Positions 1-64,000 of a stretch of 64,000 nucleotides of DNA are shown piece after piece. Within the stretch, counting starts at the first letter, position 1, and each line of letters starts with the position of its first letter. The translations under genes were made by a program, and so were the position numbers. The notes below the pieces were generated by a model that worked only from the letters and a program-made list of their open reading frames with translations, ran no database searches and had not been told where the DNA came from. The stretch is from Podarcis cretensis (lineage: Eukaryota), in assembly GCA_951804945.1 (NCBI GenBank), contig OX638149.1, positions 118,358,001 to 118,422,000 on the forward strand. Direction: 5' to 3'.

Positions 1-250
1 AGTGTACAGCTTCCGGGTCATGTGGCCAGCATGACTAAGCCACTTCTGGCGAACCAGAGCAGCGCACAGAAACGCCATTTACCTTCCCGCCAGAGTGGTA
101 CCTACTTATCTACTTGTACTTTGACGTGCTAGGTTAGCAGGAGCTGGGACCGAGCAAGGGGAGCTCACCCCCTCACAGGTATTCGAACCACCGACCTTCT
201 GAGTGGCAAGTCCTAGGCTCTGTGGTTTAACCCACAGCCACCCGCGTCCC
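1..250 (-). mobile_element. Sauria (POM-type) SINE, 3' end outside the window
   Basis: Reverse complement of the 3541 element; tRNA-like head GGGACGCGGGTGG...GGTTCGAAT. Confidence 0.9.
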
Positions 251-260
251 AGCCAAGAGA

Positions 261-414
261 TTAGTAGGTGCATATTAGAAGGCGCGTTGGTTTCTCCCTG
301 GCTCCTCCTGGCCGTGCTTTCTGGCTGAATCCCATCTGGCCCCGGACGCGAGCGGGAGGAGGAGGAGGGGCTGCTGTCGAGTGAAAAGTGCACACACGGA
401 GTGATTGATGAACT
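261..414 (-). pseudogene. Putative HoxD2 exon-1 relic (frameshifted, premature stop)
   Basis: Minus strand AGT TCA TCA ATC (SSSI), then after a 1-nt frameshift HSTAAPPPPPARVRGQMGFSQKARPGGAREKPTR... ending in TAA at 263-261. This is colinear with HOXA2 exon 1 as recalled ([44 protein letters not shown]). Position 3' of HOXD3 and strand match a paralog-group-2 locus. Confidence 0.7.
402..409 (+). promoter_or_regulatory. Pbx/Hox bipartite site TGATTGAT inside the Hox2 relic
   Basis: Perfect TGATTGAT(G) consensus coinciding with the SSSI codons; HOXA2 exon 1 is known to contain a conserved Hox-Pbx response element. Confidence 0.6.
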
Positions 415-594
415 CTTCATAGAACTAAAAAAAAATTTTTTTTTAAATCCGCCCCGTCGGCCCTCCTGTCTCACCGCGACTGCCCTGCTCCCAGCAGTAA
501 GGAAGAACACGCAGCCTTCCTTCCTTCCCCACTGGAAAACGCGGCTTCCCTTGGTGAATAACCAAGGAAGAGATTTGTTGCTTGTTGGCGATCA

Positions 595-725
595 ACTTAC
601 CATTCAGTCTCTCTCCTGATGAAAGTAGCTGAGGCCCCCAAAGTAGCGGAGACCTGGCTGAGCTCTCGCGCCTTTCCAGAGGCGGCGCTGGGTTAATGAT
701 TGAGCGCAGTGCCTGCCACGTGGTC
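595..725 (-). promoter_or_regulatory. Hox-type promoter module with splice donor upstream of the Hox2 relic
   Basis: E-box CACGTG 717-722, TCAATCATTAACC homeodomain/Pbx-like motif about 691-703, CpG-rich context, consensus donor ATG|GTAAGT at 601/600. Confidence 0.5.
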
Positions 726-1225
726 GCACAAAGAGGCTCCGCCAACTCGTCTCGGGCCACGCAGTGAAGCGAGAGTGGAAAGAGCGAATATCCCCCCCCC
801 CCAAACCCCGCACTCTTGCGCGCTATTGTTTGGTTTCAGGCTCCGGAGCTCTGGGATTGCGCGAGGAGGAGACTCTTTCCAAGAGTGCGCCTGGCCTGGT
901 GTTGTTGCTGGCAAACGTTTGCCATTCCAAGCCAGAACCTTCTTGATTTATTTATTTTTTAAACCATTGTGCTGTGTGTGGTTAGGGGGCGTTGTTTGGT
1001 TTTTGGAAGGAAGCTGGTTTCTGCGCCTTGGAAGGCAAAACGGAGCCTGGTGAAAGACGTCGGGGGCTTCCTTTTCTCAAGCTGCAATGTTTCTGACGGT
1101 GTGGTTTGGATGAGGCGACTGCAACTGCCACCCTAATCGTGGACTGTTGTATATAAGAAAAAGCAGCCTGAACCGGTTTATTGTGGCACAAACTTTGTGT
1201 GCCACAAAAAAATCTGCTTTCCAAG

Positions 1226-1418
1226 CACAGAAGCCAACTCGCAAGGGCCGAGGTCCCTTTGCCCCCCTAAAATATTTGAGGGGTTCTCCTCTCCCCAAAA
1301 GTTGATGGACACTGCCATTCAAATGCTGTGTGCGCCCCATGTCATGTGATACATTATGTGGGGCAGGGCTTACCTGAGGGACCCCCCCCCCAATATTTTA
1401 TTCAAGTTGGCACCGCTG
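1226..1418 (+). mobile_element. Non-autonomous hAT element, family A
   Basis: Ends CACAGAAGCCAAC...GTTGGCACCGCTG; 8-bp TSD tttccaag/cttccaag. Confidence 0.8.
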
Positions 1419-1789
1419 CTTCCAAGGGTCAGAAGGGTAGTTCTGCCACAACGCTCTAGCGTAGCGCTCTAGAAAAGAATTTTAGTTGTAGCAGGAAGCG
1501 CGGAAGACCAGTGAAGTAGCCTAACTCTGCACAAGGCCTTTATTTCTTCTCTGCACAGTACTGTAGCCTCTTCTCCTTCTGTCACACCACAGACCCGCAC
1601 GACAGGGTTTTAAATGAATGGATCTGGGATCCAGAGCTCTTTTGGTTCGTATAGCAAGCTGACTCTGTTTTGCATTAATTGTATTAATTTGCAAATAAAA
1701 TGTATAATTTGTATAACTGGGTTAAAAAATGGAAAATCAATAAAGAATAATTGGCAAAAAAGAGAGAGTTTTTCCTAGTCTACGTACCT

Positions 1790-1976
1790 CAGTGGTGTCC
1801 AAACTTTTTCACAGAGGGCCAGATTTGATGAAGTGAATGGCCGACCAAAGGGCCAACCAAAGTTGCTGAGGTTTTTTTTTAAGGATTTAACCCCAGGTAA
1901 TAAACTGCCATAGGGACCGGATTAAACCGACCAGCGGGCCGGATTAGGCCCCCGAAACGGACTTTGGACATGCCTG
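1790..1976. mobile_element. hAT MITE, family B
   Basis: TIRs CAGTGGTGTCCAAA / TTTGGACATGCCTG; TSD acgtacct/acgtagct. Confidence 0.8.
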
Positions 1977-2259
1977 ACGTAGCTGATCCGGATTGGGACC
2001 GGATGGGTGGATTTCCATCTCCTGACATTAAGTGATGTTGTGGTGCCCCTGATCAAAGGCATCTTGGCACCGATGGCTTTGCCCCACCCAAAGCACTAGA
2101 CAATGGTCCTCTCTGTGCTCATTAATCACCACCACTTCATGACCACAGGAGTCCAGGACAGAATCCCCACGTGACGAGGCCCCAATGATTGGCTGAAAGG
2201 GCGGATGAGGAGGTGATGGAATCCATCTATTTACCACCCTGATTGAGAGTACACCCGGG

Positions 2260-2434
2260 CAGAGGTGCCAACTTGAATAAAATATGGGGGAGAGGGCAGG
2301 TAAGCCCTGCCCCGCATCATCGATCACAAGATGCTCGGGCCCTATTTGAATGTCCATCAACTTTGGGGGGGCCACCCTCAAATATTTATTGGGGGGCCCG
2401 AAGGTACCTCAGCCCCTAGGAGTTGGTTCGTATG
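2260..2434 (-). mobile_element. Non-autonomous hAT element, family A (inverted copy)
   Basis: CAGAGGTGCCAAC...GTTGGTTCGTATG; 8-bp TSD cacccggg/cacctggg. Confidence 0.8.
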
Positions 2435-3540
2435 CACCTGGGTGCGCACCGTGCACATGATTTAGTATACGCGCGAAGGCTGGAGCAGCGCGTAATCGTG
2501 GTCTTGCGCTGTAGAGTTTGGGAGTGGGGTGGGTGGGTTCGGTTTCCACGTTCTGCAGAATGGAACGCTGAAATCTAACAGCCAAGTTTTGTCCTGGACT
2601 ACACCACACCGGGGAGGAGGCATTCTTCAAGCATGCATTCAGAAGAGTGCGGGAATAAAATAAAACAGACCCCATCTGCAACCTGAAGTAGTGCAGCCTA
2701 GGAAAAGTTTTACCTCTGCGCGGAAAATGGAAACAAATAAAATGCCTCGCATTCCTCATTACCGAAGAAGCCCCGCTTAGAAAAAAATCATTCACTTGGA
2801 GGATTTAAATACGCGCGCGCGCAATTAGACTCTTTCCTCCCCCCGCTCCGCCTACGTAAATAACTTTATAGGAAGGGTTACAAGTATTTACACATCCAGC
2901 CCTTTCAGCTTTGACTGAAGCTCTTTGGCACAGCCCAAATGAATGCAGTTCAAAGAGTCCTTGGCAAAGGCAGCCTTCCTTCCAAGAAGCTAAAAAAAAC
3001 AACAACTACTGTGCTAACTGACTTGGCATTTATTTTCTCTTGTTATTTTCTCCCCATTTGCTCGAATGTGCCGTGCCCTTCCCTCCTGCAACCTCCTAGC
3101 CCCTGCCAAAAATCCCCAGCGGTCCAGCTTAGCTCCACAGACTTTCCAGGACAGAAAAGAATAGAAGGCAGCTGGCAAGCTAGAGACCCTGCACACAGCA
3201 GAGAGACGGGCGAGGGCAAAGGGGGCTGGGCTGGGGGTTAGCACTGGAAGTCTGGACTAGGCGGTTGAGGTTGACTCCGACCTGAACACAGGCCCCTGTC
3301 AGTGCCACCAGTGGGACTTAACTTCCAAGGAACGTGCTCAGGATGGGTGATATCAGTTCCCCGTCCCCACCATTTCGAAACACACTTCTGGGTGGGAACT
3401 AGTCAGGGGGAAGCACTTTGGCACCTATATCCTATGCCTGAGTGGGCGTCAAGTAACTTCGACACAGAGCAGACCCACTGAAATAAATTTACTCAGGTTA
3501 GCCATGTGCATTTTTTTCCATGGACCTAACATTGGATACA

Positions 3541-3901
3541 GGGACGCGGGTGGCGCTGTGGGTTAAACCACAGAGCCTAGGACTTGCCGATCAGAAGGTC
3601 GGAGGTTCGAATCCCGCCACAGGGTGAGCTCCTGTTGCTCTGTCCCTGCTCCTGTCCACCTAGCAGTTCGAAAGCATGTCAAAGTGCAAGTAGATAAATA
3701 GGTATCTCTCCGGCGGGAAGGTAAAGGGCGTTTCCGTGCGCTGCTCTGGTTCGCCAGAAGCGGCTTAGTCATGCTGGCCCCATGACCCGGAAAAACTGTC
3801 TGTGGACAAACGCCGGCTTCCTCGGCCAATAAAGCGAGATGAGCCCCGCAACCCCAGAGTCGGTCAGGACTGGACCTAATGGTCGGGGGTCCCTTTATCT
3901 T
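3541..3901 (+). mobile_element. Full-length Sauria (POM-type) SINE with 14-bp TSD
   Basis: A/B boxes (TGGCGCTGTGG, GGTTCGAATCC), CCTTTA-type tail, and perfect TSD TAACATTGGATACA at 3527-3540 and 3902-3915. Confidence 0.93.
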
Positions 3902-4323
3902 TAACATTGGATACAACCTCCTGAGTTCAAGTGAGCCGCTTTCTCTATAGCTCACCATGTCGTGACGTTTGGGTTGGTCCTAACAGACGCAAAGATTTTG
4001 GAATTATTGTCAAGCAAAAGGCTGCTGCTTTTACGTGTTGGTTGTTGAACTCAATTGAATTCTAAATCTCTTGGGGTGGGTCGTTTTCAATCACTCTGCT
4101 CAGCCCCATTGCCTTTGGTGGAACTCTCCCACGAGAGGTATGTGACGATTGGGTGCCAAACCACCAAGGCTTCGATGCTAAGTACTGTACGCTTACTTGG
4201 CAATAGGTCATATGATAAGGGACTCCGGTGGGACTGCTTCTGAGTAACTAGGCGTAAGATCAGGTTGTAGCAGCCAGAATGCTACAATGCTGAACGGAAC
4301 TGAAAACCACCCTGCGCTTATAT

Positions 4324-4476
4324 CCTGTGGCTCAATGGGGTAGTGCGTCTGGCTGCTAACCAGAAGGTTAGCGGTTCGAGTCCACCTAGTTATGGCTGTG
4401 GGCAGGATTCGTCCTATTGTACAAGGAATTGAACTAGATGAACCTCAGGGTTCCATTCAACTCTATGACTCTATGT
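4324..4476 (+). mobile_element. tRNA-head, CR1-tail SINE (Squam3-like)
   Basis: GTGGCTCAATGG...GGTTCGAGTCC head and CTAGATGA...CAACTCTATGACTCTATG tail. Confidence 0.7.
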
Positions 4477-4552
4477 TTCCCTGTCCCAAGCAAACTGAGT
4501 ACTCTCCGATCCTATTTCTGACCTTTACTTTTGTGTTTAAGGTAGGATGTTA

Positions 4553-4794
4553 CATTGGTACCTCGGGTTACATACGCTTCAGCTTACATACGCTTCAGGT
4601 TACACACTCCGCTAACCCAGAAATAGTGCTTCAGGTTAAGAACTTTGCTTCAGGGTGAGAACAGAAATCGTGCTCCGGCGGTGCGGCGGCAGCAGGAGGC
4701 CCCCTTAGCTAAAGTGGTGCTTCAGGTTAAGAACAGTTTCAGGTTAAGAACGGACCTCCGGAACGAATTAAGTACTTAACCCGAGGTAGCACTG
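4553..4794 (+). mobile_element. Tc1/mariner-superfamily (Tigger-like) MITE
   Basis: TA-flanked TIRs CATTGGTACCTCGGGTTA / TAACCCGAGGTAGCACTG; internal TTCAGGTTA repeats. Confidence 0.85.
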
Positions 4795-5654
4795 TACTTG
4801 GGTTCCACCAATTCTAGTGAAGCATCCTTCTACATAATTGCGGTGTGTGTTTTTTTAAAAAAATAAAAATATGGGTGTCTCCTACCCGCATGTAGTGCAC
4901 ATGTGTCTACGTCCTAATGCCTCAAAATAAGTGCTATTTTGAGAAGGGAATTTAATGAATATAGATGTTTCTACTGATTAAAGGACCACGGAGGGGCATT
5001 CATTACTGGGGACGTTGTCTTAAACGTGAATTGGGGGTGATATATGTCACTTGTATTTTGAATCAATAGAAACGTTATAATTTGTTTCCTTGCCTGTTTA
5101 TTTTTATTGCCGGGGCAGCATCAAGAGATTTATTAGAAAGCTGAGAACTACCCTCACAGCACTTGCACGTGGAAAAAAATTCCAGAAAGGAGTCCACATT
5201 TAATCTGCAGATGGACCAGTGGTCATTTGCATGCAACTAATTATTATTCCCAGTGCTAATCAAGACAGCGTTTAGAAATAATATTACTGGTGTAAACACC
5301 CTTGTGAACCCTTTACAGAAAACCGATTTTAGCTGCAAATAATGAATTTGGTTCGGTAATGTAAAGTATGAAGACTCCTGTCAAAACCCCATTATATGCC
5401 ACTAATTTTTTCCCAAAGTTGCCTGGCTGCGAACTAGCGAACTTCGAACTAGCCCTGAGTCCAGTGAGTGATATTCCGATCCAGGCCAACTTTGCTTTGA
5501 AGTATATCCCCTAGATTTTAGTAAAACTGACTTGCAGGTTTTGGATCGCGATGTCAATCATCTTAAACGACACGGCGATACTTCAGTTTATCTCCGCGGT
5601 GGATCGGAGCGGGTTTTAAAAGGCTCATTTCTCAAGCCGCCTTTCTTTCCAAGA

Positions 5655-5800
5655 GGTCGGCCACGTGACTAGCTGAATAAATTCTGGAAAAGCTGAGGAG
5701 ACGCTGCAGAGTCTATTTAAGCAGAGCTATTTTACAAATGGGAGCAAATAAAGCCGCACATTCGGTTACCATTGCAATTGATGTGAAATTTCAGAAAGGC
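5655..5800 (+). promoter_or_regulatory. Conserved-looking element or possible antisense promoter 3' of HOXD3
   Basis: GGCCACGTGAC (5662-5667) followed by TATTTAA (5714-5720) on the plus strand in a CpG-enriched patch. Confidence 0.4.
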
Positions 5801-8800
5801 TTATATACACCTTCGTTCGTAAACGGATGGCGTGATCTGCGTCTCGATCATTCATCCTTCCTAACTGAACACGCTGCCACTTACTCCCTGAGTAAACATG
5901 CATAAGATTGCGCTGCAATTTATTTATTATGCTAGAAATCGAAGAAATATCCAGCTATCTTCCTGCGCAGCCCCGACCCCTATATCTGTTTATCCTGCTA
6001 TGTTCACATTTACTTGGGAGTAAGCCCCAGTGAAAACAGGGGGCTTGCTTCTGACTAAACATGTACAGTATAGGATAGGAGAGCCTCGAATTACCTGAAA
6101 CCAAAGGGGGAAGAGGGCTTAAATTTGACTGGATTGCACCCAGTAATAGAATCCCTGCTTTAAGGGATTTTAACGTCCTCATTCACACCCACCCGCTCCA
6201 AAAGACATTGGGAAGAAGAAGCATTCTAAAGGCAGGATCCTCTCCAGCACTCCTCCTCCTCCTGGGTTTCATGCTAGTTAGGTGCTACTCAAGCCGAATC
6301 GGCGGATCCTGTGTATTTGACAAGGAAGGAAGCCTAGCGGAGTCCAATAGGACTTCATCCTAAGGAAGCGTTCGCCGGAGTGCAGCCTTCCATGAATCAG
6401 AAAGGAGTACTAATCAGCCTTGGCAAGTATCTGAAATGCTTTGTAGAACCCAAACCTAGGCATGTACACTCAGAATTAAGACCTACTGGGTTCAGGAAGC
6501 CTTACTCTAGAGTAAGTACACAAAGGCAGGAAATACACGGTCTATGCATGTATACTCACTGGGTTCAATGCGGCTTACTGCTAGAACAGTGTGAACAGGA
6601 CAATGCACGCTTAGACTCAGGAGTAAGCAAGTATATAGGACTGGAGCCTAAGGCTCTCTTCTGGTCGCGTCTTGGCTACTTCAGCCCTGTAGTGCGCACT
6701 ATCTTCTGGAGGGCAAAGAGAAGGGAGAGCTGCCTTATGTGTGTTTTAAGTTCTTTTCACCGGCGGCTCCTTTCTTTTATTTTTATATTTTAAAGATCCT
6801 CCATACCACAAAGGGAGGCCTCCTAGTCTAACGTCTAAATGCTACGCCGCAAATAAACCGTGCGCGCTTTTGTGCCTTGCAAGCGGACCTTCTAAACCGA
6901 AGAGGCGCCTCTTTGCTTTGTTCCTTGGCGACCTCTGCATTATTATTCCTGTGCAAAAATGGCTACCAGGCCCCTTTGTTTGCACACAGCTCTGTTACAG
7001 TTGGAGAGGGAGAGAGGGAGGGGAGGGGGAAGGAGCCAACGAGAGAAGGCAGGCAGGCAGGCAGGCGGGCAGCCTCTATGCAGCGGGTAGGCTGCTGTAG
7101 CATCCACGTCGCCTTGCAAATACCTTCAGCAAAGCGTATCCCCCACTGACCCCGTCGAGTGGTGTCCTATCCGACGGACGTTGCTTAGCTACAGGGTTTA
7201 CTCCAAGCCAATGAGGAAGGAGACCCGGGAAAGATGCAGCGCCTCGTTTCTTTACCTAAGTGTGGGAGTATCAAAGCCCGTCAAAGCACAGGAGGAAGAC
7301 CAGGGAACGGGCTGAAGGCCCCTCTCCTCCCATTCGGAGGGGCTGATACCTGCGAATAAAAATGGGGAGCTAAATCTAGTCTAAATGTTTGCTCCTCGCT
7401 CTGCCTTCCTCCCCTGCTTAGAACAGCCGGAGCCCTGGAATCGCCTCCGAATCGACGGGCAGGAGGCTACTACGGATCCGTGTTGGCTGCTCCTTGGGTG
7501 TCAAAACATTAGGTTCAGTCCCATGCCCGCTTCTTTCCCGGGAGTAAGTACCACGAAATGGTACTCAAGGAGGGTGGGGGTGGATGCCCTTCTGAAGGGA
7601 ATGAAGAGGAAAACAAATGGTGACTTATGTGACTTGGTGACTTATGGGGCCGATGCTAAGCAAGTTCACTTAGAAGTCAACCCAGCTGACTTCACCCAAT
7701 ATTACTTTCCAGAAGGGTCTCTTAGGATTGCACCCCTAAAGAGAGAACTGGGGTTGTGGGGGGCATGTGCCTCTGATTCTCAGGCTCTCTCGCGCACACA
7801 TTCACACCCACGCGGATCTTCCCTTGTCGCCCTAGCTTCTTTCTGCCCACATGCAATACCACAATAAGCCACAATCGAGTTTACCACTTTGGGTTGCAGT
7901 GTGTAAGTCTGAATTAAAAGCGAAGGCGTGCTACGCAATAAAATTAAGGGCAAAAGAGGAAGACTATTTCAAAATTTAGACTTTGTTTCCCCTTAAGAAG
8001 GGAGAAGGGAGTTTGTTAGGGTAGCCTCGTTCCTATTTTTCTTTCTTTTCACCTTAACCATTGAAAAAATGGGAGGGGGATAATGTTGGCGTCCTCCAAA
8101 AGCACATTTTTGGCTTTGGCCAGGAATCTGGCGCAGCTAAAATGAAGATGAGTTACATTTAAAGGCAAGTCCCCGCAACCTTCCTCCTGATGTTCTTGAA
8201 AAGACATGGGCTTAGATGCTCCTGGGGAGAAGGACTGTTGACTCTTTGTAAAAGGGGTGCGGGGGGGGGGGGGAGAGAAATATTATTGGACCCGCTTACA
8301 GCACATTGTATTTGATTCAGATAACACCCCAGCAATTCAGGAAGCTAAACGGAGCAAGATTTATGTTAGGTGTGGAAACGGGTTGTATATCATTTATGAC
8401 GATCCGAAATGGGCGCGAAAGCCAAAGGGATGTTGTGCCAGAAACGTCTTTGAGCTTAAAGCAGAGCCATTAAAATCCGTGGGAGAGTTGCCATTGACTT
8501 CTATGAAGAGTCCCTCCTCTCCTCCATCTCTCTCTCTCGCTCGCTCTCGGGCACGGATCCCACAGCTGTTTACTTGGAAGTAAGCGCCAATTTAATCAAT
8601 GGGGCTTTCTGGCCAAGTAATTTGCTTAGCCTCGACGTGTTCCTCCGGGGCTGGCCTCCTGAGTCGGGGGGGGGGGCAGAAATAGAGCCAAGGGGAGACG
8701 TCGCTGCCCAGTACACTAATTGGGTTACGCTTTAAAGGGAGGCCTATGCCAATTCTAACAATATACTCCTACACAAGCCCTGAAATGTATGATTTCGAGA

Positions 8801-9568
8801 CTCACTTATGAAGGCTATAATGTATATATGTATAGCACAGTCTCTTCAAATCCCCATTGAGAGGGTGCCAATTGAGTGCTATGAATATTTTGAGAAAGGC
8901 TATCCCAATTTTTCTACGTATGTACAGAACTGTGTGTGTGTGTTAGTATATAATCCCTCCCAGCGATGCTTATAAATTATAGTGTCCCCTTTACTCGACT
9001 TTAAGAGGGAATAATAATGCAAGCCAGCCAAGGCACCATTTGAAGTCGAGCCCATAAAACATTAAGCTGTGGATAACACGTTGGGCCTCCCAGTCCCGCA
9101 GACTCAGCGGATGCCTTCTGAGTGACACACTAGACCATAAAGGGCCCACAGGGTTCGACTCTTTGTGCAATGTTTTGATTTATAGTAGTATGTGAAATAT
9201 GCCCTCACATGAAGAACATAAAAATAAAATCTACATGCACTATTTATTTATCAATTCAGTTGCCGGGAATTCCCTGGAAGACATATTAGAAAATCATTTT
9301 GTTGTGGTTGTAGCAGCTCACCAGTTGTGCGTATTATTAGTTATTGTATTCTGATTATTTTTTTTTAATGCTGGAAGAAACAGAAACTGCCATAGAAAGC
9401 CACTTTAGATCTGGAAGTGGTTAAAATATTTCTTCATTTGAAGCTGTTTATTCTGTTTTGTTTACAGATCTACAACACTTGGGTAAAAGTGAGATTTAAC
9501 AAAATGATACATTTCCCCCTCTTCTCTCAGTTAACAACATGGTATTTTAAAAAAAAGATAACGAGGTG

Positions 9569-9611
<43 letters not shown>

Positions 9612-10196
9612 TATACATATGTTATACTATATATATACATATCCATCCTCGTTGTCTAGACAGACACAAATGTAGGAGTAAAAACCTCTCACACACAAAA
9701 AGAATTGCAGTAGTTGCCATCATAGGACGTGGAGAGATGGAGCTGCATTATTAGTCAAACTGAAAAGTGAGGTTTTGCTACTGTTCTGTGGGACTTCAAA
9801 AGATCTGAATCTTAACTGAGTGCTTTTTAAAGCGATAAGGGATGCTTCCTTCTGAATTAATGGGCATGTATCGCTTCTAACGTGTACCTAATGCCACTTT
9901 CATGTTGAGAAAAGCTTTATAAAACCCAGTAAGAGATTAAATGCAACATACAAATAAAGAGGAAGAGTGGGGCGGGGGAGGATGTTTGCGTTTCCTGTCC
10001 CTTCTAGGCTTGGGGCAGAAACATTAGTTTACACAGGGATTGTACCAATGTCTGCTACAGAAGACTATATTAAATATTGATAGACCTAATTTCCTATCTC
10101 GAAAGCCATTCTGAGCATTTCAGAAGGACTTCCTCTCCTAAACCCTACCGCAGTCTTTCCTTTGTAGATACTTGATTGTCAATATTTCATTCAAAG

Positions 10197-10253
10197 TTTC
10201 TTCTTCTTCTTCTTCTTCTTCTTCTTCTTCTTCTTCTTCTTCTTCTTCTTCTT
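10197..10253. repeat. (TTC)n microsatellite in the probable extended HOXD3 3'UTR
   Basis: About 19 consecutive units. Confidence 0.95.
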
Positions 10254-11527
10254 CCCTCCCCTCCCTGTTCAGCAAAAGTAAGTTCGCGTTTCCAGTGACT
10301 TGTACAAAATTGATTTATGGTTAGCATAAATATCATATCATATAAATAATAATAATAATAGTAACAAAAATAATAACTGAAACAACAGTTTTAGCCTGAA
10401 TTGCTAAGAAAATCCTAATTACATCAACAATATTATATTGCTCCTAAATGTAAGTCTGAAGGTGTTGCATATTTTAAACTTTAAAATGATAAACAAGCAA
10501 CCAGACGAAATGGTGTGTGCAACAGATAGGAAGGAACCAATTTATGTATGCAGAAGTTGGTCAAAGACCAAACAGTCAACTGGCCACTATATAGCAGAAT
10601 ATAACAATATATGAGATATAAGGTAGCTTTTAATGCTAAGTAAAACCATACCAAACAATCTGAAATAAATAAACATGTGATATATATAGATAGATATATA
10701 TTAAAATAAAAAATGTATCGGCTCTTTTGTGTAATGTTTCAGTTTTTGTATTAATCTATGACTTACAATTTGCTTAATCCTTACATAAACTACAAACACC
10801 AGCCACTGTTACAACTGTTCAAAACTACTCTTTCTATTTCAGACCAAATATACTAAATAGGTGAAAATGTATAGTCACCAAAGACCTGAATCAATCTTCC
10901 CAAGTTAAGGGGGAAAGGGGGTGTGAAGAAACTCTACAAATATCCACATAAATACATTGAAGACCAGGATTAAATAATCAATGATACAAAAAAAAAAAAA
11001 GGTTCCTCTTAAAATAATAAATACATCTTATTTAAGTCCAAAGCAATCTTTCACATTACTAGAGAAAAAAATCTTATAAATTATAACTCTCGAAATAAGT
11101 CTCCGTTTTGGTCCCAAATGTTGTAAACACCTCATCAGGACTCACTTTCCCCGAGTTCTAATGGATTTCTACAACTTACCTTCCAGTACATCGTTACCAA
11201 TTATTACTCCCTTGAGGGAATGTTTAGATTTATTTATTTTTGTTAAGGATATTGCACTGCCATGCTTTTAAACGGCTAAAACATTTAAGAGGACAACAAG
11301 GGATGGGGGATGGGGCGGAAATAATTTTCATGGACTCGGTCGCCAAAGAAAACAAGAAATAGGTAGCTTCTACCAGGGACACACAAAAAAACCCACTGTA
11401 ATACTCAAAGTAATACTGCAACATCAGGGGCAAAGTGAGGTAATTTAAACGCGAATGCATTTCAATCTCTCTCTCGCTTTCTCTTTCTCTCTCTCTCTTT
11501 CTTTCTTTCTGAATGCGTTCCAGTCTA

Positions 11528-12276
11528 CTACAGATGCGTCAGTTTGGGCGCCTCCTGAATCCTTCCCTGAGTTGTGTGGTGAGAAGTGAGATCTGTGTAC
11601 GTGGGATGGGGGTCACAAGGTCCATGGTGATGGTTGCCTGGGATCTGAGCAGCGCAGCTGTAGTCCACGCTGGCAGATGAAGGATGGGAGAGGTGGCCGA
11701 TGTTGAACATGGGGCCAGAGGCTGGCATGGAATCAACGAAGTTCCCTCCGACATAGACGGGGCTGCCCTGCAAATTGGGGTTGGCGAAGCCGCCGTTGCT
11801 TTGCATGGCGTGATGGTCGTACTCGGCGCCTGGGTATCTCTTCTGTTGGGGCAAGCAGCTGCTGAGAGGCGCCGTGTAAGCCGCCAGCCCGTACATGTTT
11901 TGCTGCGATTTGGCAAAGGACGTCGGCGACGGGGCGTCGTAGCTCAAGCTGTTGACGGTGGGCAGCTGGCTGGAGTATCCTACATGGTTGGGCCCGCTCA
12001 AAGGCGGGCTCCGGTCTGGGGACTGCCCTACCGGGGAGTGCATAATTCCTTTCGCTTTTTGGTCTTTTTTGTACTTCATCCTCCGGTTCTGGAACCAGAT
12101 TTTGATCTGGCGCTCCGTCAGGTTCAGCAGGTTGGCCATCTCCACCCGGCGAGGGCGGCACAGATAGCGGTTGAAATGGAACTCCTTCTCCAGCTCCACT
12201 AGCTGCGCGCTGGTATAGGCGGTGCGCACCCGCTTGGAAGCGGGGCCCGGGGGGCTTTTGTCCTCGCAGTTCTCTC
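11528..12276 (-). CDS. HOXD3: Homeobox protein Hox-D3, coding exon 2 (homeodomain and C-terminus); spliced protein 438 aa
   Basis: Acceptor TTTTTGGACAG|GA at 12277/12276 restores frame ([44 protein letters not shown]). The PG3 homeodomain is followed by a D3-type tail ending QEAPKLTHL*. Confidence 0.98.
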
Positions 12277-14654
12277 CTGTCCAAAAAGGAGAGAAAGAAG
12301 AAAGAGAGGAGGTTGGCTGGCTGGCTGGCTAATTTACAAAGCCTGAGAGTATTAACATTGCCGCGGCCGGGGGAGGGAGGGACGGGAAATGCTTTGGCAC
12401 TCTGGGGCAGCAGAGGACTAGGTGCCAATTTTGCGGGGCGCGGAGCGAAAGAGGCGCACAAATCGCTATTATCACGCAGTTCCCACACTGCGGGAGACCT
12501 GCCCGAATTGGTATTATCCTCTATTTGTGGAACATCTTTAGCTGTTCACGATCTTCTTTTTCCTGAAGGTCCCTCTCCTCCTGAAATTTTAACCCACCCA
12601 CACTTTCCCCATAGTATTAAATCTGGACATTCAAAGCGAACTGAAACAGGACGGGGAAAGGACCGGGATATGTCCTCCCCGTGCACAATTGCCATTAATT
12701 AGCGAGGGTCGCTGCCTCATATCCGCACGGGAGAGGCGTGATTTAGGGACAGGGTGATCCAAACGACACTTCCCTCAAATCCTTCGATTTCATTGGATTT
12801 TATTTTATTTTCTTGAGACGGGCGGTGCTACAGTCGAGGTTTTCAGCTGCGGACAACACTCCCTCCCTCCGTCGCACAGTGTCTACAATGAGAATGGGGT
12901 TCGATCTCCCAACTCCGGGGTTCTCAGAGGGTTAGGAAAGTTACAGTTCCAGATGAGAGAGCTGTAAATCATCTAACTTAATTGGAAGAATCGATCGATC
13001 CCTGACAGAGCCCAGGAAGGTTCTCTTGGCTGGTCCCAAACAGGAGCAGGCCCCGGCCTCCCAAACTTGGAAGACAATGGAGCCGCCGCCGCCGCCTCTG
13101 GTACAGCTAACAAGAGGAAATCAGGCGCGTTCATTAGCTCCGAGGCGGTGCTCTAACTAGCAAGACAGCAGAAGTGGGGGATTCCCATAGGAAGAGCGCC
13201 GGGCGCGCGGGGTGGGGGAGAATCCGGGTTTACAACTCTCCAGGCTCCCTTTCCCCAGGAAAGTTGGCAGCAGCCATTTCAAGACAGGGGAGAAGGTCGC
13301 AGTGGTTGGATCTGCGACCACGTCAGCGTGTCTGCATAATAAACACATGTTTTGTTAGACTGCGTGTTTGCATTTTGTACACACCTTTGACACTGCTCGG
13401 GTTTAGACAGTCTGTAAACTTTCTGCATGCCAAATAAGGGGAGGAATGCTTGGGTCTCCACCTTGTCACCACCAAGATGGTTTCAGAGGACAGAGTCGCC
13501 AAATGCAGGCCACACACGCTTGGGGACAGAAGGTCTCAGAAGGTGATGGACCGCTACTGTTTATTTGTGATGGGGGAGTTATAACTGATTTGATACTTTT
13601 ATTGCTTTATTGTGCTTATTGTAAATCGCTCTGTCGTTTTTTTAGAATGAAGAGCGGTCTAAACACTAAGTAAGTAAGTACAGTAAGTAAGCAAGCAAGC
13701 AAGCAAGTAAGGGACAGAGGGAGGGAGGGACAGAGGGAGGGTGGTCGGTCCACTCTGGATCTGGAGAAGAGACCGGCCTGCTAGAATAAAGATGGGGATT
13801 TATTGGTTCATTGTTTCTTGGAATCTGATGTAAAGCACCATGGATAAGTTGCAAAATGGTGGGAATTGTGGGAAGAAGGAAGCTCTATGGTCTGTGGATG
13901 ACTGCAATGTGCCAGAGGAAAGCTGGACACTTGGAATGCAAATTGGTGATATTGTATGTTGTATCGATTTTCATTTTTTATTGTGTTGGGTTATTTGCAT
14001 TTTGTACACTTTTTGGATATTTCTTATGTTTAGCAATTTTTAAAGTTCTTAAACAAATGGCACTTTCAATAAAGAAGACACCTCTTAAAATAAGACTTCT
14101 AGCAATGCGTTTTGCAGTGGGGATCCTTGCGAGCCTAAACTTTGAAATGACAAAAGAGCGGGAGTTTGTCACATTCCATTCCCCGCCCTTGCACTTTTAT
14201 TTAATTTTTTGTCTTCCTACCCCAGACTAAAATCCTTACTGAAAACCAATTCCCATCTATTTAAATGAGACTTTACCCCTTAAATGCACTTGGGTAACTA
14301 ACCTCTTTGAGAAGGGGCAAGGGAAGGGCAATATTAAAGGAGGAAATCTTTCGGCTGGTGCAATTTCTATATGAAATCATCAATGTAGGCTTTGAAGTCG
14401 CACAGAATTCGCCCTCTGGCTGAACGTTCAAATGACAGCTGGAGGGGGGAGGAAATAAATGTTGCCAAGACAAGTCATTCCATTTGCATGGCTCTCCCAA
14501 AGACCAGCAAGATGTCTTCAACTTACTTGTATCTTGCAGGGCTGGGGGAGTCAGATAAACGTCACAGCCTGGTCTCTGATGTTCTAGATGGATCTCCTCC
14601 CTTCAATATTGGGGGGGTGGGGAGTTAAAAAGGGGGACTGGGTACACCCATATT

Positions 14655-14995
14655 AATGACTACTAGCCATGAAGGTTCTGCACCACCTCCAAGTTCAGGA
14701 ACAGTTTGCCAATTATTGGGTAAGATGGCAAAAGAAGGCTCTTGCTGCTCTGTGCTGCTTGGAGGCTTCCCATTGTCATTGGTTAGACACTGCAGGATGC
14801 AGCATGCTGGACTAGATGGGCCTTTGGTGTGCTGGTGGAGGGGAAGGGGATTAGATTCATAGACCCATAGAGTTGGAAGGCACCCTGACAATCATCTAGG
14901 CCAGGGTTTCCTAAACTTGGGTCTCCAGCTGTTGTTGGACTACAACTGCCATCATCCCTAACTAGCAAGACCAGGGATGACCAGTGGTCAGTGAA
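14655..14995. mobile_element. TE cluster in the HOXD3 intron: CR1-type 3' end, inverted CR1-type tail, half of a family-C MITE
   Basis: ATGCTGGACTAGATGGGCC (CR1-like end), CATAGAGTTGGAAGG, and CAGGGTTTCCTAAACTTGGGTCTCCAGC...GGACTACAAC. Confidence 0.65.
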
Positions 14996-15260
14996 GATCC
15001 CTGCAATGCAGGAATATAAAGCTGTCCGATATACGGATTGAACTTGTAAGCTTGGCATTATCAGCACCATGATCACACCAACTGAACTATCCAGGCTTGG
15101 CTTTTGTTGTTACTGTTTTCAGGGGGTTTTTTAAAATGTATTTTGTGCTTTTACGTTGTTGTTTTTAGCTTGTGAACTGCCCTGAGCTCTGCAGGTGACC
15201 AGCTGGGTCCATCCAACCCAAACCCAGACCACTGGGGTGGATCCACTTCATAGCATTGTC

Positions 15261-15452
15261 TATAGGAGCAAACTCCTAAGGGCCATAAAAACTCCATAAA
15301 ATATTTGAGGGGGCTACCTCCACAAGTTGATGGACATTGCCATTCAAATGGTGTGTGTGCGCACCGCATCTTGTGAATGATTATGCAGGGTGGGGCTTAC
15401 CTGGGTGTCTCCCCCCTCCCACCCCAATATTTTATTCAGGTTGGCCCCCCCC
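15261..15452 (+). mobile_element. Non-autonomous hAT element, family A, in the HOXD3 intron
   Basis: Shares AAAATATTTGAGGGG...GTTGATGGACATTGCCATTCAAATG...CAATATTTTATTCAGGTTGGC with the 1226 copy. Confidence 0.75.
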
Positions 15453-15504
15453 CCTTAAATTGCCTAAACCCTGATTGGCAGCGGCTCTGAACAGCACCAC
15501 TGAG

Positions 15505-15562
15505 CGAGGCACTCGGGAATCGAACCTGCGACCTTCTGCATGCAAAGCGGAGCTACAGCCCC
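15505..15562 (-). mobile_element. Degenerate tRNA-derived SINE head about 170 bp from the HOXD3 donor
   Basis: GGGGCTGTAGCTC...TGCATGCAGAAGGTCGCAGGTTCGATTCCC; a related head lies at about 53130-53255. Confidence 0.6.
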
Positions 15563-15730
15563 TCGCTTGGCAGGACTCCTCCTCCTGCTGCTGCTGCTGC
15601 TGCTGCTCTCTCTTTCCTGCCTCTTGCTCTCTGATTCGCGGTGTGCCTGGACTGGAGCAACCAAGGGAAACCCCCTTGAAGGGCACAGAGGGCCTTGCTG
15701 CTCCCCAGGAGGTGGAGCTCGACTGGGTAC

Positions 15731-16298
15731 CTGCGGGGGCGCAGCTGCTCTTCTGCTTGGAGTTCTGGCGGGACTCCTTCATCCACGGGAAGATCTGCTT
15801 GCTAATCGTGGCCGCCGAGCCGCCCGAGGCGTTGGCCCCGCCTTTGCCCTTTTTGGCGGGAACCGAGTGGGCGGGGTTGCTGCTGGGCGGCGAGGGCGAC
15901 GGCAGCGCGGGGGGCGGAGCCTGTTGCTGAGGCGGCGGTTGCTGCTGCTGCTGCTGCTGCTGCTGTTGCTCGGCTAGGCCCGGCGGCTGCTGAGGGCCTC
16001 CCTGGGCGCCTCCGGTGGGGCGCATGCAGCTACCGCTCAGCTCGGCGCTCTTGTGGGCCGGAGGCGCCCGGATGGCGGCGGCGGCGGCGGCTCCTTGGAG
16101 CGAGCAGGCCGAGCCTGCGTAGTCGGTGTCCAGGGCGGGCTGGGCGTAGGGCTGAGGAGGGCCCGGCGGGTAGCCGTAGGCGTCCGCTTTGCTGTAGCCG
16201 CCGTAGGCCCCGAAGAGGCCCGCGTTGTCGTAGTAGGCGGCCTTCTGCATGGTGGGCTCCGCCGTCGCCAAGGCCTCGGCAGCCCGCTCAAATAACAT
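15731..16298 (-). CDS. HOXD3: Homeobox protein Hox-D3, coding exon 1 (568 nt, phase-1 donor)
   Basis: Translation MLFE...[14 protein letters not shown]...[21 protein letters not shown] matches the HOXD3 N-terminus and FPWM hexapeptide. Donor GCAG|GTACCC at 15731/15730. Upstream acceptor TCTCTCTTTTCCAG|G at 16377/16376, with an in-frame TGA before the ATG. Confidence 0.97.
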
Positions 16299-16814
16299 GG
16301 GCCGCCGCCCACCCCGTCACGCGGCCTGGCCTCCCTCGCGCCCCGGGCCTCGGCCAGTCGCTGCCCCAGAAGCCACCTGGAAAAGAGAGAAGCGGGATGG
16401 GGGCGGGTCGCGGAGACAAGAGAGAAACGAGACAACCGTCAGTGAGGGAGCGGGGAGGGCGAGCGCCTGAGGGGAAAGCGGGAAGTGGTTTCCTCACACG
16501 TTGGCAACTACCTAGGAGGGCAAAGGGCTCAGGAACAGCTGCCCTCTTATACAAACACGCACACCGTTGCAGTTTCACCTTCACACACACATTTCCCGTT
16601 CCAAATTCACCTTCACGACACACACAGACACTCCATTTGAATTTCACCTTCTCGCACTCCTTTCCAGTTTCGCCATCACACACCACACAAGCTCTTTCGA
16701 TTTCACCTTCACACCGCACGCACAAACACATGCCAGTCATATGTTCACAAGGCTACCTCATAAAACACTTCCGTGGCCTCATTTGGCACGCCTCTCACAA
16801 GTCTTATTAATGGT

Positions 16815-17082
16815 TTATTAATCAAATTAATACACTGCCCTCCTGCAAGATCTCAGGGCGGCTCACAGAATAAAATACAAGATAAAATGCGTGTCAATAT
16901 TTAAACCAAGACATCAAAACGATAACTCCGCCTTTCCATAGACATACTTAAAAGGCTGTGGAATATTAATCCGCCAAGGGCCTGGTTGAAGAGGAGCGTT
17001 TTAGCCTGGCGCCTCAAAATATGTAATGAAGGCACCAGGCGAATCTCCCTGGGGGAAGCATTCCCCAACCAGGGAACCACTA
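16815..17082 (-). mobile_element. L2-type LINE 3' fragment
   Basis: Minus strand GGAATGCTTCCCCC...GTGAGCCGCCCTGAGATC...GGGCAGTGTATTAA terminal stem-loop and AT-rich tail. Confidence 0.55.
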
Positions 17083-17449
17083 TAGATTCTCTTCATACAT
17101 TCATGATCTATACTAGGGCCAAGCTCACCGGCTCGGGCACGTTCTGATCATGTGGGACTCCTGGCCGCGCCATGAAAATCACACACGCGTGTACACTTGG
17201 ATGGAATCCAGAGGCAATCCGTGCATCCCCTCGCCCCTTCTCAAGCGTGCACAAAACGGACAAAACCAGAGGGCTCTGCGAAGGTGCTGTCTCGGAACAG
17301 GTGCAAACTTATTTATAATGCTCACAGAAACAGTGGTCCAGCTGTGTTCTGAGATTCGAGCGATCTCCCCAACAGAGGGGGAAAGTTGCTTTGTCGCACA
17401 CATGCATACACACGATCTTCGTACCCATTCTCCCTTGCCAGTAAGGGTC

Positions 17450-17639
17450 CATAGGAACCAACTCCTAGGGGCCAAGGAGGTCCCTTCAACCCCCCCAATA
17501 AAATATTTGAGGGAGTCAACCCTCCTCCCAAAGTTGATAGACATTGTCATTTAAACAGTGTATGCGCGCCATGTCATGTGATTAGTTATGTGGGTTTACA
17601 TGCGCGCGCCCCCATATTTTATTTAAGTTGGCGTCCCTG
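17450..17639 (+). mobile_element. Non-autonomous hAT element, family A (no TSD of its own; shares right flank with the 1226 copy)
   Basis: CATAGGAACCAAC...GTTGGCGTCCCTG; internal homology to 1226-1418. Confidence 0.75.
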
Positions 17640-20600
17640 TTTCCAGGGGTCTGAAGGGTGGTTCGGCTCTAGCGTAGCACCCTAGAAAAGCATTTTGTTG
17701 CGGCAGGAAGTGCGTAAGGCCAGTGAAGTAGCATAACTCTGCACAGAACAGTAGCCTTTATATTTCTTCCCTGCACACAGTCCCCATCCCCCACGGTTTC
17801 TTTCACACATGCACCACGTGGTAAACAACCCTCATACAGCATCCTTGCATCGCCTCTTCCGCTGGGTCCCTTGTCGGAAATCTTGCCCAGCCCAAACTTC
17901 CATATGACTCCCCCTCTCCCTCATCACTGCTCCTCCCTCTCCCCTAGCAAGAAAGTAACTGGGTGCCCTCTCCTGCCAATTCCCACGGACGTTTTTTGCA
18001 CGCTCTCTAATACAGTATAGTGCATTTCACCATTGGCCTCGCTTACATACAACCAAACACCTCTCCCTTCTCTCTCTCAAGAGCGCATTCCAGAACAATT
18101 AGCAATGCACCCCGCTCTTAAACACAGTTAACCGGGGTGCACGATCCATTGGAATCAATGGTTTTCTTCTCTTCCAGGTATAGGTTTCGGGAATCGGGTG
18201 TAAAAAAATGAGTGGTCCAGAGCCATTATGCCACAGTGGCATGGGTTTTGAACTCTTGCCACTGGAAGTGTACAACTCTGAAATAAATTGTACCGGCCTC
18301 CAACTAACAGTGTAGGGGGTGGGTGACTCTACAGCTAAAAGAGATGCCCAAACCAAGCCGAATACAGTAATGGATAAACGGGTCTCTGAAGAGTTAGGAA
18401 GGCATAGGTCCTTCTGTACAATGTTCCCTTTGTCCAGCTAGGGTGAAGAGGAGTGAAATGTTTGCCTCTGATTTCCCAAAAACAGAGTGTTAAAGGATGG
18501 CTTTCCATAACTTTATTTTAGTATTACAATAAACTGATGTTATTCCTAATGTAATGGGTGTGGATGTTTGTTTTTTAAAGGATCAGGTATTTTGCAAAGA
18601 AGGAAGAATTATCATTTAGCTTGGCGTGCTAAATTACCTTGGATCAGCTGTTACAAAAGTAAGTTTGTTCAAGTGATTTCATTTCTAGCCTTCAAATTCT
18701 TACTGCTTTTGCATATATATATTTTTACGGTGCTCGAAAACCAAACACTTCTACAATATTATTTTCTTCTACCATATTATTATATATCTCTTTATTTTGC
18801 CGGAGGCATTTTTTATGGGCTCTACATTCTATCCCTTTGCCATTTTGGTATAAATATTAACCAACATTTTGTTGTTGTTCCTTTTTTGTCTCTTCACTCC
18901 CCCACCCTTGGGGTTTTATTTTTTCCTCAAGTCACGCATGCGCGCCACTATTTGTGAGCCAGGAGTGACATGATGGATTGAACCAGAACTGGAACCTGAA
19001 AAACCAGAGAAAATTCCATCTCTATTGTAAATCCTGTCTCTTGGTGTTTTGCTTTGTTTTTCCTGGGAAGATTTCTACGAAGTTAAAGTGTAACTAAGGG
19101 CATTCAATAACTTTCATTTGCAATATAAAGAAGAAATACATAGGTCAGCTACCTTAGCTCCTAGTCTTTAGAGATATTTCAACTAAGGTTTCTTGCAGAT
19201 TGTTTTGACGCAAAAGCTATCTAAAGTAGAGAGAAGCGATTTGCAGGGCAGGGTTTTTCGCTGCAAAGGTCTCTTGTTTGTTTACTACCATGCAGGAAAG
19301 ATTCCTGGTTGGGGAAATCCCTTATTACTGTATTATGTAGCATTAGATCTCCACTATTTCCTGTATATAAAAACCTGCATTTTGTGGGTGTTGGAAGAAG
19401 GGATTGTTCTTCAATTATGGGGAAAGACCACCCCCCCCTTATTTTCTAGATTCTGATGAGTGTGCTTAGACATATCTGTGGCCCAAAATATAAAAATATG
19501 TGTGCGGTGCTCAGAGTTATGGGCTTAGACTGGAAAAACTTGGGTTCCTTTCTCCATTAAACCCAGAAGCACCCTGGGTAACTTCGGCCAGCCACTATAT
19601 CTCAAACTAAACTACTTTATAGGGAAATTCTGGAGATAAAATGGATTGGGGAATGTATGGAGACCCAAGCTTTTTGGAGCAGAATTCAAAAGATAAATAG
19701 ATAATTGCTTATCAGTGTATAGTTTGGATACCTTGTATGAAGCATACAGTATATTTTTAATAGGCCAGTCCATTGAATTTACATCTGTGCTTAGAACTGA
19801 GATGTCTAGGAAATATTTTCTGAAACTCCTAATTTCCAAAGATGAAAAGTGTCATTTGCAATCAGTGATCATTGGGTTCCTAGCACATCCCTTATAAATG
19901 TATTCCTCAGAGATAAGACCGAATTAATTCAATTTAAATTTATTCACAAGTAAGTGATGAACAGTCCAATCCCATCCCTGTTTTATTTAAAATCTCTACT
20001 GAGTTTGTATGGGACTTTCCCCTAACAGTTAAAGTATGCACTGAATTGCATCTTTTAAGATCACAACCAGCAAGTAGTTGTCAGCTCCAAATGCTGTCTG
20101 AAATGCTACCCCTCAAGCAAGTTTGCTAAAGGATGCAATTCATAAGCCTTTGAGCCTGAAGGCACAATTTCCAATTATTTAATTGTGTGGTTACAGCTTT
20201 GAACCCCTGCATTTTTGGTCCCCAAATAATCCTATGAAATTAAAATCTCTGTGGGAGCTGACTGAGTGCTGGTGAATCTGGATGTTTACATCCAAATAAC
20301 TCAGCTTATGATCACAAAATGTAGTGTTCTGATAATGATACCAGACAAGCTGATGTCTGTCACTATCAGCCTCCCCCAAACAGTTTTGCATTGTTTGTAT
20401 TTATAGGATATCTTTCTTTTTGCCTTATATGTTTTCTGACTCCCCAATAATCATTTATGGATGTCATAGCTACAACTTAATTTATCACACAACATATTTA
20501 TCATAAAACATTCCTAATTACTATGTTTTCTCATCTTTGTCATAATCTACTACCCTCACTTTAACCTACAAAACATTCCAGGTGCCTGCATTTTAAATTG

Positions 20601-20871
20601 GAGAACAATAGTTGGGTGGGTTGGTTGGTTTGGACACATTTTGGTTCTTTCAGTTAGGTTCCTTACAGTGTAATCCTATACATGTCCACTCAGAGGAAAG
20701 ACCTTTTTAGGATAAATGATAAATCGTTCCTAGGTAAGGCAGTATTAATTTCAGCCTAAGAGTGGTGATTTTTTTAAAAAAGGCAACTTTAAATAAAATA
20801 CAATTTAGGACATATTCTATATATCCATTCCACCTCCTTCAGAAATCTAAAATATAGTGAGCACTTCTAGA

Positions 20872-21005
20872 AGGGGTAGCAGTGTTAGTCTGTTACAACA
20901 AAAACATCAAAGTCTCGTGGGACTTTTCTGGCTGACACATTTATTGTGGCATAAGCTTTCTTGGTCTTGAAGTCCCCTTCATCAGATGCATGAAGTATTA
21001 TCCTC
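20872..21005. mobile_element. Penelope-like element terminal repeat fragment
   Basis: GTAGCAGTGTTAGTCTG...ATTTATTGTGGCATAAGCTTTC...TTCATCAGATGCA resembles the common reptile Penelope terminal sequence and includes a hammerhead-like core. Confidence 0.7.
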
Positions 21006-21399
21006 AAACACTGGAAGAAATTTATATCTATAAACACACACGGTTTGTTGCAAAATGCCATGAAATACAAGAAGGATACGGATTTTTTAATTTTTAACAA
21101 AGATGAAGAAAGACCAATAAGGAGTTACATGATTTCCTTCCATGTATCTAATCACGCTGAATCACTTATTTATTCACGAATGGTCATCTATAATCAGAAA
21201 GTTCAACCCTCAGCCATTTACAAATTCACTGGTAGTCTGCTCTGAATTGTTTTTGTTTATTCCAACCCAGCACCCTCTCGCTGCCTCCTGCTTCATTCAA
21301 CAAAACCAGGTTTCTCCCAAATAGCGCAAGAAGCCTTCAGAGAGAATATTGCTGCAAAACTGAGGAGCTTTATTTCTTTTCTGAAATACCAACTGCTTG

Positions 21400-21416
21400 T
21401 GAACTCTGCTTGAACC
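21400..21416 (-). promoter_or_regulatory. DR5 RARE upstream of HOXD3 coding exons
   Basis: GGTTCA-agcag-AGTTCA, a perfect DR5 of the type conserved near Hox3 genes. Confidence 0.9.
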
Positions 21417-22147
21417 TAACAAGGAGGCAAAGGGCCATAAATCACATGGACAATGCTCTACTGTTTGGTGGCTCATCTTTTTAGATCTACACACACGCGC
21501 GCGCGCACATTTTCTCCCTCTTTCCTTATTTTCTTTCCTTCCCTTCTCTCTTTTAAAACAACAACAACCCTAATGGCACGTTTTGCTTTTGCCAGGATGT
21601 CATACGCTAAAAGCAATGGGGTTCTTTTCGTAGGTAACACCCAAGCACTTAGTGGTTTGGCCCGAACTGTTTACAAGCTGCGTGGGAGGCAGAGCAGGGA
21701 GCAGAATTCGCTCCCGAGCCTAAGGAAGCCACAAAATATCCGTGCCCGTGTTTCGAATTTCCTTTTGCAAGCATCTAGAGAGGTTAACCTTGTCTGAACC
21801 GTTGTGCTATTAGGCAGAGTAATGGATCCCATTGTTCCCTTACTACTACTCTCAATCCACTGCGAGGAATAATCTCTCCAAATCAAACTGACTACGGGGC
21901 GTGGGGGCGGAGAATGAGAGTCTCAGCAACTACCTACCCCCTTCCACACACACCTCTCTCTCACACACACACACCCCACCACCACGCACAAAACACCACG
22001 TGCCACAGAAGAGCCCCCAAACTCCGCTTCTGACAAGTTCCCGGGCGCTGACAATTGCGTTCGATCGGATCCCCAACCCGCATATTCATACGAAGCAAGT
22101 CCTCTACTAATGCGTCCACTACACTTAATTCTGCTGGGGATCAATAC

Positions 22148-22265
22148 CTAATATGATCTCGAATAAATAAAAAGCAGTAAGAGAGAGAGAGAGAGGGAGA
22201 GGGAGAGGGAGGCCGGAGGAGTGGTTAATAAGCAGCCGGAGTTCTCACTGCGCATATCAATGCAC
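22148..22265 (-). other. HOXD3: Probable 118-nt 5'UTR exon of HOXD3
   Basis: Acceptor CCGTGACAG|GTGCATTG at 22266/22265 and donor TTAG|GTATTG at 22148/22147, preceded by GTCATAAATTTTGC. The coding exon has its own acceptor at 16376, so at least one upstream exon is expected. Confidence 0.55.
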
Positions 22266-22780
22266 CTGTCACGGTGCTGTGTAGCAAAATTTATGACTTG
22301 CTGGCGCTAGGGCAGTAAACGCTTCAGTAAGGAATGAAAGCAGCGAAGGGGGGAAGAAGAAGTAGGAGAAGGAGAGAGAAAGAAAAAGAAGGGGGCTGGT
22401 GGGGGGAGGGAAAGACCTGGGCACGGCGGAGTGTAAGACAGGCTGCGTAGGAAGGGGAGACCGGCGAAAGAATGCCCCAGTCTGCAAAAAAATTCCCTTC
22501 TCTTGCAGCCTACGAGGGGGCAGATCAGTATATAAAAGGGCCGAGCCGTTGTCCTTTTGGCGCTTTCCCCGCTTCTAAAGCAAGGCTGATATTCACACCG
22601 CGCCGTGGCAACCTCTAAGTATGTTCGGAGTCCGGGAGAAGCCCTTTTCTACCGACGGAAGGACTCTCCGGGTCTTTGCTGGGAAGAAATGCAGGGTTGA
22701 ACCGAGCGATCCGCTGCGGCCGCCAGGAAAGAGCCTGAGGAAATGAGCTATTCTTCGAGGGAGGGGGAGAGAGAAATGGG

Positions 22781-22805
22781 TGATGGATGTAAATTGACCA
22801 TAACT
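22781..22805 (+). promoter_or_regulatory. Pbx/Hox site cluster (TGATGGAT, TAAATTG, CCATAA)
   Basis: TGATGGATGTAAATTGACCATAAC; TGATNNAT consensus in a non-repetitive CpG-rich block. Confidence 0.5.
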
Positions 22806-23055
22806 GCCATATTCTATCACCGTCCTACTGGATCATTTTGGCTATCACCGCCATGCTGGCAGAGGCATTGTGTATATTCGGTGTTATGAGCTTGTACACA
22901 GGAGCTCATGCGTTATGATGATATGTAGATGCTTCTCTTCCTTCTGTTCATCTGTTTGTTTCCAGTAACTCGCAGTCTACAACATAGTCATGCTCTCTCA
23001 GTACATTGGCTCGAAGGGCATATATATACAGTGTGTGTGTGTATGTATATATATA

Positions 23056-23087
<32 letters not shown>

Positions 23088-24717
23088 GCATAGACTTCAT
23101 CTGTAGCCTTGGGGAAGATACGTCGTGTTGGGAAGAGAGCTAGCTTGACACTATGTATGCTCCTTGAGTAAATCTACTTCGAGCGTAACTGTGTAGTAAA
23201 CCTCGAGTTGGGGGAACGGGGCATGATCCATTAAAAAAACGGAGCACGTTAAAACCCAACAGGGTTCAACGGCAGATATCTGAAATGCTTAGCTAGTGCG
23301 GAATCATGACTACATTTTCCTCCAGCCTTTGGTTTCACGTCCTTAGACGGTCGCTGGCATCTGCGTTTTGTGGGACCGAGCAGGATCCTTGTGGTACAGC
23401 TTCATCAAAGGCTTTTCCTAGCCCACCACCATCTTTAATAATGATCTACTGAAGCGGCATGATAGGATATCAATTCTGCTTAGGCAAAACAAAATAACCT
23501 CCGTGGCAATAACCTTTTATCTATGTACTCCAAGTATTTGTTTGAGGCCACTGAATATTAACAATATATTTTTTTTAAAAAAAAATCGATTGTCAGTTCA
23601 TGTGTATTAGTATCATGTGTATTAGTGCTCCTAGGGGGATGAACTGCCAGGATTCTCCCCCCACCCCACACACACACACACAAATACACGCTTCCTGCTC
23701 CATTTAAAATCCATCATCTACTGTTAAACCTCACGTGGAGAAGGAAAAGTAACAAATGTAGCCGAAACCATATTTTTAAAAAAACAAACACTCACCACAG
23801 TTACGTTTTTTCTTGTACTGTATTTTATCTGTAACACTTTTGATAGGATCTTCAGATTCCTTTGGAAAAAACGTGGAGATGTACCTGGAACAAAGGGGAA
23901 AACTCAGTGGACCCCCCCCCCGTCGCGTTTTTAACCAGGGGCATCATAAATAATGTATATATTAGGCAGAGCTAATACATGTATAATGCAATAGGACATG
24001 CTCCCAGATAGGTGCGCAGAGGGGCTGCAGTCCTCTTTGACTTTACGGTTTTAAGCGGGTTTCTTTTTCTTTGTTAAAAATGATGTCTAACTTTCTTTTT
24101 ATTGAAATATTATACCCAAAGTGCTGGAGCAACTTTCTGAGCTTGGGATATACTCTGTGTGCAAATCTACACAGAATCAGAGTCACACGCATCCATGCAC
24201 ACATACATGCTTTTCTCTCTCTCCCCCCCCCCCCTTAATATTTAACCATTTGGGGAAATAAGGAATTGCAGAAGCCCTGAACTCAAACTTTCAGAATCTT
24301 TTTCACACGCACACATGCACAGGGCTCCATAGCATCTCTATGTGCCCGGCTGAGAATGGAGAAGAAATACCTCCCCAAAAATTGTAGTTGTTGTGAGCAG
24401 GAACTTTACAAGCACCCACAAAAAGCGGGTTTGGTGTACTCCAGCGCCAGTACACCCCGCGCCCCAGAAAGCCATATGCATCAGGCGTATGAAGACAAGG
24501 AAAATAGGGTTGAAGGCAACAGCATTCTACTCCGAAGAATGGAAAGCTAGCAGGGAGACCCCCGCGCCATAACCCGAGGCTCATGCATTATGTATGGATG
24601 TAGTGAGCTTGGGTATGTCACAGGGAGAAAAACCCGGCCATCACACACCCCTTCCAGAATCTTAGCAGCCCTTCTGCACTTTTCACACGAGGGCTGCTCC
24701 ATGCAAGACGTAGCCAG

Positions 24718-24770
<53 letters not shown>
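24718..24770. repeat. (ATT)n microsatellite; similar tracts at about 30624-30659 and 55480-55527
   Basis: Direct observation. Confidence 0.95.
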
Positions 24771-24771
<1 letters not shown>

Positions 24772-26269
24772 TTGCTGATGCTAAGGAGTGATTTACCTAC
24801 CCTCCCTCCCCAGAAAACCAGCTCGCGCCATTAATTTGGGGCTACCGTTACCATTTCGCATCGGAAATCTGCCAACTAAGAACTTTGAAGAACATTAACA
24901 GAGCTAGTAGGTAGGGCAAGTGGGCAGGCGGTGGGGAATCCCTCCTCGATGAAGCCCGGCTCATTATAAAGAGAAATATCTAACAAGCATAAGCCTTTGA
25001 AATGACCTTTGGCTTGTATAGCAATAACTCACCACTTAATGAACAACCAGCGGAAGCCCCCTCCAAGAGCTGGCAAGGAATCGAGATTCCAACTTTTCTT
25101 CTCTTATCCCTCTCCAAGCCCAACTGGGAAGCAAAGCAGCCCCTTCCTTCCCTCTTTCCCCGAGCCACCTCTAATTTATGCCGACAAAGTGGAGTTTGTG
25201 GGGAAGTGGAGCTGGCTGGTCACACACGATGCTCTAACCAGATCTTTGGTCTTCCAAGGCCTGTGCCCAGCAAACGTCTTATATAATACATCCACGTGGG
25301 CGGACGTCAACTTTAAGTGGTTTTATTTATTTTTTTCGCCCTAACCCCTTTAAAAACGCAGTTCATTAGAAATAAGCAGTGCCTCTGTGCGTGTGTACAG
25401 TATAAGAAGAAAGCTTAAGTTGAAGGGGGAGTGTGGTCAGCATCAGAGAAGCCCCTGAGCTGAAGGATCATTATTTGCACATACAAAAAAAGGCAGACAT
25501 TGTTACCCGCTGTTGATTAACGTGGTAAGTTTTCATTTTGTGTCTAATTAATTATCGACTTCTGAATCCTTCTACAGCAGCAATAAGACAACGCAGAAAG
25601 ATGCTGATGGGAAACTCTCTCACTCTCTCTTTAACGAAAAAACAAAGAAAGAGTAAGCCAAAGCAAATGTTTAACATGCTAGTTTGGGGTTTGTTTTGAT
25701 GCGCAAACTGTCGCCCGAGTTTCCTGTTTTCTGCCGCAGCCTTGGGCGCCTCCTGAGCAGAAGCGGCTTCCAGAAACCGAGACCTCAAGCCTGAGCTCTC
25801 CCCCAAGGGCTGTCAGGGATTTGCTGAGACCCCAGGGCCGATCTCTGAGGATTCCCTAGCGCGCGCCCACTCCAAGATAGAGAGAGATGATTGAAATTTT
25901 AGGTGAAGTTCCAAGCAGGAGACTCCTCCGCCGCGTAAGGAAATGAAATGCCGCTTGTCGTAATTGGATTCAGCGGACTAACTTGTCAGGCCCGCAGCTT
26001 GGAGGCAAAAGGGACTCTAAAGGTGCGTGGAATGGGGTGGGGGTGGGGGTGGGGGTGGGAAAGTCGCTTGCTTCGAAACCTCTTCTGATAGAGACCAGCG
26101 CAGAACATTTACCAAAGTGCTGCTTTCTTCCCCTTTCCATTGTTTAGCGAAAATAATACGAATTAACACTATGTGTAGGATGTGCGGAGTGGTGGAAACT
26201 TGCGTGGGGGAACGACATAAAAATCATGTGTCTATTCATTCCTTTTCTACATGATCATACGATGAGCTG

Positions 26270-26860
26270 AAAGCTATGCATTACTTCCTAGGGAGCAAGT
26301 CCCACTGAACTTAGTTGGACTTAACCTCTAAGTGAACGTCCATTAAGACTGGACTGCATGAGCAGAACGCTGCACGCTTACCATGCAGCACGTTTTCATT
26401 GAAATCAGTTCGATTATTCCAAGTAAAAATGCTGTGGATTCAAGAATACCGGGATGCTATTCGCAGTGCTAGTTGTAAATTCCCACTGAAATCATCTAGA
26501 CTGAAATCCAAGTAAGACAGCGATCCTTTCATTACTTACCTGGGAGTGATCTGCATTGAGTTCAATGTGCAAGATTGCTCTCAAAGTGGATTTAAACCGG
26601 AGTGGCTTTTAAGGCCCCTGATTTTAAACAGGATCGAGTTTCTTTGGATGTAAAGAAACGGCGTAAAAGACAAATGAGCTACCTACCCACTCGATATTTT
26701 TAATAATGTGATCCCTGCTTGATGGCAATTGGCCGCAGTCCAGCACAGAGCTCAGTACACCTGTGTTGCAGTCCCAAAGGCACCTAGGGAGTAAGTCCCG
26801 TTGAATTCAGTGGGATTTACTTCCGAGTAAACAGGCGGCGCAGATGCGGCTGCACTGTTT
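26270..26860. repeat. Cluster of short (about 90 bp) foldback elements
   Basis: Repeated GGGAGTAAGTCCC.TTGAA..CAGTGGGA.TTACTTC.GAGTAA hairpin motif. Confidence 0.65.
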
Positions 26861-27691
26861 GTTACTATATGTGGGATTGGTTGCGCCTAACTCTGATGAG
26901 TTGTAGCTCTTATTTCTTTCGACTATGGGGTGGTTCATACACACAGGCAGATACACAGACCCTAGGAAACGCCGCTGTAGATGAAGCCATGAAAAATATT
27001 TCAGAAGTATGACAAAAAAGTGGTTCCCCCCCCCCACCCCCCAGCATTTTGCTTTTGTTTGTTTCTTGCGGGAGGGAACAATTCAGAGAAGGTGGCAGAT
27101 TCATTGTAAAACAAACGCGAAATATGAAGGGCGAGTCAACGTTTCCAGAAAGAGCCACCAGAAGCAATAGGCAGTGACACGATTTCCACTAGTTGTGTTT
27201 AGAATATTATATATATATATATATGCATGTGTATATACACACACACAGTGAATGAGAGAGGATTCCATTAAGTCTGACAGTCCGAGGCTAACAGAGCAGT
27301 CTAGAGCCATTGAAATATATAGGATGCTTGCCATAGGTCATGAATCCTAACCCAAACTGTTACTTTTTGGTTTCTTGTTTGAACACAAATATATGTCTTC
27401 CTTTGAAGTGCCTAATGGAAAATCCTCTTTCCCCCCACTTCCAGGTCACCCCAGCACTTGATGTCTTGGGTTGGGGAAATGCAACGCAGAAAAGCCCTAA
27501 GTTTACTACCACTACAGCCTCCACAACAACAAAACATATTATTACGTCTATACATGTATATATATAGTTCTATAGACTACTAGCACGTTCTATTTCATCT
27601 CCCATTACCTTGGTGGTGGGGAGTGGGGGGCGGGCAGAAAAAAAGGGGATCTGGGATTCAGGATTCCATCTTTGTTCAAGCTCATGCAGTC

Positions 27692-28172
27692 GCTTACCTG
27701 TATCCTAAAACTGTCCTCTTCGGTCAGAAATTGCGCGCTTTCAGCTTGGAAGATATATCCTTCCTCCTTTGTTCTGCAGACAATACACTCCTAAACCTGA
27801 TCTTGCGGGTCTGCTCGAGCATTTCCATAGACCAGTATTCCCGGTAGAATATATTTTTTTCAAGAGCAAGCCAAGATTGCAGCAGCTCCAATAAAAGAGG
27901 GCGAATGGATTCTGAGTTCGTTAGGTTTAATAATAATTTCGGAAATCCTTCACAATCAACCCCATGGAATAAAAAAATAAAGCCAGCTGGTCAAGCTTAT
28001 CGTTTTGCTTTGTTTGTAAATAACAAGCGATGAGGCCACATACGCATCATCTTTTCAATTATAGCGCTATATATATTATCTTTTTTAAAAAAAGAGCCGC
28101 CGAAGAAGCCTTCGGTAATAAGAAATACAGGCGCTGCCTTAAAATATAAGCATATTTGTTCACGTGATCCTG
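27692..28172 (-). promoter_or_regulatory. Candidate alternative HOXD3 promoter and first exon
   Basis: GGATCACGTGAACAAATATGCTTATATTTTAAGGCAGCGCC (E-box 28161-28166 plus AT-rich box) and donor ACAG|GTAAGC at 27698/27697. Confidence 0.5.
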
Positions 28173-30219
28173 AGAGAGGAGATGGTTCTGATTAAGGCTG
28201 GAACTTTCACTCGGGTTATCCTCTGTAAATCCTCCCCCATGTATCCTCGGTCTAGGGGGCTGCGGAGCTGGGGTGGGCTAACGCACAGGGCCAAAGGCAC
28301 CCACAAAACCTTCCTAGGTGGGGCGGGGAGCGAGTCGTAATAACCTGCTCTAGTCAAGGTGTCCATTCACCGTCCAAGTGCCCAGGGGCATCACACACAC
28401 AGCGTAGTTTTCAGAGCCCTCTTTAGAAATCCACATTGGCTTCATCACCTTAGCAAACTATTTCACAGAGTAGGTAGGGATGGTGATGAGGAGGAGCGGG
28501 CGTGGGGGGCGGCGGCGGCGGCGGGAGGGAGGGAGAGATTGGGGTTGAGGTTGGGGAGGGGGTTTGCAGACCTTGTCGGATATTCGCGGCAAGTTGAACC
28601 AACATCACAGCAAATTTGGCTCCAGGATCTCTATAGGGTTATAATAACCCGCGATCACAACGAATTGCGGGGGGGGGGGGCTCATGTTAATAGTAGGGGT
28701 GGGGCTTGTTCCCCATTGCTCCTCAAAATAATTTTTATAGTTTCATAATGAAGGAAGATGTGTGGGCTTGCCTTGCTTTGCTATTTCTGTAAAATCCACT
28801 GACGATAGAGGGTGGCTGTAACTCTGTCCTAGTTACCCTTCCATTGTATAGAATAATCTCGTTCTTTTCACCTTTCTTGTTGTTGTAGGGGACAAACAAA
28901 TTCGGCAAAGTTGGGTTTGGTCTACGATGAAGGTTGAAGATCAACCTTGTCTTCATGGCTTAATAGAGAGCTCCTGGTGTTGGGGAAGCATCTGATCTCT
29001 GTCCTACTCTGTCCTAACTCTCGCTTGTATTTACGTCTGTGTAGAAACCTTCTTCAGATACAACCATCTCGCGAGTTTGTCACACAAATAATGTCCGAAG
29101 CAAGTCAGATTATTGCGCAGCGTTGTTGTTGTTACTATGATGATGATGATGATGATGATTACTATTACAGCTCTTTTGTCTAGTGTCTCTAAAAGTAACT
29201 TGGAGCTATAAAAGCGCCCAACCTAATCTAGAATCTCCTAAGATTTCATTACCATCCAAAGCATGGGGAACTTGACAGTAATGTATTACCTTACAATACG
29301 CACCATAAGTGTGTGGTAGCATTTATCTAAATTACTCTGCTTTATCCTGACTTTGCAAACCAGTCTCTTTTTTTTAAACACAAACACACACACACCACAC
29401 ACACGGGGTGGGTGGGTGGGTGGTGGAAGAGGAGATAAATCGTAGTCCTGTTATCAAAGCTCAAGCAGAAACTCATATTCAAGAATCTGCTGTCACTTAA
29501 AACCTGCGGGCACAGGATCCAGCCGCGTTTTATGCATTTCTGGAGTCTGACTACATGCATGCTCACAGGGGAGTAAGCTCCTGAATGTGAGACATAATTC
29601 CAGGTAAATCCCAGGTACTCAGGATTGCATCCCATTGCCTCCGATGGTTCCAGTGGGAACGAAGCATATGAGCTGAATTGGGAGCCCTCTATATAGTTCC
29701 TGTCAGATGTCTCTTCGTCTAGCTGTAAAACCTGTCGGCGTCGGAAATAAAAGCTGGTTCCAAAAATAATTTAACCTAAGAAACGCATACTAACAAAATC
29801 AAGCAGAGATAAAAGGAATAAGGATGCTGAAGAAGAAGCGGGAGAAGCGACTTCTAAATATTTTCAGGGGGGTGGGGTAGGGTGGAGATCGCACCTTCCA
29901 GAAGGGCCACCTATAAATTATGCGGCTAAAACAAACAAGCAAGCAACAACCCTACGAAATTAAGGCTGAAAACGCTGCAAGCCAAGTGTGAAGCTCACCG
30001 AGAGGGCGGGAGGTGAGGGGGACTCCCAGTTTGGCCGAGATGTGCCTCCGTAAAGGATCTAAGGCTTTTTCAGTCCAAGCATATGTTCATAGAGCAATAA
30101 AATGGAAAGATTTACAGTCCTTGCTGGGCCTCCTTCTTTCTCTTTCTCCCCCTTCCACGTCGTACCACCCCTCCATCACACACACACAAACGCAGGCGAT
30201 CAGCATCGCACCCTTCCAG

Positions 30220-30315
30220 GAATTACTTACGATGATTTATAACAATAAACCCGGCAATTGTCAAACTGATAAAATATACTGGGCGATACGCAGGAATCAG
30301 CGTTATCATTAAAGG
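30220..30315. promoter_or_regulatory. Putative Hox/Pbx/Cdx enhancer between HOXD4 and HOXD3
   Basis: TGATTTAT, CAATAAA, TGTCAA (TALE-like) and TCATTAA within about 90 bp. Confidence 0.4.
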
Positions 30316-30622
30316 GCCTTTTCCGTTTAGGTTCCGTTTCTTTGCCTCTCTCCCTCTCTGTGTCTGTGTCTCTTGCTCTGTCTCTTGTGTAGTTTGGGAT
30401 TCTTTCTGGGACAAACCAGAAAGATATATATAAACTTTGCTCGTGTGTGTGTGCGCGCGCGCGTGGACAAATTCGGAAAGAGCAAATCTGGGTCACTATC
30501 CCAAACCAAAAGCATTTGTCATCTTTGAATAATTGAATTAATGTGTTATTGTTTGAATGTATAATTCATAACGCAGGAAACTCTGTCTTTGTCCTGACAC
30601 ATAGCGGAAGTAATAAAAATAT

Positions 30623-30659
<37 letters not shown>

Positions 30660-31391
30660 CACACAAGCTCTCCAAGTAACGCGTAAGAAAGACCACACCG
30701 CTTGCCAGAAACAAAACAAAGCATTTCCAAAGAGCCAAAGGCTTAGGAAGATAGCTCTTGGCTTTGTGATATACACACCCATATATGTATATGTGCCTAT
30801 GTATTTGCGTGTATAGTTCTATCTATGTGCACACACACAAATGCATAGACAGACACACGCACTGCAGTTCAAAATTCCCATTTGCTAAAGCGAGTCTTTT
30901 CCCCGCCACCCAAAACAAAACAAAACCCAGACTGGCTGGGTGTCTTCTACAAAATATTCAATGCCGACTCCAGTGGGACTGTCCCCATCTTCAGGTATCC
31001 CACCCCTCAATGGTTCCAGAACGCCATCCCTCCCCACAAATATAATGCCGAACGGAACATCTGAAATCACCCACGTCTTTGTGTGACGGCACCATAGTGT
31101 ATAGCCTAACCGGGTCGGGAGGGTGGCGGCGGTGGAGTGCCCTTAGAATTCATTATCTCTTGCTTAAAGTCTGCCTTGGGTAAAATTTCAACTCCGTTTT
31201 ATAGCCTTCTATTATGACGCAAAGGGAAAAAAAATTTACGACCCTCGCTTGAAAAGAAGATCAGGGCCTTTTCTCACCATTTAAGAATGGGGCAGCAGAT
31301 GCCCTGACAGCTATCATTGTTCCCAGTAAGATATAAACAACCAGTAAATCTTCACCCATTTCCCCACACAAGCAGCTTTTGGACAGACCTC

Positions 31392-31394
<3 letters not shown>

Positions 31395-31444
<50 letters not shown>

Positions 31445-31446
31445 CT
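31395..31446. repeat. (CT)n microsatellite
   Basis: Direct observation. Confidence 0.95.
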
Positions 31447-31676
31447 TTCTCTTCTGCTGTGGAACATAGAAAGATCATTTCCTTATTCAGTACCAGAATA
31501 TCTCATAATAAAGAGTAAACATTGGGGTGTCTCTCCCCCCCCCCCAATATGCCTACTACAGCTTCTGACTAGGGCAGAGTTGCAAATCAGGAGGAGAAGG
31601 GCCCCTATTTGTCAAACATTTGACAGCTAAGTTCATTAAGGATTTCGAAATATAAAAGGAAAGAAAGAAAATGTGT

Positions 31677-31920
31677 ACCTACCAAGCTCCGCTTTCTTTC
31701 TTTCTTTCTTTCTTTTATTATTGGTAATTTCCCCCCCTTCGGCTGTAGCCAAAGAGCTAGGTGTGCATAGAAAGAGCCTGCGCCCCTTTGTATATTATAT
31801 TCTTGGGATCTCTTCAGTTTTCAAGTCTGATAGAGTCCTTTGCTTGGCAGATTAATGACGACTCCGTGTTTCTTAAGGGACGCGCTGAATTAATTATTTC
31901 GCCCATCACGTGGTCAGGAC
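31677..31920 (-). promoter_or_regulatory. Candidate alternative HOXD3 promoter and first exon
   Basis: TGACCACGTGATGGGCGAAATAATTAATTC (E-box 31907-31912) and donor TTG|GTAGGT at 31683/31682. Confidence 0.55.
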
Positions 31921-32876
31921 TTGGAGAAAAATCTATTCTTATCATCTTCCTTGCACTTTGAGAGGCTGTCTGCTGTGACTCTTCCCTAGCAAAAGATGAT
32001 TTGGGTCTACATGGTTAGATTTAACCCTCTCCTCCTCCTCCACCTCCTCCACTACCACCATCTTCCTGACACACACACACACGCACGAAAGAAAATAAAA
32101 GAAATCGGGGGTGGGGGGAGCTTTGGCAAACATGGCCGATGGAAGCTACTTGAGGCGCTCCATTGAAAAGTCCCTGTTTACTATACTGTAGAGAGGATTT
32201 GTTCTGGATCCTGCCTCTCCCCCCCCCAGCCCCGCCCCGCTTCCGCACCATAAGGACTAGCGGCGAGGCAATATACAAACTGGAATTGATGGCAACGGGA
32301 GGAGCACAAGGCAGCTGAGAAGCCTTCAGCGTAAATTTGTGTCCTGAATCTTTACCACTCGTGGCTGTGGCGGTGCGCTGACAAACAAACACACAACAAT
32401 CCCTCATCAGTCTCTCCTGTCTAAAAGGGGGGGAAATCATACTTCGCTCCAATACATGGATGGGGGTTCCTTGTTTTCATTCTTCCAGGCTGGATGATTT
32501 GGTTTTGGATTCCAGTTTTGGCTGCTCTTCCAAGAGAAGACAAGTCAACATGTGTAAAAGGGGGAAGAAGGCGGGGGAGCGAGGGGGGAAACAAATCAAA
32601 ATATATCCGATAAAAATAGCGCCATCGACCTCCTAGACAGATAAATGCTTTATTGCTGTCAGGGGTGTTTATGTCGGAAGGAAGGAGGAGCCTTTCATGT
32701 TAGAAGTCTACAGGAACTTTCTGAGTGCTCAAGTCGTCTACAGATTGATTCCTAAGGAATATAAGATAATAGGTTCCTAGGAACAAAAAAAAGGGGAGGC
32801 CTGTTTCTATCTGCAGAGTGTGGACTTCAAGTTTGGGCGGTTATTCCTTCACAGAATGATTCTGATTCATATACAG

Positions 32877-33011
32877 CAGGCTTTCCCAAACTTGGGTCTC
32901 CAGCTGTTTTGGACTACAATTCCCATCATCCCAGACCACTGGTCCTGCTAGCTAGGGATGATGGGTGTTGTAGTCCAAAAGCAGCTGGAGACCCATGTTT
33001 GGGAAACCCTG
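32877..33011. mobile_element. Foldback hAT MITE, family C
   Basis: Near-perfect palindrome CAGGCTTTCCCAAA...TTTGGGAAACCCTG with GGACTACAATTCCCATCATCCC core; degenerate TSD atatacag/ctatatag. Confidence 0.82.
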
Positions 33012-33084
33012 CTATATAGCAATACCACCTATCACACAGAAACAAGTACGATGGGTCCAATTGACCTTACCTTCTATCAGTTAA

Positions 33085-33335
33085 CACAGCAACGATAATG
33101 TGGGATAAGGCTATCAGTGGCTACTAGTCAAGATGGCCATGGGCTATGTGCTATCATTGGTGTCAGAGCAGGTATGCCTCTGAATACTAGTTGCTGGGAA
33201 TCTCAAGTGGGGAGAGTGCTGATGCAACCAGGTCCTATCAGTGGGCTTCCCATAAGCCTCTGGTTGGTCACTGTGGGAACAGGATGCTGGACTAGGTGGG
33301 GCTTTGGTCTGATCAGCTATTATTGTGCTCTTAAG
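33085..33335 (+). mobile_element. CR1-type retroposon 3' end
   Basis: GGCTATCAGTGGCTACTAG...GGATGCTGGACTAGGTGGG; related to 14655-14830 and 51808-51985. Confidence 0.6.
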
Positions 33336-33629
33336 TACAACAGAAGGCAATTGATATCAATGTGTTGAAGGCCTCCATTTTTGATTGTGACTCCTGTGTT
33401 GCCAGCACATTATTAAGCCACATTAATTCTGGAACTACTCCATTCATCAACTGAGTGAGACTAATCCCAGCACCATTAAAACTGTTAAAACCACTAAAGC
33501 CAAGGTGAGTTCTGCCATACGTTTCAGCGACATGTAGGTTACATCTCAGTTTTGTGGATTCTTGTCTAAAGTTGCAGTCCAAAAAAAAAACCAGCTAGAG
33601 AATAAATTCCACTTATTAGTTAATTTTGC

Positions 33630-36380
33630 TAGAATTCTAATATCCAAATTCTGTGTGTGCTTACTCTCAAGCAAGTGAGTTCAGTGGTGTTCAATTAAAC
33701 ATATGTCCCAAGTAAGCAGGCATTGGATTTTCAGCTGGGGAAAAAACACCTATTAAAATCCATTACTTATAACACATCCACTACCAGTTACCTGGGAGTA
33801 TGTACAAATGAACCCAGTGGAACTTACCTCTAAAAAGATATCTACAGTATAGGATTGCATTTCTGGGAAGCAATTCACCTGAGAGCAGGGAAGGCAAACT
33901 TTTTAAGTCTGAGGGAGTGTGTTTGCATCTTTTGCCAATCAAATATGAGATGTGGTGTGTAGAGCAATGTACCATAATATTCAAAGCCATGAGCTCATCA
34001 GGAGGGCTTAGGGATACCATCGCCTTTCATCCTCAGGCTCCCATCTGTGACATTTAATAATGATATTGGGCTACCCTTACAGCTACTCGTGTGCCTTACA
34101 GTATATCCATACCAAGAATACAACCACCCACCCACTATACTCAGAAGTAAGGTAAGTGAGTATGGGTTTTCAGACTGAGACTTGATGCCCTAAAAATTGA
34201 CTAAAAGGCTTTAGCAATAATTGGGACTCTAATCTTCAATACACTGGACCAGATCCAAAGAGCTTAATTAATCTCACCTAGGTGCTTTGTTGAGCTGGAG
34301 GGAAATTGCTGTTTTTAAGTTGGGAGAGTTTGCATACAAACACACACACACAAAATGCTTTCAAAATCCCTATCAGCTTGTTATGAGATTGGAGGAGGGC
34401 CTGCTGTCTGAGAAAGGCCACCCAAGCTGCATATGCACTTAAGGAATTAGTTACAAGTTTTTTGGGATCATGGCGAAAACTTGGAAGTAAGGCCCACTGA
34501 AATAAGTAGGATACTGTCAAATATATATGATAATATTAAAGGCTTAGGAAAGAGAGTGAAAGGAGGCAAAGTCACAGCCTATTTTAACATGCTGTCACCT
34601 ATTATATATTTTTATTTCCCCCCTTCCTTTCTCCTATTTTTGTAAACCATCCTGGGAGCCTGGCTGAAAGGTGGGATAGAAATATGTAAAATAAATACAT
34701 TTAAATGTAAATGGCGGTTGCCACAGCTTTTGATACACATGCCCCCCCTCCCTATCCACAATTAATCAGCCATAATCTCCACTGAAAACAGTGAGGTTTC
34801 ATTCCAAATCTGACTGTGTCCCTAAATAAATTTATTTGGAAGCAACTGCAGCTGGGATTAGTGAAATTTACTTCTGAGTCAATATGCTTGGGCTGAACTA
34901 TAAAAGGCCCTATGCAAACTTACTTGAAAGCAAGCCTGTGGAACCCAGTGGGTTTAATATAAACATAATTGGGTTTCCAATGTAAGGCAGCAAGCCTTTG
35001 CACCCTTACTTGGAAATGAGCCCTATTGAAATCAGCGATACTTACTTCTCAATACAGGATAGGGTAAGATAGGTTCTTCCTGCATACTTCTTTAGCTACT
35101 GTTTGTAGAGTTCTACTGTACTATGAGATGGCAAACATGTCAAGGGAGGATATTAGAAGATAGCACGCCTCTCTTGGGTCGCTATCAATTCAAAGCTTTT
35201 TTTGATCGAGGTACAATAGAATACCAGTATTTATTTCGGTGTGTGCGTGTCAAACATGTATGCTTAAAAAGGACTTAGACGGAAAACCATTTGTATAAAT
35301 AGTTCTTTAATCAGAGGCAGCAAAAAAAATTGGCAAAGTCTAGAAAACATCTCAGGGTCACAACTGCCGTAGAGACAACGCAGCTTAATCACAGAGGTCA
35401 TGGTAATAATATACAACTTTGTGTCTCCAAGGGGAAAAGAAAATATTCCCCTACAATCTTCAGTGTGGTAGCAGGACGATCTCTGCATAGTTCAAAACAA
35501 GTACCATCATTATAAATACTTTCATCAACAGCTCCACTCACCCCCAGAAAAGTGAGAAGAGTTTGTAGGAAATGAATGGGATGGTAAGGTTGTGTGCGTC
35601 GTTTTCTTTTAAAATCATTTTTGGCCAAATGTTTACATCAAGCAGAAACCCTTTGATACTCTCCCACTTCCATCACTCTCTTTCAAGAGTGGACCAACAT
35701 CACTGCGACCAAGATTTAAGACTTCAAGAAGAAGAAGAAAGCTCAAAGGGGTTTTTTCCCCCCTAACACAACTTTAAGAGTTTGAACCAAACATTTGTCC
35801 AGAGGACATTTACATTACAAAAGGACTTTGGCCGAGTTCTGCCCCCACCCCTTTCTTCTTCACACGTTCTTCAGTTCACGTCATTTGGGTTGGGGATGGA
35901 TGAGCTACATTGTGAAGTCAAATTTGTCCTACTGACAGCCCCACTGGAAACATGTTTACTCGGAAGCAAGTTCCACTGGGTTTAATAGGGATTGTTTCCT
36001 TGCAAGCAGTGGAGCATTACTGCCTCTTCCCTTTTGCTAAACCAACCTTCAGCGGCAGCGTGGCCATATTTGCCATAGACTGAGCCCCATTGAAATCAGT
36101 TACACCTACTTCTGAGTAAATATACAAAGGATTCGCGAACGCAATCCTGAGCACGTTTAAGGAAGAAGTCCAGGCCAATAAAGTCAATGGACCAGAACTT
36201 CCCAGTGAAACGTGTTCAGGATGGAGAGACGCGCAGACACACAAAGGAAATCCATTTTCTCCTTCCCTCCCGTTTCTCAGATTATCCCCACCACCGCCAC
36301 CAACCTTACTTACTTTCTAGGATATTACTCTGCGCGGTTACTAGAGAATACCCCACTGAACGCAGGATTTACTTCCGAAT
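33630..36380. repeat. Dense cluster of the same short foldback family
   Basis: Copies at about 33650, 33780, 34480, 34830, 34910, 35000, 35940, 36080, 36140 and 36330. Confidence 0.6.
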
Positions 36381-36852
36381 CAACGTGCCCAGGGACCAGA
36401 CGTTTACTAAGCCCCGCAAAGCTCAGGCAGTCTTGCCTTGGGCTTTAGACTGCAAGGAAGCTAGGGTTGTTGACTGCTCTTTCCCAAACAACACGCTTCC
36501 ATGGGACAAAACGACTCAACACAGGCCATATGTAAACAACGGTTGGTTTCCCTGTTTTTAAATCAATCTAACCTAGAGCTTCTGTTGAGAGGAAGATTTC
36601 GAAAGGGACTTGATGAAATCTGAGCGCAGTGAAAATCTGGGGTTAGGGAGGATGCTTCCCCCCTTTAAAAAAAATGATTTTAGGGTTTAGATCTCCAAAT
36701 TTGAGGCTAGGTCTTGACAACAAGCCCTGTTTTTCTCTTGGTACTTTTTTCGGTGCCAGCAGAAAAGGAAGGGGAACTCCAGGTCCAAGAGGTTAAGGGT
36801 TCAGAGGTCATTCCTCCCGGCTGAAATACGGCGAATCGAAGGGGGGAAAACG

Positions 36853-36869
36853 TGTCCTCTGGATGAACC
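36853..36869 (-). promoter_or_regulatory. DR5 RARE, HOXD4 3' neural enhancer
   Basis: GGTTCA-tccag-AGGACA about 2.5 kb 3' of the HOXD4 stop; same form as known Hox4 3' RAREs. Confidence 0.88.
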
Positions 36870-38403
36870 TGTTTCTACAATTTAGCCCGAACTTCAGTAA
36901 AATACCTTTTCAGCCTCTCAACGTGAAGGCGTCAGAAAAGAAGACGTCTCCACTATGTATGAACTGGGCGCTTTTTGTCATAGACAATGACGCGCAGTGA
37001 ATGCAGGAATATCCATCTTTAATATCACGGACGGGCAGATATTCAAGGGGAGCCCCCGTAAGAGTCTGAGAAGTAGACTCAACTAAAAAGAGAGAGGAGA
37101 GAGAGAGAACAAAGAAGGGGCTCCAGGACCCAACACAAAAGAACACAGCCTTCTAAGACCCCGATCCTAAATACCTCAAAGTAAGCCCTACTGATCGTCT
37201 AAGGACTGTCTTCCAAATAAGCCTGCTTGGTTACTTTGGTGGGAAAAAAGCACAAAAGAAACTGCCAAACTGCCGTGACTTCCATGATCCACTACATTAA
37301 ATATGTGCCTCTCGTCCTATTATTTAGACACATCCATCTCTCTTCTTCTCTCCCCTCCCATCTCTTTTTCTAATCAAGGAAAGCCTTCAGAACTTGGGCT
37401 ATGCGATTATAAGATGAACCCAATGTGGCTATTTGGCATGGAGGAAACAACACAGACCACGCTAAGACCCCATTCTAGAACACAGAAATGTCAATTCTTG
37501 GAATTCAGAATTCTCTTGCAACACTCGGTAGGCTGAGTGGGTTGGCGAGCCTATGCACCCTTACCTGAGAGTCAGTCTTATTGACTTCTGCGGGGCTTAC
37601 TTCTGAGTAGGCATGTCTAGCTAGGGTTGTGCTAGAATTCTCGTCGAAATCAACATGCCTGGGCAATGGCTGTTCATTTAAGAGGGATGCGAACTTAACA
37701 AACAAGCTGATCTACCTTTCTTCTTTTTTCAGTTTCCCGAAACTTAGCATACTGATTGCGGGGAGGCGTGTTATATTTACTTCGTTCCTATCCAAAGTTG
37801 TAATTGGAAAGGACGGCGGTTTTAGCATCGTTTATGTAAGGTTTGCATTGGTTGAGATACTTTCAGCCAAATCTGGGTTGATCTACACAATAGTATAAAA
37901 GGCATGGATGCATGCCGAGGTATGCTATTAGAGCATATTCTTCCCTCACTAAGCCTACCCGCTTCCTCTGAAATTATATTAAAACAGATCCAATATTTCC
38001 TATTTAGGTGTGAACAAAAAAAGGAACACAAGCATTTCCTTCCGAAACATGCAGTTCATTCCTGGGCTTTTGTTTCGTCTGTTTTGCTTTGAAAAACCAA
38101 CACGATGGTTTACTTCAAAACATTATAGTAATAATAAACACCATGCCACCTTGTTTGTTTGTTTGTTCCCCATATCACAAATCCCTTGAAATATTGACTT
38201 CATTTTTCCCGTTTTGCTTTCCTTTTGTTTATAATTTGCTCTGTCCCTCCTCCCACACAACACCCCTCCCTCCAACCCCGCCTTGGCTCAAAGTATAACG
38301 CGTGAACAAAAGGAAACGTTTTTAATCCATTTCATTTAAAAACGATAATAATGCTTTGCTCCTCGTCTCTAAAAGCTAGAAAACATTTGCCTATATACAG
38401 ATT

Positions 38404-38415
38404 TTTATTTTTATT
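38404..38415 (-). terminator. Candidate HOXD4 polyadenylation signal (tandem AATAAA)
   Basis: AATAAAAATAAA on the minus strand about 0.93 kb after the stop, at the end of a T-rich 3'UTR. Confidence 0.5.
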
Positions 38416-39336
38416 TTTAAAAAGGGGGTCAGGGGGTGGGTGGGGGAGGGAGAGAAAGATCTCTATTTTTATGGGAGATAAAAACACTGAATAACATTGA
38501 AAGGCAGGAAGAGTACACGCTTGCGTTCTCTCTCTCTCTCTCTCTCTCTTTGGTTTGTCTCTCTAACTTTTTCTTTCTCCTAAACAAGAAATAAATAAAT
38601 ACGCTAATACAGTACAAAAAATAACAATAAAATAACCCGTTTCACATCATATTTGTATTAAATATTTCTGAAAAGTTAGAAGGATGGAAACGCTTTCCCC
38701 TCCCCTTAAGAAACAAACAAAAAAATTAACGGTAACAGCGGAGATGAGCGGGGGACGAGGGGAAGAGTTCACAGGTTTTCAGAGACTTCTGTTTAGGATT
38801 TACCCAAATGCACAACCCGGAATGGCATTGGGGTAGGGTGGGGAGGAAGAAATAACGAAATTAAGAGAATCAATTCCACCACCACCCCAAAAAACCTCTC
38901 TCCTTGGAGAACCCAGACGAAACAACACAATACGATTCCGTTTGTAATGGTGCAATAGCTGTGTGTCGGCAGAGGAGTTTTATTTTAAAAATACTTTTAT
39001 CTATCTTTCTCTCTCTCTTTCTGTATATATATCTATATATATATTTATAATTATCACTTTCTCACCACCTGGATGCAGAGTTTGTTTGAGTGTGAATGGT
39101 TGTGCTGTTTTGCATTATTCCTACGAAGTCCATAATATCGTTGGATTTGTCTTCAGTACCTTAAAGCAGGGTGAGGACAATTTGGGAGTTGTTGGCTGCT
39201 ACGTGCAGGTTTCTGCTTTCAGCCGGCATGTGCGTTTGTTTGGGTGCTTGTTTGTATATTTGTTTGTTTGTTTGTGTATCCTGGACAGTTCAGTTCCGAA
39301 TCAACCGGGTCTGAAACGGACCATCTTCCAAGTTCC

Positions 39337-39647
39337 CTACAAAGTTGTCAAGTCTGTCTGATGCTCCTTGGAGACAGTCTGTGAGTGTTGGCTGGGGGCC
39401 GAGGAAGAGCTAGAGGACCGGCCCTTGGTGTTGGGCAGTTTGTGGTCTTTTTTCCACTTCATCCTCCTGTTCTGGAACCAGATCTTGATCTGGCGTTCGG
39501 AGAGACACAACGTGTGGGCGATTTCGATCCGCCGGCGCCGAGTCAGGTACCGGTTGAAATGGAATTCCTTCTCCAGCTCGAGGACTTGCTGCCTCGTGTA
39601 GGCTGTCCTGGAGCGCTTCGGTTCTCCTCCGGTGTAATTAGGATTCA
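39337..39647 (-). CDS. HOXD4: Homeobox protein Hox-D4, coding exon 2 (homeodomain); spliced protein 246 aa
   Basis: Acceptor CTCAG|TG at 39648/39647. [53 protein letters not shown]...[11 protein letters not shown]...TDLTTL* is diagnostic of D4. Confidence 0.98.
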
Positions 39648-39849
39648 CTGAGCGGGGAGAGACAAACCACAGGCAGGGCTTAACAACCAACCCTCCAAAA
39701 CAACAACAACAACAACAGCAAACCCACAGCCTAATCTTGACTTTCTCATTAGGCGTTAAGGAAGAGAGAGAGAGAAAAGGGAGTCTCTGGTAACCATGTG
39801 GCCGTTATATACACCATTACATTTGCTAATAACAGATGGCCAAGCTTTC

Positions 39850-39852
<3 letters not shown>

Positions 39853-39925
<73 letters not shown>
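39853..39925. repeat. Compound (CT)n(CA)n microsatellite in the HOXD4 intron
   Basis: Direct observation. Confidence 0.95.
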
Positions 39926-39926
<1 letters not shown>

Positions 39927-40039
39927 AACCCCCCTCCTTCCCTCATAGAAACAGCGGACCTTTAAATATCTCTAGCATCTTTCTGAAATGGAATATTCTC
40001 ATGCCCACAACCACATGACCAAGAGGCCTATTTCCCCGG

Positions 40040-40068
40040 CCATAAAAATTTATGGCGAGTGTAATTGG
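40040..40068 (-). promoter_or_regulatory. HB1-type conserved homeodomain-binding element in the HOXD4 intron
   Basis: CCAATTACACTCGCCATAAATTTTTATGG: clustered TAAT and TTTATGG sites typical of the Hox4 intron element. Confidence 0.8.
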
Positions 40069-40204
40069 CTACCTCGATTTCAACCCGCGTCGCGAAGCCT
40101 GGAAAGGACTTTGGAGGGGTGGGGTGAGGTGGGGTAATGAATCAAGAAGGGGGAGGCGGAGTGGGGTGGGGTGGGCGAGGTGGGTAGCAGAAGGGGATGC
40201 TTAC

Positions 40205-40634
40205 CTGAGTTAACGTGGACTTTCTTCATCCAAGGGTAAACCACCGCTGGCTGCTTCATTGCTCCTGCTGCTGTTGGTGGCGATGACCCGTTGGGGCTTT
40301 TGAGGCTGGGCTGCTGGTTGCAGGTCCTCGTGGCGGGCATTGGAGGCGGGGGACAGTGCTCAGCCTGCCCGGGGAAGTGGCTCGCTGGGCCGGATTGCTC
40401 CTGCCCGTGACCCCGCGGCTGCACTGCCGAGCCCTGGGCATTGCTACAACCGTAGGGCTGCTCGCTGTAGTTTGACCGTGGATAGATTCCCTGGTGCTGG
40501 AAGTCAGAGCCTTGCGAGGCACCGTAATAGTCTGAGCTTTGCTCAGCAAGGTAGCTGTTCTGCAGATATTCCTCGCAAGGGGGGAATTTGGGGTCCACAT
40601 ACTTAGAGTTCACCATATACGAACTCATGGCCAT
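40205..40634 (-). CDS. HOXD4: Homeobox protein Hox-D4, coding exon 1 (430 nt)
   Basis: [23 protein letters not shown]...[17 protein letters not shown]; donor TCAG|GTAAGC at 40205/40204. Confidence 0.98.
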
Positions 40635-40699
40635 TAATTTCGGAAGGTAGAAAATACTAATTTTTCTCGTGTTGTCTTTTTTTCTCCTTCCAGAGAGCC

Positions 40700-40945
40700 C
40701 TCCTACTTGCTGTCAACTGAATAAAGTTAGGCGCCCATGTGACCTGCTCAGCCAATCGGGAGGCAGAGAGGTTTATCACCGGATTTGTGTGTGCACCTCA
40801 TAATTTCCACAAATTTCACTAAATAATATACGGGTAATCAAGTGGACCCACATGCTGTCTGATGATTCGCGTGGTTTCCCCCCCTCCCTCCCTCCAAAAA
40901 GAGATATGAATACCATAAAACACGATTCATCAATAGATGGCCGTC
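40700..40945 (-). promoter_or_regulatory. HOXD4 proximal promoter and splice-acceptor region
   Basis: CCAAT 40752-40756, GTCACATG E-box-like 40736-40743, branch point plus acceptor CCTAACTTTATTCAGTTGACAG at 40731-40710, and a CCATAAAA..ATCAAT motif about 40913-40935. Confidence 0.65.
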
Positions 40946-41886
40946 TCCCTGACACCCACGCCCCAACCCCATCTGCCCTCTTCCCCCCCTCCCCCAGGTA
41001 AATCAAAGCCTTTTGTCTCATCTGACTTTCTTAACCTTTGATGCCCTTTGGTTTACAGTTTCGGGGATCATATGAAAACATTAGTTGGTTACATTTCAGC
41101 AATCAAGAGCCAAAGCGTTAAGTTCAGGCAAGGGGAGCGAAGGAAGCGTCGAAAACCAGGGAAAGGACAGAAAATCAGAAGAAGACATCAAACAAGAGGG
41201 CAATATGATGTACAATGGATCTCCTCTGCCTTTGTTTGGCAGGGGTCAACCAAAAGTTACCAGCATCTAGTTGGGCAGAACAAAATTAGGCAATAAGTAA
41301 CTAGCTTCGAATTTACATTGCAAGTGTCGAAACAATCTGTTTTTGTAAACTCCATGCAGATAACAAACTATCCTGAGACCTCTAAAGTTCAACCTAAAAA
41401 TTTTTTTTTAAAAAAAGGCTGTTTTTTTTAAAAAAAAATGGCTGTTTTTTTTTTAAAAAAAGCTTTAATAAGATAATTCCAATATTCAAATTGTTCATAG
41501 CCTTATTTCAGAGTACAAGAAAACGAGGCGACTGTTTCTATTGGCGTCCAACGTTAACATAAAAATCTGGAGAAAATTGGGGCATGGGAACGAATACAGA
41601 AATCGGTATTATCAAAGTTACTTTAGCCACCCTTTATTATTATCTGCAAGCACATATTAACCGCCCAATTAGCATTTTCACAAATTCTTTGCAGACTAAT
41701 TATATTAATACGAACAGGTTTATGGTGAGATATAAATAACTGTAATATTTTTTTTAAAAAATAAGCAACAAATATAGAACTATTTTTTTTAATGTCCTAG
41801 TATACCAGAGTGAGGCAATAGCATCCAACATGCATGTGTCTTTGAGCATCTTCTATGTTTATAACTTATAACCATTTGCAGAAAGG

Positions 41887-41990
41887 TGAAGTTTTTGCAT
41901 CGACCATATATTCCCCTAGAATCGAATCTGTGACTATGTAAACACCACACAAATTCGGTTCTACAGGGTATATATAGACAACGTAATAAC
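41887..41990 (-). ncRNA. MIR10B: pre-miR-10b hairpin (mature 5p 41970-41948; 3p 41931-41910)
   Basis: Minus strand has TACCCTGTAGAACCGAATTTGTG (miR-10b-5p) and ACAGATTCGATTCTAGGGGAAT (3p) as a foldback, at the canonical position upstream of Hox4. Confidence 0.98.
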
Positions 41991-43389
41991 ATTTTGCTTT
42001 CGTCTACAGAGGGTGGGTAACAAAGGCAGCGTCACTGTAGCGTCCTGATCCCTCTGACTCGCTCGCGAGGAATTCATACTACTCTCTGTTGGGGTAAAGG
42101 TCTGAAATTATGGATTTGAAAAATATAATGATTTCATAGGAAAGCATACCAAAAAAGTGTCATTTTTGTGACTTTGGTCTTTTTCAAGATGTAACGAGTT
42201 CTCACGACGGGATTTTCAGATAATCTACGTGACAATAGCTCTGGATTCTTCAGCATTTAAAGCACTTGCGCTTAAAAAACACACCATTCAAATAATAACT
42301 GTACAGTTTTAATAAAAAGAAAGGCTGTCAGCTAATTTATTTTTTGTCAATAGCATGATGTTGATCTAAACAATCCGCCTTTCAATCCCATAATAAAAGT
42401 CTTGATGCAAAGGGACCTTTATATAGGCGAAAGCTAACTATTCGTTTCTGAAAACAACTAAATGGAATTATTTCTATTTCTATTTTTGTATTTTTACCTT
42501 GATGCCACTACCCTCAAGCTGAATATTCTCCTAACTGCGGAGAGTATCTGAGCCTTATGAAAAGAAGGGGGGGGGGAACCTCCACACCACTGTCCTTTGG
42601 TTTTCATGCAATAGTGTTGATGGTGAAGGGCAGGGCAAGAGGTCATCTTAAATCATTTACAAACATATCCCAGCGTTTCATTATTTCTACTTTGTCGACG
42701 GCAACACACAGGATTCCAAAAGTTCATGCATTGTGGCTGACCCGGTTCCTCTGTGTTGTCTTGCGGTCAGCTCCCTTCCATTCTCCCTCTGTTGGGTATT
42801 CTAAGCAAACCAACTTGGGATAAATCAGAGCGAGAGTGAATGGGAATATATGTACGTGTCTGCGTGTGTGTGCATATATGTATATGTGTATGTGTGTGTA
42901 CACACATGTATGTATCTATAGACATGTATGCATATATATCGTTAAGCATCTGTGAGCAAATGGCTTTTTAAGCAACGACCTGCTCCTTTTCATGGAATTA
43001 GGGGTGGCTTTTTCTTTCCAGAAGGTGGTCTCCTTGGGACAGAAATGGAAGAGCAAGTGGATTACTTTACGGATTTCTGAATCAGTACCTGCTCTCTGAG
43101 TTGGCTAAAGAGGCATTCTTATTTCTAATGAGAAGAATGCGTGGGTACTCCATACTCTTGCTCCCTTTGATGAGTAAGTATTTAAGCAAGAAATGCAAAA
43201 CGGTCCAATTCTACAGAATATACAGTTTCAAATGTTACTTCTAGGGGAAAGCGGAATTAAGGGGTGGCCTGGGACAGGACTAATCGGAGAAAGGGCTTTC
43301 TTTAATTTAAACAAAACAAAACATTTTTTAAAAAGAATCGTTCGAATATTTTGTGCAATAGCCCAGATTTTCATATTTGTTAGACGCTG

Positions 43390-43406
43390 TGACCTGCGTT
43401 TCACCT
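43390..43406 (-). promoter_or_regulatory. DR5 RARE, HOXD4 5' element
   Basis: AGGTGA-aacgc-AGGTCA about 2.8 kb upstream of the ATG; matches the described HOXD4 5' RARE (AGGTGAnnnnnAGGTCA). Confidence 0.9.
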
Positions 43407-43472
43407 TATTGCGCGACTTGCTCAGACAGGTCAAAGCCAAAGGAGTTATTGATGAACAAAAGCGTTAAACAT

Positions 43473-43489
43473 TCACCTCGTGCTCAACT
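43473..43489 (-). promoter_or_regulatory. Second, degenerate DR5 paired with the 5' RARE
   Basis: AGTTGA-gcacg-AGGTGA, 66 bp from the first DR5, same orientation. Confidence 0.7.
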
Positions 43490-45986
43490 GCCCGTACAAA
43501 TTCTTTTGATCCACCAGGCCGTTTTTGTATTCTGGTTCATAATCAGTATGCTGCAGCTAAGTTTAAGGAATATTTTTTAAAAGAAGAAGAAGGAAGGAAG
43601 GAAGGAAGGAAGGAAGGAAGGAAGGAAGGATACAAAATGAAAAGGTGGTGCTTATTTTCTTGTTAAGTTTTAAGGCTGGCCAAAGAAAACTGAGGCAAGG
43701 GCAAAAAAAGGGGGGGATTTCAGTAGGAAGGAAGAAAATGTGGGAAATCCCAGTCACCCTCTTAGTGGTTTAAAGCCATCCAAAAGCCATACACAGCACA
43801 ATATTGTGATTTTAAAACAGGCAGATCGATGTATCAGGCTGGGATTTAAAATTAGCAAAGTAAATGGCTCAGAGCTAAGGAAGGAAAGCATAAAGGAGAC
43901 AGAAAGATGTTGTGCCGAAAATAATCGCTTTTAGAGGTTGAGTAACATATGGTTATATTGGTTTCCCTTTTTTTCTAAATAGGGAGGTACAGTAATGTAT
44001 TGTATCCCAGGACAGCAGGCTAGAACTCATGCTCCACATATAATTAAGCCACATATACTTGCAACCATTGAACTAATCATAGCCTTTCTTCCTTTCCCCT
44101 TTATTGAAATCCAACCCTCCCTCTCGTATTATTTTAACCTCCTGTTTCCCCTAAGTTCAGATAGCAGTCTGTATCTGCTTTCTTCCAGTATTTCATATAA
44201 ATGTCAACCACTCTATCTCGGGAACACTTCACTGACGCCTAACAATAACGTCATTAACACAGCCTTGGTTGCGATCCTATGCGTATTGACTAGGAGTGCA
44301 CCTTTCCATTGCAAGCAGCAGGCCTTTATGCCCAAAATAAAAGGGGAGGAGATACAACAGCATTTAGAGCATAACTCCTCGTTGGAGCATTAGTTCATCC
44401 TCAAAGGCTGCAGTACCGAGAGGGCAAGCGCAATCCGTATTTTGGATCTCCACCAAAAGAGGAGCCAACCAGTAGAAGTGCTTGCCCTGGTACATGATAG
44501 ATTCAACATTTGCACAGGGAAACGCGGCATGACTTTATCCTGTTAAAATGCTAATCCTGCTCGTTAGCTGGAAAGAGCTTAAGAGAGGCACAAAGATGGG
44601 CACCTTCACCTGCAATTATCTCCCCAGAAACTGCACCATCAGCGTTTGCTGTGATCTGCAGCCACAGACCGCAGGAGGATGGGAGAGGGAGACAGAGAGA
44701 GAGAGAGAGCAAGCTTGAAGCCCCACGAGCCGTCCAGTACAAAACAGCCTTGCAGAAACATCAGAAACACACCATCTCTGTTTACAAACTCAAACGTTGA
44801 CAAGGCGATGTTTGCACACACGAAAAGGAGAGGGAAAAAAGTGCACTTACTGTAGACGCCCTTCCATTGTCCCGAACCTGTTGCAATGGAGGGAAAGAGG
44901 AGAAAGAAAATAAACAAAACCATTTCGTATTGTTGTTTTTCCATGTATAGATGACACTGATCATAGTTGGGGGGGGGGAGGGATGCACGCATTGCATCTC
45001 TATTTAGCTATGAGAATGTTAAGGACACAGGCAGGCATTGCATATAAAGGTGAAAAACCAACACAATCCCCCCCTCCCAATTGCTGATTTGCCTCTTTTG
45101 TTAAATTCTTTTTGTAATAAAAGCCAGCCAGATTAAATATTTCAGTCAGAGTTATCATGTAATTGTATACGATCATCCTTACTGCTAGTTTCAACTATGT
45201 TTCTATAAAATCTTTTCTCTGATAAAGATATAAAGGATTCTTCCTCCAACTGGGTTAATCCCAGAGTGACAGAAACCTTACCAGCGTATCCCTAAAGCGC
45301 CCTGGCCAGTATTTAGTCAGTAACCCGCTTGCTTAAAAATCCATACCATTTCCCCAACATGAACTTGTAAATATCATCATTATTACAGTAAATCTATTTT
45401 ATTGTTTACTTAAACAGATTTCCCTTCTTCTGTCTGTGTCTTTCTTCTCTTATTGTAACAAATAAATTCTACATTATCACCCACGTGGAGAGAGAGAGAC
45501 TGTTTAAACAATGTTTTCAAAAAGAAACAACCAAGGTTGAGCTATTTTGCAAAACATCCCCTTCACTTTTGCCTGCGCTATCCCTGAGAAGGGCTGTATA
45601 TACACCCAGACCAGCTTAAAGCAGGTAGCAATCATTCCATCGATGTATCATCTTATCTCTCGTTCCGTTCCTCCCTTCACTCTCCTTCTAGAATAACAGA
45701 CAGAACGCAGTGCCTTGAAATCTCTGCAAATTAATCACGTAATGAATGATCTACCGGCTTAAACCGAGGTTGGTTTCTTTCACAAAATTAAAACTAAAAC
45801 CGTCGACGTGCGATTTACTGACAGCTCTCTTAAAACTTGGAGCAAATCCGATGGAAACGCTATTCCTATAATACTTCCGGGCTTCCCTGGATCTGATCTT
45901 TTCATTCATATATACAGTTCCAGGGAACACTCAGACACACGGTCACTGGAGAGAGGGACTCGGTCACATATGGAGCGCAAGAAGAG

Positions 45987-46215
45987 ACTTACTGTGAGCT
46001 TTGCCAAAGGGAAGAGGAAGGGACCCCCGGGAGAAGCAGAGGTCCTGGGCGCTTGGTTTCAGCCAGAGGTCTCCTGCCTAACACTTTCCCTGTCACTGCT
46101 CCCAGGAACTAAAGCATCTGCACTTGTATGCTCTTAAACTAATTTATGGTGGGAATTATATTTTGGCTTGTCAACTCTCAAGCCATAAAACAAAGTTTAT
46201 TGGAATCACGTGCTT
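45987..46215 (-). promoter_or_regulatory. Distal HOXD4/miR-10b promoter and candidate non-coding first exon
   Basis: CACGTGATTCCAATAAACTTTGTTTTATGGC (E-box 46207-46212, CCAAT, Hox/Cdx sites), followed by donor CACA|GTAAGT at 45993/45992. Confidence 0.65.
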
Positions 46216-47659
46216 CGAAAGAGCCACTCAGGACTTATCTCGACGGAACAATAAATAACCTCTAGCTTTAAACTTTTATTCACTTATATAAAGAGGGCCT
46301 GGAAGGAAGGGGGGTTAAAGAGAAGGGGGGAAAGCGGGTAACCCCGCCACACATCCTGCGTTCTATGAAATTTAAAGTAGTCCAAAATAGTGAGGGCCAG
46401 GCACTGGAGGCCTTGCGTGGCTGTAGCGTTTAGGCCAGGCTCTTTTTATTAAAAATAATAGTAATGAGTTGTGCCAGGACAGGCCCCAGTGGCAGTTTAG
46501 ATCTCCCCTTTAATGAGGAAAGGAACGTGTGAATTTCGCTGTGAGTACCGATTCAAAATTTATTTGAATGAATATGTATGTGGAGTGGTGGGAGGGAGGG
46601 AGGGAGGGAGGGAGGGAGGGAGGGAGGGAAGGAGGGACGATTTTAAGCAACACCAAAGGCCACCACGTTTGTGGGATCCTCCCAGCTAGCCCACGCCCAG
46701 CCTCGTCTCTATGGTCAGGCCCCAAGCACTCGGGTTACGCGACAATCCAGACGGCTGCGATGCACACACAACTTTGCAGCGAATAGTGCCGTTTTACAGG
46801 ATTAATGGTTCTGTTGTCTAGGGTTTGTCAGAGGAAGAACGTGTTTATCTATGTCTGTTTGCTAAGCAGCTACGGAAAGTGCTGGGTGTGTGGGTGTGGG
46901 TGTGTGTGGAATTGACCGATAGCAAAACCTCCATGTGCAGGAGCAGCGCAGCAGACGTTGGGTGGGCGCAAAAGAGAGAGGAAGGTCATCATTTTCAGCT
47001 CCTGCTTGGGAGCTTCCAAGAGGGATCTGGCTGGCCACCATGAGATCCAGAATGGATCTAGCAACACAGTTCAGCAACTCTTTATCAGGCGGCCTCTTCT
47101 GGGCCCCTTCACACTAACCAAACTGTTTCACAGCGCAAGGAGATACACGGGACTTGTAAAAGTGACAAAAGAGCTCAGCCTATTCGTGTCGTCGTCCCCC
47201 TCCGCCGCCTCCCGAAAACTTTGATAGCTGAAGCTTTAAGGAGGGGAGTCATAAAGCAATAAAAAGTAGTCTGGTGTGAAGGAAAGGTAGGAGGGAGCAG
47301 AGAGAGAAGGGGGGAGAAGGAGCGGGAGAGTAAGTCAAATTGGATTTTAAAGAAACTAAAATTCTGAGACACCGGAAGTCAAATGTCCCTGGGAATAACC
47401 TTTTGCATGCAAAGTTGTGTGTGAGAAAGAATTTGTGTAGATATATAGATATAAAACTAGGGGTGGCAGGGATAAATGCTTTTCCAGTTGTGTAGGTCAA
47501 TGGACAATTTTTTTTGGTAAACAATACTCCAAAATGAAACAAATAAGATAAAACGGCAAGGTAAGATAAAGGCAAGTACCTTCTGACATTTAAAATGAGC
47601 AGAGCAGAAACGTTTGAATGGAGAAGGCCCCGCCCGCCGCTTGGCTCTCCTGCCATGTG

Positions 47660-47785
47660 AATTGATCTTATTATTACAGGGAAATGATTTATGAAAATGA
47701 CTCCAAAGCATGGGTGTGCATGCGTCGCTGTAAGGGTGTAAGGTTCAGCCGAGGAGGAAGGTATCCGAAGTCATTTAGGTGAGCA
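47660..47785. promoter_or_regulatory. Putative conserved non-coding element upstream of the distal HOXD4 promoter
   Basis: TGATTTATGAAAATGAC (Pbx/Hox) and a GGTTCA half-site in repeat-free sequence. Confidence 0.35.
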
Positions 47786-50700
47786 GGACTTTTGTCATAT
47801 CCTCCAGGGGAGGCCAGGATTCTTAGGAACAAATGCAACTGACGTTCACCTGCTGGAAAGGCTAGATTCTTTCTAAGGTTCCTCGGACCAGAATAACTTC
47901 CCTGCCTCTAGTTCAGGCAAAGTGTTTAGAAGTTTCCATACTATTTTAAACCAACGTTCTCTCACCCCCACCCCCTCGTATATACATTACTTTAAAATAG
48001 TAAATCTCCCAATGGGGGTGGGTGGGAATTAAGAGGGATTTTCATGTGTGGAGGAAGGGTGTTATTTTACTGCAATGTGTGCAGAAACTCAAAACATAAA
48101 TTAGGTCTCTCGGTTTAACAGGATTACCAACCACTTATGTTGAAAAAGTAGCCACATTCAAATCCTAATTTTACTTTACGTGACACCTTCGGTAATATCG
48201 TGGAATACGGGTTCAGAATTTCGGGCTCTCGCAGTTTTCTAAGATGTTGTTCAAATGGTATAAATATTTTTTAGAAAAAAGTAAAAAATATCGTTCCAAT
48301 CCAAGCGAAATTCTGCTCAGCTTTCCAGAGCAAATGAAGACTCAGATAAGCCAAACGGGACAAAAATTATAGAAACTTTTTCCAAGGGACGGGGAACACA
48401 AAAATAAAAAACACAAGCAAATATTTATGGGGCACGGATTCGGATCACTAAGCCGCCACGAGGCTGCCTTGCAAATCAGGCTCCCTGTTACACTCAAATC
48501 CCCAAAAATGGTAATCTGGAATACTTGAATTATAGACAGTTTAAACACGATCCATGTGGATCATGTGCATTAACGGACATTATTGATTGATTAGACTTTA
48601 ATTTTGATGGAAGTTGCCTTCAGAAAAGTGTGCTTAAAGGCTTGCGTCTGCCGTTTAGTTCAGCTGCTTTAGCTATCAAACTGAATTGAAGCTCCAGTGA
48701 CTTGCATTAGTATCCTAAGTACCTCTCTTGGGGTAGAGTCCTACAACTGCGAGAAGGACTAACATTGTTCTCAGTGTGTCTGGTTTCAATGACACAAGTT
48801 TAGAATACACTTTCCATTCAAGTACTTCCTCTTACCTTGGTTATTGATTCTGTGTGCACTCCTGAAGATAAGGATTTGTTCCGAGAACATATTATTGACA
48901 TTATCACTAAGGTTTCAACTATTGGACATAGATTCTAAATGATGGCCCCCTTTCCTGATCTTCATTTGGATAGTGTGTCCCGACCACTTAACAAAGTAGT
49001 ATTTTGTCCCTTCTGCAAAAAATCCTTCTAGCTGTGGTCCAGGTCCCATGACATCAAAGTTCCAAGCCAAGGTGCTGCTCTCCATATATTTTGGGCTACC
49101 ACTCCCATAAGTCCCAGCCAGCATGGCCAAGGGTCATAGATGATAGGGATTCTTATTCATAACACATTGAGGACACCACATTGGCCACCCCTGTTCTAAA
49201 TGGACACATGGACATCTGAGGTGCTTGATTCCTGCTTTACTCAATGCTCAACTTGTGTCTGGGCTGTACTGCTTTAGAGTCCTAATCACATGGGGGCTCA
49301 AGTGACTGAACATACCTCCATACCCTCCACCCAAAACCTGTGTAGAATGCTAGGACCCAAAAGAAAGTTTGCTACTTTCTGTGATAAGTAGAACAGAGTC
49401 AAATGGTACAGTAGAACTGTGATAAGTAGAAGAGTCAAATGGTACAGTCTGTGAATACAGAGCCAGTAAGATTCATTATCTAATGTACAAGGCTAGCAGC
49501 TGGTTTGTCTCCTGTTTTTGCACACCACAGAGATTGGTCAGTCAGTGTAGGTCTCCCATACAATGCACTGCAAAACACTTTAATTAGCCAAGACATCTTC
49601 CTGCCTGGTGTGCACAGCAGCATTTTGCCAGCTCCCACTCCCCCCATCCCAGTGAAATTACTTAATACCCAAGACCAGCTATGGTTTTTTGGACCTGAAT
49701 CAGGAAACCCCCTTGCAATAACACCCCCTTGCAATAACAGCAATAATGCAAATAATTTAAATAAACACTTTGCTGCACCTTCATGACATCCAAAGCCAGC
49801 TGCCTGAGGCTGCTGCATCATTGTATCCAATGGCAGGCCGGTCCTACCTTCAATGCTAAAATTAGAGGCGCCGGGTTTCAAATCCCTTTGAAACTCACTC
49901 GCTGCCCTAGAATCACCTCTTCCTAAACTCATACTTGTACTGGTTAGTTGTTCCTCGGTGATTAAACAAATGTGCTCTGCACATGTTGAGAGACATTCAG
50001 GTCTTCACATTTTCCTGGCTCATCCCAAAAGCTCTGTTTTCCAGCCCTGGAGACTGGCCTCAAATCAAATGCTTTGTGACTATAAAATAGCATTTAGACG
50101 TGTTTCTGTTTTCTCAAAGTTATAGGAAGCACATCACGAAGCTAGTAAAAAGTTTTGATCCGCAAAAAAAAGAAGAAACAGGAAAAAACATTCATTTTAC
50201 ATTGAGTACCACAACTAAGGAAATGACCTGCCATTTTTTAAGTGGTCATCAAAGATAGCATAGGCTTCACTGGTGACGATATGCACCTAGAAGGGAAATG
50301 AGCATAGAAAATCAGATTAGGAGCGGAGGGGTCCAGTTCACAGGTGCAAAGCCTTCTTTAACAGGCAGGAAGAAATACGGTCAGAAATAGATCCCCCCGT
50401 GTGTGTCCCCCCCCCCCTTTTCTTCTTCTTCTGTACAAACTTTGCACTAAATCAAAATAAACTCGTACTGGACCGTGATCAAAATGCCAGCACAGATTAC
50501 TTGGTTATTTCTCAAAACGAGAAGTACAGAAGAAGTCGGTTTCAGCTCCTTGGCACTAGCCCATACAATTTAGGATAAATGCATCCACTGGAAATTGGCA
50601 AGGGGTTTAATGCCCCGAAACCACAGAAAGGAGGAAATAAGGCAAATGAGCTGTAGGAGGAGATGACGTGGCCTTTCATTAAATGTGGTCAAGGATACAT

Positions 50701-51807
50701 CAGCAGAGAGGGAAAACGGGGAGCGTTCTCAGGTGAAAAATTAGAAGTTTGCAAAATGGCTCGGTTCAAAGCGGGTTAGTGCTATGCGGAGCCTTCAAAA
50801 GTCCTGGCGTGCAAAGGAGAGAATAACTTCGCTTTTATCCCGATTCTCTGCAAGGAAGCAGAACAGAAGCCCCTCACCCCCGGATATGAACACAGTAAGA
50901 TCGAGTCAAACTCAAGCCAATAACTTGCATTTAATGTAAACAGGACTCAAAGTAAGAACTCTTATTCAAGAGATTGATACATTTATTTACCACTCGGTAG
51001 CTCCATCCCGAATACATTTCACCTGGAAAATAAGTCCTTTGGTTTTAACTGCCGTCAGAAACCTGGGGTTTTGCACCTCAGAACCTGCTCTTCTTTTGCG
51101 AGCGGTGGGTGGCAAACAGGGGTTGTAGCCAACTAAGTCATACTCCGAGTAGAACCACTGAAGTCAATGCTCTTAACTTACTTTAATGATGTGATTTCAA
51201 ACCGTCTATTCTTGGGATATCACCCCAGATCCAAAGTGTGCATTCATAGCACCATAGAATTGAAGAATTGGAGGGGACCACGAGGGTCATCTAGTACAAC
51301 TACCTGCAAAGCAGGACTTGTTTTTGCCCAGCGTGGTGTTTAAACCCATGACTTTGAGATCCTTTGCTGACGAACTTCTACAGCTGCAAAGAGGGATGAG
51401 TTGAGTGAAAGTCCTACTGAAGCGTCGTTTGCTTTTTTTTTTGCCCTTTGTAGGACCTGATTTCACCTCAGGTAGCTGTCATTCCCCTGATTTAAATTCT
51501 ACAATCTGATTTCATCAGCTATACACATTCGCCTCAAAAACGTGAGCTGCCACCCTAATCTTAGCTACTAAGAAGTAAACTCGATGGGTTTCAATTCTTA
51601 GGATGGTGACCCACGACAGGAATGATATGGGAATAGGTTCATTTGGGGAAGTTGGGTTAGCCTCTGGTTGAACGTGCATGGCTGATCGGGCAGGATTCTG
51701 TAGCCAGAAGAAGGAGACAGGTAACCATTCTTCATTGGAAAATATTAGGCAGGTTTGGGGCTTCACAGAGCTCTTTCTCATTCCAAGAACTTTTGATAAG
51801 AAGGCAG

Positions 51808-52350
51808 CATAAGAGACATAAGAACATAATGCAAGTCTGTTGGATCAGGTCAATTGGCCCATCTAGTCCAGCATCTTGTTCTCAAGGTGGCCAACAAGAT
51901 GCATGTGGGAAACCAGCAAACAGGATTAGAGCATGAGAGCACATTGCCCACCTGCAATTCCAAGCAACTGATATTCAGAAGAACCCATATACAAAAGCCC
52001 TGTACAGTATAGAGCAGGCATAGGCAAACTCCGGCCCTCCAGATGTTTGGGACTACAATTCCCATCACCCCTAGCTAACAGGACCAGTGATCAGGGATGA
52101 TGGGAATTGTAGTCCCAAACATCTGGAGGGCCAGAGTTTGCCTATGCCTGGTATAGGGAAGCTTTTTAAGGTTTAATGCTTTACTATGTTTTTATATAAG
52201 CTGGAAACCACCCGGAGTGGATGGGGTAAACCAGTCAGATGGGCGTGGTACAAATAATAAATTATGATGATGATTCCTCTGACAGTGAAGGCAGTGACCA
52301 GTAACCGTTGACAACCTTCTCCTTCATGAATTTGTCTAAGCCTCTTTTAA
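51808..52350 (-). mobile_element. CR1-type 3' end interrupted by a hAT MITE and an L2-like tail
   Basis: CATAAGAACATAA...GGCCCATCTAGTCCAGCATC host resumes at about 52274; nested inserts at 52015-52150 and about 52160-52273 (ending in (ATG)n). Confidence 0.6.
52015..52150. mobile_element. Foldback hAT MITE, family C-related
   Basis: CAGGCATAGGCAAACTC...GAGTTTGCCTATGCCTG; TSD gtatagag/gtataggg. Confidence 0.85.
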
Positions 52351-52370
52351 CCTCATAACTTCAAAATGTA

Positions 52371-52633
52371 CAGTGGTACCTCAGGGTTAAGAACTTAATT
52401 CGTTCTGGAGGTCTGTTCTTAACCTGAAACTGTTCTTAACCTGAAGCACCACTTTAGCTAATGGGGCCTCCCGCTGCTGCTGCTGTGCTGCCGCTGTACG
52501 ATTTCTGTTCTCATCCTGAAGCAAACTTCATCCTGAAGCAAAGTTCTTAACCCGAGGTGATATTTCTGGGTTAGCGGAGTCTGTAACCTGAAGCATATGT
52601 AACCTGAAGGGTATGTAACCCGAGGTCCCACTG
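52371..52633 (-). mobile_element. Tc1/mariner-superfamily MITE, same family as 4553 in opposite orientation
   Basis: TA-CAGTGGTACCTC...GAGGTCCCACTG-TA. Confidence 0.85.
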
Positions 52634-53021
52634 TAGTGTATTTGACCAACAAGAATTTGTTTTGATCACCCAGTCACATGGGAAGGAACCTTGCATTTCT
52701 TCAGGATACTGAAGAATCATGTCTTGACTGTGGTGGCCATTCATGTTGATCAAGACCACTTTCTCAGGACAAATGAACTGCACTGCTCAATTAGACTAAG
52801 GTGTTCTGTTTCCAACAGTGACCAGGCTATGAAAACTCATAACCAAGGGATTAAAATCTTGGCATGTCTCATAGGCACCTGGTCCAACACCTGGTACTCA
52901 GAAGGATGCTGTTTGAACATGGAGAGTTTCACATAGCTAGTAAGATAGCTGTGCAATGCCTACCCAACTAAATGAAGAGAGAAAGCCAACTTAGTGTGAG
53001 ATGTGACATTTTAAAGATCTA

Positions 53022-54385
53022 GGGGCTGCAGTCCTATGCACCCTGAAGTAAGCCCCATTGAACTCAGTCTAGCTTACTTCTGAGTAGACACAGGAAGGCA
53101 GGAAGCTGCTTTATATTGAGTCATTCCAGTGATCCACCTAGCTCAGTATTGTGTACACTGCCTGGGAGTGGCAGAGGACATTCCTAGCCCTTCTTGGAGA
53201 TGCCAAGGATCTTCTGGGTGCAAAGCAGATGTTCTGCCACTGAGCCATAGCCTTTCCCTGTGTATAGTATTGTGTTGTATAAGTTTGTGTTATGAAGGCA
53301 GGTGCTCTGACTCAGGAAAGAAGAAGATGGCACCATGGATGGAGACCACAAGTGTGAAGAGGAGGGCAGTGCATATCTATTGCACATGCCAATGGGAGAC
53401 AGGGAGACAGAGAAACGGGGGGGGGGGGGAGAGAGAGAGAGAGATGGTTGTGTGGCACAGAAGGTCAATCTAGGCCAAGTACTTGTGTCATGACTGTGGA
53501 AGGTGAACCTTGAAAGTGTCCAGTGAATGAGGTTGGGAGTTGTGGGGGTAGGGAAGGCAGACAGAAAGAAAAAGCTAGACATGCAATTTGCTTTTATCAC
53601 CTACAATTGGGAAGACTACAAGCCAATGGACTGGATGCTTTCAGCCCTGTTAGAACTAAGAGACTTTTGAGAGGAATGGCTACCATTTTAGGGGCCATCA
53701 GAGATCAAAGGGAAAGCAAAGGAAGCAGGAGAAGAACAACATCAAAGATCAGACAGATGATGGTCCCCTGAAGTAACTAGCTGTGACCACTTGTTTGCTA
53801 TGGTACAAAAGGCTGTCTATACAGCCCCATAAACAGGGACTGCACTTGAGGGTGAGGAGGCTGGCTGATGGTATTTTAAATGGCACTGGTCTGTGGGAGA
53901 CCCGGGGAGTGTAGTGAGATGATTATGGGCCATTTCAACTGTGGTTTTTAATAGGTAGCTGTAATATGTCTTTTGTCTGGTCTAAAGAGGTCTGGCTGGC
54001 TGGCTGCACCCACAGGTATGTGCATAAGACTGAAAAGAAGGGGTGGAATATGAGCACTACTTGTGGGGCAGTCCTGTGCACCCTTGAATTCATTGGGATT
54101 TACTTTCAACTGAACATAGAAAGGATCAGGCTGTGAAGTGCATGAAGGCCTAGCAGATGAACAAATATGTAGCCCTCCACTGACCTCAATAGCTTGCCTT
54201 GGTAGATCTAGCCTTAAGATCTCAACTCTGACTGATCCTATCATCGTTACTCAAAAGTAACTTTCATTGGGATCTACTCTCAGTGCAGTGTATGTAGGAT
54301 TGTAGCCTTCCAGCTCAGTCTTGCAAACTCAGTGAGATTTAGGCTGCAATCCTATTCCCATTTACTTGAGAGTAAGACCCTCTGA
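53022..54385. repeat. Further copies of the short foldback family with SINE fragments
   Basis: GGCTGCAGTCCTATGCAC...GTAAGCCCCATTGAACTC...TTACTTCTGAGTAGAC at about 53024; others at about 54070, 54235 and 54340. Confidence 0.6.
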
Positions 54386-54489
54386 GCTAACTATTACTCA
54401 CTTCTGGATAAAATGGACAGAGGAAGGGGACCAGGATAAACATGTGTAAGATTGCCCTGTTAATAATACAACTTCCTTGAGTAGAGTGC

Positions 54490-55284
54490 AGCTGGCTTCC
54501 AGTTTCAAATGTTGGCTCAGAACTAGCCAAGTGAAATTCAACAGAGATTGAAGTAAAGTCCTGTATTTGTGTACCAAGAATGAAAGACACAAATATAGGA
54601 TCGAAGCAGCCTGCCTTGGCAGCAGTACATAGGGAAAGGATCAATAAAGGATCAATAAGTTGATCATAAGCTAAACATAAGCAGTATGATGCAGCTGCTA
54701 AAAAAAAAAGCCAAACACCTAAATGCAATATTAGGATATTTTAAAAGAAGCATAATGTCCTGATAAAAGAAAAGCAATAGTTCCACTATATTCCATGCTG
54801 GTCAGGCTACAACTGGAGTACTGACAAAATGGAGCATGGACAGAGGAAGGGGACCAGGATGGTGAGTAGCATGGTATCCAAGTCTCATGAGGAACCATAA
54901 GAGAAGTTGCCTAGTTTTAGTCCGGAGAAAAGAGAATTAATGATCACAGCCTTCAAGTATCTGAAGGACTGTCATGCAGAGGAAGATGGAGCAGGCCTGT
55001 CCTCTGTTGGTCCAGAGGGCCAGACTAGAACTCATGGGTGGAAATGGCAAGGAAGTAGTCTTTATCTAAACATTAAGAGAGAATGGCAAGTGCTGTTCAA
55101 GAGTGCAATGGGCTGCCTCCAGAGGTGGTAGCATCTGGGGTAGCCCCTGCTGGAGGTCTTTGAGTAGAGGGTGGACTGCCATCTGGCAGGGATCCTGTCA
55201 ATGAATCCTGCACTGCAGATACTGCACTGACCAGGAGACTGGACTGGATCACTTCAATATTCCCTTCCAATATTATGGTTCTAT
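54490..55284 (+). mobile_element. Degenerate CR1 LINE 3' portion
   Basis: Residual ORF2 C-terminal peptide FSPEKRELMITAFKYLKDCH...EGQTRTHGWK and CTGGACTGGAT...TCCCTTCCAA...TGGTTCTAT end. Confidence 0.85.
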
Positions 55285-55491
55285 CAGGGTCAAGAAATGT
55301 AGAGCGTTCAGAAACTATTTAGGCTCCTCCCCTTCCCTAAAACGGTTGTAGCTTGCTTTCCAGAATGCTGAGAGTCAAGAGAATCAAGAGTGCCTTAGCT
55401 CTCGTGAAATTACATGTGAAATTGTTAAACGTGTAGTTTAAGCATAAGATTACATTAGCCAAGTATAGGGACTGTTGTTGTATTATTATTA

Positions 55492-55527
<36 letters not shown>

Positions 55528-58500
55528 TCATTTGATCTCTTGTGACAATTGCATGGGGAGGGCAAGAAAGTGTCGCAGAGAGCTAGAATTTCGTGATCTC
55601 TTTCTTCCTCGAACCTGCTTGCGCGGGGAGGGTTAAGAGAGGCTTTCTGGGCTGCCCTTGCAGATTGAGGGTCCCTGCCATGTAACAGACCAGCAGAGTC
55701 ACTGCAGCCGCTCTCTGGCTGAGGGCAGGTCTTAAGATGCACAGGGCTGCGAGGCTTGTCCTACAGCGCCTTCTCCTGGACGAGCGGCCAGACGACAAAG
55801 TGACTCTTCACATCACAGGGGCTGGTGGGCGGGGAGGGGGAGGGAGGAGAGGGGCAGGGTCTCCATGTGACATCTGCTCCCAAATCAGAGAGAAGAGGAT
55901 TAGGGAGAGAGGGAGAGAAAAGGAAATTAGAAGGAGTAGGGAATCCCTTCTGGGAAATAACGACAAGGATGAACCGCACCTTTGTGGCACCCCTCGACTC
56001 AAATATCAGGTGTGCAGAAGGCCTTCTGATTACTGTATAGATGGTGTCCCTTCAGACTCTGAAAGGTTCCTACCATGCTGAGCGCAGTCATGCGAGTGCG
56101 CGCGCGTTTGCACAGCTGCAGACTTCACTCTCAAGGGATCTCCTTACATAAAGCACGTATACGTAATATTAAACAGTGTTCTGATGTTGAAGGAGGGGAG
56201 GCATCCCGCCTTAAGTCAGTATTAAAAGAGCTATTTATTTAACTGCTGAAACTGAAAGGCACGCCCGCCCCCACCGCCTCTGAATATGTTTGCTGGACAG
56301 GAAACGCGGAGCTGAGCTGTTTTGTTCTTGGCCCAGGCTGAGGGTCTGAGAAAAGCAGCTGAGAATATGTGGAGGTTGTTTAAAGGGACGGGAGAAAAGG
56401 AAGCTGGCAGTGTGGACGGAGATCTGAACTGCATGGGGGAGACTGCGCTAGCCAGGGTGTTCTGCGTTCAGCACAGGAATGCAGAGGGACACAATAAAAA
56501 GGAACATAACGAGCGACTAGCAAACAGGAAGGCAGAGTAGGCTGGCAACGTTTCAAAGGCAAAACGAGCCTCTGACACCACTCAAGGCGAGACCCCAGAC
56601 TCTTAACATCCTTCCTGATCCTTGGCTGGTTCTTTGAGCAGAACCATTGGCCTCAATAGCAATGCGTCCAGGCACGGTCGGTGACTAACAATGTGGGAGT
56701 TCTCTGTTCTGCTCAGAGTGAAGAGAGGCCTGTTGCTTGGCCAGTCGGCCAGGCAGAGACAACAAACCAGTTGTCAAACAACCAACAAGCCAGCATGGAT
56801 GGCCCATTTTCTCTTTCTAGCTAAAGATCTAGTAAAATCGGTCTGGCATCCAGGAGTTTTAACCCAGGCCTAGCCTTGTGCCGGATTGTGGCTAAGGGCT
56901 GCTCCATGAAACCCGGTGACTGCAGCCTGGAAGCCACATGGATTTTAAAAGAACTGCGCCGACCTTGTTCTTAACCCCACATAGTTCCTGCCTCCACGTC
57001 AGGTCTACGTCTTCCTGGTGGTGCTTTGAAACGGTCCAACATAAAAAAAGGTCTCCGATTCTTCTTCTTCTTAAATCTCAAAGCTCGACTGATGCATTCC
57101 CAAAGCGCAGATTGCTATCAGTTTGGAAGAACTGGTGACTATCCTGGGAGCCAACCCAAACCCGCAACTCTACCTTGATACAGCTAACCATTTTTTCATT
57201 TTCATTTCATTTTTTCATTTTTATGTCTGCAAACAAGAGAAAACCGGAGGGCAATAATGTTCTCCATAGAAAGCTTTAGCTATCGCCACAAAGAGCTCTA
57301 AAACAATGCGTTGCTTTTCCTTCTCCTTAAAGTGCTTGGACCCTCCTCTCACTTCCACCTTTTTTTATTTAATGAAAGCCCCTCAACCCGTTTTTCCCCT
57401 TCCCATGCTGAGATCATGCAAGTGTTTGTGTCCTCCCCACGCACCCCCCCTCAAGCACTTTAACTCACACATGTTTCATGTTTGCTGCCCTCAGCTTCCT
57501 ACTTGGAAGATTTTGAAAGGGGAGATTTTCTCCCTCGCATCCAATTAAACTATACTTCCTCTTTAGGAAAAAGCAGGTTTTCAAAAGCCACTCGGAGTAA
57601 GGATTTTTAGGGAGATATTTATCCCCAATGTGGTGTTATTTTCTGTCTTAAGCTCTGTCCCACTGACCAAATGAACTGTTTATGGCGATTCCTTTTTCCT
57701 CTCCCCCTCACCACCCCACACTCACTTCCTGTTTTTTAGCTCTTAACACTAGCAGTAGCAGCATTCAGTGCCGCAATGCAGTAGAGCTGTAAATACCTTT
57801 AACAGCTGCCTGCCAACCAAAGAGTGAAATACTGTCTTTGTTCGGATTCTCTCTCCCACCCCCAGCTCCAAGCACTCATACAGAAGCCCCTGCGAAATAT
57901 AGTTCACTGGTGTGTGTGTGGGTGTACACACCACGATTAGATTTTTAAAGCTTTGGGTGAATGGGTATTTAAGGGCACTGAACCCACCACCAATGTACAA
58001 AAGATCTAGGCAACATATGAACGAGTGGGTTCTTCTTCACTAAGAACATGACCATTTCTGGGATTATTTTTCCTTAAACAAATTATTGCCTTGTTCTGCG
58101 TTTTCAGCTAGAAGTGATTAAACTATCCACGTTTGACCACTGGATGAATTCTCCTTTCTTGAGGGGGTCCTAACGTGTCCATTTATGAACTCTCTCCTTT
58201 TTTTAGGGGGAAATGAAATGAGCAGCCCCAAATACAATACCCCCCCAATCAATTTTATTTCAGTGAGCTTGGAGGCAAACTCTCATAAAACTCAGTGGAA
58301 TTCACAATGGTAGGGTGGTCGAGCCTAAAGCTGTATGCCTAAAATTGCGGTTTAAGGTGGAAAAATGCGCTGAAATCAGTGCCCCTTTCTTCCAATGAAT
58401 CGAATGCATTTAGAATCAAGAATCTGGGTATTCAGCACCAAGCACTCTCGCACTTTAAGTCGAAGAACATGAATATATTCTGCAAAAAGAACAGTCATCC

Positions 58501-59204
58501 AGCATACGTGATTTGGTTTTGTTTTATTTTATTTCTTTAAATCCACGTACTTTGTATTGGGTTACGGATCTACGATGGGTTAAATCTTACGGTTAAAAAA
58601 AAAGATGCGGAAATTAAGATTTCAAGAATGCAAAGGCAAACAAACCAATCAACAATGTGTCTCCAACATAGCTATAATAAATGCAGTCTAACTGGGAGGG
58701 AGGGAAAGAGAGAAGCAATATACCAGAGAGGAAAGTGGGCGGACTTATATATGCACACATGATTTTTTTTATTTAGGATGGTTTGCGACTTTCTGCTATA
58801 AACTGTAGCCATTAAACTGTAATCAACAATCACCTTGCAAGATTGTGATGGTATTTTACTCCCACCCAGCACCCAGCCCAATAACTTTCCCTAGACTGAT
58901 TGCTAGAAAACCAGAACTCCACATTCTGTAGACTTGATCGAAAAAGAGGGGAAACCGGATTCGAGTGATTCAGTGTTGACTTCCAACAAGTCGCAAAAAG
59001 GATATACGAAGTAGTCATTCTTTACAGAATAAAATTTGAGTGCATTACCAAGATTGAAATTTATTCCTATCACCGATAAGTTATTTTAAATTGTGGGGTG
59101 ATCAAATATTTATGCATAGTAGTACGGCCTTTAAACAAAACTGATGTATAAGCAACATTACATTAATATATTTAATGCATGTATAAATCACATTATGCAA
59201 ACCA

Positions 59205-59350
59205 NNNNNNNNNNNNNNNNNNNNNNNNNNNNNNNNNNNNNNNNNNNNNNNNNNNNNNNNNNNNNNNNNNNNNNNNNNNNNNNNNNNNNNNNNNNNNNNN
59301 NNNNNNNNNNNNNNNNNNNNNNNNNNNNNNNNNNNNNNNNNNNNNNNNNN
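59205..59350. other. Assembly gap (146 N)
   Basis: Run of N. Confidence 1.
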
Positions 59351-61514
59351 GATAATCGACCTTTTTTTAAAAAAATGATTTGTCTAGACCGGACAACAGC
59401 TCTGCTTTAAAAATAAATAAATAAATGAGGTGATGATTCAGCGTAACATTTTAAATAGAAATAAAGACGCCTAAGGCTACATAGCAACAACAGCAAAGTT
59501 ATAGGGGAAATATATTAGATATTTGTATCCAGGCTGCAATATTATGCCATATTTACTTAACAATTAATTCCCACTGTAAGGAATTTATTCACTGCCAATT
59601 AAACATGGATAAGATTGGACTGTCTTGAGCTATATGGATTATTCCCCTTCCCATAATTGTTGCTATGAAAATAAACGTATTGAATCCTCATGTCACCCCG
59701 CTCACAGCCAGAAAGACAGACAGATAATCTCCCTTGGTTCAATTAGGCCTGATCGATATAAAATATATTTTTGAAAATGTCTGAGCACCACGGTGATGTC
59801 ATCCTCCCTCTAGACCACAATAATCCGCAACGCCTTTACTCCAGAAGTCGCTGTCTTGCTACATAAGAGTAAGTACCTGCTACGTTGCAGACATATTGGT
59901 GTCTGCTTAAACCTTCCACGCGTTAGCTACCGTGGAACACGCCACATGCCTCTTGCTCTTTCTGACAATGCACACTAGGAAGTGTTTTGACCGCCCTAGA
60001 AAAAACCATCTAGCCGCTGCTCGATCCATTCCAAAACTGTTATATATATCCGACAGTATGACACAAACATTCCTTGCCATCCCTCCCGCAAGATACAGTT
60101 TTAACAATCCCCTGATGTTTTCACGACTGCAAACATTTGGCCTTCGCTTTGCAAGACAGGGTCTTGTTTTCTGTTTAGGATTTCCCCCCCCCTCCTCCTC
60201 CCCGCCCTCCCAGTCATCTTGGTAGGATTAATTGGATGAAAAGTTGGACTCCCCAGCACAGAAGAAACCACAGATCGTAAGCCAGTTTCCCTGCAGCAAA
60301 TCTGGTCGTAGGAGCGCTCAGCTTTGCTCATTATTAGTGACTCGGATGGACACACACACACACACACACACACACAAATACACACACCTGTTGATAATGA
60401 AAGCCATGCGGATGGAATCCTGCTGTTAAGAAAAACCACTAAAGGGGGGGGACACGAGGCAGGACATCTCGGTCCAAATAGTTTTGCTAGTAGTTTTTGT
60501 TTGGGAATATTTTTTTAATTCTGCTTCGGCAGTTTCTCTTGCTTCCAAACCTACTCTTGCCTCCCCAACCTCAGAGGCATTCAATTCCACTAGCGAGCTA
60601 CGCTAGTGGGGCGGGGAGTGCCTATCTCAGCCTTGTTCTCCGTGGCATGGAAGCCTCAAAAGCCAGGCAGGTGGCAGCAGAAGGCGGCGAAGCGCTTCCA
60701 AGCCTAACCCACCGCACCACCTCGCCTCTGTTGCCTCAGCTTGGGCGAAGAAAAAAACCACAGGCGCTTTCAGTGATGGTGGTGATGGTGATGGGCGCCC
60801 GCCTTGCCCACTTTCTTTTATGACTTACGGAGTCATTCTCCGGCGCCTGAGCGAAAGTAGGAAGCCCTGCAGCGATGCAGACGAGTCAGGAATAAAATGG
60901 GGGGAAGGAGGAGGAGGAGGAGGTGGTGGTGGTGGAAAACGAGAGCTGAAAAATCCCTTACCCGTTCCTTGCCCCGGTAGAAGGGCGTGGAGCCCAGCCG
61001 CATCCCTGTAATCCATTAGGGGTCGCGTTCGGTAGCAATCCGAGTCCCATCCCGATCGGAAAAGCCAAAGGAGGCAGGCAAGGCAGGCAGGCAGGCAGGT
61101 AGGGCTGGGAGGAAAAAGAGCTCGCTAGATAAACAAGCTGCCTTGCTGGCAAAGACAAGGGAGCTCTGCCCCCCCCTCCCAGTCCCTCCCCGCCCACCCT
61201 AACCCTTCACCGCACTCCGCGTCTCTGCTATGACTGGAAACTGGCAGGGTAGCAGCGGAGGAGGGTGGGCGTTTGCGTGTGTGTGTGTGCGCGCGCGTGT
61301 GTGTGCGAGCGCGTGTTGTTTTTAAAACCCTTGGACCGGACTGGATCGGTACTCAAACATCATAGCGAGCGCAATGCACCTTATCGGAGACAAAGGTTAG
61401 AAAAAGAAGGGTTGAGGCTGTGGGAAAGACAGAATGCAAAAAAAGCGGGGGGGGGGGGATTCGCCGGGGAAATCAGGAAGGGAAAAGGCGGGGGAAGGCC
61501 GTGAAAGCCATCAG

Positions 61515-61615
61515 CGCTCGCACATGACCAGGCGCAGCCAATGACGTGCCCAAATAGGTCATAAAAGGTCTATTACGAGTTGTAAATTCTCTTCAAACAA
61601 AAAGGAATTTACTGC
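61515..61615 (-). promoter_or_regulatory. Conserved mid-cluster promoter element (probable H8/7-6 four-cluster sequence)
   Basis: ATTTACAACTCGTAATAGACCTTTTATGACC...CATTGGCTG...GGTCATGTG: Hox/Cdx sites, CCAAT and E-box-like motif in a CpG island between the D8 and D4 positions. The name is assigned from recalled position and motif order. Confidence 0.6.
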
Positions 61616-64000
61616 AATTCCTTGCGGATTTTTTTTTTAAACCCAGGCTGCTACAAACAGTGGGTTTTGTTTTCCTGGGTTCATTTCTTTCTGCCTTCTC
61701 TCTCTGCTTTTTGTCTTTACGCGCTACCAAGGCTCACCACCTTTCTGTTGCCTTGGCCTGTCTCAGGGAGCAGCAGATCCGTGGGAATCTTCTGAATGAT
61801 TGACGCAGCCCAGTCCTCAGCCCCCTTAACCCGGAGGCCAAACGCTGCCGAGTAGAGGCCCTGATTCGATTCGGAAGCATTTAGCCCAAACGTAGGGGCC
61901 TGAACCCACACCCTACCACTTGCCTGTGAGCAACGCAACAGTGCGTAAAAGTCCATTTGCTGCGGGGGCGGGAGAAAGTCCAGCAGGCGAGGCCCCTTTT
62001 GCTAGGTCTACATTATGTCTAGGCCGCTGGGCTTTAGACCCTCCTTGCCCTGCGCTGGGAAGGCTGAAGGGGTTGGGAATGGGGAACATCGCAATGAAAC
62101 TCAGCTCCTGCAAATCTCGAATCTACTTTACTCCAAAGGCTCGTCACGTTCTGGAGCTCCCGAAAGCTCCTTTTGGAGTAGCAAATAAAAACCACCCGCT
62201 TGTGCGAATTAATGAGCGTCTCTTCCTTGTTGCAGGAAAAAGCCTCCCCAGAAGCTTTTCCGGCCCTGGCTGCGGATGGAACATTGACGAGAGACAAAGC
62301 CTCCCTTGGCTGCCGATCCATTGATTTGTAACGTTCTAGAACGCGCTGGGAGTTCTGCGCTCTGGAGGAGTAACCAGGCGTTCTACCGGATCTGCAATGG
62401 CAAAAGAATTCGAGACATGGAAGGAAGGGTGGACGAGGGAGACAAAGCATGCCTCCAGTGTTTAAAACGGCCTCCCCTTTTTGAACTTTAAATCGAAACC
62501 GACATAAATACACCCAGGGACGTTTATTCTGGTTCCGTTTTCTTTCATGCAGCAATTGGGACTGACTGACTGCACACTTAAGGGTACTCACTTAAGGCCC
62601 CGCTGGACTCAGTTGCGCACTTACAGCTGAGCAAATGTGTGTACAAATTGCATTATTTGGATGTTCAGTGCGGTTCACTTTCTTCCGCTGAAGATAGGCT
62701 GGAAGTGGTGGGGAAATATGCCGTTGTCTGTAGTGTGGGATCCAAATTCTGTTCACTTGAATTTTGTTGCTTCCCTCCGTAACCCAAAGGCCGTCTTTAA
62801 TAACTGGCGAATTCATCCAATTATTTATGGCCATTTATGTGGGATTAGGGTTTAAGGGCCTTCTGTTGGAAAGCGACGTTCCGGGCGGCTTGACAGGTTC
62901 AGACTCACTTGAGATTTGCTTCCAAGTCAGCTATGTCACTGGGGCCGGTTTGAATATCTAAGATGTGGGTTTCTCGCCTTGAAGGACCGCATAGCGACTC
63001 CGCAAGCTTGATTTCCACCCAATTCCAAAATGGCCGCTTCCTCGTAAATAATCAGGATCGACAAACTCTAGGACAGTGTTATGTTTGATGGTATTAATTA
63101 GATTCGTCATTCATGATGAATTGTGGATGTTAATATATTGATTAAATACATTATAAAGCATACTGCGTTGCAATGTGCACGTATATATAAATATATTCAG
63201 GAGAATGTGCGCAGCAAATATTCGGATTTCCCCTCCTTCAGAATCAATTGTCTTCAGACATTTTAATCCAGTTTTGGAATTAGCGTTGGATAAATATCGG
63301 ATAATACTTTTTTCTAGTTGAAAGGGATTATGGTTTAAGATGCTCAAAATGACCCCTCCCTCCGCTAGGGCTCAATTGAACTAAGGCTTTGCCCTTCGTT
63401 GCAAAGGTATTGCTACTTTACCAATAATGTCTGCAAATATTTAACTTGTACATTTACATTTAAAATAAAATAAAATCACCATCCCTTCTAGGTTTCTGGA
63501 AGTTCGCTTGTCTTAGACCCGCATAACCAATCCCAGACTGACCACTGAGACGTTTTGCCGCATTTATGCAAATCAATGCACCAAATTGTTTTGCTTCACA
63601 GTTTTTGCCGCAGTTCCTCTACGTGAACGGGTTCCCAGCCCACTATGGCGCTTGTAGAGGAATGCGGTGGCCAAGGAAGGCGTTTCCGGCGGGGAGGGGC
63701 TATTTTCTGAATTCGAAAAGAGCCTCGAAAATTATAGGCGCTGAAAGTATATTCTGCTTTCTTCTTAGCTAGCTGATTTCACAGCCAACATAACTGCTGA
63801 AATGTACATATATACTAAAGAAATAATTAGACCAGAGCGAATGGTAGCACACACATGCACAAAGCAAGCAAAACAAAATGAACAAGACCCTTTCTCTCTC
63901 ACCCTCCGTGTGTGCGTATGTAGGTGTGTGTATGTCTATAGAGGAATCTTCTAGTTAAGGCTAAATCCTCCGGATTCTGGTTAGATGAGAGCAGACTTTG

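What the first reader, a model, noticed from the sequence alone, without database searches (positions are those of the whole stretch)
261..414. Fossil of the lost HoxD2 gene: decayed Hox2 exon 1 downstream of HOXD3
Seen: the minus strand reads AGTTCATCAATC (SSSI), 19 nt, then CAC TCG ACA GCA GCC CCT CCT CCT (HSTAAPPP)...CAG ATG GGA TTC AGC CAG AAA (QMGFSQK)...RPGGAREKPTR, then TAA at 263-261. Established (recalled): HOXA2 exon 1 is [10 protein letters not shown](18 nt)[17 protein letters not shown]...[12 protein letters not shown], and HoxD2 persists in cartilaginous fishes but is regarded as lost in tetrapods. Four motif blocks occur in the same order, on the Hox strand, in the slot between D3 and D1. 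The MNxEFERE start is not recognisable, and there is a frameshift and a stop. Inference: an ancient HoxD2 pseudogene. I do not know of it being described in lizards but cannot check the literature.
Basis: partly seen in the sequence, partly recalled or inferred. Interest (0 to 1): 0.9.

Follow-up and report, generated by a model that had tools for sequence, protein, structure and literature searches.

The report
Possible HoxD2 exon scrap with Hox-Pbx site
About 11 kb downstream of HOXD3 in a lacertid lizard, a 58-base patch carries an exact copy of the Hox-Pbx binding site known from inside the first exon of Hoxa2; it may be the last trace of the lost HoxD2 gene, but the match is too short to separate from coincidence with the data I could reach.

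Summary
The block lies 11.1 kb 3' of the HOXD3 stop codon in a lacertid HoxD cluster.

Only two of the four claimed motif blocks carry any signal:
- **SSSI codons (414-403).** They sit in a 13-nt stretch (414-402) identical to mouse Hoxa2 exon 1. That stretch contains the published Hox-Pbx response element TGATTGATGA, which occurs once in the 64 kb window.
- **HSTAAPPP (383-360).** It follows at Hoxa2-like spacing: 34 nt from SSSI to PPP, against 33 nt in HoxA2.

The rest is not supported:
- The two tail blocks (QMGFSQK, RPGGAREKPTR) and the upstream region score no better than shuffles.
- In a related species the tail has 7 substitutions and a 2-nt insertion.
- Standard tBLASTn with HoxA2 and HoxB2 proteins finds nothing at the block.
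- Frameshift-aware alignment gives a per-locus p of 0.014-0.07, which does not survive scanning the interval.
- With the alignment fixed to start at SSSI, 0.5-1% of random genomic start points do as well.

This is not a recognisable pseudogene exon. It is at most a 58-nt vestige.

My odds are about 45% a true HoxD2 exon-1 remnant kept as a Hox-Pbx element, 35% coincidence, and 20% an unrelated Hox-Pbx site. I could obtain neither shark or bichir HoxD2 sequence nor the same interval from other vertebrates.

The parts
402..414 (-). 13 nt (AGTTCATCAATCA) identical to mouse Hoxa2 exon 1. They code SSSI and contain the Hox-Pbx response element; on the + strand this is TGATTGATGA at 402-411.
   Evidence: the only copy in the 64 kb window. 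The EMSA oligo and the mutated decamer are printed in PMC2425489.
384..401 (-). Spacer between the SSSI codons and HST. Counting the last base of the 13-mer it is 19 nt, against 18 nt in HoxA2. It shows little similarity to Hoxa2 and causes the frame shift.
   Evidence: The Hoxa2 spacer was rebuilt from oligos in PMC2425489.
360..383 (-). CAC TCG ACA GCA GCC CCT CCT CCT = HSTAAPPP, matching HoxA2 HSTLIPPP. It runs on as a CCT/CCC tract to 354.
   Evidence: HoxA2 proteins of 31 species carry SSSI and HST in this N-terminal part, and the species printed read HSTLIPPP. The anchored test is and the gapped pattern.
261..356 (-). It shows no Hox2 similarity above chance and varies among related lizards.
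   Evidence: p 0.57-0.82; substitutions at 289, 295, 297, 305, 312, 314 and 317, plus a 2-nt insertion behind 324, in organism I.
427..444 (-). An A9T9 run directly upstream of the patch. Any upstream colinearity with Hox2 stops here.
   Evidence: notes that reads seem cut at 422-455.
1..246 (-). A tRNA-derived squamate SINE that abuts the tail. Whatever lay 3' of the block is interrupted here, and the window ends.
   Evidence: One search shows a B-box-like GGTTCGAATACC. One search shows inverted copies of 11-130 and 178-238 at 3673-3792 and 3555-3615, 92-93% complementary.
599..900 (-). A CpG-rich, promoter-like stretch ending in a splice-donor-like AATG|GTAAGT, with GT at 600-599. It lies where a HoxD2 promoter or 5'UTR would have been. 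Its function is not tested.
   Evidence: sequence only. The laid runs gave no RNA evidence.
11528..16298 (-). HOXD3 coding exons, used as the anchor for the position of the block. Exon 2 with the homeobox is at 11528-12274 and exon 1 ends at 16298.
   Evidence: The best hit is Podarcis lilfordi Hox-D3 at 97% identity.

Best explanation
The 58 nt at 357-414 (minus strand) are the only recognisable remnant of the first exon of HoxD2, the paralogue-group-2 gene that sharks and bichirs keep between HoxD3 and HoxD1. It no longer codes. It has no start codon, a 1-nt frame shift, no hexapeptide and a stop, and its tail drifts freely among lacertids.

What survives is the part that in Hoxa2 has two roles. 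The SSSI codons are also a Hox-Pbx response element (TGATTGATGA). A short adjacent stretch (HST..PPP) survives with it.

A neutral pseudogene could not stay recognisable over the roughly 400 million years since the loss. I therefore infer that the patch was kept because Hox-Pbx dimers bind it, so that it acts as a cross- or auto-regulatory input to the neighbouring genes (Hoxd1, Hoxd3).

What is shown is the sequence identity, the position, the strand and the spacing. The ancestry from HoxD2, the binding and the regulatory role are inferred.
For: - **Position and strand.** The patch lies 11.1 kb 3' of the HOXD3 stop on the Hox strand.
- **Nucleotide identity.** It is 13/13 nt identical to the mouse Hoxa2 EMSA oligo that defines the exonic Hox-Pbx element. 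That oligo translates to FQSSSIKTS, so the element is the SSSI codons. The 13-mer and the decamer each occur once in the window.
- **Spacing.** HSTxxPPP follows with 34 nt from SSSI to PPP, against 33 nt in HoxA2. HoxB2 lacks the SHSTL insert and aligns worse, p 0.22 against 0.03.
- **Anchored test.** Only 0.5-1% of about 20,000 random genomic anchors show equal downstream similarity to HoxA2.
- **Gapped pattern.** The decamer plus N14-24 plus CACTCGACA was found in 0 of 100 shuffles.
- **Copy number.** The patch is single copy, not a repeat.
- **Precedent.** HoxD2 persists in sharks and bichir (PMC3707753, PMC5054437). A psi-hoxd2 fragment is known in the teleost Pantodon (PMC4166920).
Against: - **Size of the signal.** It is about 22-31 identical nucleotides in three patches.
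- **Standard search.** tBLASTn with HoxA2 and HoxB2 gives no hit at E<=50.
- **Unanchored alignment.** Frameshift-aware alignment puts the locus only in the top 3-8% of the window. At least 15 of 1064 bins have higher composition-corrected z-scores, and the per-locus p is 0.014-0.07.
- **Nucleotide alignment.** A Smith-Waterman alignment of the 47 printed Hoxa2 nucleotides is matched or beaten in 29 of 100 simulated windows.
- **Flanks.** The N-terminal part and the tail are at chance level.
- **Low complexity.** PPP comes from a low-complexity CCT tract.
- **Constraint.** None is shown. In a relative about 3% diverged, 327-506 has 4 differences and 1 gap in 180 nt, no fewer than the flanks. 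The tail has 7 substitutions and an indel.
- **Cofactor site.** No Meis/Prep TGACAG site lies within 1 kb.
- **Missing comparisons.** No HoxD2 sequence and no other vertebrate's D3-D1 interval could be compared.
- **Literature.** No such relic is reported in the papers I could search.
Confidence: 0.45

Rival explanations
1. It is coincidence. A Hox-Pbx-like decamer arose by chance in GC-rich intergenic DNA next to a CCT-rich low-complexity tract, and a reader who knows HOXA2 by heart saw an exon in it. On this reading there is no ancestry from Hox2 and no function.
For: - Generic TGATNNATKR sites occur 16 times in the window, with 10.7 expected.
- The exact decamer appears at least once in 20 of 100 shuffled windows.
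- The 47-nt Hoxa2 alignment score is reached in 29 of 100 simulated windows.
- The whole-exon protein alignment is not exceptional.
- Two of the four claimed blocks and the N-terminus are at chance level.
- The tail is hypervariable.
- A neutral relic more than 400 million years old should not be recognisable at all.
Against: - The match falls in the one interval and on the one strand where HoxD2 is expected, about 11 kb of 128 kb searched.
- It hits the one functionally defined element of the exon.
- It uses identical codons for SSSI. By my arithmetic that is 1 of 648 ways to encode it.
- It is followed by HST..PPP at HoxA2 spacing (anchored p 0.005-0.01; 0 of 100 shuffles).
- My rough joint estimate for chance is 0.001-0.005 after allowing for the search of the interval. 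This is inference, not a tool result.
Confidence: 0.35
2. It is a working Hox-Pbx site of independent origin. It belongs to an intergenic enhancer or promoter-proximal region of the HoxD cluster, for example for Hoxd1, Hoxd3 or a non-coding transcript starting in the CpG-rich stretch at 600-900. On this reading it never was part of a HoxD2 exon, and the HST..PPP resemblance is accidental.
For: - TGATTGAT is the canonical Pbx-Hox core (my own knowledge of the site), so function alone could explain 8-10 of the 13 identical bases.
- Hox clusters are known to hold auto- and cross-regulatory Hox-Pbx sites (PMC2425489).
- A CpG-rich, promoter-like stretch with a donor-like GTAAGT lies 200-500 nt upstream.
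Against: - Identity extends 3 nt beyond the decamer, in the same orientation as in Hoxa2.
- The downstream HST..PPP at the right spacing remains unexplained.
- No Meis/Prep site lies within 1 kb.
- No evidence of constraint or of transcription was obtained.
Confidence: 0.2

Closest known systems
Exonic Hox-Pbx response element (HRE) in the 205-bp ultraconserved element of Hoxa2 exon 1 (Lampe et al. 2008, PMC2425489)
   Same: The decamer TGATTGATGA is identical, plus 3 more bases. It has the same orientation relative to the Hox genes and the same reading as SSSI codons. HST..PPP follows at nearly the same distance.
   Different: - The Hoxa2 element lies in a live coding exon that is 83% identical over 186 bp across vertebrates. 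Here only about 58 nt resemble it, with a divergent 19-nt spacer and a frame shift.
- Binding and activity are untested here.
- The intronic PH sites that the Hoxa2 element cooperates with cannot be looked for, because a SINE and the window end follow.
HoxD2 of cartilaginous fishes and bichir (PMC5054437, PMC3707753, PMC3509897)
   Same: The slot is the same, between HoxD3 and HoxD1, and the strand is the same.
   Different: Those are intact genes. I could not obtain their sequences, so orthology rests on position only.
Remnants of lost Hox genes: psi-hoxd2x in Pantodon (PMC4166920) and the HoxD12 remnant in the Banna caecilian (PMC4470032)
   Same: These are short, non-coding leftovers of a lost Hox gene found at the syntenic place.
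   Different: - Those were found by homeobox similarity or by global alignment, and probably stem from younger losses.
- This one would be far older.
- It has no homeobox part in view and is much shorter.
Paralogous conserved non-coding elements dating to the 2R duplications, such as the 32-nt HOTAIR CNE with a copy in HoxD (PMC7139118)
   Same: A very short element is shared between paralogous Hox clusters.
   Different: That element is documented across vertebrates. Cross-species conservation of this patch is not shown.

Membership tests
Hox paralogue group 2 gene, exon 1 (as a pseudogene) | Lies between Hox3 and Hox1 on the same strand | tested here: inconclusive
   It is 11.1 kb 3' of the HOXD3 stop on the Hox strand. 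HOXD1 lies outside the window and was not seen.
Hox paralogue group 2 gene, exon 1 (as a pseudogene) | N-terminal MN(Y/F)[23 protein letters not shown] motif | tested here: not met
   Aligning the 33 N-terminal residues to 415-640 gives p 0.23-0.40 against shuffles. The Hoxa2 ChIP forward primer finds no match with up to 3 mismatches.
Hox paralogue group 2 gene, exon 1 (as a pseudogene) | Core FQSSSIK..(SHST)LIPPPFEQ | tested here: inconclusive
   SSSI and HSTxxPPP are present at HoxA2 spacing, but with a frame shift. The anchored p is 0.005-0.01. The unanchored per-locus p is 0.014-0.07 and does not stand out in the window.
Hox paralogue group 2 gene, exon 1 (as a pseudogene) | Hexapeptide (Y/F)PWMKEKK at the end of exon 1 | tested here: not met
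   Aligning the tail, hexapeptide included, to 247-356 gives p 0.57-0.82. The SINE starts at about 246.
Hox paralogue group 2 gene, exon 1 (as a pseudogene) | Homeobox exon downstream | not testable with these tools
   It would lie beyond the start of the window. tBLASTn finds no extra homeobox in 1-11500.
Hox paralogue group 2 gene, exon 1 (as a pseudogene) | Significant alignment to Hox2 proteins by standard search | tested here: not met
   tBLASTn at E<=50 with coelacanth and wall-lizard HoxA2 and coelacanth HoxB2 hits only the HOXD3 and HOXD4 homeoboxes.
Hox paralogue group 2 gene, exon 1 (as a pseudogene) | Groups with HoxD2 rather than A2 or B2 | not testable with these tools
The spacing is A2-like rather than B2-like.
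Hox-Pbx response element | Decamer fitting TGATNNATKR, here the exact Hoxa2 HRE TGATTGATGA | tested here: met
   It lies at 402-411 (+) and is the only copy in the window. The sequence is as printed in PMC2425489.
Hox-Pbx response element | Bound by Hox-Pbx, with activity that depends on the site | not testable with these tools
   This needs EMSA, ChIP or a reporter assay.
Hox-Pbx response element | Nearby Meis/Prep site (TGACAG), as in many Hox-responsive enhancers | tested here: not met
   The nearest TGACAG is at 1579-1584. The site is not obligatory: Lampe et al. saw no trimeric complex on the Hoxa2 HRE.
Conserved non-coding element | Conserved above the neutral rate across species | tested here: inconclusive
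   Only close relatives could be laid.
- In organism I, 327-506 has 4 differences and 1 gap in 180 nt, against 25 in 888 nt for the flank.
- In organism J, 391-538 has 6 in 148 nt, against 7-10% for the flanks.
- The positions within the 58-nt core were not shown.
- The tail at 282-338 is clearly not conserved.

The most novel reading that the evidence does not exclude
A piece of HoxD2 exon 1 has survived in tetrapods for more than 400 million years after the gene died. It survived because its SSSI codons were also a Hox-Pbx response element, so an exon turned into an enhancer module that still feeds Hox input into the 3' end of the HoxD cluster. This would imply that the exonic HRE predates the 2R duplications.
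Probability: 0.4. Interest if true: 0.7.

Novelty: new member of a known kind. Interest (0 to 1): 0.4.

Why it matters
If real, this would be the first trace of HoxD2 in a tetrapod. It would also be a clean example of a coding exon outliving its gene as a regulatory site.

It would date the exonic Hox-Pbx element of Hox2 genes to before the cluster duplications. It would also point to a concrete, mutable 10-bp input into Hoxd1/Hoxd3 regulation.

If it is coincidence, the case shows how little a few recalled motifs prove. Two of the four blocks and the whole-exon alignment fail simple shuffle controls.

Tried and rejected
- **DNA of other vertebrates.** I therefore got no D3-D1 interval from other species and no Hox2 nucleotide sequences.
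- **HoxD2 proteins.** None were reached.
  - The HOXD3 exon-1 search returned Hox3 proteins only.
  - The homeodomain search of the representatives returned Hox3 proteins and fused gene models, from which I picked out Hox2 N-termini.
- **Family libraries.** Pfam on the three open frames gave nothing. Rfam on 1-12000 gave only a SINE-type tRNA hit and weak mir-297 noise.
- **Bacterial scan.** The bacterial promoter and terminator scan is irrelevant here.
- **One failed run and one flawed run.** A permissive tBLASTn run timed out. My first merge of the published oligos was wrong and was redone correctly.
- **Upstream colinearity.** I considered a 'TCGC..TGAG' resemblance at 470-478 to the AECLTS codons, with the A9T9 run as an insertion. 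I rejected it: the intervening bases match at random level and the ChIP primer gives no hit.
- **Retrocopy of HoxA2.** Rejected, because the similarity is far too low and patchy.
- **Part of a repeat.** Rejected. The depth is single copy and the SINE arms end at 238.
- **RNA evidence.** None was obtained. No listed holder is on record as RNA, and the one 'RNA?' run looks like low-coverage DNA.
- **Papers not held.** Ravi 2009, Amemiya 2010 and Santini 2003 were not available.

Full report
**Where we are.** The window is a lacertid HoxD cluster read on the minus strand.
- The ORF at 15432-16298 is HOXD3 exon 1. Its best hit is Podarcis lilfordi Hox-D3 at 97% identity.
- HOXD3 exon 2, with the homeobox, is at 11528-12274.
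- HOXD4 is at 39337-39690 and 40080-40634.
- The finding at 261-414 therefore lies on the Hox strand, 11.1 kb 3' of the HOXD3 stop. That is where HoxD2 lies in animals that have it.
- HOXD1 is beyond the window start.
- A tRNA-derived SINE fills 1-246. Its copy in reverse orientation is at 3555-3792.

**The observation.** All quoted strings are present.
- SSSI is at 414-403.
- A 19-nt spacer follows.
- HSTAAPPP is at 383-360, in another frame.
- QMGFSQK is at 338-318 and RPGGAREKPTR at 314-282.
- TAA is at 263-261.
- Pfam sees nothing in any frame.

- I searched the representative proteins with the HOXD3 homeodomain.
- Among the hits were fused Hox gene models that contain Hox2 N-termini.
- I used these to collect 120 HoxB2 clusters and 120 HoxA2 clusters. 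The HoxA2 set includes wall lizard, snakes, coelacanth, lungfish, reedfish, gar and sturgeon.
- HoxA2 reads ...[38 protein letters not shown]... almost invariantly. HoxB2 lacks the SHSTL insert.
- From SSSI to PPP the candidate has 34 nt, against 33 nt in HoxA2. The spacing is A2-like, not B2-like.

**The strongest point.** Lampe et al. 2008 (PMC2425489) showed that the first exon of Hoxa2 contains a Hox-Pbx response element, TGATTGATGA, inside a 205-bp ultraconserved element.
- Their EMSA top strand translates to FQSSSIKTS, so the element is the SSSI codons.
- The same decamer occurs once in the 64 kb window, at 402-411.
- Identity to the mouse oligo extends to 13 nt, at 414-402.
- The decamer followed after 14-24 nt by CACTCGACA (HST) is found once here and in 0 of 100 shuffles. 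Of those nine bases only CACTC is confirmed, from a printed Hoxa2 primer. The remaining GACA rests on the protein sequence.
I had reached it independently.

**Controls, which are sobering.**
- *Standard tBLASTn.* With full-length HoxA2 and HoxB2 at E<=50, only the HOXD3 and HOXD4 homeoboxes are hit. Nothing appears at the block, and no extra homeobox appears in 1-11500.
- *Frameshift-aware protein-to-DNA alignment over both strands.* With the 62-residue N-terminus, 13-49 of 640 bins score as well as the locus, depending on query and penalties. It is top only with a 22-residue query chosen after the fact.
- *Composition correction.* At least 15 of 1064 bins have a higher z-score. Per-locus shuffle p is 0.014-0.07 for the 62- or 88-residue query. 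About 50-90 such bins lie in the interval, so this is not significant.
- *Nucleotide level.* I rebuilt 47 nt of mouse Hoxa2 from the printed oligos. Its best local alignment here is the bare 13-mer, a score reached in 29 of 100 simulated windows.
- *Flanks.* The upstream 33 residues give p 0.23-0.40. The tail, hexapeptide included, gives p 0.57-0.82.
- *HoxB2.* It aligns worse than HoxA2, p 0.22 against 0.03.
- *Anchored at SSSI.* Downstream similarity to HoxA2 is matched by only 0.5-1% of about 20,000 random genomic anchors.

**Relatives.** The stretch 255-1654 was accepted by the reads tool. All four runs are contigs of related species.
- The block is single copy. 1195-1429 is a high-copy repeat.
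- Organism I is about 3% diverged (25 differences in 888 nt of flank). It has seven substitutions (289-317) and a 2-nt insertion behind 324, all inside blocks 3-4.
- The tail is therefore neither constrained nor kept in frame.
- Across 327-506 organism I shows 4 differences and 1 gap in 180 nt, but the positions were not listed. For the 58-nt core the data have no power.
- No RNA evidence was obtained.

**Weighing.**
- Protein similarity alone is at noise level.
- The case rests on a set of coincidences. The 13-nt match falls in the one interval and on the one strand expected. It hits the one functionally defined element of the exon with identical codons. It is followed by HST..PPP at HoxA2 spacing.
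- My rough joint estimate for chance, allowing for the search of the interval, is 0.001-0.005. This is inference.
- The prior for a recognisable relic of a gene lost more than 400 million years ago is also very low, unless the piece was exapted. Bichir still has HoxD2 and coelacanth does not. The dual-use SSSI/HRE stretch is the one part for which exaptation is plausible.
- I therefore put about 45% on a true HoxD2 exon-1 vestige kept as a Hox-Pbx element, about 35% on coincidence, and about 20% on an unrelated Hox-Pbx site.
- In none of these cases is it a 'decayed exon' with four motif blocks. At most 58 nt are meaningful.

**Literature.** The searchable library holds no report of a HoxD2 remnant in a tetrapod.
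- A psi-hoxd2x fragment is described in Pantodon.
- A HoxD12 remnant is described in a caecilian.
- Three key comparative papers were not held, so prior description elsewhere cannot be excluded.

**Limits.**
- There were no HoxD2 comparators and no cross-vertebrate alignment.
- Hox2 nucleotides were available only as 47 nt from published oligos. Short oligos copied from PMC2425489 were typed into.
- The 3' continuation is cut by a SINE and by the window edge.

Noticed in passing
window 599-900 (minus strand): A CpG-rich, promoter-like stretch holds an E-box (CACGTGG) and a TCAATCATTAA motif. It ends in AATG|GTAAGT, which looks like a first-exon splice donor on the Hox strand. It lies where a HoxD2 promoter would have been, or it may start a non-coding transcript.
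   Followed up: partly
window 1-246 and 3555-3792: Two copies of a tRNA-derived squamate SINE lie in opposite orientation, 92-93% complementary. The first abuts the finding and cuts off anything 3' of it.
   Followed up: partly
window 1195-1429: A very high-copy repeat. Summed contig depth reaches tens of thousands in three related species, with many internal deletion variants of about 100 nt (1283 to about 1386).
   Followed up: no
window 4319-4396 (+): A tRNA-Ser(GCT)-like sequence (Rfam tRNA 30.9 bits, ARAGORN). It lies in intergenic Hox DNA and is probably the head of another SINE rather than a tRNA gene.
   Followed up: no
window 2150-2230 (minus strand): A second motif cluster (CAGCCAATCATTGG followed by GTCACGTGG) resembles the TCAATCATTAA/CACGTGG pair at about 700-725. 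TGATTAATGA and TGATCGATGA lie nearby, at 2119-2128 and 2317-2326.
   Followed up: no
window 427-444: A perfect A9T9 run lies directly upstream of the patch. Contigs of relatives break here.
   Followed up: no
proteins P0128, P0130, P0138, P0126, P0129 (public databases): Several public gene models fuse neighbouring Hox genes into one protein, for example A3+A2+A1 in Aldrovandia, B2+B1 in a bird, and a duplicated B2 in Acipenser. They are useful as a back door to Hox2 sequences, but they are annotation errors.
   Followed up: partly
window 15900-15990 (HOXD3 exon 1): A run of ten glutamines followed by a proline-rich stretch in HOXD3 exon 1. It is not seen in the more distant Hox-D3 hits, whose identity falls to 57-77% outside lacertids.
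   Followed up: no

Follow-up and report, generated by a model that had tools for sequence, protein, structure and literature searches.

Can a regulatory site persist in a Hox cluster after the exon that carried it has been lost? This question is raised by a short motif at positions 395-415 in the HoxD cluster of a lacertid lizard, for which the original prediction had proposed that it is the best-kept part of a HoxD2 exon-1 relic, held by selection after the protein was lost. According to reviews, HoxD2 is known only from cartilaginous fishes; bichir may have a copy, Pantodon retains a fragment as a pseudogene, and no other bony vertebrate examined has the gene. The loss is placed before the split of coelacanths and tetrapods, more than 400 million years ago, and with a loss that old only strong constraint could have preserved a trace. 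A literature search yielded no report of a HoxD2 remnant in tetrapods or of a pan-tetrapod conserved element at this place, and pipelines in which shark exons are masked could miss one. The retention of exonic remnants as cis-regulatory elements after the loss of a duplicate has been documented (Dong 2010, PMC2831330).

If the enhancer reading is true, regulation would account for part of the extreme conservation seen in Hox2 exon 1. The locus would then be a clear example of how an exon can become an enhancer within a Hox cluster, and a natural experiment separating regulatory from coding constraint in the ultraconserved element of Hox2 exon 1. The present evidence consists of one short exact match.

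Position of the site in the HoxD cluster

The window, that is the whole stretch of 64 kb that was analysed, represents the HoxD cluster of a lizard (lacertid), in which the genes are read on the minus strand. Six-frame translation of the window revealed two homeoboxes only, both on the minus strand: that of HOXD3 near 12097 and that of HOXD4 near 39480, where the exon protein ends with ...TDLTTL. Exon 2 of HOXD3 (11528 to 12229, minus strand), translated from the homeobox to ...KLTHL and the stop codon at 11528-11530, served as anchor for locus and strand. A word search with HOXD3 exon 1 found Hox-D3 of Podarcis lilfordi with 97% identity, and the next best matches came from other squamates. 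Upstream of HOXD4 a mir-10 precursor is encoded on the minus strand (41903-41977, 75 bits), which is the mir-10b expected in a HoxD cluster.

The site at 395-415 is located 11.1 kb downstream of the HOXD3 stop codon, with the minus strand as gene strand, as for HOXD3 and HOXD4. Since it lies downstream of HOXD3, it falls into the interval toward HOXD1, where any gene of paralogue group 2 would sit. The hallmarks of a Hox2 gene are the N-terminal motif EFEREIGFIN, a hexapeptide and a homeobox; neither the motif nor a Hox2 homeobox was found in the window, and any downstream part of such a gene would fall outside it.

Some further observations concern the anchor genes and the assembly. HOXD3 exon 1 encodes, in the N-terminal arm (15900-16000, minus strand), a run of 11 glutamine residues followed by PPPQQQ. 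The HOXD3 exon-1 query also matched a gene model from Myotis brandtii (P0039), which carries the name Hox-D3 at NCBI but Hox-D1 in UniRef and contains the N-terminal Pfam domain PF23913 instead of PF13293. This model may be a chimeric annotation that spans the interval from D3 to D1. Positions 59205-59350 of the window consist of 146 N (an assembly gap or masked sequence).

The 13-mer and its identity to the Hoxa2 element

The predicted 13-mer with a perfect Pbx-Hox site is indeed present: TGATTGATGAACT is found on the plus strand at 402-414, as an exact match with a single occurrence in the window. Since the Hox genes lie on the minus strand, the 13-mer reads AGTTCATCAATCA on the gene strand, as it does in Hoxa2. 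Positions 402-411 comprise the complete decamer of the Hoxa2 HRE, TGATTGATGA, which is a bipartite Pbx-Hox consensus and unique in the 64 kb, and the bipartite core TGATNNAT(NN) at the site fits the consensus for rhombomere 4 (r4). The core of the EMSA oligo used for mouse Hoxa2, TTTCAAAGTTCATCAATCAAGACCTCG, is identical to the 13-mer of the window (Lampe 2008, PMC2425489). The same 13 letters are contained in a qPCR primer for mouse Hoxa2, GTCGAGGTCTTGATTGATGAACT, which is independent of the EMSA oligo.

The Hoxa2 HRE is located in exon 1, inside an ultraconserved element of 205 bp, and was defined by the mutation TGATTGATGA > TtATgctgct (Lampe 2008, PMC2425489). In the same study the HRE was required in a 1.25-kb fragment and was found to be necessary but not sufficient, the intronic sites PH1-3 being needed as well; the ultraconserved element by itself gave no expression in rhombomere 4 (Lampe 2008, PMC2425489). 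The statement that HOXA2 exon 1 contains a Hox-Pbx element active in r4 is right, with the nuance that the ultraconserved element alone is inactive without PH1-3.

How far chance explains the match depends on the null that is applied. Shuffling of the window did not produce a match to the 13-mer in any of 100 shuffles. The octamer TGATTGAT is present twice in the window (3.03 expected), which is chance frequency, and TGATNNAT was counted 43 times with 36 expected. The decamer is mildly unusual, as it was observed once where 0.24 occurrences would be expected for the two strands of the 64 kb. Exact matches of 10 to 13 letters with the same interval were also found for the exons of HOXD3 and HOXD4, which are unrelated to it. 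When random genes with the composition of Hox exons were compared to the interval of 11.4 kb, at least one 13-mer was shared on the sense strand in 6.5% of the trials with 380 nt and in 16% of those with 1130 nt. A 13-mer located exactly on the Hox-Pbx element would be much rarer, with a probability of approximately 3e-4 for the interval and strand, a figure that is valid only if this location was predicted in advance. It was obtained from the 0.24 decamers expected per 128 kb by scaling to a single strand of 11.4 kb and dividing the result by 64. Since the first reading of the sequence had sought any likeness to HOXA2, the broader null is fairer. Judged from these counts, the true significance of the match is somewhere between about 3e-4 and 6-16%.

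Likeness to Hox2 exon 1 and sharing among relatives

The comparison with Hoxa2 covered 29 published nucleotides. The flanks of the 13-mer match these letters at about 2 of 6 positions on the 5' side and at 2 of 8-10 positions on the 3' side, which is the random level, and no match to the 29-mer was obtained in the window with up to three mismatches. Likewise, a degenerate motif for EFEREIGFIN, searched in all frames with up to three mismatches, left no trace near the site. In Hoxa2, the 100 nt upstream of the element code for the protein segment with the highest conservation (EFEREIGFIN) and belong to the best-conserved half of the ultraconserved element, whereas the corresponding upstream 100 nt here, read on the gene strand, consist of an A9T10 tract and GC-rich sequence.

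The open reading frame that runs through the site (109-510, minus strand) returned no Pfam family, and a word search with its non-SINE part (256-510, minus strand) returned no relatives. When the putative relic is read as frameshifted, the in-frame remainder is only 'SSSI'. A scan of metagenome contigs with a Hox2 27-mer gave no matches. The degenerate EFEREIGFIN pattern had a single match in these contigs, in contig L001, which is AT-rich and protist-like, and this match was dismissed as chance. Two more putative blocks would be collinear between HOXA2 and the window at matching spacing, CTTT(T)CAC..TCGACA and then a CCT repeat; other apparent matches still further on have mutually inconsistent spacing. 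The case for a descent of the stretch from HoxD2 exon 1 consists of the one 13-mer and these weaker, putative collinear similarities.

The motif is embedded in a single-copy, moderately CpG-rich stretch (251 to 421, minus strand), the putative HoxD2 exon-1 relic, which has no second copy in the window. Upstream on the gene strand, 11 nt from the motif, lies the A9T10 tract (426 to 445), a palindromic low-complexity sequence that is read from the letters and appears as a self-inverted BLAST match. It falls within the part that would correspond to the opening 100 nt of exon 1 in a Hox2 gene, and at this tract the contigs of related genomes either break (cut at 422-455) or vary in length. Approximately 150 nt downstream of the motif, again on the gene strand, the single-copy stretch is ended by a tRNA-derived SINE in gene orientation (1 to 250, minus strand), of which 11-250 are 84.6% identical to the inverted sequence at 3541-3792 (plus strand). 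The sequencing depth of the SINE is enormous in all four runs compared, and joints connect 4-7 with 3810-3812. Outside the SINE the depth corresponds to single-copy DNA in the bins analysed; the bin 201-400 is swamped by SINE copies.

Additional high-copy repeats are present at approximately 1200-2000, 2200-2600 and 4400-4800. Beside the last of these regions, positions 4321-4393 (plus strand) show a weak tRNA match of 30.9 bits, barely above the Rfam threshold, in which we see the probable head of a further tRNA-derived SINE rather than a tRNA gene.

To determine which organisms share the stretch, an index of sequencing runs was queried with positions 255-425, represented by 11 sampled 31-mers. 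At least one of these 31-mers is held by 20 runs, which come from 7 studies and 10 coded organisms; the share of words present ranges between 0.18 and 1.00. Since this list of holders is unsaturated, none of the sampled 31-mers occurs in any indexed run from an animal that is more distant. Among the 20 holders of words from 255-425 no RNA run is on record.

Four runs from four organisms were compared with the window over positions 1-6000. All four represent close relatives, the single-copy contigs being about 2.5-5.5% diverged from the window, and the retention of 31-mers (0.46-0.64) is about what neutral-like divergence gives. The contig of run X14 differs over 219-555 by 12 substitutions and 6 gap letters, i.e. 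by 3.6%, the same as in its flanks (about 3.5%). Of its words a share of 0.46 is intact, which is near the 0.3-0.4 expected from the divergence. Within 255-425 the sole listed change is 385 A>G, found in two runs. In X14 this is the one change listed in 256-421 and 456-555 together, compared to 11 listed in 596-1200 (Poisson p of about 0.05), so that the changes listed for X14 give a weak hint of a somewhat lower divergence in 256-555. The 13-mer is unchanged in every relative that covers it, an outcome expected about half the time under neutrality at 3-5% divergence. Long perfect identity among distant vertebrates, as in the ultraconservation of the Hoxa2 type, was not found at 255-425, where sharing is confined to close relatives in the runs indexed. 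As far as these comparisons reach, they do not point to constraint, and the stretch lacks the ultraconservation of the Hoxa2 element.

Regulatory surroundings and explanations of the motif

The Prep/Meis hexamer, searched as TGACAG and CTGTCA, is not present in 1-1500, i.e. within 1.1 kb of the site, and is found nearest at 1579. The next TGATNNAT is located at 944, 540 nt from the site. An Rfam search returned nothing at the site. The region 201-1000 has a CpG o/e of 0.69-0.79 and 54-56% G+C, compared to a CpG o/e of 0.53 for the whole window. This CpG level fits a hypomethylated island and would be unexceptional for a Hox cluster, which is CpG-rich throughout.

The Pbx-Hox decamer is real and perfect, and it is located in single-copy DNA outside genes, with HOXD3 on one side and the HOXD1 end of the cluster on the other. 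On the reading that we consider the most likely, it would have no specific role, and the site is not marked as a regulatory unit by cooperating sites, a transcript or conservation; TALE and Hox proteins may touch it as they touch thousands of such sites. The 13-mer would be a chance or unconstrained motif, its identity to Hoxa2 coincidental or at most a leftover, and no enhancer would have been selected. Whether this is so is, in our judgement, about an even call. Several observations count against it, namely the a priori chance of only about 3e-4 for the exact decamer with three more letters on the right strand and in the interval of a Hox2 gene, the putative collinear blocks, the hint from X14, the unchanged 13-mer and the CpG-island character of the region.

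A second explanation, which we regard as doubtful, is that of a living enhancer: a vestige of HoxD2 exon 1 whose Hox-Pbx element was retained by selection after the coding function was lost. Just as doubtful is what would go with it: Hox proteins of groups 1 and 2 would occupy the site jointly with Pbx (and Prep/Meis), and through it HOXD1, HOXD3 or else some non-coding RNA would be auto- or cross-regulated. Location, strand and exact decamer all agree with what this explanation predicts, and none of the results refutes it. The identity covers the decamer of the functionally tested Hoxa2 HRE and three further nucleotides, and the decamer is unique in 64 kb. The Hoxa2 HRE shows that exon 1 of a Hox2 gene can carry such a site (Lampe 2008, PMC2425489), and exonic remnants that act as enhancers provide a precedent (Dong 2010, PMC2831330). 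The unchanged motif in the covering relatives and the few changes in 256-555 of X14 point in the same direction. On the other side, the match is single, short and found post hoc, and the likeness to published Hoxa2 sequence stops at 13 nt. Neither a Meis/Prep site nor a second Pbx-Hox site is found nearby, and even the ultraconserved element of Hoxa2 gives no r4 expression alone and requires PH1-3. The indexed runs of distant organisms hold no sampled 31-mer, no holder is an RNA run, and the covering contig is as diverged as its flanks. The putative exon lacks its opening 100 nt, and there are repeats on both sides. Furthermore, selection over more than 400 million years ought to have left a block that is plainly conserved across tetrapods, and the literature search found none reported.

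With the Hoxa2 HRE (Lampe 2008, PMC2425489) the site shares the decamer TGATTGATGA plus three letters, the orientation and the group-2 position in the cluster. The Hoxa2 HRE, however, is part of an intact coding sequence with ultraconserved flanks on either side, and its function depends on the intronic PH1-3 and on Prep/Meis sites. In the window the flanks are unmatched, A9T10 lies in the upstream 100 nt, the site is followed by a SINE, partner sites were not found, and sharing is seen among close relatives only. The remnants described by Dong 2010 (PMC2831330), medaka psi-hoxa2b and Pantodon psi-hoxd2x (PMC4166920) represent the same concept, a fragment of a lost paralogue's exon that is kept in synteny and is regulatory. 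Their definition relied on two criteria, a significant alignment with the exon that survived and conservation between species, and they go back to younger (teleost) duplication and loss, whereas the window offers one match of 13 nt and a HoxD2 loss of more than 400 million years ago. The r4 elements (Hoxb1 ARE, Hoxb2 r4 enhancer and the intronic PH1-3 of Hoxa2) have the same TGATNNAT core but contain several Pbx-Hox sites, or one with a Prep/Meis site nearby; the site in the window is single and has none within 1.1 kb. That the 13-mer is a surviving HoxD2 exon-1 element, selected for more than 400 million years and now engaged in cross-regulation of HOXD1 or HOXD3, seems rather unlikely to us. 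The original prediction needs descent, selection and regulation, all three together; as a whole it is a plausible lead, with a chance or unconstrained motif as the most likely explanation.

A third explanation, which we consider unlikely, assumes a functional CpG-rich element of a different type at approximately 251-900, for example a Polycomb-bound island, or the place where an intergenic non-coding RNA begins (promoter or first exon). In that case, equally unlikely in our view, the decamer would be incidental or just one of many inputs, and any resemblance to Hox2 exon 1 would have no bearing on the present role. This explanation would be consistent with the CpG o/e and G+C values of 201-1000, which exceed the window mean, with the single-copy DNA between repeats, with the GGTAAGT donor near 598-607 and with the combination of CACGTG and CAATCATT at about 695-735; the holders of 255-425, which include no RNA run, the Rfam search, which gave no match, and an enrichment that is modest for a CpG-rich Hox cluster speak against it.

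The letters of this region include some further signals. The GGTAAGT donor, at about 598-607 on the gene strand, corresponds to the consensus. Two small modules on the gene strand, at 695-735 and 2165-2200, each combine a CACGTG E-box with CAATCATT, and the order of the two is reversed between the modules. The CAATCATT in these E-box modules is a near Pbx half-site, AATGATTG, and the first module lies inside the CpG-rich stretch.
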